Sequence record: PV806337.1
From: a phage
Strand: one strand, 5' to 3'
Length of the DNA: 64,000 nucleotides
Numbering within the stretch: the first letter of the stretch is position 1; each line of letters opens with the position of its first letter. The notes beneath the pieces were generated by a model. The model was not told where the DNA came from and did not search any database. It worked only from the letters and a program-made list of their open reading frames with translations. Shown here one piece after another: positions 1 through 64,000 of this stretch. The translations under genes and the position numbers were made by a program.

Positions 1-483
1 ATGGCAAATGATGTATTAGTACCAGATCTTATGTCCCCTGAAGGGATGGATGTGATTGAAGCTTATTTACAGTGTGGCAGCGATGCGCCTGCCGCAGCAC
101 GTAGTCTTGGAATGTCTGAAATTGCTTTCCGAGATATTATGAATCGTAGTGAAGTTAAGAACTACTTAAATGATATTTTTATGGAGAGTGGATTCCGTAA
201 TAGGGATCGTTTGTTTGGTGTTCTAGATGAAGTTATTAAACGTAAACTAGAGGAGCTAGAAGAAACCGGCATGGGTTCTGACCAAGATATTATGGATATT
301 CTATGGAAAGCTCACAAAATGAAGATGGAAGAAATGAAAATGATGGTGGAGTTAGAGAAAGCTAAAGCCGCCGCTCGAGCTCCTGCTAATCAGACCAATA
401 TTCAGAATAACATTATTGCTGGAGCTGGGGACCAAAACTACATGGACTTAATTACTTCCCTAGCTACTGGAGGTAAGAAGTAA
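1..483 (+). CDS. terminase small subunit (5' end may lie outside window)
   Basis: 160-aa ORF whose stop overlaps the terL start (TAATG at 481-485); position directly upstream of large terminase; charged helical composition. Confidence 0.6.
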
Positions 484-1799
484 TGGAAGTGTCAAGACCC
501 TATGTTAACACAGTAGATGTTATTGATTTCGGTATAGATAAACGTTTCTTTCGTCTACCTGTTTCTGGAATACTGGCGCAAGAAGGTATTACACCTAATG
601 GTCCTCAAATAGCAATTATCAATGCGCTAGAAGATCCTAGACATCGTTTTGTAACGGCATGTGTATCGCGCCGTGTAGGTAAATCCTTCATCGCATACAC
701 ACTTGGGTTCCTAAAATTGCTGGAACCTAATGTGAAAGTGTTAGTAGTTGCTCCTAACTACTCACTGGCCAACATCGGATGGTCTCAGATTCGTGGCCTT
801 ATTAAAAAGTACGGCCTACAGACCGAACGTGAGAACGCTAAAGATAAAGAGATTGAGTTAGCTAATGGTTCTCTATTTAAACTAGCTTCCGCGGCTCAGG
901 CTGACTCCGCAGTTGGACGTTCATATGATTTTATCATCTTTGATGAGGCGGCAATTTCCGATGTGGGTGGTGATGCCTTCAGGGTTCAGCTGCGTCCTAC
1001 CCTAGATAAACCTAATTCTAAGGCTCTATTTATTTCCACCCCTCGTGGAGGTAACTGGTTTAAAGAGTTTTACGCCTACGGATTTGATGATACGTTGCCT
1101 AACTGGGTATCTATTCATGGTACATATCGTGATAACCCACGTGCCGACTTGAATGATATTGAGGAAGCACGTCGTACAGTTAGTAAAAACTACTTCCGCC
1201 AAGAATACGAGGCTGACTTCTCTGTATTCGAAGGACAGATATTTGATACCTTTAATGCTATCGATCATGTTAAAGATCTCAAAGGTATGCGTCACTTCTT
1301 TAAAGATGATGAAGCATTCGAAACGTTGCTTGGTATTGACGTTGGTTATCGTGACCCTACAGCAGTTCTTACTATTAAATATCACTACGATACGGATACT
1401 TACTATGTGTTAGAAGAGTACCAGCAGGCGGAAAAAACTACAGCCCAGCATGCTGCTTATATTCAGCATTGTATAGATCGTTATAAAGTTGATCGTATTT
1501 TTGTTGACTCTGCCGCCGCTCAGTTCCGCCAGGACTTAGCTTATGAGCATGAAATTGCATCGGCTCCAGCTAAAAAATCTGTCCTAGATGGCCTAGCATG
1601 TCTGCAGGCATTATTCCAACAGGGTAAAATTATTGTAGATGCCTCATGTTCCTCCTTAATTCATGCATTGCAGAACTATAAGTGGGACTTCCAAGAAGGT
1701 GAAGAGAAATTATCACGTGAAAAACCACGTCATGATGCTAACTCTCACCTTTGTGATGCGCTCCGCTATGGAATTTACTCTATTTCCCGTGGTAAATAA
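483..1799 (+). CDS. terL: terminase large subunit
   Basis: 438 aa; P-loop-like RRVGKSF, Walker B-like FIIFDEAA, C-terminal acidic nuclease region; GGAGG RBS upstream; length matches T5 TerL from memory. Confidence 0.9.
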   Translation: MEVSRPYVNTVDVIDFGIDKRFFRLPVSGILAQEGITPNGPQIAIINALEDPRHRFVTACVSRRVGKSFIAYTLGFLKLLEPNVKVLVVAPNYSLANIGWSQIRGLIKKYGLQTERENAKDKEIELANGSLFKLASAAQADSAVGRSYDFIIFDEAAISDVGGDAFRVQLRPTLDKPNSKALFISTPRGGNWFKEFYAYGFDDTLPNWVSIHGTYRDNPRADLNDIEEARRTVSKNYFRQEYEADFSVFEGQIFDTFNAIDHVKDLKGMRHFFKDDEAFETLLGIDVGYRDPTAVLTIKYHYDTDTYYVLEEYQQAEKTTAQHAAYIQHCIDRYKVDRIFVDSAAAQFRQDLAYEHEIASAPAKKSVLDGLACLQALFQQGKIIVDASCSSLIHALQNYKWDFQEGEEKLSREKPRHDANSHLCDALRYGIYSISRGK

Positions 1800-1913
1800 A
1801 TAAGTATAGGATGGGATACTACTCAGTTGGTATCCCATTCCTGTATTTTAAAATCCCCTTTACAAATTCGATACGATTATGTATACTATATTCATACAGT
1901 TGAGGAGAACACT

Positions 1914-2351
1914 ATGGCAAGCAATATAAAATATAAACGCGATGCTATATCCCTTATGAGAGACGGAATAAAAAGTCAATATAAAAAAGACTCTCAATGC
2001 GCTATCTGCGGTTGTGCTGAAGAATTAGAGCTTCATCATTACCATACGGTGTCTCTACTAGTTAAAAAATTTGCTAAAGAACTCCAATTGGATTTCACTG
2101 ACGAAGAAACAGTCCTTTCAAATAGGACGGCATTCTATGATCGATATAGGCATGAGCTAGTAGAAGACACTGTTACCCTTTGTGTACACCATCACCAACT
2201 ATTACATAAGGTTTACACAAAAGAACCTCCTTTATTTTCTGCTAATAAGCAAAAAGTATGGGTTCAAAAGCAGAAAGACAAATTACAGAATCCTCAAGAA
2301 AAGACACAAGTCAAGACTGAAATAAAATCAGGATTCGCAAGGTTCTTATAA
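1914..2351 (+). CDS. HNH endonuclease
   Basis: CAICGC...LELHHYH...LCVHHHQLLH zinc/HNH motif; GAGGAG RBS 6 nt before ATG at 1914; the ORF-track start at 1827 is a likely N-terminal over-extension. Confidence 0.7.
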   Translation: MASNIKYKRDAISLMRDGIKSQYKKDSQCAICGCAEELELHHYHTVSLLVKKFAKELQLDFTDEETVLSNRTAFYDRYRHELVEDTVTLCVHHHQLLHKVYTKEPPLFSANKQKVWVQKQKDKLQNPQEKTQVKTEIKSGFARFL

Positions 2352-3568
2352 TGGGTTTAAAAAGCTGGATTACTGAAAAGTTAAATCCGGGTCAACGTAT
2401 TATAAGAGACATGGAACCAGTTAGTCATCGCACTAACCGTAAGCCTTTTACCACTGGACAAGCCTATAGCAAGATTGAGATCCTCAATCGAACTGCCAAT
2501 ATGGTTATAGATAGTGCGGCGGAGTGTTCTTATACTGTCGGAGATAAATATAATATTGTTACGTACGCTAATGGCGTCAAAACAAAGACTCTAGACACTC
2601 TCTTAAATGTACGACCTAATCCATTCATGGATATAAGCACATTCCGTAGACTTGTAGTCACTGACCTACTTTTTGAAGGTTGTGCATACATCTATTGGGA
2701 TGGCACATCGCTTTACCATGTCCCGGCTGCTCTTATGCAGGTCGAGGCAGATGCCAATAAGTTTATCAAAAAATTTATATTTAATAACCAGATAGACTAT
2801 CGCGTAGATGAGATTATCTTTATAAAGGATAACAGTTACGTGTGTGGCACAAATTCTCAAATTTCTGGACAATCTCGTGTTGCTACTGTTATTGACTCTC
2901 TTGAGAAGCGTTCTAAAATGCTTAACTTTAAAGAGAAATTCCTCGATAACGGTACCGTGATTGGTCTTATTCTTGAGACGGATGAAATCCTGAACAAGAA
3001 ATTGCGTGAGCGTAAACAAGAAGAATTACAACTCGATTATAATCCTAGTACGGGTCAGTCTTCTGTCCTGATTCTAGATGGTGGTATGAAAGCTAAACCG
3101 TACTCCCAAATATCCTCTTTTAAAGATCTAGACTTTAAGGAAGACATCGAAGGATTTAATAAATCTATTTGTCTAGCCTTTGGAGTTCCGCAAGTACTGC
3201 TTGATGGTGGTAATAATGCGAATATTCGACCAAACATCGAATTGTTCTATTATATGACTATCATTCCTATGCTGAACAAACTGACTAGTTCTCTTACTTT
3301 CTTTTTTGGTTATAAGATTACTCCTAATACTAAGGAAGTAGCTGCATTAACACCAGATAAAGAAGCTGAGGCTAAACATTTAACCTCATTGGTTAATAAT
3401 GGTATTATGACTGGTAACGAAGCTCGTTTAGAGCTGAACCTTGAACCTTTAGATGATGAGCAGATGGATAAGATTCGTATTCCTGCTAACGTTGCTGGTT
3501 CTGCAACAGGTGTATCTGGTCAAGAAGGTGGTAGACCTCAAGGTTCCACCGAGGGAGATAAAGAATGA
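2351..3568 (+). CDS. portal protein
   Basis: 405 aa directly downstream of terminase; start overlaps upstream stop (TAATG); size and position match T5 pb7. Confidence 0.8.
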   Translation: MGLKSWITEKLNPGQRIIRDMEPVSHRTNRKPFTTGQAYSKIEILNRTANMVIDSAAECSYTVGDKYNIVTYANGVKTKTLDTLLNVRPNPFMDISTFRRLVVTDLLFEGCAYIYWDGTSLYHVPAALMQVEADANKFIKKFIFNNQIDYRVDEIIFIKDNSYVCGTNSQISGQSRVATVIDSLEKRSKMLNFKEKFLDNGTVIGLILETDEILNKKLRERKQEELQLDYNPSTGQSSVLILDGGMKAKPYSQISSFKDLDFKEDIEGFNKSICLAFGVPQVLLDGGNNANIRPNIELFYYMTIIPMLNKLTSSLTFFFGYKITPNTKEVAALTPDKEAEAKHLTSLVNNGIMTGNEARLELNLEPLDDEQMDKIRIPANVAGSATGVSGQEGGRPQGSTEGDKE

Positions 3569-4059
3569 TTGATTATAATGGTCTAAAGACCATTTTTGGT
3601 GAAAAACTGCCAGAATCTCATATCTTCTTTGCTACGGTTGCTGCGCATAAATATGTTCCTAGCTATGCTTTTCTGCGTAGAGAACTAGGGCTTTCATCTG
3701 CGCATACTAACCGTAAAGTATGGAAGAAATTTGTAGAGGCTTATGGTAAAGCAGTTCCTCCTGCTCCACCGGCTCCACCATTAACTCTTTCTAAAGATTT
3801 AACTGCGAGCATGTCAGTTGAAGAGGGAGCAGCATTAACACTTTCTGTTACTGCAGCTGGTGGTACTAGTCCATATACTTATGCATGGACTAAAGATGGT
3901 TCTCCTATTCCGGATGCTTCAGGAGCTACCTATACTAAGCCTACAGCAGCAGCTGAGGATGCCGGCTCTTATAAAGTAACTGTAACAGATAGTAAGCAAG
4001 TAAGTAAGGATTCTACTGCATGTGCTGTGACAGTTAATCCTACTGTTCCTGGAGGCTAA
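3565..4059 (+). CDS. capsid decoration protein with C-terminal Ig-like domain (pb10-like)
   Basis: 164 aa; PPAPPAPP linker followed by a beta-rich Ig-like segment; position between portal and protease. Confidence 0.7.
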   Translation: MIDYNGLKTIFGEKLPESHIFFATVAAHKYVPSYAFLRRELGLSSAHTNRKVWKKFVEAYGKAVPPAPPAPPLTLSKDLTASMSVEEGAALTLSVTAAGGTSPYTYAWTKDGSPIPDASGATYTKPTAAAEDAGSYKVTVTDSKQVSKDSTACAVTVNPTVPGG

Positions 4060-4062
4060 TAA

Positions 4063-4695
4063 ATGACACAAGCTGCTATTGACTATAACAAGTTAAAATC
4101 AGCACCCGTTCATTTAGATGCTTATATTAAATCTATTGATAGCGAATCCAAAGAGGGCGTTGTAAAAATCCGTGGATTCGCTAATACAATTAGTAAAGAT
4201 CGCGCTGGTGATGTAATTCCGGCTTCTGCGTGGAAAACATCTAATGCACTTACTAACTATATGAAAAATCCGATTATTCTTTTCGGACACGATCATCGTC
4301 GTCCAATCGGTAAGTGTATTGATCTTAACCCTACTGAAATGGGTCTCGAAATTGAATGTGAGATCTATGAAAGTTCTGACCCAGCTATCTTTTCACTAAT
4401 TAAAAACGGTGTACTGAAAACTTTTAGTATCGGATTCCGCTGCCTAGATGCAGAGTGGGATGAAGCTACTGATATATTTATTATTAAAGATTTAGAACTA
4501 TACGAAGTTTCGGTAGTTTCTGTACCTTGTAATCAGGACTCAACATTCAATCTCGCTAAGAGCATGAATGGTCATGATTATACTGAATGGCGTAAATCTT
4601 TTACTGCAATAAGTTCTAAAGCTGTCCCAGCTCAAGAACGTAATCTTTCTGAACTAGAAAAACTTGCGATAGCTTTAGGCTACGTTAAAGAATAA
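4063..4695 (+). CDS. prohead maturation protease
   Basis: 210 aa; conserved GHDHRRPIGK segment; position immediately upstream of major capsid gene. Confidence 0.75.
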   Translation: MTQAAIDYNKLKSAPVHLDAYIKSIDSESKEGVVKIRGFANTISKDRAGDVIPASAWKTSNALTNYMKNPIILFGHDHRRPIGKCIDLNPTEMGLEIECEIYESSDPAIFSLIKNGVLKTFSIGFRCLDAEWDEATDIFIIKDLELYEVSVVSVPCNQDSTFNLAKSMNGHDYTEWRKSFTAISSKAVPAQERNLSELEKLAIALGYVKE

Positions 4696-4712
4696 CGGAG
4701 AATTATTTAAAA

Positions 4713-6089
4713 ATGACTATTGATATTAATAAGCTGAAAGAAGAACTTGGTCTGGGTGATCTGGCTAAATCTCTGGAAGGTCTGACCGCTGCTCAGAAAG
4801 CTCAGGAAGCTGAACGTATGCGTAAAGAGCAGGAAGAAAAAGAACTGGCTCGTATGAATGACCTGGTTTCTAAAGCTGTTGGTGAAGACCGTAAGCGTCT
4901 GGAAGAGGCTCTGGATCTGGTTAAGTCTCTGGATGAGAAATCTAAGAAGAGCGCAGAACTGTTTGCACAAACTGTAGAAAAACAACAGGAAACTATTGTT
5001 GGTCTTCAGGACGAAATTAAATCTCTGCTAACAGCTCGTGAAGGTCGTTCCTTTGTTGGTGATAGTGTTGCTAAAGCACTGTACGGTACTCAGGAAAACT
5101 TTGAAGACGAAGTAGAAAAACTGGTTCTGTTGTCTTACGTAATGGAGAAAGGTGTATTCGAAACCGAACACGGTCAAAAACACCTGAAAGCAGTGAATCA
5201 GTCTTCTTCTGTAGAAGTTTCTAGTGAAAGCTATGAAACTATTTTCTCTCAGCGTATTATCCGTGACCTGCAGAAAGAGCTGGTAGTTGGCGCACTGTTC
5301 GAAGAACTGCCGATGTCCAGTAAGATTCTTACTATGCTGGTTGAACCGGATGCTGGTAAAGCTACTTGGGTTGCTGCTTCTACTTATGGTACCGATACAA
5401 CTACTGGTGAGGAAGTTAAAGGCGCTCTTAAAGAGATCCACTTCAGTACTTACAAACTGGCTGCTAAGTCCTTCATTACTGATGAAACTGAAGAAGATGC
5501 AATCTTCTCCCTGCTGCCACTACTGCGTAAACGTCTGATTGAAGCACACGCTGTTTCTATCGAAGAAGCCTTCATGACTGGTGATGGTTCCGGTAAGCCG
5601 AAAGGTCTGCTGACTCTTGCTAGTGAAGATAGTGCTAAAGTTATTACTGAAGCTAAAGCTGATGGTTCCGTACTGGTAACTGCTAAAACTATCTCTAAAC
5701 TGCGTCGTAAACTGGGCCGTCATGGTCTGAAACTGAGCAAACTGGTACTGATCGTATCTATGGATGCTTACTACGATCTGCTGGAAGATGAAGAATGGCA
5801 GGATGTTGCACAGGTTGGTAACGATGCTGTTAAACTGCAGGGTCAGGTTGGTCGTATTTATGGTCTGCCGGTTGTAGTTTCTGAATACTTCCCAGCTAAA
5901 GCTACTTCCGCAGAGTTCGCAGTTATTGTTTATAAAGATAACTTCGTAATGCCACGCCAGCGTGCTGTTACTGTTGAACGTGAGCGCCAAGCTGGTAAAC
6001 AGCGTGACGCATACTACGTTACTCAGCGTGTTAACCTGCAACGTTACTTTGCAAATGGCGTTGTATCTGGTGCTTACGCTGCATCTTAA
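4713..6089 (+). CDS. major capsid protein with N-terminal scaffolding-like domain
   Basis: 458 aa; N-terminal charged coiled-coil region then capsid-fold body; strongly biased high-expression codons (ctg, cgt, ggt); followed by strong terminator. Confidence 0.85.
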   Translation: MTIDINKLKEELGLGDLAKSLEGLTAAQKAQEAERMRKEQEEKELARMNDLVSKAVGEDRKRLEEALDLVKSLDEKSKKSAELFAQTVEKQQETIVGLQDEIKSLLTAREGRSFVGDSVAKALYGTQENFEDEVEKLVLLSYVMEKGVFETEHGQKHLKAVNQSSSVEVSSESYETIFSQRIIRDLQKELVVGALFEELPMSSKILTMLVEPDAGKATWVAASTYGTDTTTGEEVKGALKEIHFSTYKLAAKSFITDETEEDAIFSLLPLLRKRLIEAHAVSIEEAFMTGDGSGKPKGLLTLASEDSAKVITEAKADGSVLVTAKTISKLRRKLGRHGLKLSKLVLIVSMDAYYDLLEDEEWQDVAQVGNDAVKLQGQVGRIYGLPVVVSEYFPAKATSAEFAVIVYKDNFVMPRQRAVTVERERQAGKQRDAYYVTQRVNLQRYFANGVVSGAYAAS

Positions 6090-6110
6090 TACAGGCTTTT
6101 CAGCCGATAA

Positions 6111-6137
6111 GGAGAGCTTCGGCTCTCCTTTTTTATT
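6111..6137 (+). terminator. rho-independent terminator after major capsid gene
   Basis: GGAGAGC-TTCG-GCTCTCC hairpin followed by TTTTTTATT. Confidence 0.8.
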
Positions 6138-6148
6138 GGGAAAAATAA

Positions 6149-6661
6149 ATGCAAATAATCACAGCTGAAGACTATAGATTATATGGCGGGTTAAAACGAC
6201 CTGAATTAGAATCTGGAGTAGAGATGATGATTACTGCTGCCAATGCGCTGATTACTAGCCTTTTAGGTATGGATGATGCTGATGCGGTAGACCAGTTAAT
6301 CAATACAAAACCTACTCGTAAAAAATACTTCTTAAGTTCCCCCTCGGCTACTTCAGTAACCAAAATGACTATTAATGATAAGGAGATAGATCCCGAACAG
6401 TATAAGTTATACTCTGATGGGGTTATACTTCTTAAATTTAGTCCTCCAGAAGGTTATATGGATGTAGAGTACACACAAGGTGGATTTAACCCAATTCCTG
6501 AAGATCTCAAACTTGCAGCATGTATGCTAGTAGATCATTGGCATAAACAGGATTACCGTCAAGCTAAAACAATTGGCGGAGAAACAGTTACTTTTAATAA
6601 TACTAAGTCTGGTATTCCAGAACATATTCGTACTATTATTGAAGTTTACAGGAGAGTATAA
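6149..6661 (+). CDS. head completion / head-tail adaptor protein
   Basis: 170-aa ORF at the head-tail joining position after capsid gene; product assigned by synteny only. Confidence 0.55.
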   Translation: MQIITAEDYRLYGGLKRPELESGVEMMITAANALITSLLGMDDADAVDQLINTKPTRKKYFLSSPSATSVTKMTINDKEIDPEQYKLYSDGVILLKFSPPEGYMDVEYTQGGFNPIPEDLKLAACMLVDHWHKQDYRQAKTIGGETVTFNNTKSGIPEHIRTIIEVYRRV

Positions 6662-7428
6662 TGTCTCTTTCTGATTTAGCTACACAAATTATTAAGGAGC
6701 AGCTAGATAATGTTGGGCGTTCCGAGAACAATAAGAATACTGTTGTATATTCTGTTGAAACAGGACTAAAAGATCCTACTAGGGATGGTACTGTTGCTCA
6801 GGTATCTTTTAAGTTCTCAAAACCTGTATCCCAAGATCTCCTTAATGTTAGGACCGCTTCTATTCTAAAAGCAGTTTCTTCTAGCTTAGATCTAACAGGA
6901 GACTTAGGGGCTTTAGAAAGTCTTATTCAAGCAACCGCCGGTAAAAAATCCTCTGTAGGTAAAAAACGTTCTACTGGTAGAGTTCAAGTAAACTTTGGGG
7001 ATCCTAGAGACGTAGAAGATGGATATTCTGGTGCAGTAACAGGTGCTTCTGGTCGTTTTGTATCAAATAGTAATATGAAGGTTATTCTGGAGTTGGTTGC
7101 TAAAGAATACTTAATAAAGGATATGAAAAAAGCAGGAGCTCCCCTTAAATTTAGAACAGGTCGTTTTGCAAATTCTCTAAAAGTTAAAGATGTTATGCTT
7201 AGAGATGCTGGAACTAGCAAAGGTGCTCCTGAATTAAATGTTACATATAATTATATGGTACGTCCATATTCAGTATTTAATCCTGCAGTATCTACATATC
7301 GAAGATTGTCATTACGACCCTACCCAGGTGCTAGAAACCCCCAAAGACTAATTGGAGAGGCGATAGCTAAAGCTGCAAGAGACTTAATTCACTCCAGGTA
7401 CAAAATTAAGGTTAATCAAGGAACCTAA
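6661..7428 (+). CDS. neck / tail completion protein
   Basis: 255-aa ORF with AGGAGAG RBS; assigned by synteny. Confidence 0.5.
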   Translation: MSLSDLATQIIKEQLDNVGRSENNKNTVVYSVETGLKDPTRDGTVAQVSFKFSKPVSQDLLNVRTASILKAVSSSLDLTGDLGALESLIQATAGKKSSVGKKRSTGRVQVNFGDPRDVEDGYSGAVTGASGRFVSNSNMKVILELVAKEYLIKDMKKAGAPLKFRTGRFANSLKVKDVMLRDAGTSKGAPELNVTYNYMVRPYSVFNPAVSTYRRLSLRPYPGARNPQRLIGEAIAKAARDLIHSRYKIKVNQGT

Positions 7429-7431
7429 TAA

Positions 7432-7917
7432 ATGGATCACAGAACAAGTATAGCACAAGCTCTGGTTGACCGAATAGCCAAACAAATGGATGGCTCTCAA
7501 CCAGATGAATATTTTAATAACTTGTATGGAAACGTCTCACGTCAAACTTATAAGTTTGAGGAAATACGAGAGTTTCCTTATGTTGCAGTTCATATCGGAA
7601 CTGAAACTGGGCAGTATCTTCCCTCAGGTCAACAGTGGATGTTTTTAGAACTTCCTATCCTGGTGTATGATAAAGAGAAAACAGACATTCAAGAGCAACT
7701 TGAAAAACTCGTAGCGGATATAAAAACCGTTATTGACACAGGTGGAAATTTAGAATATACTGTTAGTAAACCTAATGGATCGACCTTCCCATGTGAGGCG
7801 ACTGATATGAGCATTACATCAGTTAGTACAGATGAGGGTCTACTGGCCCCATATGGTTTAGCAGAAATAAATGTAACAGTGAGGTATCAGCCTCCACGTA
7901 GGTCACTTCGCAGATAA
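7432..7917 (+). CDS. tail terminator protein
   Basis: 161-aa ORF directly upstream of tail tube gene; assigned by synteny. Confidence 0.5.
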   Translation: MDHRTSIAQALVDRIAKQMDGSQPDEYFNNLYGNVSRQTYKFEEIREFPYVAVHIGTETGQYLPSGQQWMFLELPILVYDKEKTDIQEQLEKLVADIKTVIDTGGNLEYTVSKPNGSTFPCEATDMSITSVSTDEGLLAPYGLAEINVTVRYQPPRRSLRR

Positions 7918-7943
7918 GTTACAGATTAGGAGAAAATAATTAA

Positions 7944-9350
7944 ATGTCTTTACAACTATTACGTAATACTCGAATCTTCGTGTCTACGGTTAAGACTGGT
8001 CACGATAAGACCAACACGCAAGAGATTCTAGTTCAGGATGATATTTCTTGGGGTCAGGACAGTAACTCAACAGATATTACTGTTAACGAAGCTGGTCCGC
8101 GTCCTACTCGTGGTTCTAAACGTTTTAACGATTCCTTGAATGCGGCTGAGTGGAGTTTTTCTACTTATATTCTGCCATACAAGGATAAAACCTCTAATAA
8201 ACAGATTGTTCCCGACTACATGTTATGGCATGCTCTTTCTAGTGGTAAAGCGTTAAACCTTGAGGGAGACACAGGTGCGCATAATAATGAAGCTAACTTC
8301 ATGGTTAACTTTAAAGATAACTCTTATCATGAGTTGGCTATGCTGCACATCTACATTCTTACTGACAAAGCATGGAGCTATATTGACTCTTGCCAGATCA
8401 ACCAGGCAGAAGTTAACGTTGATATTGAGGATATTGGTCGTGTAACTTGGTCTGGTAATGGTAATCAGCTCATCCCGTTAGATAGCCAACCATTTGATCC
8501 AGATGCACTAGGTATTGATGATGAAACCTATATGACTATTCAGAGTTCTTACATTAAGAACAAGTTAACTATCCTAAAAATTAAGGATATGGATTCTGAT
8601 AAGGCATATGATATTCCTATTACTGGTGGTACTTTTACCATTAATAACAACATCACGTACCTAACCCCGAATATTATGTCACGTGTAAATATTCCAATCG
8701 GCTCATTTACAGGTGCGTTTGAGTTAACGGGTTCTTTGACAGCATACCTTAATGATAAGTCTCTTGGTTCTATGGAACTGTACAAAGATCTTATCAAAAC
8801 CCTTAAGGTAGTTAACCGTTTTGAAATTGCACTTATTTTGGGTGGTGAATACGATGATGAGCGACCGGCAGCTGTGCTAGTTGCTAAACAGGCGCACGTT
8901 AATATCCCTACTATTGAGACTGATGATGTACTTGGTACTTCAGTAGAGTTTAAAGCTATTCCTACTGATTTGGATACTGGTGACGAAGGATACTTAGGCT
9001 TCTCTAACAAGTATACCAAAACTACAATAGCGAATCTAATTGCTACCGGAGATGGTGCTAAAACTCCTCCAGTTCCCGTTAAATCCATTACAGTTAAGTC
9101 GGCAGGTGAGGCTGTTTCTGTAACAAATAGTAATACTTTACAGATGTCTGTTGAGGTAACACCTCCAGAAGCTACTAATAAGGCTGTAACTTGGTCTATT
9201 TCTAGTGGTAACGCAGCTACGATTGATGCAGAATCTGGGTTATTAACAGCTGATGCCTCTAAAACTGGTGCAGTTACTGTGAAGGCTGTAGCTAAAGACG
9301 GTTCTGGTGTAGAAGGTACTAAAACTATCACAGTTAGTGCTGGTGGTTAA
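7944..9350 (+). CDS. tail tube protein with C-terminal Ig-like (Big_2-like) domain (pb6-like)
   Basis: 468 aa; AGGAGA RBS; C-terminal ~85 aa (SITVKSAGEAVSVTNSNTLQMSVEVTPPEATNKAVTWSISSG...) resembles bacterial Ig-like domain. Confidence 0.75.
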   Translation: MSLQLLRNTRIFVSTVKTGHDKTNTQEILVQDDISWGQDSNSTDITVNEAGPRPTRGSKRFNDSLNAAEWSFSTYILPYKDKTSNKQIVPDYMLWHALSSGKALNLEGDTGAHNNEANFMVNFKDNSYHELAMLHIYILTDKAWSYIDSCQINQAEVNVDIEDIGRVTWSGNGNQLIPLDSQPFDPDALGIDDETYMTIQSSYIKNKLTILKIKDMDSDKAYDIPITGGTFTINNNITYLTPNIMSRVNIPIGSFTGAFELTGSLTAYLNDKSLGSMELYKDLIKTLKVVNRFEIALILGGEYDDERPAAVLVAKQAHVNIPTIETDDVLGTSVEFKAIPTDLDTGDEGYLGFSNKYTKTTIANLIATGDGAKTPPVPVKSITVKSAGEAVSVTNSNTLQMSVEVTPPEATNKAVTWSISSGNAATIDAESGLLTADASKTGAVTVKAVAKDGSGVEGTKTITVSAGG

Positions 9351-9354
9351 ATAA

Positions 9355-10257
9355 ATGTACTACTCTCTAATGCGAGAGTCAAAAGTTATAGTTGAGTATG
9401 ATGGTAGGGCATTTCATTTTGATGCCCTATCAAACTATGATATACAGACTTCCTACGAGGAATTCAAGACTCTTCGTAGGACTGTTCATCATAGAACTAA
9501 CTATGCAGACTCTATTATAAATGCTCAAACCCCCTCTTCTATCTCTCTAGCAGTAAATTTCAGTAATACTCTTACAGAGGCTAACTTCTTTGAATGGTTA
9601 GGTTTTGATAGAAAAGGTAATACTTTCTTACTCCCACTATATAGTAGTAATATTGAACCTATTATGTTCAATATCTATATAGTAAATAAAGATAATAACT
9701 GTGTATATTTTGAAAACTGTTATGTATCTACGGTAGATTTTTCTTTAGATAAGAACATACCAATTCTTAATGTTGGTATTGAGTCTGGGAAATTCTCAGA
9801 AGTATCTACCTATAGAGAAGCAGCTTCTATTATACAGGGTGAAGTAATGTCTTACAGCCCAGTAATAGCTTCTACTAATGGCAGCATCTTACCCGGTCTT
9901 ATTTCTGCCTCTTTATCTTTCCAACAGCAGTGCTCCTGGAGAGAGGATAAGAGTGTTTTTGATATAAATAAAATTTATAATAATAAAAGAGCTTATGTAA
10001 ATGAAATGAATGCTTCGGCAACCATTTCTCTATATTACTTAAAACGTTTTGCAGGAGATATGGTTTACAATATCGAACCGGAGACAGATGTACCTTTAAA
10101 TATAAGAAATAATAATATTTCTATAGATTTTCCTTCAGCACGTATTACAAAACGCCTAGATTTCTCAGATGTGTATAGAGTTGAGTGGGATATTATACCT
10201 ACTGCTTCTTCAGACCCAGTGAGAATAGATTTCTTTGGAGAAATTAAAAATGATTAA
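9355..10257 (+). CDS. tail protein (p140-like)
   Basis: 300-aa Asn/Ser-rich ORF between tail tube and tape-measure genes. Confidence 0.5.
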   Translation: MYYSLMRESKVIVEYDGRAFHFDALSNYDIQTSYEEFKTLRRTVHHRTNYADSIINAQTPSSISLAVNFSNTLTEANFFEWLGFDRKGNTFLLPLYSSNIEPIMFNIYIVNKDNNCVYFENCYVSTVDFSLDKNIPILNVGIESGKFSEVSTYREAASIIQGEVMSYSPVIASTNGSILPGLISASLSFQQQCSWREDKSVFDINKIYNNKRAYVNEMNASATISLYYLKRFAGDMVYNIEPETDVPLNIRNNNISIDFPSARITKRLDFSDVYRVEWDIIPTASSDPVRIDFFGEIKND

Positions 10258-10654
10258 TTTAAAAGATATTACTCTTGATACTCGTACTATTACTCTTTCC
10301 TACCCAGGTATGCCGAACTTTAAATTAGAACTTAACTATATGTCTCGTGCTACCTCTAAACGTGTTATTTCTTCTGCTAAACGCGATGAATGGGTTAATG
10401 GTACTTTGATTCAGGTACAGGATGATGATAAGTTCATTGAAGCCTTCGTTGACGCAGCTATTAAAGGTTGGACCGGTTTGACTGTAGGTGACGTTGAAAA
10501 ACTGATGCTGATTGAAACAGATGCTGATCCTGCTACTGAAGTTCCTTTTAGCCGCGATAATGCTGTAATGCTCATGCAGAACTCTGCTGCGTTTGATTCT
10601 TGGATCAACCAGACAGTGTTCCACTTAGACACTTTTCGTAGCCCAAAAGCGTAA
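10250..10654 (+). CDS. putative tail assembly chaperone
   Basis: 134 aa from ATG 10250 with GGAG RBS; classical chaperone position upstream of tape measure; ORF-track start 10235 is a TTG. Confidence 0.45.
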   Translation: MINLKDITLDTRTITLSYPGMPNFKLELNYMSRATSKRVISSAKRDEWVNGTLIQVQDDDKFIEAFVDAAIKGWTGLTVGDVEKLMLIETDADPATEVPFSRDNAVMLMQNSAAFDSWINQTVFHLDTFRSPKA

Positions 10655-10715
10655 AGAACTCCTAGATGCTGTTGCTGATTTTGCAGATAAATGTATTAAA
10701 AGCTCAGCATCTAAA

Positions 10716-11084
10716 ATGACCAAACAACAATATTTAATACTTTGTGAGTCAATGGGTATAGAACCTGATCCTAAGGCTATGCCTGTTGAACTCGAAGATT
10801 TTCCACCTATTGTATCTATTAGTATGAATATCTATAACAGTCTGATTGACTGTTTCATACCGGGTGACTTTCCTATTTTTATAGGTAAGGATAAGGCTGC
10901 ATTAGGTGTTTTATTTGATATTTACGGGATTACTGATCCTATAGAAAAAGAATTTGTTCTACACATTATCAATATATTTGATGCTAAAGCTGTAGATGCT
11001 GCACGTAAACGTGCTGAGCAGCATAAACCGCAAAACGGAAGGATTCCTAACGTTAAGCCACATGCTAGATCTCGTGCACGGTAA
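10716..11084 (+). CDS. putative tail assembly chaperone, second ORF (possible frameshift extension)
   Basis: 122-aa ORF lacking Shine-Dalgarno; its frame is open from 10629 and overlaps the end of the upstream ORF. Confidence 0.4.
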   Translation: MTKQQYLILCESMGIEPDPKAMPVELEDFPPIVSISMNIYNSLIDCFIPGDFPIFIGKDKAALGVLFDIYGITDPIEKEFVLHIINIFDAKAVDAARKRAEQHKPQNGRIPNVKPHARSRAR

Positions 11085-11119
11085 AAGTTTCCTCCAATGG
11101 GCGTTCCACGATGAGGCTT

Positions 11120-11151
11120 GGCTCTGGGTGATTTGCCCAGAGCCTTTTTTA
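11120..11151 (+). terminator. rho-independent terminator
   Basis: GGCTCTGGG-tgatttg-CCCAGAGCC hairpin followed by TTTTTT. Confidence 0.75.
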
Positions 11152-11167
11152 TTGGGAAAAATAAAAC

Positions 11168-14100
11168 ATGACTGATAAGCTAATACGAGAATTACTAATA
11201 GACGTTAAACAGAAGGGGGCAACTCGTACTGCAAAGTCTATTGAAAACGTATCTGATGCGTTGGAAAATGCTGCTGCTGCTTCCGAACTGACAAATGAGC
11301 AGTTAGGTAAAATGCCCAGAACTCTTTATTCCATTGAGAGGGCAGCAGACAGAGCAGCGAAAAGTCTTACTAAAATGCAAGCTAGTAGGGGTATGGCTGG
11401 TATCACTAAATCCATTGACGGTATTGGTGATAAGCTAGACTACCTGGCTATCCAGCTTATTGAAGTAACAGATAAACTAGAAATTGGATTCGATGGAGTT
11501 TCTAGATCTGTTAAAACAATGGGTAATGATGTTGCAGCTGCAACAGAAAAAGTACAAGATAGATTATATGATACTAATAGAGCATTAGGTGGCACAGCTA
11601 GGGGTTTTAATGATACTGCTGGTGCCGCTGGTAGAGCTTCTAGAGCTATTGGTAATACTTCTGGTTCAGCACGTGGTGCAACTCGTGATTTTGCGGCAAT
11701 GGCTAAGATCGGTGGTAGTCTACCTATTATGTACGCAGCTCTTGCTTCCAACATCTTCGTTTTGCAATCAGCATTTGAACAACTTAAACTAGGTGATCAG
11801 CTAAATCGTCTAGAAAAATTTGGTGTTATAGTAGGTACTCAGACAGGTACTCCTGTTCAGACCCTAGCTAGATCACTACAAGAAGCTGCTGGATATGCTA
11901 TTTCTTTTGAGGAAGCAATGAGACAGGCATCTTCAGCATCTGCTTATGGATTTGATGCCGAACAACTTAATAAATTTGGTTTAGTAGCTCGTCGTGCTGC
12001 TGCTGTTCTTGGTGTTGATATGACTGATGCACTTAACCGTGTAATTAAGGGCGTATCTAAACAAGAAATCGAACTTCTGGATGAACTTGGTGTCACCATC
12101 CGTCTTAATGACGCATACGCTGATTATGTTAAACAGTTAAATGCTGCAAACACAGGTATAACATATAATGTTAATAGTCTTACCACTTTCCAGAAACAAC
12201 AAGCATACGCTAACGCGGTAATTGCTGAATCTACTAAGCGGTTTGGCTACCTAGATGAAGTACTACGTGCAACTCCATGGGAGCAATTTGCTGCTAATGC
12301 AGATGCTGCACTAAGAAAAATACAACAAGCTGCTGCTAAGTATTTAGGGCCAGTAATTGATGCTATCAACACAGTATTTTATACATCTCAGGCTTCTATA
12401 TCTGCTGAGGCAGCTAGAGCTCAAGAAAAAACTAATAGACAGATAGACCCTACCAACGTTGGTGCTGTTGCTTTAAGTTTAGCTGCTTCTGAAGAAGGCT
12501 ATAATAAAGCTCTAGATATGTATAAGGAATCTCTTGATAAGCGTAATAAGCTAAAATCTGAGTTCGATAAACGAATGGAACAAGCAGATTTCTATACAAA
12601 ACTAGCTATACGTCAAGTTGGTGAAGGTATTCCTGTTGGTCTTGCAGCAGCAGGTGCTTCGGAGGCCAATAAGCAATTTGTAGCAGAAACTGCAGCTATG
12701 GGTCTACAAGTAACTAGACTTGGTAAGGAAGTAGAGGATTCTACAGAGAATCTCAATGCTTGGAAATCAGCGTATCAAGCTGCTGGGGCCGCTGCTGCAA
12801 AGGCTAGTCCAGAGTTTCAGAAGCAAATTAATCTACAGAGAGATACTACTGACCCTGATGCTGTATACGATTTTAACTCTACTGTATTAAAAGGACTAAC
12901 TGAGCAGCAGAAAGCGTACAATCAGACTAAGAAAACGGCTAGTGACTTAGCTAATGACATACAGAACGTTGCTCAGAATACAGATACTGCTGCTAAAACT
13001 AGTGCTACTTTAGCAGATGCTATAAAAAATATAGAATCTCTATCTCTAGGTACTGGTAAAAGTGCAGATGAGTACGTTAAAAATCTTAACCTAGGCTATA
13101 ACACTCTGTCTGAAATGAAAACTGCGTCTCAGGCCTTATCTGAGTATGTTAAACTAACCGGTAATGAAACTAAAAATCAGTTAGCAGTTCAACAGAAGAT
13201 AGCTGATGTATATAACCAAACTAAGGATAAAGAAAAAGCACAGGAAGCCGGTAGGCGTTTAGAACTCCAACAGTTAGAAGAGCAAGAAGCTGCTTTACGC
13301 CGTGTTCTTCAAACAAACCAGGGAAATAAAGCTGTTGAGAAAGAAATTGAAAAAATTCAGCTGGAGAAACTTAAACTTACCAATCAGGGTATGGAAGCTC
13401 AGAAGAAGGTCAAGGATTACACAGATAAAATTCTTGGTGTAGATCGTGAGATAGCTCTCTTAAATAACCGTACTATGACAGATACTCAGTATCGTCTAGC
13501 ACAGTTAAATCTTGAATTGACCATTGAAAAAGAGAAGTACGAATGGTATACAAAACAAGCGGACAAACAGAAAGAGGCTGAACAGTCTAGACGTTCTCAA
13601 GCCCAAATTGAACGTGAAATATGGAAATTCCGTCAGGACCAGCAAGCTGAAATGACCAGTAAAAGGCAAGAAGCCTTTGAAAATACTCTAACTTCCATGT
13701 TCCCTCTGGCAGGGGAAATGCAAAAAATGGAAATGCAGTTAGATTTTTATACTCAGATGAAAGAACTTACCAAAGGTAATGCTAATGAGCAAATGCGCTG
13801 GAATGCTGAAATAGCTAAGACAAGGGCTCAGATGTCAGCTTTAACAGCACAACGTAATGCTCAGATGCAGCAACAGGTAGGTTCTTCTGTTGGAGCTACT
13901 TATACTCCTACAACTGGTCTATCTGGAGCAGATAAAGATTTTGCTGATATGCAGAATAGGATGTCTTCGTATGACCAAGCAATTTCTAAACTATCTGAGT
14001 TAAATTCCGAAGCAACTGCTGTAGCTCAAAGCATGGGTAATTTAACTAACTCTATGATTCAGTTCTCCCAGGGATCCCTAGATACTACGTCTATGATTGC

Positions 14101-14851
14101 TTCTGGTATGCAGACTGTAGCCTCGATGATTCAATATAGTACTAGCCAACAAGTTAGTGCAATTGATCAGGCTATTGCAGCAGAACAGAAACGTGATGGT
14201 AAATCTGAGGCATCTAAAGCTAAGCTGAAGAAACTAGAAGCTGAAAAGCTGAAGATTCAACAAGACGCAGCTAAGAAGCAGATCATCATCCAAACTGCAG
14301 TAGCAGTTATGCAGGCAGCAACAGCTGTACCATACCCGTTCTCTATCCCTCTGATGATAGCGGCAGGTTTAGCAGGTGCCTTAGCTCTTGCTCAAGCATC
14401 TTCTGCATCTGGCATGTCTAGTATAGGGGATTCTGGGGCTGATACCACTAGTTATTTAACCTTAGGAGAGCGTCAGAAGAATATAGATGTGTCCATGTCT
14501 GCTAATGCAGGTGAACTATCTTATATTCGTGGCGATCAAGGTATAGGGAGTGCCAACTCTTTCGTTCCTCGTGCTGAGGGTGGTAATATGTACCCTGGGG
14601 TTAGCTATCAAATGGGTGAGCATGGTACAGAAGTAGTTACCCCTATGGTTCCTATGAAAGCTACGCCTAATGATGAGCTAAAAACCTCATCTAACTCAAC
14701 TTCAGGAAGACCTATCATCTTGAATATTAGTGCTATGGATGCTGCAAGTTTTAGAGAGTTTGCTTCTAGTAATAGTGGTGCTCTAAGAGACGCAGTAGAA
14801 TTAGCTCTGAATGAGAACGGTGCTAGTCTGAAAACATTAGGAAATTCTTAA
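11168..14851 (+). CDS. tail tape measure protein (pb2-like)
   Basis: 1227 aa; long Ala/Gln-rich coiled coils, hydrophobic segment near C-terminus (PFSIPLMIAAGLAGALALA); position and size typical of TMP. Confidence 0.9.
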   Translation: MTDKLIRELLIDVKQKGATRTAKSIENVSDALENAAAASELTNEQLGKMPRTLYSIERAADRAAKSLTKMQASRGMAGITKSIDGIGDKLDYLAIQLIEVTDKLEIGFDGVSRSVKTMGNDVAAATEKVQDRLYDTNRALGGTARGFNDTAGAAGRASRAIGNTSGSARGATRDFAAMAKIGGSLPIMYAALASNIFVLQSAFEQLKLGDQLNRLEKFGVIVGTQTGTPVQTLARSLQEAAGYAISFEEAMRQASSASAYGFDAEQLNKFGLVARRAAAVLGVDMTDALNRVIKGVSKQEIELLDELGVTIRLNDAYADYVKQLNAANTGITYNVNSLTTFQKQQAYANAVIAESTKRFGYLDEVLRATPWEQFAANADAALRKIQQAAAKYLGPVIDAINTVFYTSQASISAEAARAQEKTNRQIDPTNVGAVALSLAASEEGYNKALDMYKESLDKRNKLKSEFDKRMEQADFYTKLAIRQVGEGIPVGLAAAGASEANKQFVAETAAMGLQVTRLGKEVEDSTENLNAWKSAYQAAGAAAAKASPEFQKQINLQRDTTDPDAVYDFNSTVLKGLTEQQKAYNQTKKTASDLANDIQNVAQNTDTAAKTSATLADAIKNIESLSLGTGKSADEYVKNLNLGYNTLSEMKTASQALSEYVKLTGNETKNQLAVQQKIADVYNQTKDKEKAQEAGRRLELQQLEEQEAALRRVLQTNQGNKAVEKEIEKIQLEKLKLTNQGMEAQKKVKDYTDKILGVDREIALLNNRTMTDTQYRLAQLNLELTIEKEKYEWYTKQADKQKEAEQSRRSQAQIEREIWKFRQDQQAEMTSKRQEAFENTLTSMFPLAGEMQKMEMQLDFYTQMKELTKGNANEQMRWNAEIAKTRAQMSALTAQRNAQMQQQVGSSVGATYTPTTGLSGADKDFADMQNRMSSYDQAISKLSELNSEATAVAQSMGNLTNSMIQFSQGSLDTTSMIASGMQTVASMIQYSTSQQVSAIDQAIAAEQKRDGKSEASKAKLKKLEAEKLKIQQDAAKKQIIIQTAVAVMQAATAVPYPFSIPLMIAAGLAGALALAQASSASGMSSIGDSGADTTSYLTLGERQKNIDVSMSANAGELSYIRGDQGIGSANSFVPRAEGGNMYPGVSYQMGEHGTEVVTPMVPMKATPNDELKTSSNSTSGRPIILNISAMDAASFREFASSNSGALRDAVELALNENGASLKTLGNS

Positions 14852-14856
14852 AACTG

Positions 14857-14887
14857 GAGGAGGACTTTGAGTCCTCCTTTTCTTTAT
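14857..14887 (+). terminator. rho-independent terminator after tape measure gene
   Basis: AGGAGGAC-tttg-GTCCTCC hairpin followed by TTTTCTTTAT. Confidence 0.75.
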
Positions 14888-14904
14888 GGAAAAATAAAAA
14901 TTTC

Positions 14905-14933
14905 TTGATAAAATTTTCTAATACTATTATAAT
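14905..14933 (+). promoter_or_regulatory. sigma70-type promoter upstream of Dit gene
   Basis: TTGATA -35, 17-bp spacer, TATAAT -10; followed by RBS AAAGAGGAGAAATTAACT and ATG at 14961. Confidence 0.55.
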
Positions 14934-14960
14934 ATTGTTATTAAAGAGGAGAAATTAACT

Positions 14961-15575
14961 ATGAGATTACCAGACCCATACACGAATCCAGAACTTTCAG
15001 GCTTAGGATTCGAAAGTGTTAACCTGATTGATAATGACCCAGTAATTCGTGATGAGTTACCAAATGGTAAAGTTAACGAAGTTAAGGTATCTGCTCAATA
15101 CTGGGGTATAAATATTTCTTATCCAGAATTATTTCCAGATGAATATAGTGTTCTAGATGCTTTTATTCTAGAATACAAAAGGACTGGTGGTTATATAGAT
15201 GTTATATTACCCCAATACGAAGCTTTTAGAGTTAGAGGTAATACTAGTCTAGTAAATATACCTGCTGGACAGAAGGGTTCTAATATAACTATGAATACAA
15301 AAGGACTTCTTACAGGTACTCCAAAACCGGGGGATCTATTTAAGCTGTCTAACCACCCAAAAGTATATAAAATAACATCATTTAACAAATCAGGTAATAC
15401 ATGGTCTATAAACTTATACCCTGATTTATTTATAACTACTACTGGAGCGGAGAAGCCAGTATTTAATGGAATACTATTTAGAACAAAACTCATGAATGGT
15501 GATGCTTTTGGATCTACACTAAATAATAACGGAACATATTCCAACATCTCATTAAATTTACGGGAAAGTCTATGA
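14961..15575 (+). CDS. distal tail protein Dit (pb9-like)
   Basis: 204 aa immediately after TMP; strong RBS. Confidence 0.7.
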   Translation: MRLPDPYTNPELSGLGFESVNLIDNDPVIRDELPNGKVNEVKVSAQYWGINISYPELFPDEYSVLDAFILEYKRTGGYIDVILPQYEAFRVRGNTSLVNIPAGQKGSNITMNTKGLLTGTPKPGDLFKLSNHPKVYKITSFNKSGNTWSINLYPDLFITTTGAEKPVFNGILFRTKLMNGDAFGSTLNNNGTYSNISLNLRESL

Positions 15576-18421
15576 AAAAAATATTAGATAGTGCTAGAAA
15601 CTACTTAAAAAATAATAGCAGAATAAAAACTGCTAGTCTAATTTCTCTAGAGTTACCTGGCTCTACTGGTACTAGTACTGCTTTTATTTATTTAACTGAT
15701 TATTTTAGGGATGTACTATATAATGGCATCCTATACCAGGCAGGTAAAGTTAAGTCTATTAGCTCACACAAACAAAATAGAGATTTATCTATTGGTAGTC
15801 TATCTTTTACTATTACTGGTACAGCACAAGATGAAGTACTAAAACTAGTACAAAATGGTGTATCCTTCTTAGATAGAACAGTATCAATTCATCAAGCAAT
15901 TATTACTGAGGATGGTTCTATTCTACCAGTAGACCCAGATACAAATGGTCCTTTACTGTATTTTAGGGGGAGAATTACTGGAGGAGGTATTAAAGATAAC
16001 ATTAGTACCTCTGGAGTAGGAACCTCTACAATTACCTGGAATTGTTCTAACCAATTCTATGACTTTGATAGAGTTAATGGTAGATATACTGATGACGCTT
16101 CCCATAGGGGGCTTGAAGTTGTAGCAGGACAATTAGTTCCATCTAACGGAGCTAAAAGACCTGAGTACCAAGAAGACTATGGGTTCTTTCATGCTAATAA
16201 AAGTATATCTATACTAGCAAAGTACCAAGTACAGGAAGAAAGGTATAAGCTAAAATCAAAGAAAAAACTATTTGGCTTATCTAGAAGCTATAGCCTTAAA
16301 AAGTACTATGAAACTGTTACTAAGGAAGTAGATATAGATTTTAACCTTGCTGCTAAATATATACCAGTAGTTTATGGTGTGCAGAAAATACCGGGAATAC
16401 CTATTTTTGCGGATACAGAACTACACAATCCTAATATAGTTTATGTAGTATATGCCTTTGCTGAAGGGGAGATAGACGGTTTTCTTGATTTTTCCTTTGG
16501 CGATAACCCTATGATTTGTATGAATGATAATGATAGTTCTTCCAGAACCTGCTTTGGTGTTAAAAAAGTGGCTGGGGACACCATGCAAAGAATAGCGTCA
16601 GGAACACCTTCTAGTAGTCCTTCCGTGCATGGGCAGGAGTATAAGTATAATGATGGGAATGGTGACATAAGAATTTGGACGTATCATGGAAAACCTGACC
16701 AAACGGCTTCTGAAGTACTAGTAGATATAGCTAAAGAACGTGGGTTCTACCTTCAGAATATGAATGGCAATGGACCGGAGTACTGGGATGCTAGGTATAA
16801 ACTACTAGATACTGCATACGCAGTGGTGCGCTTCACTATTAATGAAAATAGAACTGAGATTCCTGAAGTTAGTGCTGAAATTCAAGGTAAAAAAGTAAAA
16901 GTCTATCATTCTGATGGTAGAGTAACTGCTAATAGTACTAGTTTAAATGGTATTTGGCAAACACTTGATTACTTAACCTCTGATAGATATGGCGCTAATA
17001 TTACCATTGATCAGTTCCCCCTTCAGCAATTAATACAGGAAGCAGCTATTTTAGATATTATAGATGAATCCTACCAAGTATCTTGGCAGCCATATTGGAG
17101 ATACGTTGGGTGGACTGATCCACTAGCAGAAAATAGACAAATAGTACAAATGAATACTATTCTGGATACATCTGAATCAGTATTTAAAAATGTGCAAGGT
17201 TTGTTAGAGTCCTATGGTGGGGCTATTAACAATTTATCTGGCCAGTATAGGGTTACTGTAGAAAAATACTCTAATACTCCATTAGAGATTAATTTTCTAG
17301 ATACTTACGGTGATTTGGAGCTATCTGATACTACTGGTAGAAATAAATTCAACTCAGTTCAAGCATCTATTGTGGATCCTGCCCTTAGTTGGAAAACTAA
17401 TGCCATTACATTCTATAACTCCAAGTATAAGGAACAGGACAAGAACCTAGATAAAAAACTACAACTATCTTTTGCTAATATTACTAATTATTATACTGCA
17501 AGAAGTTTTGCGGATAGGGAACTTAAGAAATCCAGATACTCAAGAACACTTTCTTTCTCATTGCCATATCAATTCATTGGTATTGAGCCTAATGATGCTA
17601 TTGCATTCACGTATGATCGTTATGGATGGAACAAAAAGTATTTCCTAGTTGATGAGGTTGAAAATTCTAGGGAAGGAAAGATAAATGTTACTCTACAGGA
17701 GTATGGAGAAGATGTATTCATCAACTCTGAGCAGGTTGATAATAGCGGTAATGATATTCCTGATATTAGTAATAATGTCCTTCCTCCTAGAGACTTTAAG
17801 TATACCCCTACTCCTGGCGGTTTAGTAGGCTCTATAGGTAAAAATGGTGAGTTATCCTGGCTTCCGAGTCTAACCAATAATGTAGTTTATTACTCTATTG
17901 TACATTCAGGCCATGCCGAACCTTACATAGTACAACAGTTAGAGACCAACCCTAACGAACGTATGATCCAAGAAATAATTGGAGAACCAGCAGGTCTGGC
18001 TATATTTGAGATAAGGGCAGTAGATATTAATGGTAGAAGAAGTTCCCCGGTGACTCTGTCTATAGAACTTAACTCTGCTAAAAACCTTAGTGTAGTATCC
18101 AATTTTAGGGTAATTAATACTGCTTCCGGAGATGTAACTGAGTTTGTTGGCCCAGATGTGAAACTAGCCTGGGATAGAATACCTGAAGAAGATATAATAG
18201 AGAGTATATTTTATACCCTTGAAATACACGATTCACAAAATAGGATGTTAAGAAGTGTACGTATTGAAAATCAGTACACTTATGACTATTTATTAACGTA
18301 TAATAAGGCAGACTTCGCTCTCCAGAACAGCGGTGCTCTAGGTATAAATAGAAAATTATATTTTCGTATTAGGGCTGAAGGGGATGATGGAGAACAGTCT
18401 GTGGAGTGGGCATCCATTTAA
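15572..18421 (+). CDS. baseplate hub / tail-associated protein (pb3-like)
   Basis: 949 aa following Dit; C-terminal fibronectin-III-like beta-rich repeats. Confidence 0.75.
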   Translation: MKKILDSARNYLKNNSRIKTASLISLELPGSTGTSTAFIYLTDYFRDVLYNGILYQAGKVKSISSHKQNRDLSIGSLSFTITGTAQDEVLKLVQNGVSFLDRTVSIHQAIITEDGSILPVDPDTNGPLLYFRGRITGGGIKDNISTSGVGTSTITWNCSNQFYDFDRVNGRYTDDASHRGLEVVAGQLVPSNGAKRPEYQEDYGFFHANKSISILAKYQVQEERYKLKSKKKLFGLSRSYSLKKYYETVTKEVDIDFNLAAKYIPVVYGVQKIPGIPIFADTELHNPNIVYVVYAFAEGEIDGFLDFSFGDNPMICMNDNDSSSRTCFGVKKVAGDTMQRIASGTPSSSPSVHGQEYKYNDGNGDIRIWTYHGKPDQTASEVLVDIAKERGFYLQNMNGNGPEYWDARYKLLDTAYAVVRFTINENRTEIPEVSAEIQGKKVKVYHSDGRVTANSTSLNGIWQTLDYLTSDRYGANITIDQFPLQQLIQEAAILDIIDESYQVSWQPYWRYVGWTDPLAENRQIVQMNTILDTSESVFKNVQGLLESYGGAINNLSGQYRVTVEKYSNTPLEINFLDTYGDLELSDTTGRNKFNSVQASIVDPALSWKTNAITFYNSKYKEQDKNLDKKLQLSFANITNYYTARSFADRELKKSRYSRTLSFSLPYQFIGIEPNDAIAFTYDRYGWNKKYFLVDEVENSREGKINVTLQEYGEDVFINSEQVDNSGNDIPDISNNVLPPRDFKYTPTPGGLVGSIGKNGELSWLPSLTNNVVYYSIVHSGHAEPYIVQQLETNPNERMIQEIIGEPAGLAIFEIRAVDINGRRSSPVTLSIELNSAKNLSVVSNFRVINTASGDVTEFVGPDVKLAWDRIPEEDIIESIFYTLEIHDSQNRMLRSVRIENQYTYDYLLTYNKADFALQNSGALGINRKLYFRIRAEGDDGEQSVEWASI

Positions 18422-20478
18422 TGATTTCAAATAATGCACCAGCCAAAATGGTCTTAAATAGTATAATGACTGGATATACTTTGGCTTATGTCCAGCACTC
18501 CATCTATACTGATTATGATGTTATTGGTAGATCTTTTTGGTTAAAAATAGGAGAAAGTATAGATAGACGTGATTACACCGGTATAGATACTTTCTTCGTA
18601 ATGATTAATAATCTAACCCCCTCTACCTCCTATGAGATTCAGGGGGCTTTCTATGACTCAATTATTGACTCAGAGCTTTTAAATGCAAAAATTGGTATCA
18701 ACCTCTCTAATGAAACTAACTTTAGAACAAAGGAAAAGCCAATAATTGTTGCAGCAAGATCTGAATCAGAACCCGTCGACGTAGGTGTTGGTGCTCCAAT
18801 AGTTGTTGTAGATACTACTGGTGAAGCTAGTTACTGCACTATTGAATTAAAAAGTACTGCATCAGAAGATAGTGAATGGGTTAAGTATTATATAGGTGCG
18901 CTGGGACCTACTATCAAATTTGGTGGTGTTCCTGTTGGTGACTATAAGATCAGAATATCTGGTCAAGTTACGATGCCAGATGGTGTTACAGTTGACTCAT
19001 CTGGTTATTATGAATATCCTAGCGTTTTCACTGTAGCTTATAATTTCGTACCCCCTACTGCACCTACTAACATTGCCTTTAAAGCTGCACGAATTGCAGA
19101 TGGTAAGGAACGATATGATGTTAGAATAGAATGGGACTGGGAACGTGGTGCTGGTGCTAATGTCCGTGAATTTCTGGTTACTTATATAAACTCTGAAGAA
19201 TATGCCAAGACTGGCTGGGCTAAAGCTCAAAAGATAAACGTTGGAGCTGCTAGAGCTGCAACGATTATATCATTCCCATGGAAAGTTGAGCATACTTTTA
19301 AGGTATCATCAATTGCCTGGGGACCAAATAAGCAAGATATAACAGAATCAGCTCCTGCAACATTTATATTGAATGAAGATACTCCTCTAGACAACAGTTT
19401 TGTCAATGAGACGGGTATTGATGTTAATTATGCCTTTATTAAGGGCAGCATGAAAGATGGAGAAATCTGGAGACAGACATTCTTAATCGACGCAGCTACT
19501 GGTGCTATTAACATTGGTCTGCTAGATGAAGAAGGAAAAGCACCTATTTCTTTTGACCCTATAAACCGTGTTGTTAACGTTGATGGTAAAGTAATTACTA
19601 GAGATATTAATGCTGCGAACTTTATCATGACTAACTTATCAGGTAAGGATAATCCAGCAATTTACACTCAAGGTAAATCTTGGGGGGATAATAATTCAGG
19701 TATTTGGATGGGTATGGATAATACCTCTGCCAAAGCTAAACTAGACATTGGTAATGCTACACAATGGATACGTTATGATGGTACTACTTTGCGTATCTCT
19801 AGTGGTGTAGTAATTGGAACACCAAATGGTGACGTAGATATTGAAACTGGTTTACAAGGTAAACAGACAGTATTTGTTTATAAGTTAGCAACATCTCTAC
19901 CTGCTAAACCACTAGAACAAGATTATCCGCCTCCTGGTTGGTCAAAAACTCCACCTAACCGTACAGATATGACACAGAATATCTATGCCACTACAGGTAC
20001 GCTTGATCCCGTTACTAACAAACTTCTTGAAGGTACTAGCTGGTCTGATGTAGTTCAGTGGAGTGGTACTGAGGGTACTATAGGACATGATGGACAACGT
20101 GGTCCTGGAATGTACTCCTTAGGTATTCCTGGTCTTGGGGGCTGGGATGATGGGCAGGCTAATGCCTTCTTCCAGAATAACTTTGGTAGTCCTCCTGTTA
20201 GATATGATGTATTAACCGAATTTAATAGTAATGCTCCACAATCAGCATTTACAAGGCAATGGAATGGGTCTGGTTGGGTTAGCCCTGCAATGGTTCTCCA
20301 CGGAAACATGATTGTTAATGGGACGGTGACGGCAGATAAAATTGTAGCAGGAAATGCTTTCTTATCTCAGATCGGTGTTAACATCATTTATGATAGAAAT
20401 GCTGCGTTATCCGGGAATCCTGAGGCATACTACAAGATGAAGATAGACCTAAATAGTGGGTATATCCATATAAGGTAA
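18421..20478 (+). CDS. tail tip protein (pb4-like)
   Basis: about 685 aa from ATG 18421 overlapping upstream stop; beta-rich, FN3-like repeats; ORF-track start 18406 is a GTG. Confidence 0.65.
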   Translation: MISNNAPAKMVLNSIMTGYTLAYVQHSIYTDYDVIGRSFWLKIGESIDRRDYTGIDTFFVMINNLTPSTSYEIQGAFYDSIIDSELLNAKIGINLSNETNFRTKEKPIIVAARSESEPVDVGVGAPIVVVDTTGEASYCTIELKSTASEDSEWVKYYIGALGPTIKFGGVPVGDYKIRISGQVTMPDGVTVDSSGYYEYPSVFTVAYNFVPPTAPTNIAFKAARIADGKERYDVRIEWDWERGAGANVREFLVTYINSEEYAKTGWAKAQKINVGAARAATIISFPWKVEHTFKVSSIAWGPNKQDITESAPATFILNEDTPLDNSFVNETGIDVNYAFIKGSMKDGEIWRQTFLIDAATGAINIGLLDEEGKAPISFDPINRVVNVDGKVITRDINAANFIMTNLSGKDNPAIYTQGKSWGDNNSGIWMGMDNTSAKAKLDIGNATQWIRYDGTTLRISSGVVIGTPNGDVDIETGLQGKQTVFVYKLATSLPAKPLEQDYPPPGWSKTPPNRTDMTQNIYATTGTLDPVTNKLLEGTSWSDVVQWSGTEGTIGHDGQRGPGMYSLGIPGLGGWDDGQANAFFQNNFGSPPVRYDVLTEFNSNAPQSAFTRQWNGSGWVSPAMVLHGNMIVNGTVTADKIVAGNAFLSQIGVNIIYDRNAALSGNPEAYYKMKIDLNSGYIHIR

Positions 20479-20484
20479 TAAATA

Positions 20485-20907
20485 ATGAGTACTGAAAATA
20501 GAGTTATAGACTTAGTGATAGATGAGAAAGTACCTTATGGTCTAATGATGCAATTCTTAGATGTTGATGATAGTACTTATCCACCTACAAATACCCCTGT
20601 TAACTTAACGGGGTATTCTCTAAGGGGTACTATAAAGGCCGGGCTTGATGAGAATGCGGAAACTTTGGCATCTTTTACTACTAAAATTATTGATGCTGCT
20701 CAAGGTGCCATAGCTATAAGTTTACCTGTAGAGGCGGTAGATAATATTGGTGAAAAAGCTACCAAAGAGAGAGATAAGTATAACCCTCGCCAACGTTTTG
20801 CAGGATACTATGATATAATTATGACACGAGATGTCATAGGATCAGCTATTAGCTCTTTTCGTATAATGGAGGGTAAAGTATTTATCAGTGATGGGGTAAC
20901 TAGATAA
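20485..20907 (+). CDS. tail collar protein (p132-like)
   Basis: 140-aa ORF between pb4-like and fibre genes. Confidence 0.55.
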
Positions 20908-23015
20908 TGGCAATAACTACTAAGATTATTGTACAACAAATATTAAATATTGATGATACTAAAGCTACTGCTAGTAAATTTCCTAGATACACAGTAACTC
21001 TTGGAAATTCTATTAGCTCTATTACTGCTAATGAGTTAGTATCCTCTATAGAGGCCGCTGCTGCATCCGCTGCTGCTGCAAAAATTAGTGAAGATAAAGC
21101 AAAAATCAGTGAGACTAATGCTGCCGCTTCCGCTGTAGACTCCAGTGGTTTTAGGAATGAGGCGGAAATATTTTCTGAGCAAGCTGCTGCATCGGCATCT
21201 GCGGCAAAAACCTCGGAAACCAATGCAAAAACCTCGGAAACAAAAGCTAAGGCTAGTGAAACTAATGCTGCAGGATCTGCAACTTCTGCCAACCAATCTG
21301 TAACTACTATTCAAGGGCTTAAATCAGATGTTGAACAATTAAAATCTGATACCAAGGCCATTAAAAATAGTGCTGTAACAGAGACAACAGCTTTAAAATC
21401 AGATGTTGAACAATTAAAATCTGATACCCAGGCCATTAAAAATAGTGCTGTAACAGAGACAGCAGCTTTAAAAGCAGATGTTGAGCAATTAAAAACAGAT
21501 ACACAAGGTATTAAGGATAGCACGGTATCTGAGACAACAACTTTAAAAAACCAAGCTGCAACTTCTGCAACTAGTGCTGCTAATTCTGCTACTGAAGCAG
21601 GAAAACAAGCTACTAGTGCTGCCAATAGTGCTAATACTGCTAAAACTGAAGCCGACCGTTCAAAAACTGAGGCTGATAGATCAGAAGCTGCTGCTAATTC
21701 TACCCCCGACATTCAACCTCTTCCAGATGTATGGATACCGTTTAATGATTCTCTAGATATGATCACCGGCTTTGCACCAGGCTATAAAAAAATAACAGTT
21801 GGTGATGAGGAAATAACACTGCCTAGCGACAAGATTGTTAGCTTTACTCGTGCATCAACTGCGACCTATATCAATAAGTCCGGTATATTGACCATTGCTG
21901 AAGTTGACGAACCGCGATTTGAACGTGAAGGTTTGCTGATTGAAGGACAAAGAACTAACCTGCTAATCAATTCAACTGATCCGACTAAATGGAACAAGTC
22001 ATCAAATATGATCTTAGATAGATCAGGTGTAGATGATTTCGGATTCCAGTACGCAAAATTTACATTAAAACCAGAAATGGTAGGGCAAACTTCAGCGATT
22101 AACATAGTAACCGTTTCCGGCAGCAGAGGTTTTGATGTAACAGGAAATGAAAAGTATGTAACCATATCATGCAGGGCGCAAAGTGGGACTCCAAATTTAA
22201 GATGCCGATTACGATTTGAAAACTACGATGGATCTGCTTATACATTTTTGGGTGATGCTTACGTAAATCTGACAGATTTATCAATTGAAAAAACTGGCGG
22301 CGCTGCAAATCGTATTACTGCAAGGGCTGTTAAAGATGAAGCAAGCAAATGGATTTTCTTTGAGGCAACAATTAAAGCACTTGATACAGAAAATATGATC
22401 GGTGCAATGGTGCAGTATGCACCAGCAAAAGGGGGAGGTACTGGTGTAGATGATTATATTTATATTGCGACCCCTCAAGTTGAAGGTGGGGCATGTGCTT
22501 CATCCTTTATTATTACAGAAGCAACTCCAGTGACAAGGGCTAGTGATATGGTTACAATGCCAATCAAAAACAACCTTTACAATTTGCCGTTTACAGTACT
22601 TGTGGAAGCTAATAAAAACTGGAGTATAACGCCAAATGCTGCGCCTCGTGTTTTCGATACTAGAGGTCATCAATCTGGTGCGGCAATTATTCTTGCTTTC
22701 GGATCTGCCGAAGGCGATAATGATGGATTCCCTTATTGCGATATAGGTAAATCAAACAGAAGGGTTTACGAGAATGCAAAACTAAAAAAGATGATTATGG
22801 GAATGAGAGTAAAGAGTGATTACAATAATTGCTGTGTAAGTAATGCCAGAATATCAAGCGAAACAAAAACGGAATGGAGATACATACAATCAACGGCTAC
22901 TATAAGGATTGGAGGACAAACAAATACTGGAGAACGACATTTATTTGGCCATATCCGAAACTTTAGAATCTGGCATAAGGAACTAACTGATAGACAAATG
23001 AAGGAGTATGTATGA
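20907..23015 (+). CDS. L-shaped tail fibre protein, proximal part (LtfA-like) with C-terminal lectin-like domain
   Basis: 702 aa; N-terminal Ala/Ser/Thr-rich region and 25-aa tandem coiled-coil repeats; C-terminal jellyroll/LamG-like segment ending in HIRNFRIWHKELTDRQM. Confidence 0.75.
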   Translation: MAITTKIIVQQILNIDDTKATASKFPRYTVTLGNSISSITANELVSSIEAAAASAAAAKISEDKAKISETNAAASAVDSSGFRNEAEIFSEQAAASASAAKTSETNAKTSETKAKASETNAAGSATSANQSVTTIQGLKSDVEQLKSDTKAIKNSAVTETTALKSDVEQLKSDTQAIKNSAVTETAALKADVEQLKTDTQGIKDSTVSETTTLKNQAATSATSAANSATEAGKQATSAANSANTAKTEADRSKTEADRSEAAANSTPDIQPLPDVWIPFNDSLDMITGFAPGYKKITVGDEEITLPSDKIVSFTRASTATYINKSGILTIAEVDEPRFEREGLLIEGQRTNLLINSTDPTKWNKSSNMILDRSGVDDFGFQYAKFTLKPEMVGQTSAINIVTVSGSRGFDVTGNEKYVTISCRAQSGTPNLRCRLRFENYDGSAYTFLGDAYVNLTDLSIEKTGGAANRITARAVKDEASKWIFFEATIKALDTENMIGAMVQYAPAKGGGTGVDDYIYIATPQVEGGACASSFIITEATPVTRASDMVTMPIKNNLYNLPFTVLVEANKNWSITPNAAPRVFDTRGHQSGAAIILAFGSAEGDNDGFPYCDIGKSNRRVYENAKLKKMIMGMRVKSDYNNCCVSNARISSETKTEWRYIQSTATIRIGGQTNTGERHLFGHIRNFRIWHKELTDRQMKEYV
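21323..21548 (+). repeat. 3 x 75-bp in-frame tandem repeat inside LtfA-like gene
   Basis: units start at about 21323, 21398 and 21473; first two near-identical (ATCAGATGTTGAACAATTAAAATCTGATACC...), third diverged; encode LKSDVEQLKSDTxAIKNSAVTETxA. Confidence 0.85.
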
Positions 23016-23290
23016 GAGATATAATCCTAAAGTTCACAGATAAATCAACATATAAAGATTTTCTCATTCAAATAGGGTGGGATACTAATGAAACTTTGCA
23101 AAACCAAATAATGCTTGATGAAATTGGCTATACTTATACTGAAATCTCTCCGCTAGGCGATGAGGAGCCTAGATGCATCCGTAATGAAGGGTATTATGTT
23201 AATGTAAGGATTCTTGATGAATCCTTTACTTACGAATACTTCGAGCCTTTTATAGTTCAGCTAGAACAGCCTCTTAGAGTATGGGCATAA
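23012..23290 (+). CDS. hypothetical small protein between fibre genes
   Basis: 92 aa; AAGGAG RBS 5 nt upstream of ATG; start overlaps LtfA stop. Confidence 0.45.
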   Translation: MRDIILKFTDKSTYKDFLIQIGWDTNETLQNQIMLDEIGYTYTEISPLGDEEPRCIRNEGYYVNVRILDESFTYEYFEPFIVQLEQPLRVWA

Positions 23291-23299
23291 GGTTTTATA

Positions 23300-25030
23300 A
23301 TGGTAACTAAAACAGTAATTCCTACGGATATTACAAAACTTAAAAATGAGTCACTTAACAAGAATAATAACTTAAGTGACTTAGCAGACCGTGCAGCAGC
23401 ATGGCTAAATGTGTGTCCTATTGGGTCCACCCCTCTTGCGGGGGACCCTGTTGGGGACTACGATGCTGCAACCAAACGTTGGGTAGAGAATAAGATTAAC
23501 ACTGGTACAGTCGGCCCCACTATGAATGGTGTTATGAACTACGGCGTTGGTGATTTCCACCTTCGAGATAGTCGTGCATATATTCAACCATACGAAGTCG
23601 TTTCTGACGGACAGCTTCTTAATAGGGCTGACTGGCCTGAACTTTGGGCGTATGCACAAATGGTTGGGGCTATAGATGATTCAGTTTGGTTAGGAGATAA
23701 ATTCCAGCGCGGTAAGTACTCATCAGGTAATGGAACAACAACCTTTCGTGTTCCAGATAAGAATGGGGTGCAGGAGGGATCAATACGCGCTCTTTATGGC
23801 CGTGGAGATGGTGGGAATAGTGGTGCAAATGGGCAACTGTTCGAATCCGCTGCGCCTAATATTACAGGTTTTTTCACCACATATGCCTCTCAAACCTATG
23901 CCCAGGCATTAGGACATACAGGTGGTTGCTTTAGTGCAAACAATAATGCGTTTCCTGACGGAAGAGGTGACGGAATCGCTCCAGGGTCTGCAGCTCTTGC
24001 TGGACGTTATAATACCTGCGACTTCAATGCCTCAATATCAAGTCCGATTTACGGGGCATCAACAGATGAGATTCTTACACGAAACTTTGTCGGCGTCTGG
24101 GTAATCCGTGCTTCTGGTGGGTTCGTGGCAGCAAATACATCATGGAGTGTTATTAACGCTGATAAAACAACCCCCGATTCAGGTGTTGTTGTTTCTGGTG
24201 GTAGTGTTAAATCTGAATATAAATCTCCCAGTGCAAGTGTAACAGCGGAACTAAAATCAAGTAAAGTAATTAATGGTGCATGGGGTGTTAGCTTAACTAT
24301 AACAGATGATAGAGGGATCCCTGTAAGCATTAAGTATGACAGTAATGGTCAGTTTTCAACATCTCATAGGCCATCTGGAGTCGGTACTGGGAGTTCCTAT
24401 ACTCATTGCGCTTATCGCGCGCCAGACTGGTGGAATAACACAGCATATAGTGCCTTCGTACCAATTCTTGGAGGTGGTAGCGGTAATTCACTAAAGAACT
24501 ATAGATCTTTTGCTTGTTTTGGACAAATATCTTATCCTGATTCTAGTAATAGTTATCCTAGAGCTGCAATTGCTCAAGTAAGGGATTGGGCACTACCAGA
24601 TGGTGAACAAGGTAACGGCAAGAGTATTACCGTGTTTACGTTTATTGATAATTCATTTGACCTTCAATATGGGTACAACGATGGTTCGCTAAACTATATT
24701 TTTTCAAAATCTCCAATTTGTGATGAAAGATTAAAGAAAAATATTGAATCCATTGATACTAATATTGCAATAAGTAATATTAAGCAGATGTCATATAAAT
24801 CATACATCTATAAAAATGACGAGAATGAACAGGTGCGCCGTGGTTTTATAGCTCAGGATTTACAGAAAATAGATCCCCAATATGTACGGGAATATGGAGA
24901 TCCTGGAAGAGAGAAAACGTTGGCCATTGATGAAAACGTTATGTTGCTTGATTCAGTTGCTGCGGTTAAGTGGCTTATTAATAAAGTTGAGGAGTTGCAA
25001 GAAGAAATAAATGTATTGAAAGCTAAGTAA
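23300..25030 (+). CDS. L-shaped tail fibre protein, distal receptor-binding part with C-terminal intramolecular chaperone domain (LtfB-like)
   Basis: 576 aa; N-terminal fibre motif (YDAATKRWVENKI); tail-collar-like segment (ADWPELWAYA...FRVPDKNG); C-terminal ~110 aa resemble S74-type auto-cleaving chaperone domain (…IAQDLQKIDPQYV…LLDSVAAVKWLINKVEELQEEINVLKAK). Confidence 0.8.
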   Translation: MVTKTVIPTDITKLKNESLNKNNNLSDLADRAAAWLNVCPIGSTPLAGDPVGDYDAATKRWVENKINTGTVGPTMNGVMNYGVGDFHLRDSRAYIQPYEVVSDGQLLNRADWPELWAYAQMVGAIDDSVWLGDKFQRGKYSSGNGTTTFRVPDKNGVQEGSIRALYGRGDGGNSGANGQLFESAAPNITGFFTTYASQTYAQALGHTGGCFSANNNAFPDGRGDGIAPGSAALAGRYNTCDFNASISSPIYGASTDEILTRNFVGVWVIRASGGFVAANTSWSVINADKTTPDSGVVVSGGSVKSEYKSPSASVTAELKSSKVINGAWGVSLTITDDRGIPVSIKYDSNGQFSTSHRPSGVGTGSSYTHCAYRAPDWWNNTAYSAFVPILGGGSGNSLKNYRSFACFGQISYPDSSNSYPRAAIAQVRDWALPDGEQGNGKSITVFTFIDNSFDLQYGYNDGSLNYIFSKSPICDERLKKNIESIDTNIAISNIKQMSYKSYIYKNDENEQVRRGFIAQDLQKIDPQYVREYGDPGREKTLAIDENVMLLDSVAAVKWLINKVEELQEEINVLKAK

Positions 25031-25033
25031 AAG

Positions 25034-25068
25034 AAAACCCCAGAGGGATATCCCTCTGGGGTTTATTA
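25034..25068. terminator. bidirectional rho-independent terminator at late/early module junction
   Basis: perfect palindrome AAAACCCCAGAGGGA-TA-TCCCTCTGGGGTTT flanked by A-run and T-run; lies between convergent LtfB and dut genes. Confidence 0.85.
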
Positions 25069-25091
25069 TTATTATTTATTTGATACGTAGA

Positions 25092-25538
25092 TTATTTACT
25101 TCCTGAGCTTCCAAAGCCGCCTTCTCCACGATTAGTCTCCCCTAGTTCGTCAACGATTTCAAAATTATGGGTTGAATAGTGGGGTAGTACCACTAGCTGA
25201 CAAAGTCTTTCAAAATTTTCCAAAGTTTGAATTTCAGAACCATAGTTGAACAGGTTCATCTTAATAGTTCCACGATAGTCTGAGTCGATCACTCCTGCAG
25301 TATTTGCAATCATCAGATGGCGTTTACCTAAAGAGCTGCGTGGAACTACCAAACCGAACCAACCTCGCGGAATTTCCACCGCGACACCGGTGTCAATCAT
25401 TAAGGATTTGCCTGGTGCAATAGCGCGTAAGTCTGCGGCAGGGTTAGTACCAAAGAATGCTCGCAGATCCATACCTGCGGCATCTTCGGAACCAATCTTA
25501 GGCATACAATCTGGATGAGTTAATTTAATTTTAATCAT
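25092..25538 (-). CDS. dut: dUTP diphosphatase
   Basis: 148 aa; dUTPase motifs AGMDLRA, GLVVPRSSLGKRH, GVIDSDYRG, C-terminal RGEGGFGSSG. Confidence 0.9.
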   Translation of the reverse strand: MIKIKLTHPDCMPKIGSEDAAGMDLRAFFGTNPAADLRAIAPGKSLMIDTGVAVEIPRGWFGLVVPRSSLGKRHLMIANTAGVIDSDYRGTIKMNLFNYGSEIQTLENFERLCQLVVLPHYSTHNFEIVDELGETNRGEGGFGSSGSK

Positions 25539-26410
25539 TGTTCTGCAATCTCCAAAATATCTTTTGTAAACTTATCTAATACATCTTGACCTACAGCAGC
25601 AATAGCATCCACACAGTAGGTAGGTAAATCAACCAGAATTAGGTTTCGATAAAGCAATTCTTCCGAAGCATTTAAATTCTGTATATATTTCTGTTTTCCA
25701 GGCAGTGGAAGCTGATCAATAATATCCAGAACGTTACCAAATTCACGAATAATGTTATACCCGCGTTTTGCCCCAATACCTTCAACACCACGGATATTAT
25801 CCCCTAAATCACCCATAATTGCTTTTAGAGAGATAAACTGCTCTACATCATCAACATTATGATGCTCATACATATCACGAAGATGGTATTCACGACGTGT
25901 TGTGAAAGAGAAACGAGAAACCTTATCCGTTAATAAAGTATCCCAGTCACCATCGGTAGAAATTAACCAAACATGATCATATAGATGCCCAATCAGCTTA
26001 ACAATATAAGCTGCCATATCATCTGCTTCTACACCACGAATAGTGAAGGTTGGGAATGTAGTTTCACATAGTTCGAAAGCATCTTTCAAATACTCGAAGA
26101 ACTGCTCATCTAACGCTTTCTCCTCTTCCGTACGCTGAGAGTATTTCTCATCTCGATTTCCTTTATACTCAGGTAAATGCTCTAAGCGGAATGCAGACTT
26201 CCCTTTATCTCCTAAAACTATTGTGGTTCTAGCAGAATAAGATTTTGCAAGAGACTGAATAGTGGAAACATAACTTGAGGCAAATGGTTTTTTACTATTG
26301 TTATGTTTGAAGCGAAAGCCTAAGTTAGTTCCATCGACAATCATTAGGTTACGACGGGAAGCCATTTCAGCTTCCTCTTCTTCAATAAATTTTCCCCAGG
26401 ATTTACTCAT
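25535..26410 (-). CDS. flap endonuclease / 5'-3' exonuclease (D15-like)
   Basis: 291 aa; N-terminal FEN-fold acidic residues (LMIVDGTNLGFR), H3TH-like GDLGDNIRGVEGIGAKRG. Confidence 0.85.
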   Translation of the reverse strand: MSKSWGKFIEEEEAEMASRRNLMIVDGTNLGFRFKHNNSKKPFASSYVSTIQSLAKSYSARTTIVLGDKGKSAFRLEHLPEYKGNRDEKYSQRTEEEKALDEQFFEYLKDAFELCETTFPTFTIRGVEADDMAAYIVKLIGHLYDHVWLISTDGDWDTLLTDKVSRFSFTTRREYHLRDMYEHHNVDDVEQFISLKAIMGDLGDNIRGVEGIGAKRGYNIIREFGNVLDIIDQLPLPGKQKYIQNLNASEELLYRNLILVDLPTYCVDAIAAVGQDVLDKFTKDILEIAEQ

Positions 26411-26892
26411 TATTTAATTAAGTCCTCAACAGATGCATGATGTAGCCACGGCTCAAATAAACCAATTACGATTTCCATGTCTTTCTTATTTAACACCATA
26501 TGGGTACGACTCATTAAGTTGTCAACCATCGGGTCTGAGCTATCCAAAGCTATTAACCACTGTCCTCTGTCTTTCTTGAATATTAATGCAGGTTTGGAGT
26601 TCATCTGCTCACCTTCACGTGAGCACTGCTGCCACCACTTCTCTAGAGTGGATTCACCAACATTAAATAAATTACTTGATATATTATCATCTTTATACCA
26701 CTTAACTTCGAAGCAGTATTTACTAATGTGTCCACTTTGTGGTGGAAGGTAGATGTCACCCTTCAATCCGTGGCTCTGGCCAAAAGCACCAGAACCAGGA
26801 ACACGTTCCCACTCAAGACCCGTACGTTCACGTAAAATATCTCTTACCTGATATTCACCACGTTTACCTTTCTCTCTACTATCTACAGCCAT
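26410..26892 (-). CDS. putative PD-(D/E)xK nuclease, Hjc-like resolvase candidate (D14-like)
   Basis: 160 aa; pattern KGKRGE…GSG…GDIY…FEVKW resembles archaeal-type Holliday junction resolvases; sits in recombination gene cluster. Confidence 0.45.
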   Translation of the reverse strand: MAVDSREKGKRGEYQVRDILRERTGLEWERVPGSGAFGQSHGLKGDIYLPPQSGHISKYCFEVKWYKDDNISSNLFNVGESTLEKWWQQCSREGEQMNSKPALIFKKDRGQWLIALDSSDPMVDNLMSRTHMVLNKKDMEIVIGLFEPWLHHASVEDLIK

Positions 26893-26895
26893 GTT

Positions 26896-28734
26896 TTATT
26901 CTAAGTAGGAAAATCCTTCTGCATCTTTTTTAACAGTAATCTTATGGGCTAATGGATGCGTATGCCCATGAGAAACAATGATAGAATTTAGGCTTTCTTC
27001 CTCATTTAATAATTCAACGAGAGTATCAAGTCCTTTCGTATCAATAAAGCTAATTACTTCATCAAGGAATAGAAGATTAATATTAACTTTACTAATAGAT
27101 GTTAACAGCATCCGAATAGCCAACAGGGTTGCTAGATTAATTCGACTTTGCTGACCAGTAGAGCAGTTCTCCATACTGGTACGGTTTCCATCATTGAAGA
27201 TTACTACTTGTAACTTCGTTTCATCCAGTTCAAATCCAAGTGCGAATTTACCTCCAGTCATAATAGAAAGGTATTTATTAATTAATTCTTCGAATACTTT
27301 CACACTATGCTCTAGTTTATATCCCACCAGATTTTTCAAAGCAGCAATTAGAATATCGAGATCAGCAACAGCTTCTGATACTCCATTCAGTTTGGAAGTA
27401 ATCTCAGACATTTCTGCTTCAGCTTTCTCAATCTGTTCTAGTTTCGCTTTATATTTTGCATTAGCTAATTCGACATTTGCATTATGCTCTTTGGCAATTG
27501 CAACCTTAGAGCGGCCATCAGCGATTTCCTGTTCTAATTGTCGGATTTGCACCTGTAGGATTTGCACGTTGAGTTCTTCAAAAGAAGTATCACTCATTGA
27601 ATTTTTGAACTCGTCTCTAGCTGCCACTGCTTTATCCAAAGCATCCTTTGCTCTATTATACGCAACGTACTCAAGTTGTTCCTTCTTCAACTGTTCTAGC
27701 TTAGCTTCAAGAGATTGCTTCTCTTTGAACAGAGGATCATATTCTATTCTAGCCATATCCATTGCTTTTTGAGCAGCAGTTGTATCCAGATGAGTACCAC
27801 AAGTAGGGCATTCAGTATTTGAAGCCTCTTGCTTGAACTTCTGATAACGTTTCTTAACTTCGCCCGCACGTGAGGTCACAATCGTTAGGTCACGCGTAAC
27901 ACTTGAGATCTCTTCGTTTTGGTCAGTGGGCGCGGGAAGATTTTTATATGGTTCGAAAGATTGTTCGGCAACTTGTACAGCTTTGTCCAAATTACGCAAC
28001 TTAGTAATATTAGCTTCTTGTGCTTTAGCTAATGCCGCCTTAATTTTCGATTCAGTAAGTTCTTGTGCTAATGGTTCTTCATCAAATTCTGGTACTTCTA
28101 CAGGTTCCTGCAAAGTTCCCAGATTATTCTTTCCATTAAGGATTTTCGTAATTACAGCCATCTGGCCCTGTAAATTATTTAAGGTATTTGCTATTTCTTT
28201 ACGGTCAGCCTTAATAGTTTCCGACATTTCTTTGTATTGTTCTTGATTGAACAAATTAACAAGAAAAGCCTTACGTGTTGCATCTGTTGCTTTTAGAAAA
28301 TCTAGGTTGGAACCCACTGATTGATAAATCAGTTTGGTGAATGTTTGAAAGTCACCGCCCATAATCTCTTCAATCATCTTGTATGTTTGGGTTGCCGTAT
28401 GTCCACTAATATCTTCCCCATTCTTAATCAACGTTACTTTAGCAGTTGACTTAACTACTTTATGCAGCTCATACTCATCATCATCTTTTGAAAAGTAAGC
28501 GTGCATATCGTATTCTTTCTTAGGGGCATTCCAAGAGAACAGAGCATCTTTCTTAATACCACGTGAGTTCTTGTTATAAAACAATTCCTCGATAACCGTA
28601 GCGATGGTGGATTTCCCTAGCCCATTGCCACCAATTAGTTGAGTAACTGGATTCTTATCGAAATGAATTACGATGTCCTTACCGTAAGACATAACGTTAC
28701 TAAATTTTAGTGTCTTAATTGTAATCTTTGACAT
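26896..28734 (-). CDS. sbcC: SbcC/Rad50-like recombination ATPase (D13-like)
   Basis: Walker A GGNGLGKST, central coiled coils with zinc-hook CPTCGT, ABC signature LSTGQQSRINLA, Walker B LLFLDEV; start set at ATG 28734 (MSKITIK); ORF-track start 28836 over-extends into sbcD. Confidence 0.85.
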   Translation of the reverse strand: MSKITIKTLKFSNVMSYGKDIVIHFDKNPVTQLIGGNGLGKSTIATVIEELFYNKNSRGIKKDALFSWNAPKKEYDMHAYFSKDDDEYELHKVVKSTAKVTLIKNGEDISGHTATQTYKMIEEIMGGDFQTFTKLIYQSVGSNLDFLKATDATRKAFLVNLFNQEQYKEMSETIKADRKEIANTLNNLQGQMAVITKILNGKNNLGTLQEPVEVPEFDEEPLAQELTESKIKAALAKAQEANITKLRNLDKAVQVAEQSFEPYKNLPAPTDQNEEISSVTRDLTIVTSRAGEVKKRYQKFKQEASNTECPTCGTHLDTTAAQKAMDMARIEYDPLFKEKQSLEAKLEQLKKEQLEYVAYNRAKDALDKAVAARDEFKNSMSDTSFEELNVQILQVQIRQLEQEIADGRSKVAIAKEHNANVELANAKYKAKLEQIEKAEAEMSEITSKLNGVSEAVADLDILIAALKNLVGYKLEHSVKVFEELINKYLSIMTGGKFALGFELDETKLQVVIFNDGNRTSMENCSTGQQSRINLATLLAIRMLLTSISKVNINLLFLDEVISFIDTKGLDTLVELLNEEESLNSIIVSHGHTHPLAHKITVKKDAEGFSYLE

Positions 28735-29692
28735 ATTTCGCAGCTCTAGCCAAGATTCTATCAATGTCGCCTTGAGATAGCTTCTCGACTTCACGGAAGT
28801 AAAGTTCAAGTTCGCCCAACATATCAAGATCAACAAGATTTAACTTAGCATCTTTAGTAACTCGATGGTTAATCTTCTTGTCTAATAAATCAGAGTCTTT
28901 GATAGACTTTAATTGAACAACGTCACCAGTAACTTCGTAGACTACACGATCATAATCACTAGGTTCCATTTCTTCACCTGCTCCGATTGTTTTACGAATC
29001 AGTTGTGGTAAATCACCTAGTTCAATCCATTCTACTTTTAATGTGTCGGTATCAATGATAAAGCAACCATTTGTACCTTTTGTGCGTTCTCTATGGAACG
29101 ATGTAGTTAATGGAGACCCCGGGTAGAGAAGTCTAGTAGATCCGATAGTCTGGCTATTAGTATAAGAATGTAAGTCACCAGCAATTACAGTATCATAACA
29201 GTTGTACTTAGTTAGATCAATTTCTGGTTTTACATGTGGAGGGATTTCACCACGAACATGCGTGAAACATAGTTTTGATTCAGCAGGTTTCCACTTAGAT
29301 TTATGGATTTCGTCATACGGAACAATATCAAATTCAGGGGAACGATATGGTTTGGTAATTACTTCCCACTTACCACTCGTTACTTTATTAATAACTCCTG
29401 CATAATGATATAGGCATGAAATGGTTTTCGTTAACATTTCATGATTTCCAGTAAAGATTTTGCCTGGATGGTCAAGTCTTGACATGAACTGTTCAAGCAG
29501 TTCTACTTCTTCTGATGACGGGTCGGAATGGTCAAATAAATCACCACCAATAATATGAAGATCACAGTTATGATTATGGAATACATCATTTAAACGGCCT
29601 CCCAACATTAAGAATCTCTTCTTTTGCCATTCTTTGGGAATTTTGTCCTGCCCAAGTTTTATATGATGATCTGCGCTAAAGAGTATTTTCAT
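28715..29692 (-). CDS. sbcD: SbcD/Mre11-like nuclease (D12-like)
   Basis: 325 aa; calcineurin-like phosphoesterase motifs ADHH, GGDLFD, GNHE. Confidence 0.8.
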   Translation of the reverse strand: MKILFSADHHIKLGQDKIPKEWQKKRFLMLGGRLNDVFHNHNCDLHIIGGDLFDHSDPSSEEVELLEQFMSRLDHPGKIFTGNHEMLTKTISCLYHYAGVINKVTSGKWEVITKPYRSPEFDIVPYDEIHKSKWKPAESKLCFTHVRGEIPPHVKPEIDLTKYNCYDTVIAGDLHSYTNSQTIGSTRLLYPGSPLTTSFHRERTKGTNGCFIIDTDTLKVEWIELGDLPQLIRKTIGAGEEMEPSDYDRVVYEVTGDVVQLKSIKDSDLLDKKINHRVTKDAKLNLVDLDMLGELELYFREVEKLSQGDIDRILARAAKYVKDYN

Positions 29693-30204
29693 CTTTGTGC
29701 ATACTTTCGCTTTATCTCTTGAATATCTATTCCTTGTTTCAGTTCACTCAAAACTTGGTCTAAGATGCCCTCGAGATCTTTTCGTTCTTTACTAGCCATT
29801 ATATGGTAGTGTTTTTTATTATAGTACAAACGTAGAGTATATGTACTTGATTTGGCATTGTAGCTTATATTTCCAGAATAATTTTCTATATTCTGCATGT
29901 TAGATCGGTGATCACCATTTTTGAGATTGTCCCACCTATTATCGTGTCGTATGCGATTATCATGGTCAATTTCTTCTGGCATCTCCCCGGTTTGCATTAA
30001 CCAAATAAGTCTGTGCAACCTATATTTAGTTCCAAATACCCTAGCGTCTAAATATCCAGACTGCTTAGAGGGAGTTCCCACAGGTTTTCCTACACAATCT
30101 TTAGGAAGCCCATTTGACCATACTTTATAGGTTACAATACCTGTACCTGGATCATATGAGAATCTACGATGACATTCATCGTACAACTTAACTAAATCAT
30201 CCAT
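29689..30204 (-). CDS. HNH homing endonuclease
   Basis: 171 aa; IDHDNRIRHDNRWDNL…GDHRSN HNH motif; inserted between sbcD-like and D11-like genes. Confidence 0.7.
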   Translation of the reverse strand: MDDLVKLYDECHRRFSYDPGTGIVTYKVWSNGLPKDCVGKPVGTPSKQSGYLDARVFGTKYRLHRLIWLMQTGEMPEEIDHDNRIRHDNRWDNLKNGDHRSNMQNIENYSGNISYNAKSSTYTLRLYYNKKHYHIMASKERKDLEGILDQVLSELKQGIDIQEIKRKYAQR

Positions 30205-30207
30205 AAG

Positions 30208-30233
30208 TTAAAAAGAAAGGGGCCGAAGCCCCT
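30208..30233 (-). terminator. rho-independent terminator (reads on - strand)
   Basis: GGGGC-cgaa-GCCCC hairpin; on - strand followed by TTTCTTTTT. Confidence 0.6.
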
Positions 30234-30240
30234 CTATTTA

Positions 30241-31014
30241 TTAGTCATCCAGATCGCTTGCAGCTTCTGTGTCAATACCTTTCTGGGAGCCAGCATTGCT
30301 ATTACCAGATTTGGCATCATCATCTTTATTCTCACGACCCTCCATGAAGGCTTGAATTGCTTCTTTCTGCTCTTCATAGGTAGGAACCGGATAGGTTTGT
30401 TCCAGAGAAGGAACTTTTTCGAACTTAATGATGTCGCCATCTTCATCACACATAGCTTCACCGATCAGATCTACATCCGCAGCATATTGCTTGGATTCCG
30501 CACTGTTAGGATCTTGCAGCTTAATCTGGAACTGCATAGCAGCAATCTGCTGTACATCATACTCAGTATCGAAACCTTTACCTTTTTTCTCGATAGAAAT
30601 ATCAATATCAAACGGAGTTGCCAGACTCAACTGCTTCATGATAGACTGAATGCCTTTCAGGATAGTAGCCTTGACTTCCATTACTTTCAGTTTGTTATCA
30701 GAGCGATCGATAACAAAAGCGATATAGTTTTTCTTCGGTTTCAGCGGAACACGATTACCATCTTTATCCAGCTCTTTCTCGAAGAAGCCCATCTCATGAA
30801 CCGGATCAGCTTTACCGCGAACGAAGCTCTCTTTGTCACGATTAAAACGGAGACATTCGAAAGGAGCTACGTTACCCTCTTTATTAGTCAGCCAATAGAC
30901 ATAACGTGGAAGAACACCAGAAACGATACGAACACGAGTGATACCGTTGTTGAACTTCAGGAATTCGATTTTATCGTTAGAACCGCCGGTAGTTTCGCCC
31001 CAAGACTTAGCCAT
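30241..31014 (-). CDS. hypothetical protein with acidic C-terminal tail (D11-like; possible ssDNA-binding role)
   Basis: 257 aa; strong RBS AGAGGAAA; C-terminal EAASDLDD tail; function inferred weakly. Confidence 0.5.
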   Translation of the reverse strand: MAKSWGETTGGSNDKIEFLKFNNGITRVRIVSGVLPRYVYWLTNKEGNVAPFECLRFNRDKESFVRGKADPVHEMGFFEKELDKDGNRVPLKPKKNYIAFVIDRSDNKLKVMEVKATILKGIQSIMKQLSLATPFDIDISIEKKGKGFDTEYDVQQIAAMQFQIKLQDPNSAESKQYAADVDLIGEAMCDEDGDIIKFEKVPSLEQTYPVPTYEEQKEAIQAFMEGRENKDDDAKSGNSNAGSQKGIDTEAASDLDD

Positions 31015-31291
31015 ATTTTATTTCCTCTTTAAAGATTAATTTTGATTTGTTAATTGCGATTAATGGGTTAGTGTCGATTACTAAACGTGGTATCCATACT
31101 GGAACATATTGCATGTCCAAACTAGGATCGTTTGTAAACTTGTATTCGGCATAATTTCGTAGACTTAAAATTCCTAGATATTCTGCCAGTTGTCTATTAG
31201 ACAATTTATTTGGATTATCAACAATAGTTGATTCATTCAAAATGAATGAGGAACCGACCAACAATTGGTGAGCATCAGGCTCTGTAAGCAT
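31007..31291 (-). CDS. hypothetical protein
   Basis: 94-aa ORF downstream of tandem promoters; weak RBS; may be leader rather than gene. Confidence 0.35.
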   Translation of the reverse strand: MLTEPDAHQLLVGSSFILNESTIVDNPNKLSNRQLAEYLGILSLRNYAEYKFTNDPSLDMQYVPVWIPRLVIDTNPLIAINKSKLIFKEEIKYG

Positions 31292-31398
31292 TCTTTTGAA
31301 TAACTTAATAATTAGGTCGGAATTTCCTCTAGCTAGTAAGTATAGCTTTTCATAATCGAAGAATTTAATTTTTGTTTTCTCCTCGAATTTATGTATAT

Positions 31399-31428
31399 AT
31401 TATACTAGATTTCGAGAGAATTTAGCAA
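31399..31428 (-). promoter_or_regulatory. T5-type sigma70 promoter
   Basis: - strand reads TTGCTA, 18-bp spacer, TATAAT, then ATATACATAAATTCGAGGAG. Confidence 0.65.
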
Positions 31429-31499
31429 CTAAAATTTTTATTTTTCTGCTTCGGACTTCCTTATCAACCCGAAACTTTCTCTCTCAAATTTATGTATAT

Positions 31500-31528
31500 A
31501 TTATACATCATTTATGAGCTGTTGCCAA
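31500..31528 (-). promoter_or_regulatory. T5-type sigma70 promoter (tandem copy)
   Basis: - strand reads TTGGCA, 17-bp spacer, TATAAT, then ATATACATAAATTTGAGAGAG; overlaps 3' end of helicase gene. Confidence 0.55.
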
Positions 31529-32864
31529 ATGCAATTTTAGCTAATTGAACTGCTTTCTCCGGAGTCATAGTAATAGTTTTCCACCCGTTGTTACGATATA
31601 CTGCCATACGTCCCGAAGCCTGTCTTAGTCCAGTGCCACCTTTCATAATTAGATCTACAACAATAGGGTCGAGTTTACCATCGACAATACGTTGAACACG
31701 GCCTGCAAGCTGTTCAATGAGAGATTCATTATTAATGAGGCTTCCCATTATTAAACAAGATAGCTCATTAAGGGAAATACCCTCAGAGAAGATACTTTGA
31801 GCTGCTGCAAGTACACAAGGCCCACCTTTTGCTATATCTTCCTGAATTTTTAATCGGTCATCTAAGTGGGTTGCCCCTATAATTTCATATGTTGTAACAC
31901 CCCGCTGCGTGAGAGCTTCTATTACTGTTTGGATTAACTCTGTTCTATCACTTACAATGAGTACTTTATGCCCCATATTCACATATAAATGTGCTAGGTT
32001 TATAATAGTCTCTCGATATTCAGGATGATTATACACATCGTTAGCACGTAATGCCCATGGTACGTTTTGATTTCCTGATAGCTCAACAGGCACGGAGTAC
32101 CTATGGATTGTAGGAGCAACAGTATTATTAACCGGAGGACTAAAGATTTTATATCCAAAGAAATCTTTGAACATAACTTGCAAGCCATCCTTACGTTTTA
32201 ACGTACCAGATAGTCCAATCTTGTAGCGAGCACATGATATTTCTAGGAAGTTAGTGAAAGTTGTAGCCACACAATGGTGAACTTCATCAACTATAACAGT
32301 ACCGAATACTTTAGAAAGATTATTCGCATGTTTATTCACTGTTTGAATATTACTGACTACAATTGGTGGATCAATATTGTATTTCCCAGAACCTATGATG
32401 CCCGGTTCAAACCCAAACCATTTACGAACTTCTGCCGCCCACATTTCACGAATGGATGTATTCGTACAGATTACCAAAGTTTTCTGGCCAAATTTATACG
32501 CAAGTGCAAGGGCTAGGATAGTTTTACCAAATCCAGGCTTACCATTAATAATACAGGTATCATCGCATTCTTCATATATTGGAAGCTGATCTTCTTCACG
32601 CAGCTTGAACTTAGGTTTTGGTATATCTACCGGAGCTAATGTGCGTTTATCGACTAATTCATATTTTATTCCTTTAGCATCTAGTAAGTCCAGACGCGTA
32701 ATAGGAATCCACTTAATCTCTTTGGCAACAACACCACTATTCTTATACATAATAGGGTATTTACTAGTCATTGTCTCAATGTGATAAGTGGTTTGTTTAC
32801 TACAATAATCCCAAAGTTCATCATCGGGCTTGAAATAGGCTTTATTAGATATAACAACCTTCAT
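31512..32864 (-). CDS. SF2 DNA helicase (D10-like)
   Basis: 450 aa; Walker A GFGKT, DEVH box (VIVDEVHH), motif VI QLAGRVQR. Confidence 0.8.
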   Translation of the reverse strand: MKVVISNKAYFKPDDELWDYCSKQTTYHIETMTSKYPIMYKNSGVVAKEIKWIPITRLDLLDAKGIKYELVDKRTLAPVDIPKPKFKLREEDQLPIYEECDDTCIINGKPGFGKTILALALAYKFGQKTLVICTNTSIREMWAAEVRKWFGFEPGIIGSGKYNIDPPIVVSNIQTVNKHANNLSKVFGTVIVDEVHHCVATTFTNFLEISCARYKIGLSGTLKRKDGLQVMFKDFFGYKIFSPPVNNTVAPTIHRYSVPVELSGNQNVPWALRANDVYNHPEYRETIINLAHLYVNMGHKVLIVSDRTELIQTVIEALTQRGVTTYEIIGATHLDDRLKIQEDIAKGGPCVLAAAQSIFSEGISLNELSCLIMGSLINNESLIEQLAGRVQRIVDGKLDPIVVDLIMKGGTGLRQASGRMAVYRNNGWKTITMTPEKAVQLAKIAFGNSS

Positions 32865-33358
32865 AATTTTATTCTAAGTCTAGGAATTTCAGGCTCCTCT
32901 TGATGGACTTGGTAAATAACAGGGCTATTATTTACCAGAATATAGCTTATATAAGCTGGAACATAGGATAATACAAATGGATATGGAACTTTAGCTACAT
33001 AGCATTGGTATTTTCCGTTGTAAATTCTAGCTGAATGCAAAACTTTAGAGGTGACAACATCATAAAACGTAGTTTTCTTCCAGTTAATAAGATTTCCATC
33101 AGAATCTATAAATTGGCTACGCTTTGACCCAACTAATTGAGACAACATGGATATTCTGCCCCTAATAGGATAGAGCTTATATGGTAATTCTTTCCGTTTC
33201 TCAAATAGAATAAGCCTACGTTGAGAAAAAGTGCCAGGCAACTTCCTGTTATCTAGTACATATTTATTATATCTTGTTGTAATTACGGAATAATCACCTT
33301 CTTGCTCAATTGATACAAAAGCCCGTAAAGCATATACGGGCAATTTGAAATCAAGCAC
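32861..33358 (-). CDS. hypothetical protein
   Basis: 165-aa ORF, GTG start preceded by GAGAAGGA; overlaps polymerase stop. Confidence 0.45.
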   Translation of the reverse strand: MLDFKLPVYALRAFVSIEQEGDYSVITTRYNKYVLDNRKLPGTFSQRRLILFEKRKELPYKLYPIRGRISMLSQLVGSKRSQFIDSDGNLINWKKTTFYDVVTSKVLHSARIYNGKYQCYVAKVPYPFVLSYVPAYISYILVNNSPVIYQVHQEEPEIPRLRIKL

Positions 33359-35918
33359 CGAGAATCCTTCTCACGTTATCCAAATCTTTACATACAGCAA
33401 TAAACTTATCATCCTTGTATTTGCTATGATCTGGATGCTCTTTATCCATTGCAGCTAGTTTCTTATACTCGAATTCTGCATCAAGTAATACACCCTTGAC
33501 ATAACGAGTATATTCATCATCATCAATACAAGCGATTGATGGGTGCTGTTTCTTCATCTTACCACAAGAGTAGTCGCGAGAACCTCCAGCTTCAGAATCT
33601 GAATCAATACCAATCGGACAGCCAGGAATACTAATACCGCGGTCTTTCTGAATATTACGAATCAGGATTTCATTGTATTGGTCGATCAAATCCTCACGAA
33701 CAATAGCAACTACGGAGTCGTGAACCAGCATAACAATCTTCATCTCTTGTTCTAGGCCAAGAGAAATGATCTCATTATCTGCATCTACAGCACCTAAAAG
33801 GAGACTATCAGAAGAAGCAGACTGAATGATTGCGTTAAATCCAGAACGGATTTCTTCACCTTGAACACCACGGTCTTCGGAGTGGATATTATGCAGACGA
33901 CGTTTACGACCAAAGTGACTATAGATAAATCCATGATTCTTGATCTGATCATGGCACTTATCAATCCAACGCTTAAGCTGCGGGAACTGACCGAAGTAAG
34001 TTTCTATATACTCTTTAGCATCTGCAACCGTACACTCTACAAACGGTTCGCCTGTCTTAGCAGCCTGTTCCAGAAGAGCTTCGTTAACAGAATGAGCTAC
34101 TTTAGCTGGGCCAGAACCATACAGAATACCAAAGGTGATTGCTTTAGCTGCTTGACGCAGAGCTGGGAATAACTTTTTAACATCACGAGGCTCGCATTGG
34201 AGCTTAAATACCATGTGTGCGATGTTAGAGTGGAAGTCGGGGTATTTATCTGGTTCATTTCTCATGTTGATAAATACTTGTTGCATATTTCTATCACCAG
34301 ATAGAACAGCAGCATAATAAACTTCCGCAGTTGTTAAGTCCCATGCGATTACACGATACCCAGGAGGAGCTACTACACAACCCTTGATAATAGATTCATC
34401 ACGAGGTAACTGTTGCAAGTTCAGTTTACCGGAAGAACTCAGACGACCAGAAGTAGTCATATGTTCGTGGAAACCAGTACGAATGCAACCATCTGCATCA
34501 ATACTCAGAAGAATCTTCTCAACATAAGTAGAGATCAGCTTAGTTAGCTTACGAATCTCTAGTAGAGTCTTAGCAATTGGATGCTGCGTAGACAATTCGT
34601 TCAGAGCTTCTGCATCTGTAGAATCTGCTCCAGTATCCGTCAATTTACCTGTTGGAGTTAAGCCAACATAATCAAACAGAAGAACACGGAGTTGTTTAAC
34701 AGAGTTTGGGTTAAACGCTTCGTTCTGATCTTTCTCTAGCTGAACGACTTCTGGATAAGTATACAGTTTTTCACGAGCTTTATTCAGATTATGGGTTAAC
34801 TGGTACTGAGCTTCTTTTAAACGATCAATAGAAATAGGTACACCACGATCCTCAACACGCTGGAGAAATACACAACCAGGCATTAGGACATCATAATACA
34901 GACTACAAAGTTTTTCATTCTTCTCAATTTTTGGTAAGAAGAAGTTGTGCAAACGTATGGTAGCATCGGTATCTTTCGCAGCGTAAGGCCACATAATATC
35001 AAACGGAATTAAATCATAGGTGAAATCTTCTTTCTTGATTTTATGTGCTTTGCAGTAATCCTCTTTGAACTTATCTAGTTCGAAGTCATAGTCACCCATA
35101 TCGGTATACTTCATTGCTAGAGATTTCAAGCCATGAGTACCACGACGTTCATCTAGAACATAATGCTGCAACATAGTATCATGGAGCCTGCGTTCTTTAT
35201 GCGCTTTATCAAAAGTAAGTCCCAGATGGTACTTATAAAAGTGCATATCAAACTTCAGGTTGTGAAAAACAATAGTGTGGTTTTCACTATCCAGAATTTT
35301 CTGGAGATAATATACTGCAACCTCTGTGAGACAATCAGAATCGATATATACACCCTGATACTCTTGGTGAGACATAGAAACACCAAGCAGATAACCATCT
35401 CGACAGTATAGTGCTGAGGTTTCGGAGTCGAATGCGACAGGTCCGATAACCATATTATACACCATCTTGATATATTCTTCCGCCTCGTCAGGGTCAGTAA
35501 TAGGACGGTAATCACCAGCTTTTGCAATCTTCTCACGACCATTGATAATATCGTGGATATTCTCTACTGTTGCATCGAAAACTGGTTTCATTTCAGGCTT
35601 AAAGTGTAACTGGGCTGGGCTGATACTCGCAATCCAGTTAGCATATCCATTATACTCTACACGTTTACCGGTATAATCACCAATACCTTTCTTACCTGCA
35701 AAGTACAGGAAAGGTTCGGCACCTACTAGTATAACAAAATCATAATCATTAGGATCAAATGGGTTTTCTGGTGTTCCAATAGTAATGTGCTTTTTAAGCA
35801 AACGACCAGATAACTTCTCGTTACACATATGGAATACATCAACTTCCTCGCCGTATAGCTGGAAATGTTTATCATAACGAGTGTTATTTAGAGCTTTATC
35901 AACTACTGCGATTTTCAA
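33351..35918 (-). CDS. DNA polymerase, family A, with 3'-5' exonuclease domain
   Basis: 855 aa; exo motif VAFDSETSALY; motif B RQAAKAITFGILYG; motif C LVHDSVV; apparent TTG start preceded by AGGAGA. Confidence 0.9.
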   Translation of the reverse strand: MKIAVVDKALNNTRYDKHFQLYGEEVDVFHMCNEKLSGRLLKKHITIGTPENPFDPNDYDFVILVGAEPFLYFAGKKGIGDYTGKRVEYNGYANWIASISPAQLHFKPEMKPVFDATVENIHDIINGREKIAKAGDYRPITDPDEAEEYIKMVYNMVIGPVAFDSETSALYCRDGYLLGVSMSHQEYQGVYIDSDCLTEVAVYYLQKILDSENHTIVFHNLKFDMHFYKYHLGLTFDKAHKERRLHDTMLQHYVLDERRGTHGLKSLAMKYTDMGDYDFELDKFKEDYCKAHKIKKEDFTYDLIPFDIMWPYAAKDTDATIRLHNFFLPKIEKNEKLCSLYYDVLMPGCVFLQRVEDRGVPISIDRLKEAQYQLTHNLNKAREKLYTYPEVVQLEKDQNEAFNPNSVKQLRVLLFDYVGLTPTGKLTDTGADSTDAEALNELSTQHPIAKTLLEIRKLTKLISTYVEKILLSIDADGCIRTGFHEHMTTSGRLSSSGKLNLQQLPRDESIIKGCVVAPPGYRVIAWDLTTAEVYYAAVLSGDRNMQQVFINMRNEPDKYPDFHSNIAHMVFKLQCEPRDVKKLFPALRQAAKAITFGILYGSGPAKVAHSVNEALLEQAAKTGEPFVECTVADAKEYIETYFGQFPQLKRWIDKCHDQIKNHGFIYSHFGRKRRLHNIHSEDRGVQGEEIRSGFNAIIQSASSDSLLLGAVDADNEIISLGLEQEMKIVMLVHDSVVAIVREDLIDQYNEILIRNIQKDRGISIPGCPIGIDSDSEAGGSRDYSCGKMKKQHPSIACIDDDEYTRYVKGVLLDAEFEYKKLAAMDKEHPDHSKYKDDKFIAVCKDLDNVRRILGA

Positions 35919-35979
35919 ATTTAATCTCCTCTTGGTAAGTAAGTATAACTTCAGTGTTTCTTCTCTAACTTACCAATAT

Positions 35980-36008
35980 ATTATATCAAAATATTGGGAT
36001 AATAGCAA
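35980..36008 (-). promoter_or_regulatory. T5-type sigma70 promoter upstream of DNA polymerase
   Basis: - strand TTGCTA, 17-bp spacer, TATAAT. Confidence 0.7.
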
Positions 36009-36011
36009 ATA

Positions 36012-36341
36012 CTATTTATAGGTGTGAAGTAATTTACGCATTTCATTGCGCTGCTTTTCTAGTACCCGAAATTCTTCATCTATACGCAGAAAAGCATCTA
36101 GCGCTTTCATAGATTGCTCAGTATTTTCTACAACAGCCCAATCATATGTTAGGTATACCTCTTGACCTGTATCTTTTACTTTAAAGTAAATATAAGATGC
36201 AGGTAATTTAGGATCACCAAATAAATGGAAATTCTTTCGTTTATTAAGGGACTCCAGTGTTGTAAACCGCTCTAGTTTAACCTCTTTGTGTGTTACACTA
36301 TCATACACTGGAACATCCGCATAAATATATACATATTCCAT
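36012..36341 (-). CDS. hypothetical protein
   Basis: 109-aa ORF with own upstream promoter. Confidence 0.45.
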   Translation of the reverse strand: MEYVYIYADVPVYDSVTHKEVKLERFTTLESLNKRKNFHLFGDPKLPASYIYFKVKDTGQEVYLTYDWAVVENTEQSMKALDAFLRIDEEFRVLEKQRNEMRKLLHTYK

Positions 36342-36366
36342 AGTAGCTCCTCAGTTATTTAGGACT

Positions 36367-36396
36367 ATTATACCAAATCTTTAAGCGATTCAGCAA
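36367..36396 (-). promoter_or_regulatory. T5-type sigma70 promoter
   Basis: - strand TTGCTG, 18-bp spacer, TATAAT; overlaps 3' end of primase gene. Confidence 0.6.
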
Positions 36397-37258
36397 CTAA
36401 AATTTCAATACGTTTTGCTAACGTATCGACTTCTTCTTTATTTAAATCACCAGGATCCTTACCCTCTGGAAGTAAGAAGTTAGCAACTACAGGTGTTAAA
36501 CGTGTTTTTGTACGGATTAGTTTAGCCAGTGCTTGCGCAGCTTTATTACCAGAAGCATCATTATCTAGTAAGATAACAACAACTTTTACACCGGCAATAA
36601 TATAAGGACTGAACTTATCTGCAATGTTATCTGAAGTAAACTGATGTGTACCAAAGCAGCAAGAAGTATAGTCTATACCATTATCCTCTAGGTTCAGCAT
36701 ATCAAAGATGCCTTCAACTAGAATAAGAACTGGAGTATTATATCGTACAGGAAAAATTGGCGGTGAAACTTGTTTTGGTTTTACTAAGTATTTAGGAGGG
36801 GCAGAACTGTTTATAGAACGACCCAAAAATAGGATATTGCGTCCAACAGCATCTGTGATTGGGAATACAATTCTGCCTTCCCAGTCTGCTTGGTGTTGGA
36901 AAGCAAAATATTTCTTCAAGGTCTTAGAACTTATACCTCGGAAATCACCTTCGAAAAGGCAAGCAGATTCAGGAATTGCAAGATTCGTTGATCCATTCCT
37001 AATCTCTGAAATCTTTTTACGTACTTGCGATAGCCTTGGGGACTGTCGGTACTGAGTCTCATTAAAATAATGGTAAATGCTCGGTATACCTTTACCGAAG
37101 CCACAACTCAAGCAGTGCATAATACCTGTTTCAGGGTCAATACGCAAACTTGGGTGTTTATCGTCATGATCTGGATTGAGACAACAGATGAGGATGTCCC
37201 CACCTGTGTCTTTATATTCAATGCCTTTCAGATCAAGTAGTTCTGTTATTCTACTCAT
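36368..37258 (-). CDS. DNA primase (zinc-binding + Toprim)
   Basis: 296 aa; CHC2-like zinc motif CCLNPDHDDKHPSLRIDPETGIMHCLSCG; acidic Toprim residues (LVEGIFD, LDND). Confidence 0.8.
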   Translation of the reverse strand: MSRITELLDLKGIEYKDTGGDILICCLNPDHDDKHPSLRIDPETGIMHCLSCGFGKGIPSIYHYFNETQYRQSPRLSQVRKKISEIRNGSTNLAIPESACLFEGDFRGISSKTLKKYFAFQHQADWEGRIVFPITDAVGRNILFLGRSINSSAPPKYLVKPKQVSPPIFPVRYNTPVLILVEGIFDMLNLEDNGIDYTSCCFGTHQFTSDNIADKFSPYIIAGVKVVVILLDNDASGNKAAQALAKLIRTKTRLTPVVANFLLPEGKDPGDLNKEEVDTLAKRIEILVAESLKDLV

Positions 37259-38727
37259 ATATCGCTGGCCTGTTCACCTGTTGAATTTTCAGTTTTGTCT
37301 TTCTTAGCACGTTTAGGTTGAGCCGGCTTATCCTTCTCAATAGGGATAACGAACTCAGCTTCCATTTGAGATATATCTTCCATTGCTAGATTGGTAGTGT
37401 TATCCATCCGCAGGGTTTCCCAGTTCATTTTAGGCATAAACTTCACGCTATCAGAAGAACGAGTCTTAACGAAGTCAAACATAATAGCACCTTGACCATT
37501 ATCAGCTTTTGCAGCATTAAGATTAGCAGCCATGTCTGCGGAATCAAGAATCCCCTTTGACATACGTGTTCTACCATCTTGATCGATCTGGTAAGGAGCT
37601 ACGCCAGCCACGTTATGTTTCTGGCAGATGGATTTGAAAGACGAGCTAACAACCATCTGTTCTTTCCAGTCATACATATCAATGGTTTTAGAATCTGGAA
37701 GTCGGGTTTGGTTAATATAGTCCAGTAAAGCTACTGTAACTTTATCACCATATCTAGCAACTAATTTATTTAATTCTACGTCAACTGTTGTAATGGACAG
37801 TTCAGGGTCATAAACGATAATCATAGGAGTATGTAGTTCATACCCTTCTATTAGCTTACTCTCCATATCGTAGAAATCACTCATCTTAGCCATTGTATAC
37901 TGTTTAACGAAGTTATCGAAAAGCTCTTCACCACCGTTGAACATTCTAGCTCTAGTTCTGGCTAATCTCAATAGAGCTGCACCTTCTAGAGTATTATTAC
38001 GCATTGCTAGTGCTGATACCCCGGCTAACATGGCTAGATTACGTCTAAATACTTCATGTTCTTTCATCTCAATTGAGAAGTATGGAGCAATATCTCCATT
38101 CAAATATTGCTGAACCTGTATGTTTGAACAGATAATGGATTTACCAGTACCACGCCAACCACCAAGCAGTAACGTTTCTGTGCGAGCTAAACCAATTTGA
38201 GCGTCGAACTCATTACAAATACCAAGAGCGATTAAGTTCAGTTTGGTATCTTCTTCTCTCTGGAAAATACGCATGTTATCTGCGTTGAATACTTTTCCAG
38301 TATTCGTTACTTTCTCTTCTAATTTTAAGTGAAGGGAGGCAACTCGGTTGAGAATTTCTCCCTGATCCAGCATTGTTAAATCTTGAAGCACGTCTGTTTC
38401 TAGAAGCTTCAGGAATAAATCCTGTGTATATTCAGCCTCTAGGACTTCAAGTGCCTGTTCCATGCTCACTTCTGGAATTTGAGTGTTAGCTAAGACGACT
38501 AGAGCTTGAGAAAGGCGGGCGTTCCTATTAGCTTCAAGCATAAGTGCGTCAATGGACGGCATTGTGTTATATTTTTTATAATAATTCTGGACGGCTTGGT
38601 AAATTGAGGAGAAAGCGTCATTAAAATGATCTTTATGCAGTTTTGAGAATGTTTCCAATGCTATTTGCTTCTGTTCGGAAGCTAGAAGCATCTTCAACAC
38701 TACAGCTTGCACGTTAAACAAGGTCAT
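37255..38727 (-). CDS. replicative helicase-like P-loop ATPase (DnaB/RecA-like)
   Basis: Walker A GGWRGTGKS; start set at ATG 38727 (MTLFNV) preceded by AAGGAGA; ORF-track start 38778 likely over-extended. Confidence 0.6.
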   Translation of the reverse strand: MTLFNVQAVVLKMLLASEQKQIALETFSKLHKDHFNDAFSSIYQAVQNYYKKYNTMPSIDALMLEANRNARLSQALVVLANTQIPEVSMEQALEVLEAEYTQDLFLKLLETDVLQDLTMLDQGEILNRVASLHLKLEEKVTNTGKVFNADNMRIFQREEDTKLNLIALGICNEFDAQIGLARTETLLLGGWRGTGKSIICSNIQVQQYLNGDIAPYFSIEMKEHEVFRRNLAMLAGVSALAMRNNTLEGAALLRLARTRARMFNGGEELFDNFVKQYTMAKMSDFYDMESKLIEGYELHTPMIIVYDPELSITTVDVELNKLVARYGDKVTVALLDYINQTRLPDSKTIDMYDWKEQMVVSSSFKSICQKHNVAGVAPYQIDQDGRTRMSKGILDSADMAANLNAAKADNGQGAIMFDFVKTRSSDSVKFMPKMNWETLRMDNTTNLAMEDISQMEAEFVIPIEKDKPAQPKRAKKDKTENSTGEQASDI

Positions 38728-38765
38728 TCTCCTTTGCACGCTTTCGTGCCTTCTAAATGCAAAAA

Positions 38766-38800
38766 GGGGAAGGAGCATAGCCCCCTCCCCTTAGGTTTAA
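38766..38800 (-). terminator. rho-independent terminator (- strand)
   Basis: - strand GGGGAGGGGGCTATGCTCCTTCCCC hairpin followed by TTTTTGCATTT. Confidence 0.6.
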
Positions 38801-38809
38801 TTTACCAGA

Positions 38810-39577
38810 TTATTCAGCAGCCGCAGCTTTTGCATCCAGTTTAGCACGCTTAGCGGCACCATCATAGTCCTTAGCAACCAGACCACGACGAGACAGCATA
38901 GATTTAACACCGCGCTCAGACTTACCAGTTTTCTCAGCGATCTCAGCAACAGTCATGTTAACCAGATCCAGACCTTCTAACAGATCTTCACGAGTTTTAG
39001 CACTTGAGGTTTCCTGTACCGGCATAGCAGCGATACGACCTTCACGAAGCAGGCTCAGAGCTTTACCGCGGATCTGCTTAATATTACGACCGAAGTGAGC
39101 AGCGATAGCTTCAATAGTAGCACCAGCAACAACCTGATTAACAAAATCAGTTTCTTCATCTGGAGTGAAGGAACGAACAGCAGCAGCTTTTTCGGTTGGC
39201 TTAACAGAAGCGGTCATTTCCAGACTCAGAATCTTACCCTGTACCTGCTTAGCACCGAACTGACCACCAGCCACAGCAGCAGCGATTTCAGCATAGGTAT
39301 ACTGACCAGCATGAGCGTTCAGGAAATCAACCAGTTCAGCTTCCTGCTCAGGAGTCCACGGGGATTTCTGTACTTCGTTAGCTTTCTGTACTTCAAAACC
39401 TTCTTTACGCAGTTTAGAGCCAACAGAGCGAGCGGTAACATCTTTGCCAGTTTCAGCGGCCAGTTCAGCAGCGATAGCAGCTACTTGTTCTTGAGAGATT
39501 ACAGCAACACCCAGAGCAGTGGCTTTTGCTTTCAGAGACTCGGTTACACCTTCTACGTTCCAGTTCAGTTTAGACAT
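38810..39577 (-). CDS. abundant DNA-binding protein with four tandem HTH-like repeats (D5-like)
   Basis: 255 aa; four ~30-aa repeats of pattern xxEIAxxxGKxxxxVxxxLSxxGL; high-expression codon bias. Confidence 0.55.
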   Translation of the reverse strand: MSKLNWNVEGVTESLKAKATALGVAVISQEQVAAIAAELAAETGKDVTARSVGSKLRKEGFEVQKANEVQKSPWTPEQEAELVDFLNAHAGQYTYAEIAAAVAGGQFGAKQVQGKILSLEMTASVKPTEKAAAVRSFTPDEETDFVNQVVAGATIEAIAAHFGRNIKQIRGKALSLLREGRIAAMPVQETSSAKTREDLLEGLDLVNMTVAEIAEKTGKSERGVKSMLSRRGLVAKDYDGAAKRAKLDAKAAAAE

Positions 39578-40340
39578 TATTATTTTTCTCCAATAGTTCT
39601 TTAATCGACAGGATTTCTATCCCATTCGTTTCGGCTTTCTTATAAGATGAGGAAGAACGTTTTGATTCATCCTCACAGATTAGGTATTTGACGTCTTTGG
39701 TAACGGATTTCTTAACCGTGTATCCTAGACCTTCTAAGTAGTTTGTTGCATCCGTTCGATTTGCAAAATCTTGCAAAGATCCGGTAATACATACCGCGAT
39801 TCCATTTGGCTGGGCAACTAAATCATCAGTAACGACGGTTTTAGCTTTAGCACCAGTTGAGAATTTCCACGGTAATTCGATAACATCCTTGCCTTGTGGG
39901 GAATTTAGCCAGGCTTTATAATTTTCTCCAGCCTTGCCGTCAGCCTTCACATCATGGAAGCTAGTGCAATTTTGGGATAATTTCTTTGCTGCAACCTCTC
40001 CAATTAGAGGGATTCCTAAAGAACCGAGAACTGAACCAAAGTCAATGTCTCCGCGAACTTTAGTATTTAATTCGCTAATTAACTTAGCGGCAACCTTGCT
40101 ACCCACGGCTCTAACCAAATCTTCTTCGGTTAGGTAAAAGAGTTCTGAAATCTTCGTCAGCTCCAGCTTCTCAATAGTTTTCGGGCCAAAGCCCTTTAAC
40201 TTCATTTTTGAACAGAAGTTCTCAATTAACTTACTTGATTGCGCTGGACAGTTGGACTTATTCCGACAGAATAATTGTCCGTTGACAAGATCTAGCTTAG
40301 AACCACAAGAGGGACATTGTGTTGGAATTTCGATTTTCAT
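39570..40340 (-). CDS. NAD-dependent DNA ligase, C-terminal subunit (Zn finger-HhH-BRCT)
   Basis: C4 zinc finger CPSCGSKLDL…CRNKSNC, HhH (GFGPKTIEKL), C-terminal BRCT-like; ATG at 40338-40340 (track start is a TTG). Confidence 0.8.
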   Translation of the reverse strand: MKIEIPTQCPSCGSKLDLVNGQLFCRNKSNCPAQSSKLIENFCSKMKLKGFGPKTIEKLELTKISELFYLTEEDLVRAVGSKVAAKLISELNTKVRGDIDFGSVLGSLGIPLIGEVAAKKLSQNCTSFHDVKADGKAGENYKAWLNSPQGKDVIELPWKFSTGAKAKTVVTDDLVAQPNGIAVCITGSLQDFANRTDATNYLEGLGYTVKKSVTKDVKYLICEDESKRSSSSYKKAETNGIEILSIKELLEKNNNV

Positions 40341-40370
40341 CAAATTTCTTCCTTATCAATTTATATAAAT

Positions 40371-40399
40371 ATTATAGCAAGTATTTAAGCATTTAGCAA
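40371..40399 (-). promoter_or_regulatory. T5-type sigma70 promoter between the two ligase genes
   Basis: - strand TTGCTA, 17-bp spacer, TATAAT. Confidence 0.7.
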
Positions 40400-40542
40400 C
40401 TACAATTTTAACTAACTTTGCTTACCCTCGCCATAACTTTCTATCCCTCAACTGAATGATAATAGTATATACCTAAGCGGCGAAAATGTCAATAACCACT
40501 TTATAATTCCGATATGGTAGATGGGTAGCAAAGGGTTATGTA

Positions 40543-41514
40543 TTAATCGTATACTCGCTCTACTATGCACGGGATTACACCACCAGCACGAATCACTCGA
40601 ATTTGGCAACCGATCTCTAGATCAAGAGAGTTAATATAATCAACGTTATTAAGAGTCGCTTTAACAATTGTAGCATCATCAATAATTACCGGTTCGAAAT
40701 AACCAACTGGAGTTACTTTACCAGAAGCCCCTACCTGCCATTCAACTTTAGTAAGAGTTGTAATCTCACCTTCTTCATCCTCTTTAATAGCGAATGCTCC
40801 ACGAGGGAATTTATTAGTCCAGCCTTCTCGGAAGAACTTGTTGTTGTCGTTAATACGAACAACTTTACCGTCCGTCGGAATCCATTTAAAGAAGGAACGC
40901 ACATTAACAACTGTTAAGAAGTTCTCATTCTCTAGCCAAAGCATATCTTTTAAATACGCTTCTGTAATACCTACAGATTCAGCAGAACACTGGATACCAT
41001 ATGCAACGAAGATTAAACCACCTTCCCCGATACGTTGTACAAAATCATCACTATCTTTGAGGTTAATAGCACCAGAGGCAAAGTTACGTTTATTTTCTAC
41101 TTCTTTTGTAATTAGAACTTCACCAGTGATTTGAGTAGGTACTTTTTGGGAAATCTTTTTAGGGATGTTCAGCAATCTTACGTTGCTTGTGACATCATTC
41201 CCTAGAATACCATTACCACGAGTTAGTGCTTGAACAAATTCGCCATTAATATATAACAGAGAAATCGCACAACCATCTAACTTATCAGTTTCTACTTGAC
41301 CTAACGGGTTAAATGGGGGTTTATCTCCACGATTATAATAAACTTTCTGTAAAGAATACATACGATACAGATGTGGAATATCACCCTTAGGTCCGATCTC
41401 TTCTTCTAACGGGAAGCGTTTTACCAGGCAATCATACTCCTCATCTGAGATTAAAGACATACCTTGATAATATGCTTCTTGGCAACGTTTAATAAAGTCT
41501 TTTACATTGGTCAT
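40543..41514 (-). CDS. NAD-dependent DNA ligase, N-terminal adenylation subunit
   Basis: 323 aa; active-site KxDG (TDKLDGCAISL); followed by OB-fold region. Confidence 0.8.
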   Translation of the reverse strand: MTNVKDFIKRCQEAYYQGMSLISDEEYDCLVKRFPLEEEIGPKGDIPHLYRMYSLQKVYYNRGDKPPFNPLGQVETDKLDGCAISLLYINGEFVQALTRGNGILGNDVTSNVRLLNIPKKISQKVPTQITGEVLITKEVENKRNFASGAINLKDSDDFVQRIGEGGLIFVAYGIQCSAESVGITEAYLKDMLWLENENFLTVVNVRSFFKWIPTDGKVVRINDNNKFFREGWTNKFPRGAFAIKEDEEGEITTLTKVEWQVGASGKVTPVGYFEPVIIDDATIVKATLNNVDYINSLDLEIGCQIRVIRAGGVIPCIVERVYD

Positions 41515-41787
41515 TTATTCTGCCTCATAGTATGTGGGTTGTCTAGTGGATCCGTGCCATGTATAATTTTTGCAAAGATGCAAATATGTAGTTTTTACTA
41601 GCCTATCTGACAACGGAGAGTATATTTCAGCTACTAATACTTCTTTTTCGTAATGAAGTGAAATCAGCTTATACCCACTTCTAGTTTTAGTATACTTTTC
41701 TCCATTAATCTTCTCCTCCCACATAAGTATAAGAGGCTGTCCGATGTACGGGAAAGGTTTAAGTGTACTTATACTTATCTTTTTCAC
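41515..41787 (-). CDS. hypothetical protein
   Basis: 90-aa ORF, GTG start, own promoter upstream. Confidence 0.45.
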   Translation of the reverse strand: MKKISISTLKPFPYIGQPLILMWEEKINGEKYTKTRSGYKLISLHYEKEVLVAEIYSPLSDRLVKTTYLHLCKNYTWHGSTRQPTYYEAE

Positions 41788-41817
41788 TTTGCAACCCTCT
41801 CATTAATTTATATAAAT

Positions 41818-41846
41818 ATTATATAACAAAACTGAGTTGAAAGCAA
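41818..41846 (-). promoter_or_regulatory. T5-type sigma70 promoter
   Basis: - strand TTGCTT, 17-bp spacer, TATAAT. Confidence 0.7.
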
Positions 41847-41861
41847 GTACATTTATAAAGA

Positions 41862-41890
41862 AAAAGCCAAGAACTAGGCATTCTTGGCTT
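41862..41890 (-). terminator. rho-independent terminator (- strand)
   Basis: - strand GCCAAGAA-tgcctag-TTCTTGGC followed by TTTTTCTTT; includes stop codon of upstream gene. Confidence 0.65.
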
Positions 41891-42182
41891 TGAGTTCTTC
41901 AGCTCGTTTCTGTACTTCATGTAAAACCTCAGATTCGCTAAGAATCTGTGTAAACGCATAGAAAAGCTGTGATGTTGTTTCTAGGGTGTAAGGAAAAGAG
42001 AAGCCAGATTTCGTTGGAAACCATTCATCATTAATATCAAGAAGCCAGTAACGAATACCCATGTATAGATTCCCACGAAATTCAGATACTGTTAATCTTA
42101 CTTGTTCCCCCTCCTTCTCCCAAAGTATGATGGACTGGTCATCAACGTGTCCTTCATAGTTTTGATTTACCTGTTCGCTCAT
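41874..42182 (-). CDS. hypothetical protein
   Basis: 102-aa ORF. Confidence 0.5.
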   Translation of the reverse strand: MSEQVNQNYEGHVDDQSIILWEKEGEQVRLTVSEFRGNLYMGIRYWLLDINDEWFPTKSGFSFPYTLETTSQLFYAFTQILSESEVLHEVQKRAEELKAKNA

Positions 42183-42201
42183 TTACATATCCCAAATACA
42201 C

Positions 42202-42222
42202 AAAAAGCCCCATATAGGGGCT
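42202..42222 (-). terminator. rho-independent terminator (- strand)
   Basis: GCCCC-tatat-GGGGC hairpin followed by TTTTT on - strand. Confidence 0.6.
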
Positions 42223-42232
42223 AATTGGTTTC

Positions 42233-42529
42233 TTATCGGCCTACTGGAGAAGCACGATCTAACTCTGATTGGAGGCTAGTCACACGACGGACTTTCTCGA
42301 CAGGAATAAAACGGAAGCTATCATTAGTACGAGAGAAGACAAGGATCTCATCATCTTTCGCTTTACGAATACGTTCACGTTTAATACGCTCAGCCAGATA
42401 TTTATCTTGGGCTGGATCAAATTCCATCGTACCCTGAAGGTACGTGGTTCCTTTCTGACGAAGTTTCTCGTAATGAAGATAAAACTCACCAAATTTTTCA
42501 CATTGTGCGATAATTTCAGCTTTGGTCAT
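42233..42529 (-). CDS. hypothetical protein
   Basis: 98-aa ORF. Confidence 0.5.
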   Translation of the reverse strand: MTKAEIIAQCEKFGEFYLHYEKLRQKGTTYLQGTMEFDPAQDKYLAERIKRERIRKAKDDEILVFSRTNDSFRFIPVEKVRRVTSLQSELDRASPVGR

Positions 42530-42565
42530 AACTGTGTTCCTTTTGTTGGTGGATTTATCTAAAAA

Positions 42566-42976
42566 TTACTTAGTGATAGCTCGGATTGCTTCTGCCAGAT
42601 GAGCAGCCGCTTTACCGGTCAGTTTGTCGATAATTGCATCATCCAGAAAATCTGGTGCTAGGCCAGCATCAGAGAATGCTGAACGAAGATCGGCATGAGC
42701 TTGGGCTTTGGAAGTGCGAGAACCACCAGAAGCTTTTTCTCCAGTAGATGCACTAGATTTAGAAGCAGAGCCAGCAGCTTTCTTGATATATACACCTGCT
42801 TTGGTCAACTTCATACGAAAACCGTTCGGAGTTACACCATTTTCCTGAGCAATTTCGCTAACAATTTCCATGCTAACACCCGGACGTTCATCCTCTGGGA
42901 ATTGCTCCATACGAGCAACGTATTCGGAAGACATTTTTTCGAACAGTTCATCAGTCCACTGAGTTGGAGTAGTCAT
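42566..42976 (-). CDS. hypothetical protein
   Basis: 136-aa ORF with own promoter; Ser/Ala-rich central linker. Confidence 0.5.
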   Translation of the reverse strand: MTTPTQWTDELFEKMSSEYVARMEQFPEDERPGVSMEIVSEIAQENGVTPNGFRMKLTKAGVYIKKAAGSASKSSASTGEKASGGSRTSKAQAHADLRSAFSDAGLAPDFLDDAIIDKLTGKAAAHLAEAIRAITK

Positions 42977-43033
42977 ATTTTATATTTCCTTAATTAAGAA
43001 TTAAACAGAATAGTTCTTTCAAACTATGAGAAT

Positions 43034-43062
43034 ATTATATCAAGAATTATAGGATTAAGCAA
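43034..43062 (-). promoter_or_regulatory. T5-type sigma70 promoter
   Basis: - strand TTGCTT, 17-bp spacer, TATAAT. Confidence 0.7.
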
Positions 43063-43079
43063 CTGAAATTTTTCTGTAG

Positions 43080-43355
43080 TTACTCCACCAGGCCAACAGC
43101 AAGCATATCATCAATGCTGGCAATCTCCCAATCGTCAGCAATAGCTTCGCATACTGTTAACGTAACAACCTCACTATAGGGATAATTACCAGCTACCCAG
43201 GTATGTTGGGTAACTACATCTGAGTCAGCGTCTAAAGTTAGTAACACTAAGCCATTATTGTCATTATCCCAGCTTCTACGATATAGAGTTTTTACTTCCC
43301 CATCTTTAAGCAAATCTGTTAGCTTACTCACGGCGTTTTCCTTTTTCTTTATCAA
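43080..43355 (-). CDS. hypothetical protein
   Basis: 91-aa ORF. Confidence 0.45.
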   Translation of the reverse strand: MIKKKENAVSKLTDLLKDGEVKTLYRRSWDNDNNGLVLLTLDADSDVVTQHTWVAGNYPYSEVVTLTVCEAIADDWEIASIDDMLAVGLVE

Positions 43356-44028
43356 GTTTCAGGGCAGCCTTAACAGCTTCGTTAATCAACGTAATAATTT
43401 CTTCACGAGTCCACTTATATCCTAGAGATTTTACGTCTACCCCTAACTTTTCCAGATGTTTAACAGAAGCCAGCTCGTAATTCATATAATGAACGTTCTG
43501 TTGTTTGCCTTCTGATAGAAGCCATACACGGTAACAACCAACAGGGTTATCCATTGCTTTTTTGATTTCACCGATACACTGGTATCCAGGAACCCAAACA
43601 AGCTCACCAACTGCAAATTCTTCTGCTACAGCATCATCAGGAATAATTGGAGGATTCAATGGATCTACAATATCATTCAAACGAAGCAGAGCACCATATC
43701 GTTCCAGAACAGATTTAACCATTGCTACAGAGCGGTAATTACGATCGGCAATCTCTTCGAAAGAATCACCAGATAAATACTGCTCAATAACGTTAGCTAA
43801 CTCAATGCCTTCAATGAGTGTGCCACGTTTCTTTTTCTTCATTTCGGCAACTTGAATCTGGCGGTCTTGCCACTCCTCAATCATCCTTTCCATAGTTGGA
43901 TTGGATGATACGCCGAGCATTTCACATGCTGCTTTCTTGGTACCACCGTTCTCCAGATGCTCTATAACCTTTTTAAAGACTTCATCTGGGATTTCATGGA
44001 TATGTTTCTTTCTACGAGAACCGGCCAT
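43324..44028 (-). CDS. putative DNA-binding transcriptional regulator (two HTH-like motifs)
   Basis: 234 aa; N-terminal HTH (GTKKAACEMLGVSSNPTMERMIEEW) and sigma-region-4-like segment (SFEEIADRNYRSVAMVKSVLERY). Confidence 0.5.
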   Translation of the reverse strand: MAGSRRKKHIHEIPDEVFKKVIEHLENGGTKKAACEMLGVSSNPTMERMIEEWQDRQIQVAEMKKKKRGTLIEGIELANVIEQYLSGDSFEEIADRNYRSVAMVKSVLERYGALLRLNDIVDPLNPPIIPDDAVAEEFAVGELVWVPGYQCIGEIKKAMDNPVGCYRVWLLSEGKQQNVHYMNYELASVKHLEKLGVDVKSLGYKWTREEIITLINEAVKAALKLDKEKGKRRE

Positions 44029-44059
44029 ATTTAAACTCCTCTCTCAAATTTATGAATCT

Positions 44060-44088
44060 ATTATACAGAAAAATTTTCCTGAAAGCAA
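44060..44088 (-). promoter_or_regulatory. T5-type sigma70 promoter (resembles classic T5 N25-type promoter)
   Basis: - strand AAATTTATTTGCTTTCAGGAAAATTTTTCTGTATAATAGATTCATAAATTTGAGAGAGGAG; TTGCTT, 17-bp spacer, TATAAT. Confidence 0.8.
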
Positions 44089-44096
44089 ATAAATTT

Positions 44097-44339
44097 TTAC
44101 GATTCCTTGAGCAAAGAAGCAAGTTCAGCATAGACTTTATCTAACTCAAAGCCTATGCGAAGAGACACGTTAGTTTTCCGTTGTTTAAGTAACCACTCGG
44201 ATATGTTAGGGATGCCAGCTAATCTATGTGGTACCACCCTACATAACTTTTCCGAAGTGTCGTAAACAGGAACTTTACGTTCTTTTACTGGGAACTTCCT
44301 TATTTCCCATTTTTTATTCTTCACTGTCATTTCTAGCAC
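44097..44339 (-). CDS. hypothetical protein
   Basis: 80-aa ORF. Confidence 0.4.
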   Translation of the reverse strand: MLEMTVKNKKWEIRKFPVKERKVPVYDTSEKLCRVVPHRLAGIPNISEWLLKQRKTNVSLRIGFELDKVYAELASLLKES

Positions 44340-47103
44340 CTAGTTCTGCCATTGCTTCATCATGCATATGTTTCTCCTCATCAGTCATAAACTTATATGG
44401 GATTGGCATACACTCGATTTTACAATAGGTTCTGTACCAGTCTACAATATTCTCCGTGTTCATATCCTTACCAATACCCATCATACCAAGATACATTCTT
44501 GCATATTTAGGGTTAGCACTCTGACCTGTTTTAAGGAAGAAATCTTTCTTCTTACCTTTCAGAGCTTCTATGAATGGTTTGATAGTGACGTTTGAACACT
44601 TCTTAATATCTTCCCAGAACATCTCGTGCATCTTATGGAAGAATGCAGCCCGATCATTAGGTTTATCCTTGATATATTGTTCAACATGCTCAACTGTTAC
44701 ATCTTTAATAGACTCAAGATGGTAATAGCGAACAAGAAGTAGTTTAGCTTCATACGCATCTGCATGTCGTGGAGCACAATAATCAGGAGTTGAATACAAA
44801 ATGGCTTTGATTCGCTCTTCTGTATACTCTTTACCTGCACCTTCGATAGTTCCCCAGCTTTCACTGAAAATATCAATAGTTGCACCCTGATCAAGCAAGT
44901 AATAACGTAAAGTACTAGTATAGTTCCTAGACTCCAGCTCCCTGCGACGTGCGTATAATTGCTGTGCTAACTCCAGCCAACCTTCATCAATGTTATATTG
45001 TTCAGAACCTGCGGAGAATCCACTCGTAGATTTATCAATAAAATAATAAATGTTCTGAGCACCACGGTCGCGCCTGATTGCTTGGAAACGCATGTTTGGC
45101 GCCTGGTTACTAGTTCTAGTAATAACAAATACGTTATCAAAATAGTTGAAGTCAACTCCACTCGTTACGGATGGACTACATAATAAGCAATCAATTTGTT
45201 GGTCAATTAGCTCATTAGTTGTATAATCCAGAATACGTCTAATATCCACATCAGATGTAGAGTTTGAGTGGATTTCCTTAACTAACGCACCCGTATTACG
45301 ACGCAATGCCATGCCCTTCTCATTCAGTTCATCTGGCCCACAGTCAGATACTAGGATAGATTTCTCACCCATCTCTAGAGAAGTCTGAAGTGCAACCCAA
45401 ATACTGGATTCATCAGGGAACTCATAAGCATGAGCTTTTGATAGCATTTTACGGTGATGATTATAAAATGCAACCGGTTTATCAAACTCAATCAAAGAAC
45501 CATATGCTTCAATTGTTTCTGCACTAATATCCCCATCAGATAATATAATGATTTTTGCAGTTGCAAGAATATCCCGAAGAACCTGAATACATTCACGACG
45601 TTGTTTAACAACCGGGGCGAATAATAGGTCGTTCATTACTGCATCACATTCATCGATAAAGATTGCATCAATTTGACCAATAAAACTCTTGAACTTATGC
45701 AAAGAGTGAATAGTTGTGGACATACGGTCAATAGCACCACGCTTAAAATTAAGCATATCTACAGACTTATCGTATTGTCCTGCACTAAATTTCTTAGCAT
45801 TTGAAGATACCAGTGCTCTAGTATTGGTAATTGCTAAAAAATTACCTTTAATAACTCCTGAATCTAACCAACGCACAACCGCCGTGGTTTTACCTGTGCC
45901 TAAACTCGCTTTTACAAAAGTCATATAACCTTCTGGTGGCACAGTATTTAGTTTCAAGAAATTATCAGTTTCTAGAGAATTAGTTTCTAGCTTTTTAAGT
46001 GGAATACCTTTTAAAATATCGGGTATATCGCGTTTAGAATTATTAACAAACGCTTTCAGAGCCTGCTTACGACCGTTATTAAAATAATCTTGAATATTAC
46101 GACTGTTATCTTTAGTTGCGATATATTCTGATAAGGCTGGACGGATTTCTTTTTCTAGCCATGCAAAATCAACACCATCCTCTAATGCTCTATGGTATAG
46201 TTTGGGGATAATACGCAAGTACACCCCATCCTCAGCTTCTTCTAGTTCGCTGATAGTTTCCTCTACTTTATCAGAGGCAGCTTTTTTACCTTTAATTTGA
46301 TCGAGTAAAGAGTAAAACTCCTCCTTAAACTCACCTCTAGTTGTTTCATAGTCAACCAGATTATTTGGTAAATTTACTTTAGAACCTTTAACAAATACCA
46401 GACGTGAAGCACCCTCCGCTTTAAACGGATCTACTATACCATCGGTAAATAACGGATCTGCAAAATAATGGAGCTGTACGGAAGAGTAATAAGCTAAGTC
46501 GGCAATATCAAAGCCGTACTTTTGTCTACTACTTTCATTGATAGATGTAAATAAGAATTTGATTTGACCCTGAGTTACTTTAACATTAGATTCTAGTATT
46601 AAGTGCATTCGGATACCTGGTTTTAGCCCAGCCGAAGACGATGCATGAGCGATAAACCCTGCATCAAGAGGAAACATATCCTCACTAATACTATTTAACA
46701 TCCTAATAATATGTCGAGCCATGCCAACAAGATCAAACTTGTTACAACCACCTGTATCTACAATACCATCCACGTCCATTGCAATTATATGACTTGGGTT
46801 AGATACATTAAAGTTGCCCTTCTTACGTCGCACATTATTTTTAGGTGCAAGACATCGACCTCGTACCGCAACGATATGAGGGTCAGACGTTAAACGTCTC
46901 ATAAGAGGAAGCATTTCTACTAGGGTTTGAGGATCAACTTCATCAATTACATCAAACTTGAAGGGCATTGAGGCTGGTTTACCTTCAGGATGCTTTGAGG
47001 AAAATCTTTTAGCAAAAAGATAGTCTTCTGCTTTAACTTCTCGCCAATTGCCTGTGGCTAAATCGCGATGAAATCCTGCATGACCTTGTAGGATTGAGAA
47101 CAC
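44314..47103 (-). CDS. large replication-associated P-loop NTPase (helicase-like)
   Basis: Walker A SLGTGKTT, Walker B IFIDECD; start set at GTG 47103 preceded by AGGAG; ORF-track start 47181 adds a hydrophobic junk-like N-terminus. Confidence 0.6.
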   Translation of the reverse strand: MFSILQGHAGFHRDLATGNWREVKAEDYLFAKRFSSKHPEGKPASMPFKFDVIDEVDPQTLVEMLPLMRRLTSDPHIVAVRGRCLAPKNNVRRKKGNFNVSNPSHIIAMDVDGIVDTGGCNKFDLVGMARHIIRMLNSISEDMFPLDAGFIAHASSSAGLKPGIRMHLILESNVKVTQGQIKFLFTSINESSRQKYGFDIADLAYYSSVQLHYFADPLFTDGIVDPFKAEGASRLVFVKGSKVNLPNNLVDYETTRGEFKEEFYSLLDQIKGKKAASDKVEETISELEEAEDGVYLRIIPKLYHRALEDGVDFAWLEKEIRPALSEYIATKDNSRNIQDYFNNGRKQALKAFVNNSKRDIPDILKGIPLKKLETNSLETDNFLKLNTVPPEGYMTFVKASLGTGKTTAVVRWLDSGVIKGNFLAITNTRALVSSNAKKFSAGQYDKSVDMLNFKRGAIDRMSTTIHSLHKFKSFIGQIDAIFIDECDAVMNDLLFAPVVKQRRECIQVLRDILATAKIIILSDGDISAETIEAYGSLIEFDKPVAFYNHHRKMLSKAHAYEFPDESSIWVALQTSLEMGEKSILVSDCGPDELNEKGMALRRNTGALVKEIHSNSTSDVDIRRILDYTTNELIDQQIDCLLCSPSVTSGVDFNYFDNVFVITRTSNQAPNMRFQAIRRDRGAQNIYYFIDKSTSGFSAGSEQYNIDEGWLELAQQLYARRRELESRNYTSTLRYYLLDQGATIDIFSESWGTIEGAGKEYTEERIKAILYSTPDYCAPRHADAYEAKLLLVRYYHLESIKDVTVEHVEQYIKDKPNDRAAFFHKMHEMFWEDIKKCSNVTIKPFIEALKGKKKDFFLKTGQSANPKYARMYLGMMGIGKDMNTENIVDWYRTYCKIECMPIPYKFMTDEEKHMHDEAMAELGARNDSEE

Positions 47104-47602
47104 AACAATACTCCTGTGTTGGAAATAAAATAAGTTTTCTTTAGGACTATTCAGAAAGAATAGAACAACTGTTACTGTCAATTTCTCAACAAATTAATCG
47201 CAAATACTGAAGTGGGGTGGCAACTTCCACTTTCACGCTGCGCTGCTGCTTTGCTATATCGCACAAATCCTTGAGGATGGCCGCTAAGCCAGATTTGCTC
47301 ACCTAATGCTTCATATACTAGCTCATACTAGATGCAATATAACTTACAGAATCACGTCTCGGAGTTTTTCACTCCTCCCATCTCACTTCACAACCACCTC
47401 ATACTAGGTTGCTTCGAGGCCTTACCAGGGTTCCTATGGGACGCAGATCGCTAAGTATTCTATTAACTATTTGTTTAAAAACTAACACGTAACAGTTAAA
47501 ACAACCCTTAATGGGGCAGCCTAACTGTTCCGTATCGCGGATTGTAAACAAGAAAAATTAGCAAAATCAATTTTTACTAATGTCTCTCAATTCAATATAA
47601 AT

Positions 47603-47631
47603 ATTATATCAAGATTTTGGGCATCCTGCAA
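47603..47631 (-). promoter_or_regulatory. T5-type sigma70 promoter heading a long leader
   Basis: - strand TTGCAG, 17-bp spacer, TATAAT, then ATTTATATTGAATTGAGAGAC. Confidence 0.6.
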
Positions 47632-47722
47632 GTAAAATTTTCCGGATGGTGCTATCATTGGTCTTGAGTACGGATAAAACCGAGCCAAAATGACTCGGTA
47701 ATCAGAGTTCAGCTAATAAAAA

Positions 47723-48115
47723 TCATTCATCATTTAAGCCTGGAACATAAATCCCAACACGGTTTAATTGTTCTTTAGCTTCTTTGAGAATATCTGGAGT
47801 GTACTCCCAAATATCATCTTCCACCTGTAAAAGATGGGGCGAACAACCATCATCCGACACACGACATATGGCCAAACCACGTGGGTGGAACAAAGAGAAA
47901 TTTAGGGCAACAATTAAACCCATAGCAGACAACTCATTCCAATCCAACTCCCATTCCCCCGCGTAGCCGGATAGGAAAACACCAACACAGGGATCATCTA
48001 TTTGCTGCTCCGGAAAAGTGAAGGAGGCTTGTCTTACCCCCAACCAACGTTGTAGCAGCTTCTCCGCACGTTTCACCAAACTAGGATCAATCTGACGCCA
48101 ATATACTTGTTCCAT
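47723..48115 (-). CDS. hypothetical protein (paralog of adjacent ORF)
   Basis: 130 aa; AAGGAGG RBS; shares PC(I/V)G…W.EL…MGL(I/V).ALN…LF.P and C-terminal G(Y/I)..PGL with the ORF at 48125-48553. Confidence 0.55.
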   Translation of the reverse strand: MEQVYWRQIDPSLVKRAEKLLQRWLGVRQASFTFPEQQIDDPCVGVFLSGYAGEWELDWNELSAMGLIVALNFSLFHPRGLAICRVSDDGCSPHLLQVEDDIWEYTPDILKEAKEQLNRVGIYVPGLNDE

Positions 48116-48124
48116 TCTGCCTCC

Positions 48125-48553
48125 TTAAGCAGTTAAACCTGGGATCATATACCCGAAACGTCGAAGTTTCTGAATCCCCTCATTTACTTCTTCCGGTGAG
48201 TAAGACCAACCATAACGTTCATTAACCTGAAAACCAGGAGATTCACTAGTTTTATAGTTAACAACAAGGCGATGCTTAGCAGGCATAAACAGCTTATAAT
48301 TTAACGCAAAAACTAAGCCCATTTCGTCTAACTCTTTCCAGCCCACAATCTCTTCAAGACCATCCTCTACCTGCACAATTAAACCAATACAGGGGGCCTC
48401 ATCAATATCATCTTTAAAAGCAAAGGAGATTTCGTTATTCTCACACCATATTTTCAAGGAGTTAATAGCCTCATTATACAGGCTAGCCGGTAGAGTACGC
48501 CAAAAGTTAACCAAAATTGGGTTAGCTTCTTTAGAGAATACATTATTGAACAT
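48125..48553 (-). CDS. hypothetical protein (paralog of adjacent ORF)
   Basis: 142 aa; same motif architecture as 47723-48115. Confidence 0.55.
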   Translation of the reverse strand: MFNNVFSKEANPILVNFWRTLPASLYNEAINSLKIWCENNEISFAFKDDIDEAPCIGLIVQVEDGLEEIVGWKELDEMGLVFALNYKLFMPAKHRLVVNYKTSESPGFQVNERYGWSYSPEEVNEGIQKLRRFGYMIPGLTA

Positions 48554-48555
48554 AT

Positions 48556-49062
48556 TTACACCTTAAATTGTTGTAGGGCTTTACACATTTCAAGATCTGG
48601 ACTAAATTCTAGCATATAGCTAACAGCCATTAAATCTTGAAGATTTATTCCAGTTCTACCGTTGACTATAACCGTTGGATACTGGTACATCATAGCACCA
48701 GCGTCATCCAGAACACACCAATGTTTGAGCTTATGCTTTTCAACGAAGCGAAGAACAGAATTACCCCTAGATAATCCACCCCCAGTAAAATCCGTTGTAC
48801 CAAGAAAACGATCGATAAGACCTAATCCGGTCATAATCTGAACGTTCTCCATCTCATTCCTGACAGAGAACCATGAGGATACTCCAACAATCATTATCGG
48901 AGAAGGACGAATAAAGTCCTGAAAAGCCTTGAGAAGCGGTTTGAAAACCCAATCACTTCCAAAGAAAATCTTTTCGTCATCAGGTGCATGATGGTGGGAG
49001 ATGCTCGAATTGAGCACCCCATCAATATCTAGAAAAATAATTGGAGTATTACTTATTTCCAT
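48556..49062 (-). CDS. HAD-superfamily phosphatase-like protein
   Basis: 168 aa; N-terminal FLDIDGVLN (DxDxV motif I) and later WCVLDD acidic motif. Confidence 0.5.
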   Translation of the reverse strand: MEISNTPIIFLDIDGVLNSSISHHHAPDDEKIFFGSDWVFKPLLKAFQDFIRPSPIMIVGVSSWFSVRNEMENVQIMTGLGLIDRFLGTTDFTGGGLSRGNSVLRFVEKHKLKHWCVLDDAGAMMYQYPTVIVNGRTGINLQDLMAVSYMLEFSPDLEMCKALQQFKV

Positions 49063-49258
49063 TTTTGTTCCTTTCTAAGAACCTATCATACTCAACCGTA
49101 TCAACATATATAACACCATAGTCATCGGATTTATAGTCCATCTCCCACAGCTCACAGCGATAGCACCAACTACCATCCGCCCATACAAATATATCATCGG
49201 GGTGTGTATACACAGATTTAACTATGGACATACCTGTTTCCCTTGCTTCTCGACACAT
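49049..49258 (-). CDS. hypothetical protein
   Basis: 69-aa ORF (possibly 60 aa from internal Met). Confidence 0.35.
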   Translation of the reverse strand: MCREARETGMSIVKSVYTHPDDIFVWADGSWCYRCELWEMDYKSDDYGVIYVDTVEYDRFLERNKNGNK

Positions 49259-50054
49259 AAGGTCTACCCTCTAAATGAGCTTCTACACGAGCAATAAAAT
49301 CAGGATCACTAAAAGCATCTACCGCACCTTTACTCCAGTAAGGGACACCACGTTCTTCCAGCTGGTACATCTCACTACGAGTCATACCTTGATAGCCCGG
49401 TTCCGCCGCGAGGGCACTATCATAGTAGTTAACTACCATAAATTTCGCAGCAGTCCTATTAAGAACAGGAAATAATTCCCAGTAGAAGTTAATTACTTGG
49501 TTAGAGCAACCAACCACAATGATCATATCTTGACTGGTAATACCATCAAAAACATTATACATTTCTGCGTATGCAGGAGCATGCTCTCCAAAGAAGATTA
49601 CATTAGGTTTAACCCATTTATAATCATCTGGATCAATAGAATTGTATCCTACATCAATAATCCGTTTATTGCTACTATTGTAGCTATCAGCTACAACAAC
49701 CTCTTTTAAATATCCGTGAATATGCAGAATGTCACTATGTGGAACGCCAGCACGCTCAATAAGGTCATCAACGTTGGTAGTCAAGTTTACTACTTGACCT
49801 GGATATTGTTTATACCATTCACCAATACGCAAATGCGCAAGATTGGGTTCAACAGTTTTTAGCTCTTCACGACGCTTGTTGTAAAACATATGGGTTTTAT
49901 GATAAAAATTACCACGAAAGGCATGAATATTACATACTTCTTCTAGATCATAGTCATCCCACAATGCTTTACCACTAGCAGTATCAGTACGGAAGGCTCG
50001 TACACCACTTTCAACACTCAAACCCGCACCACTAATAATAATTAATCTACGCAT
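49218..50054 (-). CDS. Sir2-family NAD-binding protein (no zinc-ribbon cysteines)
   Basis: 278 aa; ISGAGLSVESGVRAFR (GAGxS…SG…FR), TTNVDDLIERAG, ILHIHGY (HG), FFGE, IVVGCSNQV (VVGTSxxV-like); lacks the CxxC…CxxC zinc module. Confidence 0.65.
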   Translation of the reverse strand: MRRLIIISGAGLSVESGVRAFRTDTASGKALWDDYDLEEVCNIHAFRGNFYHKTHMFYNKRREELKTVEPNLAHLRIGEWYKQYPGQVVNLTTNVDDLIERAGVPHSDILHIHGYLKEVVVADSYNSSNKRIIDVGYNSIDPDDYKWVKPNVIFFGEHAPAYAEMYNVFDGITSQDMIIVVGCSNQVINFYWELFPVLNRTAAKFMVVNYYDSALAAEPGYQGMTRSEMYQLEERGVPYWSKGAVDAFSDPDFIARVEAHLEGRPYVSRSKGNRYVHS

Positions 50055-50268
50055 TTTTCACCTGTTCTCTGAAGTTTTGCCCAATACTGTCTAATAGCTC
50101 AGCTAATTCTTTATTGCCTTTCTCCATTAAGGTATTAGCAATAACTTCTAGCATAGTAGCGCAGGATTCAACACCATCCTTATAGCCAGTTTCCCACTGC
50201 TGCATTAATGCATTTTCCAAAGCGGAGTTTAAACCCTTATCTGGTAGCATCGGCTTCGAGAATGCCAT
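50047..50268 (-). CDS. hypothetical protein
   Basis: 73-aa ORF. Confidence 0.4.
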   Translation of the reverse strand: MAFSKPMLPDKGLNSALENALMQQWETGYKDGVESCATMLEVIANTLMEKGNKELAELLDSIGQNFREQVKNA

Positions 50269-50461
50269 AAAGTTTCTCCTCTAGTTCCATAACACGATTT
50301 TCATAAGAGGCACGCAACTTTTCAATTGCCAGTGCACGCACTGTAACCTCATTAGAGTTAATAGCTAATTGGGCCAGATCTTCTGTTTCCATACGTCCGT
50401 TGTAAATTAATCGATATTTAAGGTGTTTCACATTCTTAGTCATTATTAAACTCCACTGCAA
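50237..50461 (-). CDS. hypothetical protein
   Basis: 74-aa ORF; true start uncertain. Confidence 0.35.
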   Translation of the reverse strand: MQWSLIMTKNVKHLKYRLIYNGRMETEDLAQLAINSNEVTVRALAIEKLRASYENRVMELEEKLYGILEADATR

Positions 50462-50816
50462 CTGTTTCTAGGTCTTCGTCAGAAAAACTAGAGTATACAT
50501 CTTTAAGATACTGTTTAATACTCCAAGTAATATCTTCGTACCCATTGGGGCTACGTTGGTATACTTTTAACACTCTATTATACACAAATTCAAGATTACA
50601 TTTTACTTCATCTCTGTCTTCATCAAACAAGCAATATGGGTTATAAGGCGATACATCTAGATTTGTTCCCACCCAATCGCCAATAATGGTAGGGTATCCA
50701 ACACCCTCTATATGCGAGTAATCACCTGTGGCAGCAAAGACAGCCTCAGCAATATCATCTACACCCAGATGGAAACTACCACATGTAGATTCAACTATAT
50801 AGGGCTTTAATTCCAT
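50436..50816 (-). CDS. hypothetical acidic protein
   Basis: 126-aa ORF directly downstream of a consensus promoter and GAGAGGAGAA RBS. Confidence 0.5.
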   Translation of the reverse strand: MELKPYIVESTCGSFHLGVDDIAEAVFAATGDYSHIEGVGYPTIIGDWVGTNLDVSPYNPYCLFDEDRDEVKCNLEFVYNRVLKVYQRSPNGYEDITWSIKQYLKDVYSSFSDEDLETVAVEFNND

Positions 50817-50844
50817 ATCTTTCTCCTCTCAAATTTATAAATCT

Positions 50845-50873
50845 ATTATATATAAATTTTTGGCTGAAAGCAA
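50845..50873 (-). promoter_or_regulatory. T5-type sigma70 promoter
   Basis: - strand TTGCTT, 17-bp spacer, TATAAT, then AGATTTATAAATTTGAGAGGAGAA. Confidence 0.75.
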
Positions 50874-50879
50874 ATAAAA

Positions 50880-50910
50880 TAAAAGCCAGGTCGACTAGCA
50901 ACCCGGCTGA
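50880..50910 (-). terminator. rho-independent terminator after nrdD (- strand)
   Basis: - strand GCCGGGTTGCTAGTCGACCTGGC hairpin followed by TTTTATTTTATTT. Confidence 0.55.
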
Positions 50911-50915
50911 TTAGC

Positions 50916-52763
50916 TTACTTAGCTCGAATATCCTGATGTTTCACCCTGCCCATAACCTCATGCTGTTTGCCTGGGTTAAATGGACGAGCACCTGGATTT
51001 CCAAGATACCCACAAACTCGACGAGTTACTTCAAGAGTTTCGGGGTCATGATTACCACAGATAGGGCACTTAAATCCATCTTCGGATGCTATTGTTTCAC
51101 CTAAGAATCCACATTTACCACAAGAATCCACTGGAGTATTAATACCGAAGTAATGAACTTTACTAGCAGCATAATTAATAACCCATTCTAGTGCATCTGG
51201 GAATCGTTTCATATCCGGTAGTTCTACATAGGAAATACACCCACCAGAAGCAATCGGAGTAAAGTTAGATTCATAATCAAATTTCACATTGGGAGCAACT
51301 TTACGTTCCACATCAAGGTGGTGAGAGTTAGTGTAGTATCCTTTGGACAGAATATCTTCATGCTCCGGGAAATATTCACGATCTAAACGGCAAAACCTAT
51401 CACACAGGGACTCTGACGGTGTAGCATACAGGCTATAACCTAACTTAGTTTCTTCCTTCTTCTGATCGACTCTATCTCGCATGTACTGCAATACACGCTG
51501 AACAAACTTGATGCTGGTCTCGGACATTGTGTCTACATCTTTGCCAAACATGAACTGTAGCATTTCATGACAACCAATATATCCTAGAGATACAGAAGCA
51601 CGGTTATAGAAATGATCGAATACGTATTCATCAGGCTCCAAGCGCAGTCCAAAGGCTCCTGACATATAGAGGATGGGTGCAGCTTTAGCTTGAATGTATT
51701 TTAAGCGATCAACTCTCCACTCCAACGCTTTTAATGCTGTATCCACACGTAGCTCAAGCAAATCAAAGAATAGATCAATATTTCCTTCAGCTTCGATAGC
51801 AATTCTAGGCAAGTTTACAGAAACAACACCTAAGTTATTACGACCTGCAGTTTCACCATCTTCTGTAGCAGCTAGGAATGAACGGCAGCCCATAGAAACT
51901 TTATAGTCACCAGTAACTTCCACAACCTTATCATAGCTGATATAATCTGGATACATACGTTCAGCAGTACATTTCATAGCTAACTTCTTGATGTCATAAT
52001 TAACATCCCCTGGTTTCATATTAACGCCATCACGGAGTACAAATACCAGTTTAGGGAAGATAGCTGTACGCTTATTGATACCTAAACCATCCATGCGTAC
52101 TTTCAGTATTGCTTTCTGTACTAGACGTGCTTCCCAAGAAGTTCCTAGACCAAAACCAAAGGTAATAAATGGACTCTGCCCATTAGAGTTGAACATGGTA
52201 TTGATTTCATATTCTAAACCCTGACAAGCGTCATAGACTTCTTTTTCAGTCATCTCCGTAGCCATTACGGATGCTTTGGCTTCATCCTTAGTCCAACGTT
52301 TTGCAAACGCATGATTTTTGTCATAAGATTTACGAACATAAGGGGCTAATACTTCATCAAGGCGATCTACAGAAGTACCACCATACTGATGGGAGCTAAC
52401 CTGAGTGATAATCTGAGCAGTAATAGCCGCCGCAGTAGTGATAGAGTTTGGAGTGCTAATTTCAGCATTACCAACCTTCATACCATTCTTCAACATATCT
52501 TCCAGAGCTACCAGGCAACAGTTAGTCATACCTAATGCAGCATAATCAGCATCATGGAAATGAATATCCCCAATCATATGAGCATTTCGAATCTGAATTG
52601 GCATTTCTTCTAAAATCAGATACTTACTCAATTCACCTGCAAGCATATCCCTTTGTGTAGGGAAACGTTCACTCGGTTTGTTCGCGTTATTAAAAAGTAA
52701 CTCTTCATTGGCAGATCCCTCAATAATTTCCTTACAATTTCTAATCAATTCATCTTTGTTCAT
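50916..52763 (-). CDS. nrdD: anaerobic ribonucleoside-triphosphate reductase (class III)
   Basis: 615 aa; C-terminal zinc-ribbon cysteines (CGKCGF…CPICGN) and glycyl-radical motif RVCGYLG. Confidence 0.9.
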   Translation of the reverse strand: MNKDELIRNCKEIIEGSANEELLFNNANKPSERFPTQRDMLAGELSKYLILEEMPIQIRNAHMIGDIHFHDADYAALGMTNCCLVALEDMLKNGMKVGNAEISTPNSITTAAAITAQIITQVSSHQYGGTSVDRLDEVLAPYVRKSYDKNHAFAKRWTKDEAKASVMATEMTEKEVYDACQGLEYEINTMFNSNGQSPFITFGFGLGTSWEARLVQKAILKVRMDGLGINKRTAIFPKLVFVLRDGVNMKPGDVNYDIKKLAMKCTAERMYPDYISYDKVVEVTGDYKVSMGCRSFLAATEDGETAGRNNLGVVSVNLPRIAIEAEGNIDLFFDLLELRVDTALKALEWRVDRLKYIQAKAAPILYMSGAFGLRLEPDEYVFDHFYNRASVSLGYIGCHEMLQFMFGKDVDTMSETSIKFVQRVLQYMRDRVDQKKEETKLGYSLYATPSESLCDRFCRLDREYFPEHEDILSKGYYTNSHHLDVERKVAPNVKFDYESNFTPIASGGCISYVELPDMKRFPDALEWVINYAASKVHYFGINTPVDSCGKCGFLGETIASEDGFKCPICGNHDPETLEVTRRVCGYLGNPGARPFNPGKQHEVMGRVKHQDIRAK

Positions 52764-53421
52764 TAATTATTTCCTCAATAAACCTTGCTACTACTTCTGG
52801 CTCAATACTAAAAAATTCTGTAGCACCATCAAAATCTTTATATTGACAATTATATTCCTTAAACTGTAAATGGGTTTCTCTCTCAATATGCATAGCTTTT
52901 GATCTATCTGAAAAGCTATACTCCTTAAATATTTTTAAATCATGTATGTTAGAGGAAGTTTTAATATCTCTGAGTCTATCTTTAGTTCTGCTAGACACAC
53001 CTATTTTGGTTCCCACATTACTTACTAAAATATATACGTTAGTAGGATAATTATCCTTCTCTAATAAACATATAGGACAACCAGAATTATGATTTCTAAC
53101 ACTATCAAGTGTAGACTCCCATTTATGATCATTCTCACAGCTGAACATGATTTTACTCTTGGAATTGATATATTTACCTTCCATCTTTATTCCACGGGCA
53201 GCTAAAGATTCATTTACTTCTTTAAGATCTAAAGTACGGCTAGCACAATAAGGGCAACCTCTACCACCTTTTACGTTATCTACTCTAGCCTCCCAACTAT
53301 GCCCATTAGAGCACTTAAATATAGCCTTGGATTTAGCTGATACATACGTGCTTAGCATAACTATTCCTCTAGGAGCAAGTGCTAAGTTCACATCTTCTGT
53401 AGTTATTTTCTTTCTTACCAT
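52750..53421 (-). CDS. T5orf172-type (GIY-YIG-like) domain protein with N-terminal zinc ribbons; homing-endonuclease-like
   Basis: 223 aa; two C-x4-H…C-x2-C repeats; C-terminal VYILV…GTKIGVSS…R…ERETHLQF…DGATEFF pattern. Confidence 0.6.
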   Translation of the reverse strand: MVRKKITTEDVNLALAPRGIVMLSTYVSAKSKAIFKCSNGHSWEARVDNVKGGRGCPYCASRTLDLKEVNESLAARGIKMEGKYINSKSKIMFSCENDHKWESTLDSVRNHNSGCPICLLEKDNYPTNVYILVSNVGTKIGVSSRTKDRLRDIKTSSNIHDLKIFKEYSFSDRSKAMHIERETHLQFKEYNCQYKDFDGATEFFSIEPEVVARFIEEIINEQR

Positions 53422-53442
53422 TAAATTCTCCTTAATTCACAT

Positions 53443-53471
53443 ATTATACATAATTCCACCCCATACGTCAA
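53443..53471 (-). promoter_or_regulatory. sigma70 promoter (divergent region)
   Basis: - strand TTGACG, 17-bp spacer, TATAAT, then AAGGAG RBS and ATG at 53421. Confidence 0.65.
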
Positions 53472-53643
53472 CTACATTTTTCTAATACTATTTGACTTTT
53501 GATTTTTATCAATTTTTATTGATGCTATACAGCATAATATCTTTACATATAAATAAATGATTATCTAGTATCATATTTCTACCTTTATAAGCAAGTAAAT
53601 TTTTTATTTAAAAGCAATATCATAGGTTTATTTAAAATTATAC

Positions 53644-53672
53644 TTGCTTTTTGCTGTAAACCTTGTTATAAT
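53644..53672 (+). promoter_or_regulatory. T5-type sigma70 promoter upstream of phoH
   Basis: TTGCTT, 17-bp spacer, TATAAT. Confidence 0.7.
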
Positions 53673-53748
53673 ATATTTGTAAGTTGATAAACAAGATCTC
53701 TTTGTTGATCCTCTGTTAGAAGCGAAGTACACTATAGGAGTGTTATTT

Positions 53749-54501
53749 ATGGGAAAAGCACGTCAAAAAAGAGAGAACCGCAATGGTTCAAGAAAGCGTG
53801 GCAACAAGTATGAGAATAACGTAATTCAGGCTGATTTTTCTAATGATTACGCTAACCCAGTTGCTAAATCCCTAGTAGGTAAAAACCGCGAGCAAAAATC
53901 ATATATCAATATGATCAAGAACAACACAGTGACTGTGGGCATCGGTGAGCCAGGTACTGGTAAAACCTTTATTCCGTCCGTTCTTGCAGCTCAGGAACTC
54001 GTAGACATTCACTCAGATATTGAGCAAGTGATCCTCGTACGTCCTAATGAACCTCTAGGTAAGTCTCTTGGTATGCTTCCTGGTGATCTAGCAGAAAAGC
54101 TAGAGCCTTGGTTGGAGCCAATAGCTGATGGTATGAAATGGGCCATCGGCGATCATGCCTATAAGGGATATGTCGAACGTCAGAAAATTAAATTTTTGGC
54201 TGTCGAACATGCTCGTGGCAGAACTTTCAACAACTCCTATGTAATTGTCGATGAAGCTCAGAATATTTCCGTTGAGGCAATGATTTGTCTTCTAACTCGT
54301 GTAGGGCAAGACTGCCGTTTAATTATCTGCGGAGATATAGCTCAGAAAGACATTAAAGGTGACTCAGGTCTAGCACTCCTTATGGAAGTCTATGAGAAAT
54401 ACGAAAATGCCCCATTCTCAATGATCGAATTGATTGATAACGTTCGTTCTGTTGAGTCTAAAGCATTCTATGACATCTTTAAAGACATGGGGAAGGTGTA
54501 A
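53749..54501 (+). CDS. phoH: PhoH-like ATPase
   Basis: Walker A GEPGTGKT, Walker B VIVDEAQN; start set at ATG 53749 after GGAG. Confidence 0.85.
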   Translation: MGKARQKRENRNGSRKRGNKYENNVIQADFSNDYANPVAKSLVGKNREQKSYINMIKNNTVTVGIGEPGTGKTFIPSVLAAQELVDIHSDIEQVILVRPNEPLGKSLGMLPGDLAEKLEPWLEPIADGMKWAIGDHAYKGYVERQKIKFLAVEHARGRTFNNSYVIVDEAQNISVEAMICLLTRVGQDCRLIICGDIAQKDIKGDSGLALLMEVYEKYENAPFSMIELIDNVRSVESKAFYDIFKDMGKV

Positions 54502-54502
54502 T

Positions 54503-54724
54503 ATGGGAAACGTCGTTCATCTGAGCCGTAAAACTAAAATACATCGTACTTCACTGAGTGCTGCTAATATGATTACACGTAAGGAAGGGGAAGAAAGTCC
54601 TAAGACAACCCTAGCGTGGAAAATTGTAACCTCAAATCCAAATAAACCATTCAATTATAACGAGTTGAGCACCTCCATAGATATTCTATTAAAAGAAGTA
54701 GCTAGAACTAAAGTAATTGAATAA
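54503..54724 (+). CDS. hypothetical protein
   Basis: 73-aa ORF from ATG 54503 with GGGGAAGG RBS; ORF-track start 54434 overlaps phoH. Confidence 0.45.
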   Translation: MGNVVHLSRKTKIHRTSLSAANMITRKEGEESPKTTLAWKIVTSNPNKPFNYNELSTSIDILLKEVARTKVIE

Positions 54725-54799
54725 GCTAAAAAGCTAGACTGGTAATATACAGGGCCTGGGTATGAAAATACTCGGGCCTTTTCTATCAGAAAATTTTAT

Positions 54800-54828
54800 T
54801 TGCCTAATGACCGATAATAAAGTAGAAT
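54800..54828 (+). promoter_or_regulatory. putative sigma70 promoter upstream of nrdA
   Basis: TTGCCT, 17-bp spacer, TAGAAT. Confidence 0.4.
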
Positions 54829-54866
54829 ATTCCTTAAATCCTGATAACTATAAAAAGGAAAGCCAA

Positions 54867-57197
54867 ATGAGCCATCGCATTGAAAAAGTAATTAAACGTG
54901 ACGGTACTGTAGAAGACTTTGCTCCTGAAAAAATCAATGGTTGGGCAGAGTATGGTTGCAAAACAGTTGATGTAAGCTGGTCAGCCATTACTATGGCTGC
55001 TCAAAAAACTCTGCCTAAAGGGGTTGTAGATTCCGACACTCTGATGGATGCATTAATTAAAGCTGCTGAAAGTCTTATTAAAGATAATCCAGCATACGAT
55101 GTGCCAGCAAAGGAATTACGTCTTGCGCAAATGCGTAAACGCCTTTATGACTCTTTCGAACCACCTTCTTTACGCTTCTTCCATGACCACATGGTTAGCG
55201 TAGGTGCATGGGAAGACATGAGTGCATGGATTACCGATGAGCAATTTGAAGCTCTGAATCAGGTTATCGACCATGATCGTGACCGTCTTTTTACTAGTGG
55301 TGGGCTGAAGCAGTTCTTTGATAAGTATTCCCGTCGTAATATAGCCACTGGTGAAATTTATGAAACCCCGCAATTCGCCTACATGGGTATGGCAATGGCG
55401 ATGTTATCTCAACCTAACTGGACAATTCTAGATGCAATCGACCTCTACAACGCAATGTCGCTCCACAAAATCAACGTTCCTACGCCGCCACTGGTTGGTC
55501 TGCGCTCTAGTGACCGTGGATTTGCTAGTTGCTGTCTCGTGGATTCCACTGACACGTTGGATTCAATCGACACCGCCGAGCACATCGTCTTCAAAATGGT
55601 CGCAGCCAGAGCGGGAATCGGGTATCATCTTGAAAGCCGATCAATTGCTGATCCGGTGCGAAATGGGGCATTCCCGCATTCCGGAAAACTGCCATATTAT
55701 CGACACATTGACCGCTCAGTAAAGGCCAATACTCAGCAAACTCGTGGTGGTTCTGCTACAGTGTCTTATCCATACTTCGACCCTGAAATCATTCAATTGA
55801 TGCAGGTTAAGCAACAACGTGCTACAGATGAGAATAAAATCGATAAGATGGATTATTCTCTGAGCTTTAACAATCTTTTGTTAAAACGTTATCTTAAAAA
55901 CGAAGATATTACGCTAATGTCATACTTCTATGCTCCAGAAGTTCATGAAGCGTTTTATAGTGATGACGAGGCTAAATTTGAAGAAATCTACGTGGCAGCG
56001 GAGAAACGTGTGGCATCTCTTACAAAGATCGACCACGAAGGAAAAACAGTTCCTGCAGCTCCTAAAGTCTCTGCAAAAGAAATCCTAGATACTTGGCTAC
56101 GTATCCGAATGGAAACAGGACGTATGTATGCTCACCACATTGGGGAATCTAATCGTCACGGTAACTTCCTTGATCCGATCCGTATGACAAACCTTTGTGT
56201 TGAAATTACTCAGCCTACACGCCCGTTCCATCACATTACAGAGCTGTACAAGACAAAAGAGCAGCTTGATCAAATGAAGCCGGAGGATATTGGTGAAGTA
56301 TCTCTGTGTAACTTAGGTGGTGTTGTACTTGGACGCATGGAATCTCTGGCTGAGTGGGAAAAAACTTGCTACATCCTTCTGAAGTTTGTTGATACAATTA
56401 TTGAAATTCAGGATTATCCGTTCCCAACTATGGAATATACGGCCAAGAAACGTCGTAATGTCGGTATTGGCCTAATGAACGCAGCAGGTGCAATGGCAGC
56501 AGAAGGTCTGGCTTACGAAGGTATTGAAGCTCGTAACTGGATCCACCGTGAGGCTGAAAAACTGTCTTACTTCCTGCATAAAGCCTCTGTACGCCTGGCT
56601 AAGGAACAGGGTGCATGTGAGTGGTTTGATCGTACTAAACCATCTAAAGGAATTCTGGTAATCGACACGTACAAGAAAACTGTTGATGAGCTGGTATCCG
56701 TAGGTCTAGAAATGGACTGGGAGTCTCTGCGTGCAGATATTCTGAAATATGGTATGCGTAACTCTGTTCTGACTGCTCAGATGCCGGGAGAAAGTTCTTC
56801 TGTTCTGTTAGGTGTTACTAACTCTATCGAACCACCTCGTAAGATTGTATCTATCAAGGGTAGTGCAGTAAATAAAGTAATTGCAATTGCTCCAGGTGCA
56901 ACCGATTGGGAAACGTTAATGAGCTATAAATTGGCTTATGATGTAGATCGTATCGAGTGGATCAAATGGGTAGCAACTATGCAGAAATTCTTCAGCCAGT
57001 CTGTTAGTACTAATATGTACTACGACTACACCAAGTTTGAGAATGAAATTATTCCTGGCCCAGTAGTAGTTCGTGATTTCATGACTGCTGTTAAATACGG
57101 GTGGAAAACTTGGTATTATGCTAACTTCAACACCGCAAATGGTGGTGGTGCTGGAGAAGAAGCAGCTGGTTGTGCATCAGGCGGTTGTACTATTTAA
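54867..57197 (+). CDS. nrdA: ribonucleoside-diphosphate reductase large subunit (class Ia)
   Basis: ATP-cone-like N-terminus (VIKRDGTVEDF), catalytic NLCVEI motif, C-terminal GCASGGC tail; start set at ATG 54867 after AAGGAAAG. Confidence 0.9.
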   Translation: MSHRIEKVIKRDGTVEDFAPEKINGWAEYGCKTVDVSWSAITMAAQKTLPKGVVDSDTLMDALIKAAESLIKDNPAYDVPAKELRLAQMRKRLYDSFEPPSLRFFHDHMVSVGAWEDMSAWITDEQFEALNQVIDHDRDRLFTSGGLKQFFDKYSRRNIATGEIYETPQFAYMGMAMAMLSQPNWTILDAIDLYNAMSLHKINVPTPPLVGLRSSDRGFASCCLVDSTDTLDSIDTAEHIVFKMVAARAGIGYHLESRSIADPVRNGAFPHSGKLPYYRHIDRSVKANTQQTRGGSATVSYPYFDPEIIQLMQVKQQRATDENKIDKMDYSLSFNNLLLKRYLKNEDITLMSYFYAPEVHEAFYSDDEAKFEEIYVAAEKRVASLTKIDHEGKTVPAAPKVSAKEILDTWLRIRMETGRMYAHHIGESNRHGNFLDPIRMTNLCVEITQPTRPFHHITELYKTKEQLDQMKPEDIGEVSLCNLGGVVLGRMESLAEWEKTCYILLKFVDTIIEIQDYPFPTMEYTAKKRRNVGIGLMNAAGAMAAEGLAYEGIEARNWIHREAEKLSYFLHKASVRLAKEQGACEWFDRTKPSKGILVIDTYKKTVDELVSVGLEMDWESLRADILKYGMRNSVLTAQMPGESSSVLLGVTNSIEPPRKIVSIKGSAVNKVIAIAPGATDWETLMSYKLAYDVDRIEWIKWVATMQKFFSQSVSTNMYYDYTKFENEIIPGPVVVRDFMTAVKYGWKTWYYANFNTANGGGAGEEAAGCASGGCTI

Positions 57198-57204
57198 TAA
57201 AAAC

Positions 57205-57232
57205 AAGGAGATCTTCGGGTCTCCTTTTTCTT
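57205..57232 (+). terminator. rho-independent terminator after nrdA
   Basis: AGGAGATC-ttcg-GGTCTCCT hairpin followed by TTTTCTTTG. Confidence 0.75.
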
Positions 57233-57243
57233 TGAAATTTTAC

Positions 57244-57272
57244 TTGCTAATCGCTACCAGATTTGCTATAAT
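57244..57272 (+). promoter_or_regulatory. T5-type sigma70 promoter upstream of nrdB
   Basis: TTGCTA, 17-bp spacer, TATAAT. Confidence 0.75.
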
Positions 57273-57303
57273 ATTCCTGAAATAGTGAGAAAGAGGAAAA
57301 TCA

Positions 57304-58449
57304 ATGACTACTTTACTAAACCTGAATTGGGATCATACTAACGCCGACCTTTTCCTGGGAGATTCTCTCGGTATCGCAGATTATGTACGTGTAGCACATC
57401 CAGAACTAGAACGTCTGGCACTTCTGCAGCGCTCTCAATTTTGGACTGAAACTGAAATCAGTCTGGAAGCAGATAAGAAACAATGGCCTAATCTCCCACG
57501 AGAAATTCAGGAAATTACACTCCTGAACTTAGCATGGCAAACTCAAACTGATTCCTTTATCAGTCGTGCCCCTGAAGCAGCTATTATGCCGCTTGTAAGT
57601 CGTCCAGAATTGGAAGGTATGCTCAAACAGTGGAGCTATTTTGAAGACCTGCATAGTCGTGCTTATAGCAATATTATTCGTAATGTGCTGACTGATCCAG
57701 CAGAATTTATTGATTCTGTAACCAAAAACCAAGAAGCATTCGCGCGCATCGCTGATTCTGTTGAACTATTCGATGAACTGTACCAGTTAGGTCAGTATTT
57801 CATCGCAGTACGCGATCATCGTGGCGACAATACATATCCAGAAACTGAGTTCCCTGAAGTTAAACGTGAAACTCAGGCTAAACTATTAGACGCTTACTTT
57901 GCGATCTATGGTCTGGAAGCAATGCAGTTTTACGCATCCTTTGCATGTACCTTTGCATTAGCAGAGAACGATATTCTGCAAGGTATTGCTAAAAATCTGC
58001 AATTAATCGCTAAAGATGAAGCTCTGCACACTCAGATGTCCAAAGCAATCATCCAGATTATGTTTCAGCAATTTGACAAAGATCTGGTAGATGAAGCAGT
58101 GGCTAAAGCACCAGCACAGCTCCTGAAAACTCTGAAAACTGAAATTGAATGGGGTCATTTCATTTTCAAAGGTCGTAGTCTGATTGGCTTGAATGCAGAA
58201 CTTCTAGAAGAATATCTGTATTTTGTGGGACGTAATGCATTTATGCACATCGGTGTAGAATGGCCTAGTCATTTACCAGTAATCACCAAAAACCCTATTC
58301 CGTGGATTATGAACTGGTTGGATACTACTTCTCTACAGCCTGCTCCACAAGAAATCCAGATTGGTGCAGCCTACCGTGTAGGTCAGGTAACTGAGACCTC
58401 TACTGATACTCTGAAAGATCTGGGTAATGAATTTGGAGATTTCTTATGA
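57304..58449 (+). CDS. nrdB: ribonucleoside-diphosphate reductase small subunit
   Basis: 381 aa; di-iron ligand motifs (FEDLHSRAY, DEALHTQ); AGAGGAAAA RBS. Confidence 0.85.
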   Translation: MTTLLNLNWDHTNADLFLGDSLGIADYVRVAHPELERLALLQRSQFWTETEISLEADKKQWPNLPREIQEITLLNLAWQTQTDSFISRAPEAAIMPLVSRPELEGMLKQWSYFEDLHSRAYSNIIRNVLTDPAEFIDSVTKNQEAFARIADSVELFDELYQLGQYFIAVRDHRGDNTYPETEFPEVKRETQAKLLDAYFAIYGLEAMQFYASFACTFALAENDILQGIAKNLQLIAKDEALHTQMSKAIIQIMFQQFDKDLVDEAVAKAPAQLLKTLKTEIEWGHFIFKGRSLIGLNAELLEEYLYFVGRNAFMHIGVEWPSHLPVITKNPIPWIMNWLDTTSLQPAPQEIQIGAAYRVGQVTETSTDTLKDLGNEFGDFL

Positions 58450-58979
58450 TTACAGCAATGTATGCAGTTGGGCCGAATGGGGAGTTCGGCCTCCGCGGTA
58501 AACTTCCATGGGGTTCCTTCAAAGAAGAACTAGATGCTTTCTATTCTCAACTGGACGTGTTGAATCCAGATAACATCATCATTGGTGCGGGTACTTATTT
58601 AGCTCTTCCATACGCCGTTAGAGAACGTATGATTGGAGCTTCTGACCTATTTATTCGTGCTGATCGTCCACTGCCAGATGATATTACACATGATATTTAC
58701 ACCCCAATTTCTAAGATTGGGGATGCTTTACCTACATTTCTGAAAGATCAGCAGACAGTAGTTCTAGGTGGTGCTAACCTTCTTCTAGAAATGTATCAAT
58801 ATGGTCATATTGAAAGTGCTTTTGTATCCACAATCTTTAGTAATCAAAAACTAGAGGCAGATGTATATCTGGATAATACGATTCTAGATTACAACTATGA
58901 ATCTACTCGTTTAGTTTACGCAACTGGCGCAAACAGTGATAACAGCCTGCGATTTGTACAGGAATTGGTTACTTATTAA
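58446..58979 (+). CDS. frd: dihydrofolate reductase
   Basis: 177 aa; DHFR-like N-terminus ([18 protein letters not shown]), glycine-rich IIGAGTY and VVLGGANLL segments; position between nrdB and thyA. Confidence 0.7.
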
Positions 58980-59833
58980 TGGATCAGTATATAGAAGTTG
59001 GAAAACGTATTCTATCAGAAGGTCAGTGGGTAACGAATCCCAGAACAGGGGTTCGTTGCCTCACCATTATTGATGCAGATTTTACTTTTAACGTAGGTGC
59101 AGGTGAATTCCCACTTATTACTACTCGTAAGGCGTTTGCAAAACAAGCAATAATGGAAATGATTGGGTATCTACGTGGGTATGATTCAGCAGCACAATTC
59201 CGCGCTATTGGTGTTAACACATGGAATGCTAATGCAAATGAAAACTTAGCTTGGCTAGACAATCCATACCGTAAAGGTGAGGATGATATGGGACGAGTCT
59301 ATGGTGTTCAAGGACGTCAGTGGACTAATTCCGATGGTCTTATGTTTGACCAACTAGTCAAGATTTATCATAATCTGAAAAAGGGCATTGATGATCGTGG
59401 GGAAATTCTAACCTTCTGGAATCCGGGGGAGTTCTCAAAGGGTTGCTTACGTCCATGTATGCATACTCATCAGTTCTCTATTTTGGGAGATACATTATAT
59501 CTGAACTCTTTCCAGAGATCTAATGACTTCCTGTTAGGCCAAGTATTTAACATGGTTCAGTGCTATACGCTTCTAGCATTAATGGCACAGATTACAGGCC
59601 TTAAACCAGGAATTGCACGCCAGAAGATTATCAATCTTCATATCTATGAGGATCAGTATAATGTTTTGATGGAGCACAAGCAATTCGATCGTGAACCTTT
59701 TGCACTCCCAACTCTAGAAATTAATCCAAATATTAAGACTTTAGATGACGTATTGACTTGGGTAAGTAAGGATGATTTTACTGTTCAAGGTTATGAACAT
59801 CATCCAGCTATTGCATACCCATTCACTGTTTAA
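58979..59833 (+). CDS. thyA: thymidylate synthase
   Basis: 284 aa; active-site cysteine context [10 protein letters not shown]; overlapping start with upstream stop. Confidence 0.85.
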
Positions 59834-59846
59834 TTTAAAATATTAT

Positions 59847-59876
59847 TTGCTTTAATCCCAGTACTTATAGTATAAT
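59847..59876 (+). promoter_or_regulatory. T5-type sigma70 promoter upstream of HNH gene
   Basis: TTGCTT, 18-bp spacer, TATAAT. Confidence 0.6.
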
Positions 59877-59903
59877 ATCTCCTATATACATTATAGGAGA
59901 TAT
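59875..59903 (+). promoter_or_regulatory. perfect 12-bp inverted repeat overlapping -10 and Shine-Dalgarno of HNH gene
   Basis: ATATCTCCTATA-tacat-TATAGGAGATAT; right arm contains the SD AGGAGA 8 nt before ATG 59908. Confidence 0.7.
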
Positions 59904-59907
59904 ATTT

Positions 59908-60462
59908 ATGATCGTACAAGAGGGGTGGACAAAAGAATCCGCACGTAATAGGTTTATCTATAATCCTCTTACTGGGGAGATTTTAAATAGAATTAACAGT
60001 GGTAGGGCTAAGAAAGGACAGATAGCCGGGTACCTAGACAAGTCTACTGGATATATTCGGGTAACATTGGCAGGAAAAAGAATGAAAGGACATCAGTTAG
60101 CCTTCTTATACATGGAAGGATATATACCTGATACTATAGATCACATCAACAGAATAAAATCTGATAATAGATGGTGTAATTTAAGGGAATCTTCACCCCA
60201 AGAGAATGCTAGAAATATTAAAGCAAGAAGTAAATCTGGTTATTTAGGGGTTGGGTGGCATAAGCCAAGTCAAAAATGGTGGGTATATACTAAAGATGTA
60301 AAAGGAGCGCAGATTAATGGTGGTTACTTTGATTATACGAAATTAGAGGAAGCAGTCAATAAAGCTAATGAACTCCGTCAGCAATTACATGGACATACTG
60401 CTATTTTAGAAGTTTTTAATCCTGATCAACCAATACCTACCATAGAGGAACTTAATAAATGA
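59908..60462 (+). CDS. HNH homing endonuclease
   Basis: 184 aa; IDHINRIKSDNRWCNL HNH motif; paralogous in motif to the HNH at 29689-30204; inserted between thyA and RNase H. Confidence 0.7.
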   Translation: MIVQEGWTKESARNRFIYNPLTGEILNRINSGRAKKGQIAGYLDKSTGYIRVTLAGKRMKGHQLAFLYMEGYIPDTIDHINRIKSDNRWCNLRESSPQENARNIKARSKSGYLGVGWHKPSQKWWVYTKDVKGAQINGGYFDYTKLEEAVNKANELRQQLHGHTAILEVFNPDQPIPTIEELNK

Positions 60463-60935
60463 GTGTTTTCCACATTTACACAGATGGTGCTTGTAAGTCT
60501 AACCCAGGTCCAGGTGCTTGGGGATTTATTGTCTATGATGATAACGATGATCGTTTAGGTTCTAAATCTGGATATAGTCCTAAAACTACAAATAATGAGA
60601 TGGAACTCACGGCTATTGTAGAGGCTCTACGTTGGTCAGTTAAAAAAGATAATAGACCAATTGTTATCTATACTGATTCTGCTTATTGCAAAAATGGTAT
60701 GGAAAGTTGGATGTTTTCTTGGCAAAGGAAAGGCTGGAAGAAAGCAGATGGTGAAGTTCCTCTTAATCTAGAACTTTGGCAGGAAGCATTTAAATTAACA
60801 CAGCAGTATATCAACTTTCATAATACTAACCCTACCTTTATTAAGGTTAAAGGACATTCTGGTATTAGTGGTAATGAAGCTGTAGACGCCTTATGTAACA
60901 CAGTTATTACTGAAGCTGAAATGGCTGAGATGTGA
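60459..60935 (+). CDS. rnh: ribonuclease H
   Basis: 158 aa; RNase H fold motifs (IYTDGAC, NNEMELTAIVEAL, IYTDSAY, …AVDALC). Confidence 0.8.
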   Translation: MSVFHIYTDGACKSNPGPGAWGFIVYDDNDDRLGSKSGYSPKTTNNEMELTAIVEALRWSVKKDNRPIVIYTDSAYCKNGMESWMFSWQRKGWKKADGEVPLNLELWQEAFKLTQQYINFHNTNPTFIKVKGHSGISGNEAVDALCNTVITEAEMAEM

Positions 60936-60956
60936 TAAATAAATTAAAAAATTTTC

Positions 60957-60985
60957 TTGCTTAAAGCCCTCTAATTTAGTATAAT
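60957..60985 (+). promoter_or_regulatory. T5-type sigma70 promoter
   Basis: TTGCTT, 17-bp spacer, TATAAT; flanked by 9-bp inverted repeat AAAGCCCTC / GAGGGCTTT (60963-61012). Confidence 0.7.
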
Positions 60986-61012
60986 ATTCGTATTGAAAGT
61001 GAGGAGGGCTTT

Positions 61013-61291
61013 ATGAGAATTTATAACTCAAATTCATTAGGATTTAAACCGTTGAGAAAACGTGCACAATCACCTCGTCAAATAAGAAAGGCTAATATTG
61101 GTGAGCCAGAAACACGTCTTCCACCTCCTCCGGAACAACGTTTAGTTTATCTGGATGAAGAATTAGCTGAACGCGAAAGAAAAGCTCAAGAAGAGATTGA
61201 GCGTAAGAAAATGTGTACTGCTCCAGCATATAATAAAGGAGCGTATCAATATGTTTCCGATGCAGAACAAGCCAAGATGGTTGGTAGATAA
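61013..61291 (+). CDS. hypothetical basic protein
   Basis: 92 aa; GAGGAGGG RBS; PPPP segment and charged helix. Confidence 0.5.
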   Translation: MRIYNSNSLGFKPLRKRAQSPRQIRKANIGEPETRLPPPPEQRLVYLDEELAERERKAQEEIERKKMCTAPAYNKGAYQYVSDAEQAKMVGR

Positions 61292-61307
61292 TTTTTAAAA
61301 AATTCAT

Positions 61308-61336
61308 TTGCTAAACGCTTCAAATTCTCGTATAAT
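61308..61336 (+). promoter_or_regulatory. T5-type sigma70 promoter
   Basis: TTGCTA, 17-bp spacer, TATAAT. Confidence 0.75.
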
Positions 61337-61374
61337 ATACTTCATAAATTGATAAACAAAAAGGAAAATAAATA

Positions 61375-61890
61375 ATGGCTAAGCAGAAAAACGCAAAAAC
61401 TCAAGCAGCCCCGGCAGTTAAAACTTTCCCTCAGACTGAGGCTAACCGCAAAGCTCGTCTGGAACGCCACCTGCGCAAGCACCCTACTGATGCTCAAGCT
61501 GCACAGGCACTGAATCGTCCGGCTCCGATTCGTCAAAAGCCGAAGGCTAAGAATACCACTCGTTCTGTAGTCCGCCTTGTGACCTATGTACAGGGTTATG
61601 GTCACAAATCTGTTCCAGTAGCACTGAGTTTCAATGCTGGAGCAGAATTGTTCCCTCGTAATGGCATGGCCATGAAAGATTACGAGAAAGCAGTTAACCA
61701 GAAACGCAAACCAACGGCAGATGTATTGCGTGATACTCGTGGACAGTTTGGTTCTGTTAAGCCAAATATCTTCGGTGTAGAGTATAGCAAAGATAATGTT
61801 CGTGCTCTATGTTACGGTGTAGGCATTAAGTTCACGGGTGATTCTGCTCGTAAATCTGCTAAACCAGCTCGTAAACGTAAAGCGAAGTAA
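61375..61890 (+). CDS. hypothetical highly basic protein (probably abundant)
   Basis: 171 aa; Lys/Arg-rich termini; strongly optimal codon usage (ctg, cgt, ccg); AAGGAAAA RBS. Confidence 0.6.
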   Translation: MAKQKNAKTQAAPAVKTFPQTEANRKARLERHLRKHPTDAQAAQALNRPAPIRQKPKAKNTTRSVVRLVTYVQGYGHKSVPVALSFNAGAELFPRNGMAMKDYEKAVNQKRKPTADVLRDTRGQFGSVKPNIFGVEYSKDNVRALCYGVGIKFTGDSARKSAKPARKRKAK

Positions 61891-61899
61891 TAGATAAAT

Positions 61900-61916
61900 A
61901 GGGGCAGAAGCCCCTA
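61900..61916 (+). other. GC hairpin after basic-protein gene (no T-tract)
   Basis: AGGGGC-agaa-GCCCCT; may be RNA stability element or weak terminator. Confidence 0.4.
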
Positions 61917-61954
61917 CAATCTACTAATTCTCTAACTAATCAAGGATATTTTTT

Positions 61955-62170
61955 ATGTTCTCTAAGAAACCACGTTCCGTTACTGAAATCGTTGCTTCCT
62001 TTACCACTATCACTGATGAGCTTCAAGCTCGTATTGAGGCTGATCAAAAAATTGCGGCGGATATTCAGAAACAGCAGGAAGAACTCGCTTTAAAGTTGGC
62101 TGAAACCAACAAGAGTGAAAAATCTGCCCAAACTATTATGGAAAATATCCTTAAACTGCTGGGCAAGTGA
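61955..62170 (+). CDS. hypothetical coiled-coil protein
   Basis: 71 aa; AAGGAT RBS. Confidence 0.5.
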   Translation: MFSKKPRSVTEIVASFTTITDELQARIEADQKIAADIQKQQEELALKLAETNKSEKSAQTIMENILKLLGK

Positions 62171-62179
62171 TTTAAATCA

Positions 62180-62201
62180 GGGGGCGAAAGCCCCTCTTAT
62201 T
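62180..62201 (+). terminator. putative rho-independent terminator
   Basis: GGGGGC-gaaa-GCCCCT hairpin followed by CTTATTT. Confidence 0.5.
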
Positions 62202-62211
62202 TGGAGAAACT

Positions 62212-62448
62212 ATGCGTAATTTTGTAGCAAAGAATGATTTTAACCGTGCTAGCACTCATAAGTCCGCTAGAGATTATACACGACTTTCTAGTCATGAGGT
62301 AATGGACACCTGTTATGAAGAGCTGGAAGGTAGCTGGAATGAATGGCCCGACTTCTCTATGGAAGAGAACTGGGATGTCAGTGAGGATATGCTTCCTGGC
62401 TTTAAAGACCCCAAGAAGTGGGAGTCTATTAAAGAGCTGTCTCTTTAA
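62212..62448 (+). CDS. hypothetical acidic Trp-rich protein
   Basis: 78 aa; GGAGAAAC RBS; acidic C-terminal half (EELEGSWNEWPDFSMEENWDVSEDM). Confidence 0.5.
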   Translation: MRNFVAKNDFNRASTHKSARDYTRLSSHEVMDTCYEELEGSWNEWPDFSMEENWDVSEDMLPGFKDPKKWESIKELSL

Positions 62449-62476
62449 TAGTTTTCTACACAATAAAGGATAAGTT

Positions 62477-63178
62477 ATGAAAGTAAAACCATTTGGTATG
62501 CTAGATATTGAATCTCTGGGAACTCCAGGAGATTGTGGTACTACTCATATCGCAATGCCTTCTTTCGCTTTTGTGGCTATGCATGGAATTGATAAAGACC
62601 CTGATCTAATATTTGTTACTTTGGATGTACAAGATCAGCTTAATTCTGGTGCCAAAGTTACAGCATCTACTCTAGCATTCTGGATGGATCAAGCTAAAAA
62701 TAGCCCGTCTGCTATCCACATTATGGAAGCTATGAAGGAACGTAATCCAAAACTGATTGCCTTCCAAAATGGTAAACATCATTGCACTAATAAACTCGGC
62801 TCTAACTATGCTGCCTACTCTATGGCTAAAAATATTATGGAGTTGGCTTTAGGCGAAAATGCTTTGTATTATGGAAACGGTCCAGAGTTTGATATGACTA
62901 TCTACTCTGCAAACACGTTCCATGCTGGAACCAATGAAGAGGTAGTTCCGTGGAAATTCTGGAATTTGGGTAATGTTCGATCTCTTCGTAACCTCTGGAT
63001 GCAGGCTGGATACAGTTATAAAGCTCTAGAGACCGAAGGTATTAGCTGGGCAATAGCTAAAATGGAGAAGATGGACACCATTCGTTATGGGATCTATCCG
63101 GTTAAGCACGACCCAGCATTTGATGCCTTAGTTGAGAGCTATTGTGTTGCAGCTATGATCGAAAAAATGAAAATTTGA
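62477..63178 (+). CDS. putative DEDDh-type 3'-5' exonuclease
   Basis: 233 aa; Exo I-like MLDIESLG, Exo II-like NGPEFDMTIY, Exo III-like HDPAFDA (H-x4-D). Confidence 0.5.
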   Translation: MKVKPFGMLDIESLGTPGDCGTTHIAMPSFAFVAMHGIDKDPDLIFVTLDVQDQLNSGAKVTASTLAFWMDQAKNSPSAIHIMEAMKERNPKLIAFQNGKHHCTNKLGSNYAAYSMAKNIMELALGENALYYGNGPEFDMTIYSANTFHAGTNEEVVPWKFWNLGNVRSLRNLWMQAGYSYKALETEGISWAIAKMEKMDTIRYGIYPVKHDPAFDALVESYCVAAMIEKMKI

Positions 63179-63179
63179 T

Positions 63180-63208
63180 TTGCTTCCGGCTCCAAAATTC
63201 TGTATAAT
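63180..63208 (+). promoter_or_regulatory. T5-type sigma70 promoter
   Basis: TTGCTT, 17-bp spacer, TATAAT, then ATATTCATAAATTTGAGAAAAC. Confidence 0.75.
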
Positions 63209-63248
63209 ATATTCATAAATTTGAGAAAACAATAAAAGGAAAACAAAT

Positions 63249-63431
63249 ATGCCAGTATCTAAAAATGTTCGTAAAAATGGTAAGAAAGCTACTCGTAATC
63301 TGGGTATCCGTCGTATGGCTGAACGTCAATCAGGTATCCAGAAAATCTTTGATCTGCTAAATCGTGCTAATCCTAAAATTGATAACAGTAACGATACTGT
63401 TCTGCGCACTCTGCTGGCAATTGGTCTGTAA
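63249..63431 (+). CDS. hypothetical small basic protein
   Basis: 60 aa; AAAGGAAAA RBS. Confidence 0.5.
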   Translation: MPVSKNVRKNGKKATRNLGIRRMAERQSGIQKIFDLLNRANPKIDNSNDTVLRTLLAIGL

Positions 63432-63484
63432 TAGACCAACTTTAAACAAATTCAAATCTCAAACTTCATATAAGGAAGCAAATA

Positions 63485-64000
63485 ATGACTACTCGTATCT
63501 CTAAAACTCGCGCTCTGGCAACTATCAAATCTCTGGAAGCTAAAATCCGTAAAGCTACTGAACAACAGCTTCTGATCGCTGTTGGTGAAGGTAAGGATAA
63601 AAATAAGGTTGTAGTTGGCGCTGCAATCGAAGTAGATGATTTATCTGAGCGTATTAAGACAGATTTCCAGTCCCTGCTGGATATGATGTCCCAGCGTGAT
63701 CGTATCAAAGCTGCTCTGATTAAGAGCAATGCAGAAACGATCGTTGAGATAGGCTCTCGTAAAATGACTGTTGCGGAAGCAATTGAAGCTAAGCGTTCTA
63801 TGGAACTTAAAGCCCAACTGCTGGCTAACATGCGTAAGCAGTTCCATGCCGCCACGGTTAAGTTTAATACGCAGAAAGCACAGTTTGATGCTAAATATGA
63901 GCGTTTGCAGGATAGCATGGCTACCCGTGATAAGAAAACTTCCGAAGATGAAGTTAAAATGCAGCTCAACCTGCTGGAACTCAAGAATACTCCATTCTTG
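63485..64000 (+). CDS. hypothetical protein, 3'-truncated by window edge (probably highly expressed)
   Basis: ATG 63485 after AAGGAAG RBS; frame open to last base (172 codons); optimal codon usage; not in ORF track because no stop; the antisense ORF 63466-63984 is therefore likely spurious. Confidence 0.6.
   Translation, partial: MTTRISKTRALATIKSLEAKIRKATEQQLLIAVGEGKDKNKVVVGAAIEVDDLSERIKTDFQSLLDMMSQRDRIKAALIKSNAETIVEIGSRKMTVAEAIEAKRSMELKAQLLANMRKQFHAATVKFNTQKAQFDAKYERLQDSMATRDKKTSEDEVKMQLNLLELKNTPFL

What the first reader, a model, noticed from the sequence alone, without database searches (positions are those of the whole stretch)
20907..25030. L-shaped tail fibre encoded as two genes with a 92-aa ORF between them
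The fibre is split into a 702-aa LtfA-like protein (N-terminal coiled-coil repeats, C-terminal LamG/jellyroll-like lectin domain with an RNFRIW motif) and a 576-aa LtfB-like protein (fibre N-terminal motif, collar-like region, receptor domain, C-terminal auto-chaperone). Two independent receptor-binding modules imply a branched fibre with dual glycan specificity. The 92-aa ORF between them (23012-23290) has a strong RBS and may be an assembly or attachment factor.
Basis: partly seen in the sequence, partly recalled or inferred. Interest (0 to 1): 0.55.

Follow-up and report, generated by a model that had tools for sequence, protein, structure and literature searches.

The report
Two-part T5-like lateral tail fibre
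This is the side tail fibre locus of a T5-like phage, of a two-protein type already described in phages AKFV33 and IrisVonRoten; the only open point is the small 92-residue protein between the two fibre genes, which always accompanies the sugar-binding end of the first fibre protein.

Summary
The three ORFs exist exactly as described: 702 aa, 92 aa and 576 aa on the + strand. They are tightly packed behind ltfC and end at a bidirectional terminator. The window is a Tequintavirus, 99% identical here to E. coli phage NG_A1. The split is real, not a frameshift.

It is not the DT57C LtfA/LtfB type, because both docking elements of that system are absent. It is the AKFV33/IrisVonRoten type, already modelled in 2025 as a proximal fibre with a C-terminal galectin-like domain carrying a distal T-shaped fibre with two receptor-binding domains and an S74 chaperone.

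New here:
- LtfA's C-terminal part is a conserved neck, a jelly roll like the gene-transfer-agent head spike fibre, and a LamG-like domain.
- This C-terminal module and the 92-aa gene are adjacent in 90 of 90 loci, across six phage groups.
- LtfB's first ~16 residues form a conserved plug found only downstream of that pair (108 of 108 testable cases).
- The lectin core (aa 293-677) is swapped as a cassette within a conserved frame of neck, LtfA tail, 92-aa protein and plug.

The 92-aa protein has a confident α+β model but no informative match. Its role as joint component or chaperone is inferred, not shown. Ordinary locus, with one modestly interesting open question.

The parts
20485..20907 (+). 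ltfC, the collar protein that anchors the lateral fibre (140 aa)
   Evidence: Pfam PF23926 LtfC, E 8.4e-15. It has the same position and length as DT57C LtfC. The DT57C cryo-EM structure shows a dodecameric LtfC ring holding the LtfA N-termini (PMC10713586).
20907..21677 (+). ltfA N-terminal part (aa 1-257): T5-type anchor peptide followed by an Ala/Ser/Thr-rich coiled-coil shaft
   Evidence: Residues 1-99 match chain 8hqz_d, DT57C LtfA (E 4e-20). Residues 1-128 are 40% identical to DT57C LtfA 1-205. In DT57C the helix from T40 onward forms a trimeric coiled coil.
21321..21548 (+). 3 x 75-bp tandem repeat (25-aa units, KSDVEQLKSDTKAIKNSAVTETTAL) inside the LtfA shaft
   Evidence: Tandem Repeats Finder: period 75, 3.0 copies, 87% matches.
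21678..21836 (+). LtfA neck (aa 258-310), containing the near-invariant motif PLPDVWIPFNDSLDMITGF
   Evidence: It is invariant across 33 homologues and in loci with and without the plug gene. Similarity at aa 258-292 tracks similarity of the 92-aa protein (rho 0.83).
21837..22586 (+). LtfA jelly roll 1 (aa 311-560), of the gene-transfer-agent head-spike-fibre type
   Evidence: NCBIfam NF048003 matches aa 344-545 at 63.7 bits against a cut-off of 36. PDB 6tb9 Rcc01080 gives E 5e-7. The AF2 core has pLDDT 80-95. Its Foldseek hits are weak (best E 5e-4, TM-scores 0.2-0.5): phage Pa193 and E217 baseplate/fibre chains, galectin-9, CBM4/22 and legume lectins.
22587..23012 (+). LtfA jelly roll 2 (aa ~561-702), LamG-like, ending in GHIRNFRIWHKELTDRQMKEYV
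   Evidence: Pfam Laminin_G_3 matches 13 of 13 diverse homologues (best E 3e-9). The window copy scores E 0.0084, below the cut-off. The AF2 model is low-confidence here. Residues 608-642 are the most variable (mean identity 0.33), while 678-702 are conserved and track the 92-aa protein (rho 0.67).
23001..23006 (+). Shine-Dalgarno sequence AAGGAG for the 92-aa ORF, lying inside the end of ltfA
   Evidence: Read directly from the sequence: a 5-nt spacer to the ATG at 23012, and an ATGA stop/start overlap.
23012..23290 (+). 92-aa acidic protein (pI 4.25), PHROG 1361; constant partner of the LtfA C-terminal (lectin) module and candidate joint component
23300..23350 (+). LtfB N-terminal 'plug' peptide MVTKTVIPTDITKLKNE (aa 1-17)
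   Evidence: It is conserved on otherwise unrelated third-gene products of 98-586 aa. In a viral-contig scan, all 108 testable N-terminal occurrences had the 92-aa gene and the lectin module upstream.
23351..24220 (+). LtfB aa 18-307: NLSDLADRAAAWLNV motif and collar/gp12-like region (RBD1 in the published model of the homologue)
   Evidence: 63% identical to DT57C LtfA 511-821 and 59% to DT57C LtfB 206-511. The homologue IrisVonRoten Gp24 is described as having a Gp12-like RBD1 (PMC11990801).
24221..24718 (+). LtfB aa 308-473: variable distal domain (T5-like RBD2 in the published model of the homologue)
   Evidence: At 95% identity or more, this half is shared with only 14 records (NG_A1, I14, L6jm, YJin-2024a, Stokescottia, VSe12, EC100 series); all other records are below 60%. 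Domain assignment is by homology to Gp24 and was not modelled here.
24719..25030 (+). LtfB aa 474-576: intramolecular chaperone (Peptidase_S74), starting at the motif C-D-E-R-L-K
   Evidence: Pfam PF13884 matches aa 474-529, E 3.8e-14. Motif comparison with relatives, which have SDxRLK.
25035..25064 (.). Bidirectional intrinsic terminator between the convergent ltfB and dut genes
   Evidence: 13-bp stem with 8 GC pairs, and T-runs on both strands.

Best explanation
The locus encodes a two-segment lateral (L-shaped) tail fibre of the AKFV33/IrisVonRoten type.

Proximal segment. LtfA trimers are anchored in the LtfC collar by their T5-type N-termini and extend as a coiled coil. Each chain ends in a conserved neck followed by two lectin-type jelly rolls, one like the gene-transfer-agent head spike fibre and one LamG-like. 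These probably bind a surface polysaccharide.

Distal segment. LtfB is homologous to the distal half of DT57C LtfA. By homology it has a gp12-like domain, a T5-like tip and a self-cleaving S74 chaperone. It is not covalently linked to LtfA. It is held at the end of LtfA through its conserved N-terminal plug peptide.

The 92-aa protein. It is made by coupled translation with LtfA and is a constant partner of LtfA's C-terminal (lectin) module. Most likely it is part of, or needed to build, the joint that receives the plug.

Evolution and function. The lectin core (LtfA aa 293-677) and the LtfB distal domains are exchanged horizontally as cassettes. The frame of neck, LtfA tail, 92-aa protein and plug stays with the lineage. 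The fibre as a whole would mediate reversible binding to O-antigen or another glycan before the central receptor-binding protein engages its outer-membrane receptor.

Shown here: gene layout, homologies, co-occurrence and the mosaic pattern. Inferred: physical attachment, the structural role of the 92-aa protein, and glycan binding by this allele.
For: Layout, coupling and terminator.

T5-type anchor and LtfC: with the DT57C cryo-EM structure (PMC10713586).

Same three-gene layout in AKFV33 and IrisVonRoten: LtfA is 51-65% identical and LtfB 51-57% identical over the aligned length. The IrisVonRoten Gp22/Gp24 complex was modelled as a proximal fibre with a galectin-like domain plus a distal T-shaped fibre (PMC11990801). 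The AKFV33 LtfA homologue was detected in virions at 95.8 kDa with 57% peptide coverage (PMC3326045).

Lectin folds. The related RcGTA head spike fibre binds capsular polysaccharide (PMC10218006 and PMC7296036).

Co-occurrence: lectin module and 92-aa gene adjacent in 90 of 90 loci; plug always downstream of that pair in 108 of 108 testable cases.

Mosaic pattern: similarity of the 92-aa protein tracks LtfA 258-292 (rho 0.83), LtfA 678-702 (0.67) and the plug (0.80, Mantel p 5e-4), but LtfA 293-677 only at 0.05-0.38.

Third-gene products share only their first 17-40 residues. Maffei et al. had already noted conservation at the far N-terminus of distal fibre subunits in Drexlerviridae (PMC8594841).
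Against: No physical evidence that LtfB binds LtfA, or that the 92-aa protein is in the virion; the AKFV33 proteomics analysed only four gel bands.

The 92-aa gene is kept intact in about 40 lambdoid prophage loci and in Vequintaviruses that have no plug-bearing gene next to it. Its basic role therefore cannot depend on a distal fibre.

The correlations may reflect shared lineage and recombination break-points rather than physical contact.

The AF2 model of the LtfA C-terminal part is confident only for its core. No multimer prediction could be run.

The window's LamG match is below Pfam's threshold.
Confidence: 0.62

Rival explanations
1. The 92-aa protein is a dedicated, non-structural assembly chaperone for the lectin-terminated fibre. 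It would be the positional equivalent of lambda Tfa, absent from the virion and unrelated to LtfB attachment. LtfB would dock directly onto LtfA.
For: It sits immediately after the fibre gene, where tfa sits after stf, including in lambdoid prophages that have a Stf-type N-terminus (PF08400) on the fibre. It is retained where there is no plug-bearing gene. It is small and acidic. LtfA, unlike LtfB, has no intramolecular chaperone.
Against: It shows no sequence or fold similarity to any known tail-fibre assembly protein. The variable lectin core is exchanged without it, unlike typical tip-plus-chaperone pairs, which transfer together. Coiled coils and monomeric jelly-roll lectins do not usually need a dedicated chaperone (general knowledge).
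Confidence: 0.3
2. This is a DT57C-type branched fibre: LtfB hangs as a side branch from the middle of LtfA, and both proteins act as independent receptor-binding arms.
For: The gene order ltfC-ltfA-...-ltfB and the T5-type LtfA N-terminus are shared with DT57C. The LtfB body is 59% identical to DT57C LtfB 206-511.
Against: No match to the phiEco32 gp14-like docking region (DT57C LtfA 223-471). No match to the gp15-like first 45 residues of DT57C LtfB. LtfA has no S74 domain. DT57C has no small ORF between its two genes.
Confidence: 0.05
3. The two large ORFs are one gene broken by a sequencing error, or the 92-aa ORF is a spurious ORF.
For: In the two closest public records ltfB is split into two ORFs. 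The 92-aa ORF and ltfB are in the same frame, separated by TAA plus 9 nt.
Against: All three ORFs are intact here. The LtfA C-terminus (...RNFRIWHKELTDRQMKEYV) and the LtfB initiator Met are conserved ends across the aligned and tabulated homologues. The 92-aa ORF is conserved as a separate protein in 211 phage records. The breaks in NG_A1 and VSe12 are single-base homopolymer changes inside ltfB, not at the gene junctions. The shared reading frame is not conserved: the spacing is 9 to 12 nt in other loci.
Confidence: 0.01

Closest known systems
Lateral tail fibre of Tequintavirus IrisVonRoten (Bas32): Gp22, Gp23, Gp24 (Humolli et al. 2025, PMC11990801)
   Same: Same three-gene layout after ltfC. 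LtfA is 65% identical overall and its C-terminal part 75% identical. The 92-aa protein is 97% identical. LtfB is 51% identical over its full length, with an identical N-terminus. The published model (proximal fibre with a galectin-like end, plus a distal T-shaped dual-RBD fibre with an intramolecular chaperone) fits this locus.
   Different: The alleles of the lectin core and of the LtfB distal half differ, so receptor specificity probably differs (Bas32 infects O16-expressing K-12). The LtfA shaft is 94 residues shorter. The paper assigns no role to the 92-aa Gp23.
E. coli O157 phage vB_EcoS_AKFV33, ORF137/136/135 ('ltpA/ltpB', Niu et al. 2012, PMC3326045)
   Same: Same layout. ORF137 was confirmed as a virion protein by mass spectrometry. 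The plug and the NLSDLADRAAAWLNV region of ORF135 are nearly identical to LtfB.
   Different: The small protein is only 34% identical and the lectin module 36% identical. AKFV33 represents a second, distant allele of the same module.
Branched lateral fibre of DT57C and DT571/2: LtfA/LtfB (Golomidova et al. 2016, PMC4728585; Ayala et al. 2023, PMC10713586)
   Same: T5-type anchor in the LtfC ring, coiled-coil shaft, and a distal body with a collar/gp12-like region and an S74 chaperone. The principle of more than one receptor-binding module per fibre is shared.
   Different: In DT57C, LtfA is one long chain that ends in its own S74 domain, and LtfB docks on a phiEco32 gp14-like region through a gp15-like N-terminus. 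All three features are absent here. DT57C has no 92-aa gene and no lectin jelly rolls.
RcGTA head spike fibre Rcc01080 (GhsB), PDB 6TB9
   Same: Homologous jelly-roll domain. It is an experimentally shown capsule-polysaccharide binder, and it is attached to its base by a short N-terminal peptide.
   Different: It is a monomeric head decoration of a gene transfer agent, not the end of a trimeric tail fibre. It has no LamG-like second domain. Whether it has a small partner gene was not examined.
Anchor-and-branch receptor-binding systems with conserved N-terminal docking peptides (Klebsiella KP32/KP34-type phages, G7C gp63.1/gp66, CBA120 tailspikes); recalled from memory, not tested here
   Same: An interchangeable second receptor-binding protein carries a short conserved N-terminal peptide or domain that docks onto a first, virion-anchored protein.
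   Different: Those systems use T4 gp10-like or XD-type branching domains. Here the candidate socket is a lectin-terminated fibre end plus a separate 92-aa protein.

Membership tests
DT57C-type branched LTF (LtfA/LtfB) | LtfA N-terminus of T5 type, inserted in an LtfC collar | tested here: met
   8hqz match to aa 1-99, E 4e-20. LtfC Pfam hit on the upstream gene.
DT57C-type branched LTF (LtfA/LtfB) | phiEco32 gp14-like docking region in the LtfA shaft (DT57C aa 223-471) | tested here: not met
   BLASTP of window LtfA against phiEco32 gp14 gives no hit, and against DT57C LtfA only aa 1-128 align. The control comparison, DT57C LtfA against gp14, gives 44% identity and E 1e-53.
DT57C-type branched LTF (LtfA/LtfB) | LtfB N-terminal ~45 aa similar to phiEco32 gp15 | tested here: not met
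   Window LtfB aligns to gp15 only from aa 49 onward and to DT57C LtfB only from its aa 206. The control, DT57C LtfB 1-45 against gp15 1-45, is 71% identical.
DT57C-type branched LTF (LtfA/LtfB) | Both fibre proteins end in a Peptidase_S74 intramolecular chaperone | tested here: not met
   S74 is found in LtfB only. LtfA has no Pfam hit at E 0.01 and ends in a LamG-like domain.
AKFV33/IrisVonRoten-type two-segment LTF | Gene order ltfC, lectin-terminated ltfA, ~90-aa ORF, plug-bearing ltfB | tested here: met
AKFV33/IrisVonRoten-type two-segment LTF | Full-length homology of both large proteins | tested here: met
   LtfA: 65% identity to Bas32 Gp22 over the full length, and 51% to AKFV33 ORF137 over aa 53-702 (plus 56% over aa 1-134). 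LtfB: 51% to Gp24 and 57% to ORF135.
AKFV33/IrisVonRoten-type two-segment LTF | T-shaped distal fibre fold with a gp12-like RBD1 and a T5-like RBD2 | not tested
The assignment rests on homology to Gp24 (PMC11990801).
GTA head spike fibre domain (NCBIfam NF048003) | Score above the curated cut-off | tested here: met
   63.7 bits against a cut-off of 36, aa 344-545, profile positions 1-181 of 182.
Laminin_G_3 / concanavalin A-like lectin (Pfam PF13385) | Score above the gathering threshold | tested here: inconclusive
   The window copy scores 16.7 bits against 27.6 (E 0.0084). All 13 diverse homologues match, best E 3e-9. The AF2 model is low-confidence in this region.
Peptidase_S74 intramolecular chaperone | Domain match, and a Ser-Lys dyad in the motif S-D-x-R-x-K | tested here: inconclusive
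   The domain match is clear (53.2 bits against a cut-off of 22). The motif reads C474-D-E-R-L-K479: the Lys is present and Ser is replaced by Cys. Bas32, AKFV33 and phiEco32 have Ser.
Tail fibre assembly proteins (lambda Tfa, T4 gp38, gp57A types) | Sequence or fold similarity to a known fibre chaperone | tested here: not met

The most novel reading that the evidence does not exclude
The 92-aa protein is a structural 'knee' protein. Together with the invariant neck and the last ~25 residues of the lectin-terminated fibre, it would form a universal socket for the M-x-T-x-T-x-IP-x-DI-x-x-LK plug. That would let Tequintavirus, Dhillonvirus, Nonagvirus, Drexlerviridae and lambdoid prophages attach quite different distal fibres (98 to 586 aa) to the same joint, while swapping the lectin core independently. 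This would be a portable two-level exchange system for host range.
Probability: 0.33. Interest if true: 0.5.

Novelty: new member of a known kind. Interest (0 to 1): 0.3.

Why it matters
Lateral fibres set which O-antigen types a T5-like phage can penetrate, so their modular structure matters for predicting and engineering host range.

The two large proteins add nothing new beyond another allele combination. What could be useful is the rule found here. A lectin-ended proximal fibre, a ~90-aa partner and a 16-residue plug form a conserved frame in several unrelated coliphage groups. Two cassettes, the lectin core and the distal fibre body, are exchanged separately within it. If the small protein is the joint, it marks where distal fibres can be swapped without disturbing assembly, and it gives function to a family (PHROG 1361) that has none.

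Tried and rejected
1. Frameshift or single-gene idea: rejected. The ORF ends are conserved across the homologues examined, and the breaks in the NG_A1 and VSe12 records are homopolymer indels inside ltfB.

2. Read-through from the 92-aa ORF into ltfB (same frame, TAA plus 9 nt): rejected as a conserved feature, because the spacing is 9 to 12 nt in other loci.

3. Giant proteins with up to 13 'copies' of the 92-aa domain. They are PKD-repeat arrays. Each repeat scores only 4-14 bits and single units are not significant. This is an artefact of summed repeat scores, so there are no genuine fusions.

5. Virion proteomics. The AKFV33 study analysed only four gel bands. rV5 has no small-ORF homologue between gp41 and gp40. 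Neither can say whether the 92-aa protein is structural.

6. AF2 of the LtfA C-terminal 439 aa: only the core (model residues ~90-270) was confident, so the neck and the LamG-like part could not be interpreted structurally. A profile of the last 150 aa found no relative with a solved structure.

7. Promoter scan: no excess over shuffled sequence (12 found against 14.9 expected), so no internal promoter is claimed.

Full report
**What is there.** The window is part of a T5-like phage genome. The region 20400-25100 is 99.2% identical to E. coli phage NG_A1 and 95.9% identical to Salmonella phage VSe12, both Tequintavirus. Upstream lie a pb3-like protein (by position and annotation), pb4 (four Pfam PB4 domains) and LtfC (Pfam PF23926). 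The three ORFs of the finding are exactly as stated: 20907-23015 (702 aa), 23012-23290 (92 aa) and 23300-25030 (576 aa). ltfC and ltfA overlap by one base. ltfA and the 92-aa ORF overlap as ATGA, with AAGGAG 5 nt before the start codon. ltfB starts 9 nt after the 92-aa stop. A strong bidirectional terminator follows at 25035-25064, before the convergent dut gene. The four genes therefore form the tightly packed end of a late tail-gene block, and the ATGA overlap suggests that the 92-aa protein is translated in step with LtfA.

**Not a frameshift.** The LtfA C-terminus and the LtfB initiator Met are conserved ends across the homologues aligned or tabulated here, out of 2,587 database relatives of the LtfA C-terminal part. 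The 92-aa protein is conserved as a separate ORF in 211 phage records. In NG_A1 and VSe12 ltfB is annotated as two ORFs. An alignment shows that this is due to single-base length changes in homopolymer runs inside ltfB (T6 to T5, C4 to C5, C5 to C4), which are most likely sequencing errors in those records. The window's copy is intact.

**LtfA.**
- Residues 1-99 match the solved N-terminus of DT57C LtfA (8hqz, E 4e-20). In the cryo-EM structure this part inserts into the dodecameric LtfC ring and continues as a trimeric coiled coil (PMC10713586).
- The shaft is Ala/Ser/Thr-rich and contains a 3 x 25-aa tandem repeat.
- From aa 258 the protein changes character. A near-invariant neck (PLPDVWIPFNDSLDMITGF) is followed by a jelly roll at aa 311-560 that matches the NCBIfam 'GTA_spike_fiber' domain above its cut-off and the RcGTA head spike fibre Rcc01080 (PDB 6tb9). 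That fibre binds capsular polysaccharide (PMC10218006 and PMC7296036).
- The AF2 model is confident only for this core. Its Foldseek hits are weak (best E 5e-4, TM-scores 0.2-0.5): phage Pa193 and E217 baseplate/fibre chains, galectin-9, CBM4/22 and legume lectins.
The window's own copy is below threshold (E 0.0084).
- The 'lectin-like jelly roll' call is therefore supported, and there are in fact two such domains. LtfA has no S74 chaperone.

**LtfB.** Pfam Peptidase_S74 matches aa 474-529. Residues 3-307 are 63% identical to DT57C LtfA 511-821, residues 30-336 are 59% identical to DT57C LtfB 206-511, and residues 49-570 are 47% identical to phiEco32 gp15. LtfB thus corresponds to the distal half of the DT57C fibres.

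**Relation to the DT57C model.** Golomidova et al. (PMC4728585) defined LtfA/LtfB. In their model LtfB docks through a phiEco32 gp15-like N-terminus onto a gp14-like region in the LtfA shaft, and both proteins end in S74 domains. None of these three features is present here, although the same tests give clear positives for DT57C itself. DT57C also has no small ORF between its two genes. The locus is therefore not a member of that type.

It belongs to the type first seen in AKFV33. There the two genes were called ltpA and ltpB, and the LtfA homologue was detected in virions at 95.8 kDa (PMC3326045). It is the type modelled for IrisVonRoten (Bas32) in 2025. Gp22 is a proximal fibre whose C-terminus carries a 'galectin-like' domain proposed as an extra receptor-binding domain. 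Gp24 is a distal 'T-shaped' fibre with a gp12-like RBD1, a T5-like RBD2 and an intramolecular chaperone, attached to the proximal fibre (PMC11990801). Bas32 can infect K-12 with restored O16 antigen (PMC8594841). The main anatomy is therefore already known. The paper gives no role to the 92-aa Gp23.

**The 92-aa protein and the module around it.**
- tblastn finds the LtfA C-terminal 432 aa in 225 phage records and the 92-aa protein in 211. These include Tequintavirus, Dhillonvirus (KarlBarth), Nonagvirus (JenP1), Drexlerviridae (EC195), lambdoid Jouyvirus and related prophages (ev207), and Vequintavirus (CarlMeissner, a 110-aa version).
- The same C-terminal part is fused to unrelated N-terminal anchors: the T5 type here, and PF08400 Stf type, PF12571 and PF03406 elsewhere.
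- In 90 of 90 loci examined, the lectin module lies directly upstream of the small gene. The gap is 0-3 nt in all but a few with partial matches.
- Downstream there are two classes. In the first, a third gene starts 9-12 nt after the stop codon with the conserved peptide M-x-T-x-T-x-IP-x-DI-x-x-LK. Its products range from 98 to 586 aa and share only their first 17-40 residues.
- In the second class, about 40 closely related lambdoid prophage loci carry a 97-aa membrane protein instead and have no second fibre gene. Vequintaviruses also lack the plug.
- The reverse test scanned viral contigs for the back-translated plug motif. Of 118 hits, 108 were at the N-terminus of an ORF, and all 108 had both the 92-aa gene and the lectin module upstream. 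The other 10 were chance matches, apart from one locus cut at a contig end.
- In summary, the plug implies the pair, the pair members imply each other, and the pair does not imply the plug.

**Mosaic pattern.** In 38 non-redundant plug-bearing loci, pairwise identity of the 92-aa protein correlates with that of LtfA 258-292 (rho 0.83), LtfA 678-702 (0.67) and the 16-residue plug (0.80, Mantel p 5e-4). Across LtfA 293-677 the correlation is only 0.05-0.38. For example, the Drexlerviridae phage EC195 shares 91% identity in the lectin part but only 47% in the small protein, while the T5-like L6jm shares 43% and 75%. The lectin core is therefore exchanged horizontally as a cassette, and the frame of neck, LtfA tail, 92-aa protein and plug stays with the lineage. 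The small protein evidently does not need to match the variable lectin surface. This argues against a chaperone specific to the receptor-binding tip and fits a partner of the constant parts. These correlations can also arise from shared descent and recombination break-points, so they are suggestive only.

**Mechanism proposed.** LtfA trimers are anchored in the LtfC ring, and each chain ends in two lectin-type domains splayed at the end of the coiled coil. LtfB trimers attach there through the plug. The 92-aa protein, made in step with LtfA, binds the constant neck and tail of LtfA and most likely forms or builds the socket. LtfB matures by S74 self-cleavage. The fibre binds surface glycans reversibly with up to three kinds of domain, before the central receptor-binding protein acts. 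The layout, homologies and co-occurrence are shown here. Attachment, the structural role of the small protein and glycan binding are inferred. The main rival is that the small protein is a non-structural chaperone or cap for the lectin end. This is supported by its retention in loci without a plug gene and by its Tfa-like position.

**Verdict.** The locus is a new allele combination of a known fibre type. The only open question of some interest is the function of the 92-aa protein (PHROG 1361) and the plug-and-frame rule described above.

Noticed in passing
window 24719-24736 (LtfB aa 474-479): The S74 chaperone motif reads C-D-E-R-L-K, whereas relatives (Bas32 Gp24, AKFV33 ORF135, phiEco32 gp15) have S-D-x-R-L-K. 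The presumed nucleophilic Ser of the Ser-Lys dyad is therefore a Cys. The L6jm-type allele shares this variant.
   Followed up: partly
L003 (NG_A1) 4839-6590 and L001 (VSe12) 5879-7630, against window 23290-25040: In the two closest public genomes ltfB is annotated as two ORFs. The cause is single-base length changes in homopolymer runs (T6/T5, C4/C5, C5/C4), probably sequencing errors in those records. In NG_A1, ltfC is also annotated short and ltfA starts late.
   Followed up: partly
window 23412-23414 (LtfB aa 39): The window has Cys (TGT) in the otherwise invariant motif AAWLNV-R-PIGSTPLAGDP. NG_A1, VSe12, Bas32, AKFV33 and DT57C all have Arg (CGT).
   Followed up: no
L004 (phage ev207) 5584-9293, and about 40 prophage loci among L015-L058: In lambdoid prophages the lectin fibre and 92-aa pair is followed by a conserved 97-aa predicted membrane protein (MDISPLLHALCAVAAQ...) instead of a second fibre. 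In ev207 the next genes are the sitABCD manganese/iron transporter genes, apparently prophage cargo.
   Followed up: no
window 23012-23290 and 23300-25030: The 92-aa ORF and ltfB are in the same reading frame, separated only by TAA and 9 nt. This is not conserved in the family (9 to 12 nt elsewhere), so programmed read-through is unlikely.
   Followed up: yes
proteins P0156, P0159, P0176 and similar: A profile of the 92-aa family gives E-values down to 6e-19 against giant PKD-repeat proteins, purely by adding weak per-repeat scores of 4-14 bits each. The shared pattern (L.L.F.D...W.....Y.V.VR..D) may be coincidence.
   Followed up: yes
window 21717-23012, against Drexlerviridae phages (EC195, swan01, XY3, tuinn): The LtfA lectin part is about 90% identical to the side tail fibre ends of ~50-kb T1-like phages. 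That is closer than to most other T5-like phages (36-77%), which indicates recent transfer between phage families.
   Followed up: partly
homologues P0027-P0029 and P0047, against LtfA: Proteins with C-terminal parts 96-97% identical to the window's have total lengths of 634 to 723 aa. The length variation therefore lies in the shaft upstream, possibly in the number of 25-aa repeats at 21321-21548. This was not checked.
   Followed up: no

What the first reader, a model, noticed from the sequence alone, without database searches (positions are those of the whole stretch)
47104..47722. Roughly 620-bp non-coding leader between a consensus promoter and the large replication NTPase gene
The genome is otherwise gene-dense, yet a consensus promoter at 47603-47631 is followed by about 500 nt with no ORF of 60 aa or more in any frame and no credible RBS-led small ORF, before the 929-aa Walker-A protein. 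The segment has local stem-loops (for example GGAGTgaaaaACTCC on the - strand). It could be a structured regulatory 5' UTR, a small RNA, or a replication origin beside its initiator-like helicase.
Basis: seen in the sequence. Interest (0 to 1): 0.55.

Follow-up and report, generated by a model that had tools for sequence, protein, structure and literature searches.

The report
Structured leader RNA before T5 helicase
The 620-bp gap is real: it encodes a conserved, heavily folded leader RNA of about 490 nt, absent from RNA databases, that sits ahead of the replication-initiator helicase D2 in phage T5 and its relatives, and its function is still unknown.

Summary
The window is a T5-like phage (99.9% identical to T5_ev212). 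Region 47104-47722 (minus strand) lies between a terminator and the GTG start of D2, the UL9-like "replication origin binding" helicase. It holds the longest ORF-free stretch in the 64 kb. A conserved T5 early-type promoter (TTGCAG-17-TATAAT) starts a leader of about 490 nt with no conserved peptide.

Comparison with about 50 relatives shows a structured RNA on the sense strand:
- a hairpin at the 5' end;
- an invariant 110-nt 5' block;
- an AU-rich long-range helix of about 39 bp;
- a GC-richer multi-hairpin core of about 245 nt;
- a 3' hairpin, then the RBS.

The core occurs as unrelated-looking sequence "alleles" (43% identity) that fold the same way. Pairing statistics are strong: 98.5% of cells paired against 37-46% in slid controls, and 29 pairs changed on both sides against 1-5. 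One hairpin with the loop GCUUAGCGGC recurs with six different stems. Rfam has no match.

Best reading: a cis-acting leader that sets D2 expression, possibly through processing and D2 feedback. A replication-primer or origin role and an excised trans-acting RNA are not excluded. Classical origin features (iterons, DnaA boxes) are absent.

The parts
47673..47698 (-). Intrinsic terminator of the upstream operon (ACCGAGTCATTTTGGCTCGGT followed by TTTTAT)
   Evidence: Read from the sequence. Conserved in relatives. Annotated as a terminator in T5 NC_005859, AY587007 and Lindwurm.
47603..47631 (-). T5 early-type sigma-70 promoter: -35 TTGCAG (47631-47626), 17-nt spacer, -10 TATAAT (47608-47603). 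The A/T-rich stretch upstream and a start site near 47596 are inferred.
   Evidence: conserved, including the Klebsiella, Providencia and Pectobacterium phages. Annotated promoter 'T5P32'. ATATT discriminator motif of early promoters (PMC7472727).
47489..47598 (-). Invariant 5' block of the leader. It is 98-100% identical between phages whose flanking genes are only 74-91% identical.
47550..47588 (-). Hairpin at the 5' end of the transcript (GAGAGA / AUUAGUAAAA-auuga-UUUUGCUAAU / UUUCUU). An equivalent hairpin at the start of the transcript is predicted in every lineage examined.
   Evidence: helix 1, invariant within types A and B; a different sequence in the same position in the Klebsiella, Providencia and Pectobacterium phages.
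47499..47522 (-). Small hairpin HP2 (AGGCUGCCCCAUUAAGGGUUGUUU)
   Evidence: helix 4. It is invariant, so covariation gives no test.
47454..47498 (-). 5' strand of the long closing helix P1 (about 39 bp in five segments, AU-rich, 20% GC)
   Evidence: Types A and B have different sequences but keep the pairing. A G-C / G-U / A-U series occurs at alignment columns 107-434. Equivalent helices of 33-45 bp are predicted in the Providencia and Pectobacterium phages.
47166..47208 (-). 3' strand of the long closing helix P1
   Evidence: (inverted repeats I2, I17).
47209..47453 (-). Core domain: a base helix (CUGCGU/GCGCAG), a two-hairpin subdomain, a single hairpin, a second two-hairpin subdomain and a terminal hairpin. 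GC is 48% against 39% for the window. It exists as exchangeable 'alleles': type A here, type B in T5, and a mosaic in phiR201.
47361..47375 (-).
   Evidence: (alignment pair 222-237 changes G-C to A-U).
47263..47298 (-). Signature hairpin: outer stem GCAAAUC/GAUUUGU, inner mini-hairpin GCU-UAGC-GGC (GGCTTAGCGGCC at 47290-47279), and a 3'-side internal loop of 8-10 nt
   Evidence: (helices 17 and 18). The same motif is found with six different outer stems in types A, B, phiR201, Klebsiella, Providencia and Pectobacterium.
47209..47234 (-). Hairpin with an 11-nt loop AAGUUGCCACC. The loop is nearly the same in Klebsiella phages (AAGUGACCACC), with a different stem.
   Evidence: alignment pair 369-385 changes U-A to G-C; helix 20.
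47147..47163 (-). 3' hairpin CUAUUC-uuucu-GAAUAG inside the invariant 3' block (47133-47175)
   Evidence: helix 21. The Klebsiella version is CUAUC-cuu-GAUAG.
47101..47115 (-). D2 translation initiation region: SD AGGAG (47115-47111) and GTG start (47103-47101). It is predicted to be partly paired, either locally or with leader nt 51-65 (47546-47532).
   Evidence: pair probabilities 0.3-0.5; the sequences are invariant, so covariation gives no test.
44314..47103 (-). D2 / 'replication origin binding protein' gene (929 aa). It is a UL9-like SF2 bipolar helicase and the gene served by the leader.
   Evidence: Pfam Herpes_ori_bp; phrog_3712. Wong et al. 2013, PMC3632103.

Best explanation
The region is the transcribed, non-coding leader of the D2 helicase mRNA, and it is a large, conserved, structured RNA.

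Layout (shown or predicted):
- Host RNA polymerase starts at a T5 early-type promoter, with the start inferred near 47596.
- The transcript begins with a hairpin, runs through an invariant 110-nt block, and then forms an AU-rich long-range helix of about 39 bp.
- That helix closes a GC-richer core of about 245 nt made of roughly eight helices.
- A 3' hairpin and the D2 ribosome-binding site follow. No terminator lies in between.

Shown: the fold exists on the sense strand and is under selection across T5-like phages. I put confidence in that part at about 0.9.

Inferred mechanism: the leader acts in cis to set how much D2 is made and when.
- The 5' hairpin would protect the mRNA.
- The closing helix brings the invariant 5' and 3' blocks together next to the initiation region. 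At 33-45 bp it is long enough to be an RNase III processing stem.
- The core is a binding platform, most plausibly for D2 itself (autogenous control). The core type travels with a two-allele segment of D2 (aa ~360-425).

The confidence value given here refers to this cis-regulatory mechanism, not to the existence of the structure.
For: Identity and context:
- The window is a T5-like phage, and the gene downstream is D2 (PMC3632103).
- The gap upstream of D2 is kept at 530-890 bp in all 34 IMG/VR relatives.
- There is no conserved ORF and no terminator-like site inside the leader.

Structure:
- RNAalifold on 13 type-A and 14 type-B leaders gives the same architecture, although the cores are only 43% identical.
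- On the joint alignment, 98.5% of cells are paired against 37-46% when partners are slid. 29 pairs change on both sides against 1-5. The covariation score is 0.287 against 0.03-0.06.
- Independent compensatory changes occur within single lineages: 7 pairs in type A, 6 in type B, 3 in the Providencia pair and 1 in Klebsiella.
- The GCUUAGCGGC hairpin recurs with six different stems.
- Long closing helices are predicted in four lineages with unrelated sequences.

Strand:
- One-sided changes are U-A to U-G or G-C to G-U in the sense orientation.
- Sense MFE is -135.6 kcal/mol against -105.9 for the antisense strand.

Link to D2:
- The non-coding gap upstream of D2 is kept even where the upstream gene differs. 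DUF7415 is absent upstream in the Providencia, Pectobacterium and Vibrio phages.
- D2 aa ~360-425 has two alleles in complete linkage with core type in 29 genomes. The closer D2 N-terminus is less linked, and the upstream genes do not follow core type in the pairwise identities.
- In GenBank phages, 165 records carry the A-type D2 segment and 164 carry a full type-A leader.
Against: - No transcript data were available, so the start site, any processing and the RNA's stability are all inferred.
- Occlusion of the RBS is ambiguous: pair probabilities are 0.3-0.5 with a competing local hairpin, and the sequences are invariant, so covariation cannot test it.
- The RBS context differs between the Klebsiella, Providencia and Pectobacterium phages.
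- The Pectobacterium phage has a consensus promoter (TTGACA-17-TATAAT) between the structured RNA and D2. There D2 need not depend on the leader, which argues for a function beyond cis control.
- Yersinia phage phiR201 breaks the simple link between core type and D2 segment: its D2 segment is 86% identical to type A, but its core is B-like and Klebsiella-like.
- Much of the A-versus-B covariation comes from two clades, so the number of independent events is smaller than the number of cells counted.
- The near-total invariance of the 5' block is more than simple hairpins would require. It could reflect a DNA-level function.
Confidence: 0.5

Rival explanations
1. Replication-initiation RNA. The structured transcript from the early promoter acts at the mid-genome origin as a pre-primer or persistent R-loop, or as a platform that recruits or loads the D2 helicase. 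This would resemble ColE1 RNA II, or the promoter-plus-unwinding-element origins of T4 and T7.
For: - The locus lies at 48.4-48.9% of the T5 genome, and T5 origins were mapped near the centre of the molecule (10.1101/866236).
- It is immediately upstream of the UL9-like initiator helicase, whose amber mutants make no DNA (PMC3632103).
- A strong early promoter is followed by AU/AT-rich segments of 20-34% GC.
- The size (about 490 nt) and the degree of folding recall ColE1 RNA II (from my own knowledge).
- The core type is linked to a D2 segment, as initiator and origin specificities are linked in lambdoid phages (the analogy is from my own knowledge).
Against: - The origin has never been mapped to this fragment in any source I could reach.
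- No G-rich or other hybrid-forming feature was identified.
- A tightly folded RNA disfavours R-loop formation unless it is specifically built for it.
- The RNA is continuous with the D2 coding sequence, so a cis-regulatory role is the simpler reading.
Confidence: 0.17
2. Excised trans-acting non-coding RNA. RNase III cuts the closing helix of 33-45 bp and releases the roughly 245-nt core as a stable RNA with its own function, such as host takeover, counter-defence or scaffolding a phage protein. D2 translation would be only incidentally downstream.
For: - The closing helix is far longer than is needed to close a domain. It is AU-rich and kept in four lineages with unrelated sequences.
- The core behaves as an exchangeable cassette between invariant flanks, and is a mosaic in phiR201.
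- The Pectobacterium phage has its own promoter for D2 downstream of the RNA.
- Core loops are conserved across lineages: GCUUAGCGGC and AAGUNNCCACC.
Against: - There is no evidence of cleavage or of a stable product.
- There is no terminator and no other 3'-end signal.
- No partner or target has been identified.
- The invariant parts are the flanks rather than the core, which suggests the essential function lies in the flanks.
Confidence: 0.18
3. DNA-level element. The region is the duplex or single-stranded DNA origin, or a lagging-strand initiation signal, recognised by D2. The apparent RNA structure would really be intrastrand pairing of the displaced sense DNA strand, as proposed for the HSV oriS* hairpin bound by UL9 and for plasmid single-strand origins.
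For: - D2 is the UL9 homolog.
- The position is central in the genome.
- The 5' and 3' blocks are more conserved than the neighbouring genes.
- AT-rich inverted arms flank the core.
- Covariation alone cannot tell RNA from single-stranded DNA of the same strand.
Against: - There are no iterons or multi-copy direct repeats.
- No DnaA box with one mismatch or fewer lies in 47104-47722, and the window-wide count equals chance.
- About 18% of the closing-helix pairs are G-U. These would be G-T in sense DNA and A-C mismatches on the other strand, which argues against a cruciform or duplex-symmetric site.
- Of three copies of the AACAGTT motif, only the two that pair with each other co-vary. This is not what a repeated protein-binding site would do.
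- A promoter and a hairpin at the transcript's 5' end sit exactly at the start of the folded region.
Confidence: 0.08
4. Missed small genes or a decayed gene: the region encodes short proteins, as some GenBank records annotate it.
For: Some automated annotations place three 'hypothetical proteins' of 33-60 aa here, for example Salmonella phage SCF.
Against: - No ATG-started ORF of 20 aa or more lies on the sense strand.
- Candidate ORFs start at TTG or GTG, mostly without a Shine-Dalgarno sequence.
- No peptide is conserved between leader types. Similarity appears in all frames and only where the nucleotides are identical.
- Single-nucleotide indels occur among close relatives.
- The substitutions are those expected of base-paired RNA.
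Confidence: 0.02

Closest known systems
Autogenously regulated phage replication-gene leaders (T4 gene 32 pseudoknot; T4 gene 43 operator)
   Same: An RNA structure in the 5' UTR of a replication gene that could be bound by the gene's own product to limit translation. Here the leader's core type is linked to a segment of the downstream protein.
   Different: The T4 operators are short (tens of nt) and overlap the RBS. This leader is about 490 nt, with a multi-helix core more than 100 nt from the RBS. No binding has been shown. The comparison rests on my own knowledge of T4.
RNase III processing stems (flanks of rRNA precursors, lambda N leader, T7 early mRNA sites, rRNA intervening sequences)
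   Same: A long-range helix of 33-45 bp, formed by sequences flanking a structured domain, that would release the domain when cut.
   Different: No cleavage has been demonstrated. The helix is interrupted by small bulges. The enclosed domain is not an rRNA or a tRNA.
ColE1 RNA II pre-primer; T4 oriF/oriG and T7 primary origins (promoter-driven origins)
   Same: A strong promoter, a transcript of a few hundred nt, AT-rich DNA downstream, and a location at or near a replication start region beside replication genes.
   Different: No RNA-DNA hybrid, RNase H site or mapped origin is known here. The sequence and fold are unrelated: Rfam found no match.
Large structured non-coding RNAs of unknown function, often found in phages (ROOL, GOLLD, OLE, HEARO)
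   Same: Several hundred nucleotides, many helices supported by covariation, conserved loop nucleotides, phage-borne, function unknown.
   Different: No Rfam family matches, including these. This RNA is continuous with an mRNA, is tied to one gene (D2), and has a cassette-like core between invariant flanks.
HSV-1 oriS / UL9 and lambdoid ori-O initiator-origin specificity pairs
   Same: D2 shares the UL9 helicase-domain family (Pfam Herpes_ori_bp). A non-coding element beside the initiator gene has alleles that travel with a variable initiator segment.
   Different: The UL9 DNA-binding domain and its recognition boxes have no counterpart shown here. There are no repeated binding sites. The evidence favours RNA rather than duplex DNA.

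Membership tests
Any Rfam 15 family (riboswitches, ribozymes, leaders, sRNAs, ROOL/GOLLD/OLE, RNase P, tmRNA, 6S) | A covariance-model match at or near the family's gathering score | tested here: not met
   There was no match at gathering score in the whole window. Only chance-level hits (12-15 bits, E 2.8-9.6) appeared in 46900-47900. There was no hit at E<=0.1 in 11 related loci. No tRNA or tmRNA was found.
Structured cis-regulatory mRNA leader | Lies between a promoter and the regulated gene's start codon, on the same strand, with no terminator in between | tested here: met
   Promoter at 47631-47603, GTG at 47103, and no terminator-like site on the minus strand in between. The same layout holds in relatives.
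Structured cis-regulatory mRNA leader | Secondary structure conserved and supported by compensatory base changes | tested here: met
Structured cis-regulatory mRNA leader | An expression platform: structure that occludes the RBS or forms a terminator in one state | tested here: inconclusive
   The initiation region is predicted to be partly paired (p 0.3-0.5) with leader nt 51-65 or in a local hairpin. The sequences are invariant, so there is no covariation test. The RBS context is not conserved outside the E. coli/Salmonella group.
Structured cis-regulatory mRNA leader | A defined ligand or protein effector | not testable with these tools
   There is only an indirect hint: linkage of the core type with D2 aa ~360-425.
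RNase III processing stem | A double-stranded RNA helix of about two turns or more | tested here: met
   Predicted helices of about 39 bp (type A), 35 bp (type B), 33 bp (Providencia) and 45 bp (Pectobacterium), with small bulges.
RNase III processing stem | Cleavage in vivo or in vitro that depends on rnc | not testable with these tools
   No transcript-end data were available.
Iteron/DnaA-type theta replication origin | Multiple direct repeats (iterons) that bind the initiator | tested here: not met
   There is no multi-copy direct-repeat family beyond short matches of the kind the tool warns are often chance. The three AACAGTT copies behave as pairing partners rather than as sites.
Iteron/DnaA-type theta replication origin | DnaA boxes | tested here: not met
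   None with one mismatch or fewer in 47104-47722. The window has 22 against an expected 19.8.
Iteron/DnaA-type theta replication origin | An AT-rich unwinding element next to the initiator gene | tested here: inconclusive
   Segments of 20-29% GC exist at 47454-47498 and 47166-47208, but they are the two strands of the RNA closing helix.
Iteron/DnaA-type theta replication origin | Replication experimentally shown to start here | not testable with these tools
   The only information is the statement that T5 origins lie near the centre of the genome (10.1101/866236). The locus is at 48.4-48.9% of T5.
ColE1-type pre-primer RNA | A persistent RNA-DNA hybrid and RNase H processing at the origin | not testable with these tools
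   No data. There is no sequence or structure similarity to RNA II in Rfam.

The most novel reading that the evidence does not exclude
The leader is an RNA-based origin or initiator-specificity module. The folded transcript (or its excised core) is recognised by a matching segment of the D2 helicase (aa ~360-425) and recruits or loads D2 to start replication in the middle of the T5 genome. The exchangeable core 'alleles' and D2 alleles would then form matched specificity pairs. That would be a replication-initiation mechanism in a classic model phage in which a large structured RNA, rather than DNA iterons, defines the origin.
Probability: 0.12. Interest if true: 0.85.

Novelty: new variant of a known kind. 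Interest (0 to 1): 0.6.

Why it matters
T5 is a founding model phage, yet how its replication starts is still unknown, and D2 is its only candidate initiator.

A leader RNA of about 490 nt, supported by covariation and conserved across T5-like phages of E. coli, Salmonella, Klebsiella, Yersinia, Providencia and Pectobacterium, is not annotated in the GenBank records I inspected. It has no match in Rfam, and I found no paper describing it in the library searched.

Large, complex-folded bacterial or phage RNAs of unknown function are rare and have repeatedly led to new biochemistry.

This one comes with concrete handles for experiments:
- an RNase III-like stem;
- an invariant loop motif;
- natural core 'alleles' with the same fold;
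- a linked variable segment in D2.

These make the control of the initiator, and possibly the origin itself, directly testable. In practical terms, automated annotation places spurious 'hypothetical proteins' in this interval in many deposited genomes.

Tried and rejected
- **Known RNA families.** Rfam at gathering score on the window, permissive on the locus, and on 11 related loci found nothing. ARAGORN found no tRNA or tmRNA.
- **Small proteins.** Six-frame peptides of five leader types were compared by blastp. Similarity appeared only where the nucleotides are identical, and in all frames.
- **Classical origin features.** There are no iterons and no DnaA boxes.
- **Functional link to the upstream DUF7415 genes.** One record calls such a gene 'RNA-binding protein'. 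I rejected the link because the upstream genes of the Providencia, Pectobacterium and Vibrio phages are not DUF7415. Sequence search of the T5.107 homolog against PDB found nothing.
- **The 5' hairpin plus U-run as an attenuator.** The stem has a single G-C pair, the terminator scan does not flag it, and other lineages have no U-run after their hairpin. A 5'-end stabiliser is more likely.
- **A covariance model of the core across lineages.** I abandoned this because the MAFFT alignment put the 3' stem strands of the Klebsiella and phiR201 sequences in the wrong columns. Single-sequence folds were used instead.
- **Extending the fold to Vibrio T5-like phages.** They keep a promoter-led, ORF-poor gap with conserved islands. 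The alignment was too poor to support a structure: 71 of 213 predicted pairs had unpaired cells.
- **Scans of public collections.** The metagenome and IMG/VR scans added few new lineages.
- **Two resemblances from memory.** GGCUUAG..GCCAUC resembles the 23S rRNA L11-binding region, and GUGCGA is the complement of the UL9 box core. Both hold only in some lineages and received no support from the Rfam searches. I treat them as chance.
- **Literature.** Searches for a T5 transcriptome, an origin map or a description of this RNA found nothing relevant. Bourguignon et al. 1976 is not held.
Full report
**What the window is.** BLAST of 47000-47800 against GenBank phages gives 99.9% identity to Escherichia phage T5_ev212 and EC148, and 526 matching records, nearly all T5-like (Demerecviridae) phages of Salmonella, Escherichia and Klebsiella. 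All genes around the finding are on the minus strand.
- The gene downstream of the gap (44314-47103) is the 929-aa protein annotated 'replication origin binding protein' (T5.108).
- It hits Pfam Herpes_ori_bp at aa 394-533 and PHROG 3712.
- Wong et al. characterised it as D2, a bipolar SF2 helicase related to herpesvirus UL9 and proposed to be the T5 replication initiator (PMC3632103).
- The gene upstream (47723-48115) and its neighbour are DUF7415 paralogs of unknown function.

**Checking the observation.** The interval 47104-47722 is non-coding.
- 47182-47722 is the longest stretch in the 64 kb with no ORF of 60 aa or more in any frame: 541 nt, with the next longest at 318 nt.
- The sense strand of the leader has no ATG ORF of 20 aa or more.
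- Peptides from the five leader types are similar only where the DNA is identical, and then in every frame.
- The upstream operon ends in a hairpin-plus-U terminator at 47698-47673.
Its -10 is a perfect TATAAT, but its -35 is TTGCAG (3 of 6 matches), so 'consensus' is too strong a word and the simple scan missed it.
- The promoter is nevertheless conserved in every relative and annotated in both T5 reference records, as 'T5P32' in one. It carries the ATATT discriminator motif that Klimuk et al. report for T5 early promoters (PMC7472727).
- No terminator-like site lies between the promoter and D2.

**The gap is conserved.** In 34 IMG/VR relatives, with D2 N-terminal identity from 100% down to 55%, the ORF-free interval upstream of D2 is always 533-886 bp.
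- Where it is longer, the extra length is a small additional gene before the terminator, or an optional 97-nt module.
- Vibrio and Aeromonas members of the family also have 700-1800 bp of ORF-poor sequence upstream of their D2 homolog. In the Vibrio phages this gap is promoter-led.
- More distant D2 homologs outside the family have an ordinary AT-rich divergent promoter region instead.

**Anatomy from comparison.** In the direction of transcription the parts are:
- the promoter;
- an invariant 5' block (47598-47489), which is 98-100% identical between phages whose flanking genes are only 74-91% identical;
- a central segment of about 310 nt that exists in discrete versions: type A (this window) and type B (T5 itself) are 43% identical, which is close to random;
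- an invariant 3' block (47175-47133);
- the RBS and the GTG start.

**It is a folded RNA on the sense strand.**
- RNAalifold run separately on 13 type-A and 14 type-B leaders gives the same architecture. It consists of:
  - a hairpin at the very 5' end (47588-47550);
  - a small hairpin (47522-47499);
  - a long closing helix of about 39 bp in five segments (47498-47454 with 47208-47166);
  - a base helix;
  - a two-hairpin subdomain;
  - a second two-hairpin subdomain;
  - a terminal hairpin (47234-47209);
  - a 3' hairpin outside the closing helix (47163-47147).
- Within type A, seven pairs change on both sides (for example CUGCGU/GCGCAG to CUACAU/GUGUAG). Within type B six pairs do so, in the two Providencia phages three, and in the Klebsiella group one.
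- On a plain MAFFT alignment of all 27 sequences, the formal count gives 98.5% of cells paired against 37-46% when partners are slid by 1-3 columns. 29 pairs change on both sides against 1-5, and the covariation score is 0.287 against 0.03-0.06.
- Two caveats apply. The structure was derived from the same alignment, and much of the signal is the A/B split, so independent events are fewer than cells.
- One-sided changes are U-A to U-G or G-C to G-U in the sense orientation.
- The closing helix of this phage has about seven G-U pairs.
- The sense strand folds to -135.6 kcal/mol (z -3.1) against -105.9 (z -2.1) for the antisense strand.
- The core is GC-richer (48%) than the window (39%), while the helix arms are 20-29% GC.

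**A signature motif.** The only core sequence shared by all lineages is CUUAGCGG.
- Single-sequence folding of 48-nt windows around it gives the same shape in types A and B, Yersinia phiR201, and the Providencia and Pectobacterium phages. For the Klebsiella phage the same shape comes from the group alignment fold, not from the single-window fold.
- That shape is an outer stem, a mini-hairpin GCU-UAGC-GGC (CCU-UAGC-GGG in Pectobacterium, a G-C to C-G swap), and a 3'-side internal loop of 8-10 nt.
- The outer stem has six unrelated sequences.
- Long closing helices are also predicted in the Providencia (about 33 bp) and Pectobacterium (about 45 bp) leaders, again with unrelated sequence.
- phiR201 has a mosaic core. 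Its first half is B-like with many compensatory changes, and its second half is Klebsiella-like. The core therefore evolves by module exchange between invariant flanks.

**What it is not.**
- No Rfam family matches, in the window or in 11 relatives, and there is no tRNA or tmRNA.
- There are no iterons and no DnaA boxes.
- Of the three AACAGTT-type motifs, only the two that pair with each other co-vary (G-C, G-U, A-U). This fits base pairing, not a repeated protein site.
- The association is with D2 and not with the upstream DUF7415 genes, which are absent upstream of D2 in other lineages.

**How it most likely works (inference).** The transcript is the D2 mRNA leader.
- The 5'-terminal hairpin is placed where it could protect the 5' end.
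- The closing helix juxtaposes the two invariant blocks next to the initiation region.
- Folding predicts partial pairing of the spacer and GUG with leader nt 51-65, or alternatively a local hairpin. The probabilities are only 0.3-0.5 and the sequences never vary, so this cannot be tested by comparison.
- A helix of 33-45 bp is long enough to be an RNase III substrate, so processing that separates the 5' block, the core and the D2 message is plausible.
- A hint at the effector comes from D2 itself. Among 29 genomes, D2 has a two-allele segment (aa ~360-425, between the predicted HTH and the Walker A motif) in complete linkage with the core type: 18 fixed differences out of 30 variable columns.
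- The physically closer D2 N-terminus is less linked: 5 fixed differences out of 30 variable columns.
- The upstream genes do not follow core type in the pairwise identities.
- In GenBank phages, 165 records carry the A-type segment and 164 carry a full-length type-A leader.
- This pattern fits co-adaptation, that is, D2 binding its own leader. It could also be plain linkage, and phiR201 does not follow a simple rule.

**Rivals.**
- *Replication role.* A role as a pre-primer, R-loop or helicase-loading RNA stays open. The locus is at 48.4-48.9% of the T5 genome, and origins were mapped near the centre (10.1101/866236).
- *Excised trans-acting RNA.* This is favoured by the long helix, by the cassette behaviour, and by a consensus promoter lying between the RNA and D2 in the Pectobacterium phage.
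- *Purely DNA-level origin.* This is disfavoured by the wobble-pair pattern and the lack of repeats. A structure in the displaced sense DNA strand cannot be strictly excluded.
- *Small genes.* This reading is rejected.

**Novelty.**
- The two T5 reference records inspected mark only the promoter and the terminator here. Lindwurm marks a terminator and ribosome-binding sites. Others have nothing or spurious small ORFs.
- Searches of the paper library found no description of this RNA.
- It is a new RNA family of a known general kind, the structured mRNA leader.
- It is unusual for its size, its very long closing helix, its exchangeable core, and its position before the candidate initiator of a model phage whose origin is unknown.

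Noticed in passing
L012, L036, L025, L072, L073 (between the 5' hairpin and TTGTTTACAATCC). Equivalent insertion point in the window is about 47550.: An optional 97-nt module flanked by the direct repeat TTTTTCTT sits just after the 5' hairpin in some type A, type B and phiR201 leaders. It folds into a hairpin of its own (-20 kcal/mol). It is found in 51 GenBank phage records, always as a single copy, so it is not a multi-copy mobile element.
   Followed up: partly
Window 45826-46024 (D2 codons ~360-425): D2 has a two-allele segment between the predicted HTH and the Walker A motif. In 29 genomes it is in complete linkage with the leader core type (A or B), while the closer N-terminus is less linked and the upstream genes do not follow core type. 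GenBank counts are 165 records with the A-type segment against 164 with a type-A leader. phiR201 is an exception.
   Followed up: partly
L028 (about 1845-2010); also L008, L015, L020, L059: One relative carries two tandem copies of 'promoter + 5' hairpin'. Several others have a different promoter version (TTGCAAGGGAG...TATAAT) and a different upstream gene (162 aa), but keep the identical 5' hairpin. The hairpin therefore goes with the transcript start rather than with one particular promoter.
   Followed up: no
L032 / L033 (Pectobacterium phages), about 55 nt upstream of the D2 start: A consensus promoter (TTGACA-17-TATAAT) lies between the structured RNA and D2, so D2 there may be expressed independently of the leader. 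A second, partial CUUAGCC motif also lies nearby.
   Followed up: no
L004, L007, L011, L036 (between the T5.107 homolog and the terminator): An extra small gene (about 60 aa, MNKEFWKIKGK...) overlaps the stop codon of the T5.107 homolog in some relatives. This explains their longer 'gap' of 788-886 bp.
   Followed up: partly
Window 47723-48115 and 48125-48553: The two genes upstream of the leader are paralogs carrying Pfam DUF7415. The annotators of Klebsiella phage Spivey call the homolog an 'RNA-binding protein'. No PDB sequence match was found, and the genes are not linked to the leader in other lineages.
   Followed up: partly
L040-L043, L048-L053 (Vibrio and Aeromonas T5-like phages): These phages have 700-1800 bp of ORF-poor sequence upstream of the D2 homolog. 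In the Vibrio phages the gap is promoter-led, with a conserved hairpin at its start and conserved islands (for example TAAGAGTG, ACGTAGAGA) across 50% sequence divergence. This is probably an analogous or very diverged leader, but the structure could not be established.
   Followed up: partly
Window 16312-16320, 44692-44700, 47167-47175, 47489-47497: GTAACAGTT occurs four times in the window against 0.55 expected. Two copies are the pairing ends of the leader's closing helix. The other two, one of them inside D2, were not examined.
   Followed up: no
GenBank records such as PP735124 (Salmonella phage SCF) and several Klebsiella phage records: Automated annotation places three or four 'hypothetical proteins' of 33-60 aa inside this non-coding leader. 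They are not conserved and are probably artefacts.
   Followed up: yes
Window 53422-53739: This is the second-longest ORF-free interval (318 nt), at the switch from minus-strand to plus-strand genes. It is presumably a divergent promoter region.
   Followed up: no

What the first reader, a model, noticed from the sequence alone, without database searches (positions are those of the whole stretch)
47723..50816. Accessory island with Sir2-like, HAD-like, a tandem paralog pair and small ORFs between the replication genes and nrdD
Eight co-oriented ORFs sit downstream of one consensus promoter (50845-50873). They include a Sir2-family protein with the NAD-pocket motifs but without the zinc-ribbon cysteines, a HAD-type phosphatase-like protein (FLDIDGVLN), two adjacent paralogous small proteins (130 and 142 aa), and four ORFs of 69-126 aa with no recognisable motifs. 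A phage-borne NAD-utilising Sir2 next to a phosphatase, in a phage that also depends on NAD for its ligase, could be an NAD or ADP-ribose metabolising host-takeover or counter-defence module. That function is my inference; the sequence shows only the motifs.
Basis: partly seen in the sequence, partly recalled or inferred. Interest (0 to 1): 0.65.

Follow-up and report, generated by a model that had tools for sequence, protein, structure and literature searches.

The report
T5 sirtuin–phosphatase early operon
This is the conserved early operon T5.100–T5.107 of T5-like phages (a zinc-less sirtuin, a small HAD phosphatase, two DUF7415 proteins and small ORFs); it is already annotated, and its published prediction of NAD-dependent RNA repair has never been tested.

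Summary
Eight tightly packed minus-strand ORFs lie between a T5 PN25-type early promoter (50873-50845) and a terminator hairpin (47699-47679).

It is not a strain-specific island. It is the T5.100–T5.107 operon, found at the same place (nrdD to origin-binding protein) in T5 and hundreds of T5-like phages. Only the 126-aa, 73-aa and 60-aa ORFs come and go.

- **Sirtuin:** it belongs to a phage-specific clade derived from class III (CobB-like) sirtuins. It keeps all NAD-cleaving residues and the Y-x-x-R pair and has lost the four-cysteine zinc ribbon.
- **HAD:** it is catalytically complete, cap-less, and falls in Pfam HAD_SAK_2.
- **Paralogs:** both are double DUF7415 proteins with no known fold relative.

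Iyer et al. 2022 already described this sirtuin–HAD neighbourhood, using T5-like phage SP15, and predicted Tpt1/KptA-like removal of RNA 2'-phosphate. I re-derived the supporting context. Orthologous sirtuins sit inside RNA ligase–cREC–kinase–phosphoesterase operons. HAD and DUF7415 flank rnlA in an Aeromonas T4-like phage.

T5-likes encode no RNA ligase or kinase, HAD relatives also sit beside NARP1-type genes, and no experiment exists. RNA end-healing is the best guess (about 0.4). Protein deacylation and NAD/ADPR metabolism remain open.

The parts
50884..50908 (-). Intrinsic terminator of the upstream nrdD gene; upper boundary of the unit
   Evidence: 10-bp GC-rich hairpin followed by a T-run. 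dG -15.4 kcal/mol, z -3.78. T5 annotates a terminator at the homologous place.
50845..50873 (-). T5 early-type sigma-70 promoter: TTGCTT, 17-nt spacer, TATAAT
   Evidence: Sequence read. It aligns with T5's annotated promoter upstream of T5.100 and with P-N25. It was not listed by the consensus scan because the -35 matches at only 3 of 6 positions.
50436..50816 (-). ORF1, 126 aa, T5.100 homolog, function unknown; the variable member of the operon
   Evidence: phrog_11748, 1e-73. No Pfam, NCBIfam or PADLOC hit. Present in 8 of 28 T5-like loci.
50237..50443 (-). ORF2, 68 aa (the ORF finder gives 74 aa from a TTG at 50461), T5.101 homolog, function unknown
   Evidence: phrog_5236, 1e-45, covering residues 8-74. 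EC148 annotates a 207-nt gene here. Present in 27 of 28 loci.
50047..50268 (-). ORF3, 73 aa, function unknown; absent from T5 itself
   Evidence: phrog_5827, 4e-31. Annotated in phage Lindwurm. T5 has no gene here. Present in 22 of 28 loci.
49218..50054 (-). ORF4, 278 aa: phage-clade sirtuin (T5.102 homolog), derived from class III sirtuins, without the zinc ribbon
   Evidence: Pfam SIR2, 88 bits. Closest solved relative CobB 1S5P, 2e-17. Below all NCBIfam CobB cut-offs. No PADLOC hit. In 121 clade members, GAGxS, FR, N94/D96 and H112-G113 are at least 98% conserved, Y58-x-x-R61 is present in 121/121, and there are 0-2 Cys between HG and FGE in the 83 members where those anchors were found.
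49049..49231 (-). ORF5, 60 aa (the ORF finder gives 69 aa from 49258), T5.104 homolog; overlaps the sirtuin stop and the HAD start by 14 nt each
   Evidence: phrog_5116, 2e-29. The best match in T5 is at L001 7408 (4e-41), inside annotated T5.104. A homolog follows the sirtuin in Sugarlandvirus phiKp_27. Present in 23 of 28 T5-like loci and missing in Lindwurm-type phages.
48556..49062 (-). ORF6, 168 aa: cap-less HAD phosphatase of the HAD_SAK_2 family (T5.105 homolog; often mis-annotated 'Sir2')
48125..48553 (-). ORF7, 142 aa: double-DUF7415 protein (T5.106 homolog)
   Evidence: Pfam DUF7415, 121 bits, two stretches. Paralog of ORF8.
47723..48115 (-). ORF8, 130 aa: double-DUF7415 protein (T5.107 homolog)
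47675..47699 (-). Terminator-like hairpin that closes the operon
   Evidence: 9-bp stem, dG -13.2 kcal/mol, z -3.96. Followed by UUUUAU. T5 annotates a terminator just after T5.107.

Best explanation
**Shown.** The region is the early operon T5.100–T5.107 of a Tequintavirus. A strong PN25-type promoter transcribes it right after the second-step DNA transfer genes become available. Its conserved enzymes are two. One is a sirtuin that has everything needed to cleave nicotinamide from NAD+ and transfer ADP-ribose to an anionic or acyl nucleophile. It has lost the zinc ribbon and belongs to a clade found only in phages. The other is a small cap-less HAD phosphatase with a complete active site.

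**Inferred: the most likely function is NAD+-dependent healing of broken RNA, probably tRNA.**
1. The sirtuin acts like Tpt1/KptA. It attaches ADP-ribose to a 2'-phosphate left at an RNA end or junction after cleavage by a metal-independent nuclease. This releases nicotinamide and removes the phosphate as ADP-ribose cyclic phosphate.
2. The HAD phosphatase either strips the remaining terminal 2'/3'-phosphate or dephosphorylates the ADP-ribose-phosphate by-product.
3. Sealing would have to be done by a host ligase, because T5-likes encode no RNA ligase.

The benefit to the phage would be protection of its own and the host's tRNAs against anticodon-nuclease-type defences.

**Other genes.** The two DUF7415 proteins and the small ORFs are probably not obligatory parts of this chemistry. 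DUF7415 is a promiscuous phage domain that travels with replication and nucleotide-metabolism genes.
For: **Identity of the operon**
-.

**Active enzymes**
- Sirtuin catalytic and NAD motifs, plus an invariant Y-x-x-R pair (121/121) that binds an anionic group in class III sirtuins.
- HAD motifs I-IV are invariant and the HAD fold is confirmed.

**Gene-neighbourhood evidence, re-derived here**
- The sirtuin ortholog in rV5-like Bas53 (57% identity) lies in RNA ligase – cREC – sirtuin. A P-loop kinase and a calcineurin-like phosphoesterase sit divergently next to it, and a tRNA cluster is 5 kb away.
- Eight ~146-kb phage loci have phosphoesterase–Rnl–cREC–kinase–Sir2 in one direction; three more have the Rnl, kinase and phosphoesterase genes next to the sirtuin without a detected cREC.
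- Of 31 sirtuin loci outside the T5 subfamily, 12 have an RNA ligase and 12 a kinase within 7 kb.
- HAD and the sirtuin stay linked even when their order is swapped, in a 71-kb contig: nrdD–HAD–81 aa–SIR2.
- In Aeromonas T4-like phage PX29, HAD_SAK_2 and a single-domain DUF7415 flank rnlA with no sirtuin nearby.
- Distant HAD relatives lie within 3 kb of Rnl + kinase + phosphoesterase in loci L032, L039 and L040.

**Other support**
- The nearest structural relatives of the HAD are cap-less HADs that act on macromolecules: MDP-1, Scp1, UBLCP1.
- The same proposal was published for exactly this neighbourhood, typified by T5-like phage SP15 (PMC9503650). SP15 matches the window region at 94.7% DNA identity.
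- DT57C and SHSML-45 lose the sirtuin and the HAD together and stay viable, as expected of a conditional counter-defence function.
Against: - No experiment on any phage sirtuin was found.
- To my knowledge no sirtuin has been shown to use an RNA phosphate as nucleophile.
- T5 and this phage have no detectable RNA ligase, polynucleotide kinase or cREC (annotation; phmmer). The pathway is therefore incomplete without a host ligase.
- 18 of the 31 non-T5 sirtuin loci have no RNA-repair gene within 7 kb, and their neighbours are heterogeneous.
- The sirtuin keeps every residue needed for ordinary lysine deacylation, including the desuccinylase-type Y-x-x-R.
- HAD_SAK_2 relatives also sit beside NARP1-type Prs-like + Nampt-like pairs (L036 and L049). 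This fits a small-molecule ADPR-phosphate substrate just as well.
- The joint loss in DT57C and SHSML-45 is a single deletion of adjacent genes, so it is weak evidence for shared function.
Confidence: 0.4

Rival explanations
1. Protein modification erasers for host takeover. The sirtuin is a conventional NAD+-dependent lysine deacylase of the CobB/SIRT5 type, preferring negatively charged acyl groups such as succinyl or malonyl. The cap-less HAD is a protein phosphatase. Made early in infection, they would reset host or phage protein acylation and phosphorylation.
For: - The best sequence relatives are E. coli CobB and SIRT5.
- NCBIfam's best models are protein deacylases.
- Catalytic His, N/D, FGE and the class III Y-x-x-R pair are all conserved.
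- The HAD's closest structures are protein-directed cap-less HADs: MDP-1, Scp1 CTD phosphatase, UBLCP1.
Against: - The clade is phage-specific, lacks the zinc ribbon that shapes the peptide cleft in canonical sirtuins, and scores far below every CobB equivalog cut-off.
- Its recurrent partners are RNA-repair genes, not protein-modifying enzymes.
- The HAD belongs to a Pfam family defined on RNA-repair proteins.
Confidence: 0.25
2. NAD/ADP-ribose metabolite module. The sirtuin cleaves or transfers from NAD+ or an NAD-derived immune signal. The HAD dephosphorylates an ADP-ribose phosphate such as ADPR-1''-phosphate or ADPR cyclic-phosphate products. This would feed NAD+ reconstitution or destroy a toxic or signalling metabolite, countering NAD-targeting defences.
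For: - A HAD_SAK_2 relative lies two genes upstream of a Prs-like + Nampt-like pair, which is the NARP1 architecture (architecture from bioRxiv 10.1101/2024.02.11.579819).
- 10 of 31 non-T5 sirtuin loci have a NAPRTase-family gene within 7 kb, usually with the Prs-like gene.
- There is a precedent for a phage phosphatase that converts ADPR-1P to ADPR to rescue NARP1 (bioRxiv 10.64898/2026.01.28.702374).
- The phage needs NAD+ for its own ligase.
Against: - The known ADPR-1P phosphatase is a Macro-domain protein, not a HAD.
- T5-like genomes examined here carry no NARP1-type pair.
- An NAD-consuming enzyme would work against a phage that depends on NAD+.
- Cap-less HADs usually take macromolecular rather than small-molecule substrates (general HAD knowledge; nearest structures).
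- The sirtuin has no PADLOC or defence-type SIR2 similarity.
Confidence: 0.2
3. No joint function. The eight genes are simply neighbouring early genes that share a promoter. The sirtuin/HAD pair, the DUF7415 pair and the small ORFs each do something unrelated. For example, DUF7415 might act with the adjacent replication genes.
For: - 71 single-domain DUF7415 loci from other phages have no sirtuin, HAD or RNA ligase nearby. Their neighbours are P2 gpA replication protein, Dam methylase and NUDIX.
- DUF7415 is fused to a MazG-like dATP/dGTP pyrophosphohydrolase and to a thymidylate kinase.
- DT57C and SHSML-45 keep both DUF7415 genes while losing the sirtuin and HAD.
- ORF1 is present in only 8 of 28 loci.
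Against: - Sirtuin + 60-aa ORF + 2x DUF7415 stay together across the Markadamsvirinae–Sugarlandvirus divide.
- HAD and DUF7415 are neighbours again in unrelated T4-like Aeromonas phages.
- ORFs 1-6 overlap (coordinates with the corrected starts), which suggests translational coupling.
Confidence: 0.15

Closest known systems
Bacteriophage T5 genes T5.100–T5.107 (NC_005859, 55786-58927)
   Same: Same position (nrdD to replication origin binding protein), same order, same promoter and terminators. DNA identity to the most similar T5-like phages is 89-99.9%.
   Different: T5 lacks the 73-aa ORF3 and has two small ORFs (T5.103, T5.104) where the window has one. T5.105 (the HAD) is mis-annotated as 'Sir2' in many records.
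Phage sirtuin RNA-repair neighbourhoods of Iyer, Burroughs, Anantharaman & Aravind 2022 (PMC9503650), type 3 'Escherichia phage SP15'
   Same: [quoted passage not shown] SP15 matches the window region at 94.7% identity.
   Different: The paper's text does not discuss the DUF7415 pair, the 60-aa partner ORF, the missing zinc ribbon or the Y-x-x-R pair. Its function is a prediction only.
E. coli CobB / human SIRT5 (class III sirtuins, NAD+-dependent deacylases)
   Same: Closest solved relatives. They share the Rossmann NAD site, catalytic His, N/D of the TQNID-type motif, FGE, and the Tyr/Arg pair that binds acidic acyl groups.
   Different: No zinc-binding cysteines. Scores are well below the curated CobB family cut-offs (100.7 vs 243; 90.4 vs 320). 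The clade is phage-only, with RNA-repair neighbours.
Tpt1/KptA RNA 2'-phosphotransferase
   Same: The proposed chemistry is the same: NAD+ donates ADP-ribose to an RNA 2'-phosphate, releasing nicotinamide and ADP-ribose 1'',2''-cyclic phosphate (established knowledge; proposed for phage sirtuins in PMC9503650).
   Different: The fold is unrelated: ART superfamily versus sirtuin Rossmann fold. The resemblance is 'works like', not membership, and it is untested.
T4 Pnkp + Rnl1 tRNA repair against the PrrC anticodon nuclease
   Same: A phage early function that heals and seals cleaved tRNA. T4 Pnkp's 3'-phosphatase is also a HAD domain (established knowledge). An Rnl1-type ligase sits next to sirtuin orthologs and next to HAD/DUF7415 in other phages.
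   Different: T5-likes have no ligase and no kinase. The HAD here is free-standing and belongs to a different HAD family.
NARP1-AP (Adps–Adpp–Namat) of Vibrio phage Gary
   Same: A phage phosphatase working on an NAD-derived phosphate ester, next to NAD-rebuilding genes. A HAD_SAK_2 relative occupies a comparable place in one 152-kb phage contig.
   Different: Adpp is a Macro-domain enzyme. The window has neither a Macro domain nor NARP1 genes.

Membership tests
Sirtuin / SIR2 family (Pfam PF02146) | Score above the Pfam gathering threshold | tested here: met
   88.2 bits against a cut-off of 24, covering profile positions 1-178 of 180.
Sirtuin / SIR2 family (Pfam PF02146) | NAD-binding and catalytic residues: GAGxS, FR, Asn/Asp of the TQNID-type motif, catalytic His-Gly | tested here: met
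   SGAGLS, AFR, TTNVDD and HIHG align with CobB. They are at least 98% conserved in 121 clade members.
Sirtuin / SIR2 family (Pfam PF02146) | Four-cysteine zinc ribbon in the small domain | tested here: not met
   The window protein has no Cys between HG and FGE. The 83 of 121 clade members in which the HxHG…F[FW]GE anchors were found have 0-2; the other 38 were not scored.
Sirtuin / SIR2 family (Pfam PF02146) | NAD+-dependent deacylase or ADP-ribosyltransferase activity | not testable with these tools
   Needs enzyme assays. No published assay was found.
Class III sirtuins (CobB / SIRT5) | Tyr-x-x-Arg pair in the acyl pocket | tested here: met
   FYNKRR aligns with CobB FYNARR. Y-x-x-R is present in 121 of 121.
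Class III sirtuins (CobB / SIRT5) | Score above the NCBIfam CobB / deacylase equivalog cut-offs | tested here: not met
   Best scores are 100.7 bits against 243 and 90.4 against 320.
Defence-type SIR2 NADases (ThsA, DSR1/2, SIR2-HerA, SIR2-pAgo) | Similarity to defence SIR2 models, or a fused or adjacent sensor (SLOG, HerA, pAgo) | tested here: not met
   No PADLOC hit for any of the eight proteins. The neighbours are HAD, DUF7415 and small ORFs.
Phage sirtuin RNA-repair neighbourhood, type 3 (PMC9503650) | Sirtuin of the phage clade encoded next to a Swiss-army-knife-type HAD phosphatase | tested here: met
   Sirtuin and HAD_SAK_2 are separated by one 60-aa ORF. Same clade as sirtuins in Rnl/kinase operons, at 54-67% identity. 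The prototype SP15 matches at 94.7%.
Phage sirtuin RNA-repair neighbourhood, type 3 (PMC9503650) | Removal of RNA 2'-phosphate by the sirtuin | not testable with these tools
   This is a prediction only.
HAD phosphatase superfamily / HAD_SAK_2 (PF18143) | Motifs I-IV (DxDx[TV], S/T, K/R, DD) and the Rossmannoid HAD fold | tested here: met
HAD phosphatase superfamily / HAD_SAK_2 (PF18143) | Polynucleotide-end phosphatase activity | not testable with these tools
   No sequence relative in the PDB. The nearest structures are cap-less protein-directed HADs.
Tpt1/KptA RNA 2'-phosphotransferase | ART-superfamily Tpt1 fold and domain | tested here: not met
   None of the eight proteins hits a Tpt1/KptA family. 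The analogy is functional only.
NARP1-AP ADPR-1P phosphatase (Adpp) | Macro domain encoded inside an Adps–Namat operon | tested here: not met
   The phosphatase here is a HAD. No Prs-like or Nampt-like gene was found in T5 1-75 kb or in the 43-kb EC148 locus that covers window ~27,600 to its end; the rest of the window was not scanned.
DUF7415 (PF24187) | Score above the Pfam gathering threshold | tested here: met
   120.8 and 107 bits against 27, with two stretches in each protein.

The most novel reading that the evidence does not exclude
The zinc-less, phage-only sirtuin clade is not a protein deacylase. It is a nucleic-acid-directed ADP-ribosyl/phosphate transferase, a Tpt1/KptA analogue built on a sirtuin fold. 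Its invariant Tyr/Arg pair would hold an RNA phosphate. In T5-like phages it would work with a cap-less HAD phosphatase as a ligase-less RNA end-healing or ADPR-phosphate-recycling counter-defence pair. DUF7415 would be a new small nucleotide- or nucleic-acid-handling domain recruited alongside.
Probability: 0.3. Interest if true: 0.7.

Novelty: already known. Interest (0 to 1): 0.3.

Why it matters
Sirtuin genes of this clade occur in about a thousand sequenced phages: T5-like, rV5-like, phi92-like, Sugarland-like, Vibrio and jumbo phages. None has been assayed.

If the RNA-repair prediction is right, it would be the first sirtuin acting on RNA. It would also be a new NAD-consuming arm of phage counter-defence, next to the NAD-rebuilding pathways NARP1-3.

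If the sirtuin is a deacylase, it would show that phages rewrite the host acylome.

Either answer is reachable with simple assays, and the natural deletion phages DT57C and SHSML-45 are ready-made controls. For this window itself nothing new is added. The locus is an ordinary copy of a long-annotated T5 operon.

Tried and rejected
- **Defence-type SIR2 or any known defence protein.** No PADLOC hit for any ORF.
- **A known fold for DUF7415.**
  - BFVD returns family members only.
  - The afdb50 library was unavailable.
- **A general DUF7415–sirtuin/HAD/RNA-ligase link.**
  - This was rejected: 71 single-domain DUF7415 loci have none of these genes nearby.
  - The link holds only in Demerecviridae and Aeromonas T4-likes.
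  - The search for related loci on the DUF7415 alignment failed for lack of a conserved stretch, so a degenerate DNA pattern was used instead.
- **HAD as a paralog of T5 Dmp nucleotidase.** Only motif I aligns; hhalign probability 1.4%.
- **HAD sequence relatives in the PDB.** None, with a single sequence or with a profile.
- **Structured RNA in or around the operon.** No Rfam match at E up to 0.1.
- **Published zinc-less sirtuin.** I recalled that Sir2La lacks zinc. The preprint text does not say so, so I dropped the comparison.
- **NADAR-like COG3236 gene.** I thought the window carried the one annotated in EC148. It does not.
- **Experimental work on T5 or phage sirtuins.** Four literature searches found nothing; a fifth was unfocused and gave nothing relevant.

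Full report
**What is there.** The window comes from a Tequintavirus. The 3.35-kb region is 99.9% identical to Escherichia phage EC148 and matches 448 phage records. On the minus strand lie eight ORFs of 126, 68, 73, 278, 60, 168, 142 and 130 aa. The starts of ORF2 and ORF5 are corrected. ORFs 1-6 overlap by 8-32 nt and ORFs 6-8 are 2-9 nt apart.

Upstream is the nrdD terminator hairpin (50908-50884). After it comes TTGCTT-17-TATAAT (50873-50845). The consensus scan missed this promoter because its -35 matches only 3 of 6 positions. It aligns almost base for base with T5's annotated promoter upstream of T5.100 and with T5 P-N25. A hairpin at 47699-47679 (dG -13.2, z -3.96) closes the unit where T5 annotates a terminator.

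**Not an island.** T5 itself has T5.100–T5.107 in the same slot between nrdD and the origin-binding protein. In 28 T5-like loci retrieved by a sirtuin search, presence is as follows:
- HAD, both DUF7415 genes, the 68-aa ORF and the sirtuin: 27-28 loci
- the 60-aa ORF: 23 loci
- the 73-aa ORF: 22 loci
- the 126-aa ORF: 8 loci

Klebsiella Sugarlandviruses share nrdD – small ORF – sirtuin – 60-aa homolog – 2x DUF7415 – origin-binding protein, but without the HAD. DT57C and SHSML-45 carry a deletion that fuses the sirtuin start to the HAD C-terminus while keeping both DUF7415 genes. The two enzymes are therefore conserved but dispensable in the laboratory.

**The sirtuin.**
- It is a true PF02146 sirtuin. 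It is closest to E. coli CobB and then SIRT5.
- It scores far below all curated CobB cut-offs and has no defence-type SIR2 similarity.
- In 121 clade members (54-97% identity), GAGxS, FR, Asn/Asp of TTNVDD and His-Gly are at least 98% conserved.
- The class III Tyr-x-x-Arg pair is present in all 121.
- The segment that carries CobB's zinc cysteines has 0-2 Cys in the 83 members where the flanking HxHG and F[FW]GE anchors were found.
- Homologs occur in about 1000 phage records across T5-like, rV5-like, phi92-like, Sugarland-like, Vibrio and jumbo phages. The protein hits come from contigs of phage-like size.

**The HAD.**
- It is Pfam HAD_SAK_2 ('Swiss Army Knife RNA repair'), with invariant motifs I-IV.
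- The AF2 model is confident (pLDDT 94.6). Its best structural matches are the cap-less MDP-1, Scp1 and UBLCP1.
- It has no sequence relative in the PDB and no relation to T5 Dmp beyond motif I.

**The paralogs.** The two are 32% identical. Each is an internal duplication of DUF7415, and only the C-terminal copy keeps the motif N…HP.GLA…G.S…DD. The AF2 model is good (pLDDT 88) but matches no known fold.

An exhaustive profile search found 164 relatives. Most are 60-200-aa single-domain proteins. A few are fused to a MazG-like dATP/dGTP pyrophosphohydrolase or to a thymidylate kinase.

71 further loci, many on contigs of 20-40 kb (at least six next to a P2-type gpA replication gene), have no sirtuin, HAD or RNA ligase nearby. 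Their neighbours are gpA replication protein, Dam methylase and NUDIX. DUF7415 therefore looks like a promiscuous domain linked to replication and nucleotide metabolism. It is not a dedicated partner of the sirtuin.

**What the literature says.** Iyer, Burroughs, Anantharaman and Aravind (2022, PMC9503650) already defined a distinct phage sirtuin clade with three neighbourhood types. The third is 'typified by Escherichia phage SP15', a T5-like phage 94.7% identical here. [quoted passage not shown] They proposed that the sirtuin acts like KptA/Tpt1 on RNA 2'-phosphates. I found no experimental work on any phage sirtuin.

**Independent test of the context.**
- In rV5-like Bas53 the 57%-identical sirtuin lies in RNA ligase (RNA_lig_T4_1) – cREC – sirtuin. 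A P-loop kinase and a calcineurin-like phosphoesterase sit divergently alongside, and tRNA genes are 5 kb away.
- Eight ~146-kb phage loci carry phosphoesterase–Rnl–cREC–kinase–Sir2 in one direction; three more carry the same genes without a detected cREC.
- Of 31 sirtuin loci outside the T5 subfamily, 12 have an RNA ligase and 12 a kinase within 7 kb. The rest have heterogeneous neighbours.
- HAD and the sirtuin remain linked with swapped order in a 71-kb contig.
- In Aeromonas T4-like PX29, HAD_SAK_2 and a single DUF7415 flank rnlA.

These results support the RNA-repair reading.

**Evidence against it.**
- T5-likes encode no RNA ligase, kinase or cREC.
- The sirtuin keeps all deacylase residues.
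- A HAD_SAK_2 relative sits two genes from a Prs-like + Nampt-like pair of NARP1 architecture.
- 10 of 31 sirtuin loci have such NAD genes within 7 kb.
- The known NARP1-associated ADPR-1P phosphatase is a Macro domain, not a HAD.

**Verdict.** The locus is an ordinary copy of a long-annotated T5 early operon. Its sirtuin–HAD pairing and putative role are already in the literature. My best mechanistic guess is NAD+-dependent RNA end-healing (0.4). The alternatives are protein deacylation/dephosphorylation (0.25), NAD/ADPR-metabolite handling (0.2) and no joint function (0.15). Novelty: already known. Interest is low to moderate, because the function of a very widespread phage sirtuin remains untested and is easy to test.

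Noticed in passing
window 47104-47644 (minus strand): A second T5-type promoter (TTGCAG-17-TATAAT, about 47631-47602) is followed by a non-coding leader of about 490 nt before the origin-binding protein gene starts at 47103. The stretch is conserved and unannotated across T5-like phages. It has no Rfam match and folds only mildly better than shuffles (z -2.64). SHSML-45 has an endonuclease gene inserted here.
   Followed up: partly
window 50817-50891 (minus strand): The operon promoter is nearly identical in its -35, -10 and downstream region to T5 P-N25. From memory, P-N25 is the strong early promoter that the 'T5 promoter' of expression vectors derives from.
   Followed up: yes
L080 (DT57C) 2854-3126; L079 (SHSML-45) 3022-3318: Two independent T5-like isolates carry an in-frame-looking deletion. 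It removes most of the sirtuin, the 60-aa ORF and the HAD N-terminus, and leaves a roughly 90-98-aa remnant annotated 'Sir2 (defective)'. Both DUF7415 genes are intact. These phages are natural knock-outs for functional tests.
   Followed up: partly
L012 7001-10569 (JGI 152-kb viral contig): A HAD_SAK_2 relative lies two genes upstream of a Prs-like + NAPRTase/NAMPT-like pair, which is the NARP1 architecture. This hints at a non-Macro phosphatase attached to NAD+ reconstitution.
   Followed up: partly
L177, L179-L181, L190, L198, L202, L207 (about 146-kb phages): A NARP1-type pair (NAPRTase-like and Prs-like, minus strand) sits a few kb upstream of the Rnl–kinase–Sir2 operon (with phosphoesterase; cREC detected in five of the eight) and is divergent from it. 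NAD rebuilding genes and the NAD-using sirtuin are therefore neighbours.
   Followed up: partly
window 47723-48553; P0225/P0226, P0216; L083-L153: The DUF7415 core has a strongly conserved motif (N…HP.GLA…G.S…DD). It is fused in some proteins to a MazG-like dATP/dGTP pyrophosphohydrolase or a thymidylate kinase. In P2-like prophages it commonly follows the gpA replication gene. Function is unknown and no fold relative was found.
   Followed up: partly
window 49049-49231: The 60-aa ORF (HPDDI..W.DGSWCYR…SDDY) overlaps both the sirtuin stop and the HAD start by 14 nt. It also follows the sirtuin in Sugarlandviruses, so it may be a small sirtuin partner. It has no family annotation beyond PHROGs of unknown function.
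   Followed up: partly
window 61291-61375 versus L006 33024-33473 (EC148): EC148 has a 450-nt gene annotated 'COG3236 / GTP cyclohydrolase II' between two genes that are adjacent in the window. From memory, COG3236 is a NADAR-type domain. The window phage lacks this gene, so it is not EC148 itself. The window also has about 670 extra bases relative to EC148 somewhere between 50950 and 60459.
   Followed up: no
many GenBank records (e.g. T5.105): The HAD gene is widely mis-annotated as 'Sir2 (NAD-dependent deacetylase)', and phrog_18062 carries that label. The likely cause is annotation transfer from fused or truncated entries such as the DT57C remnant.
   Followed up: partly
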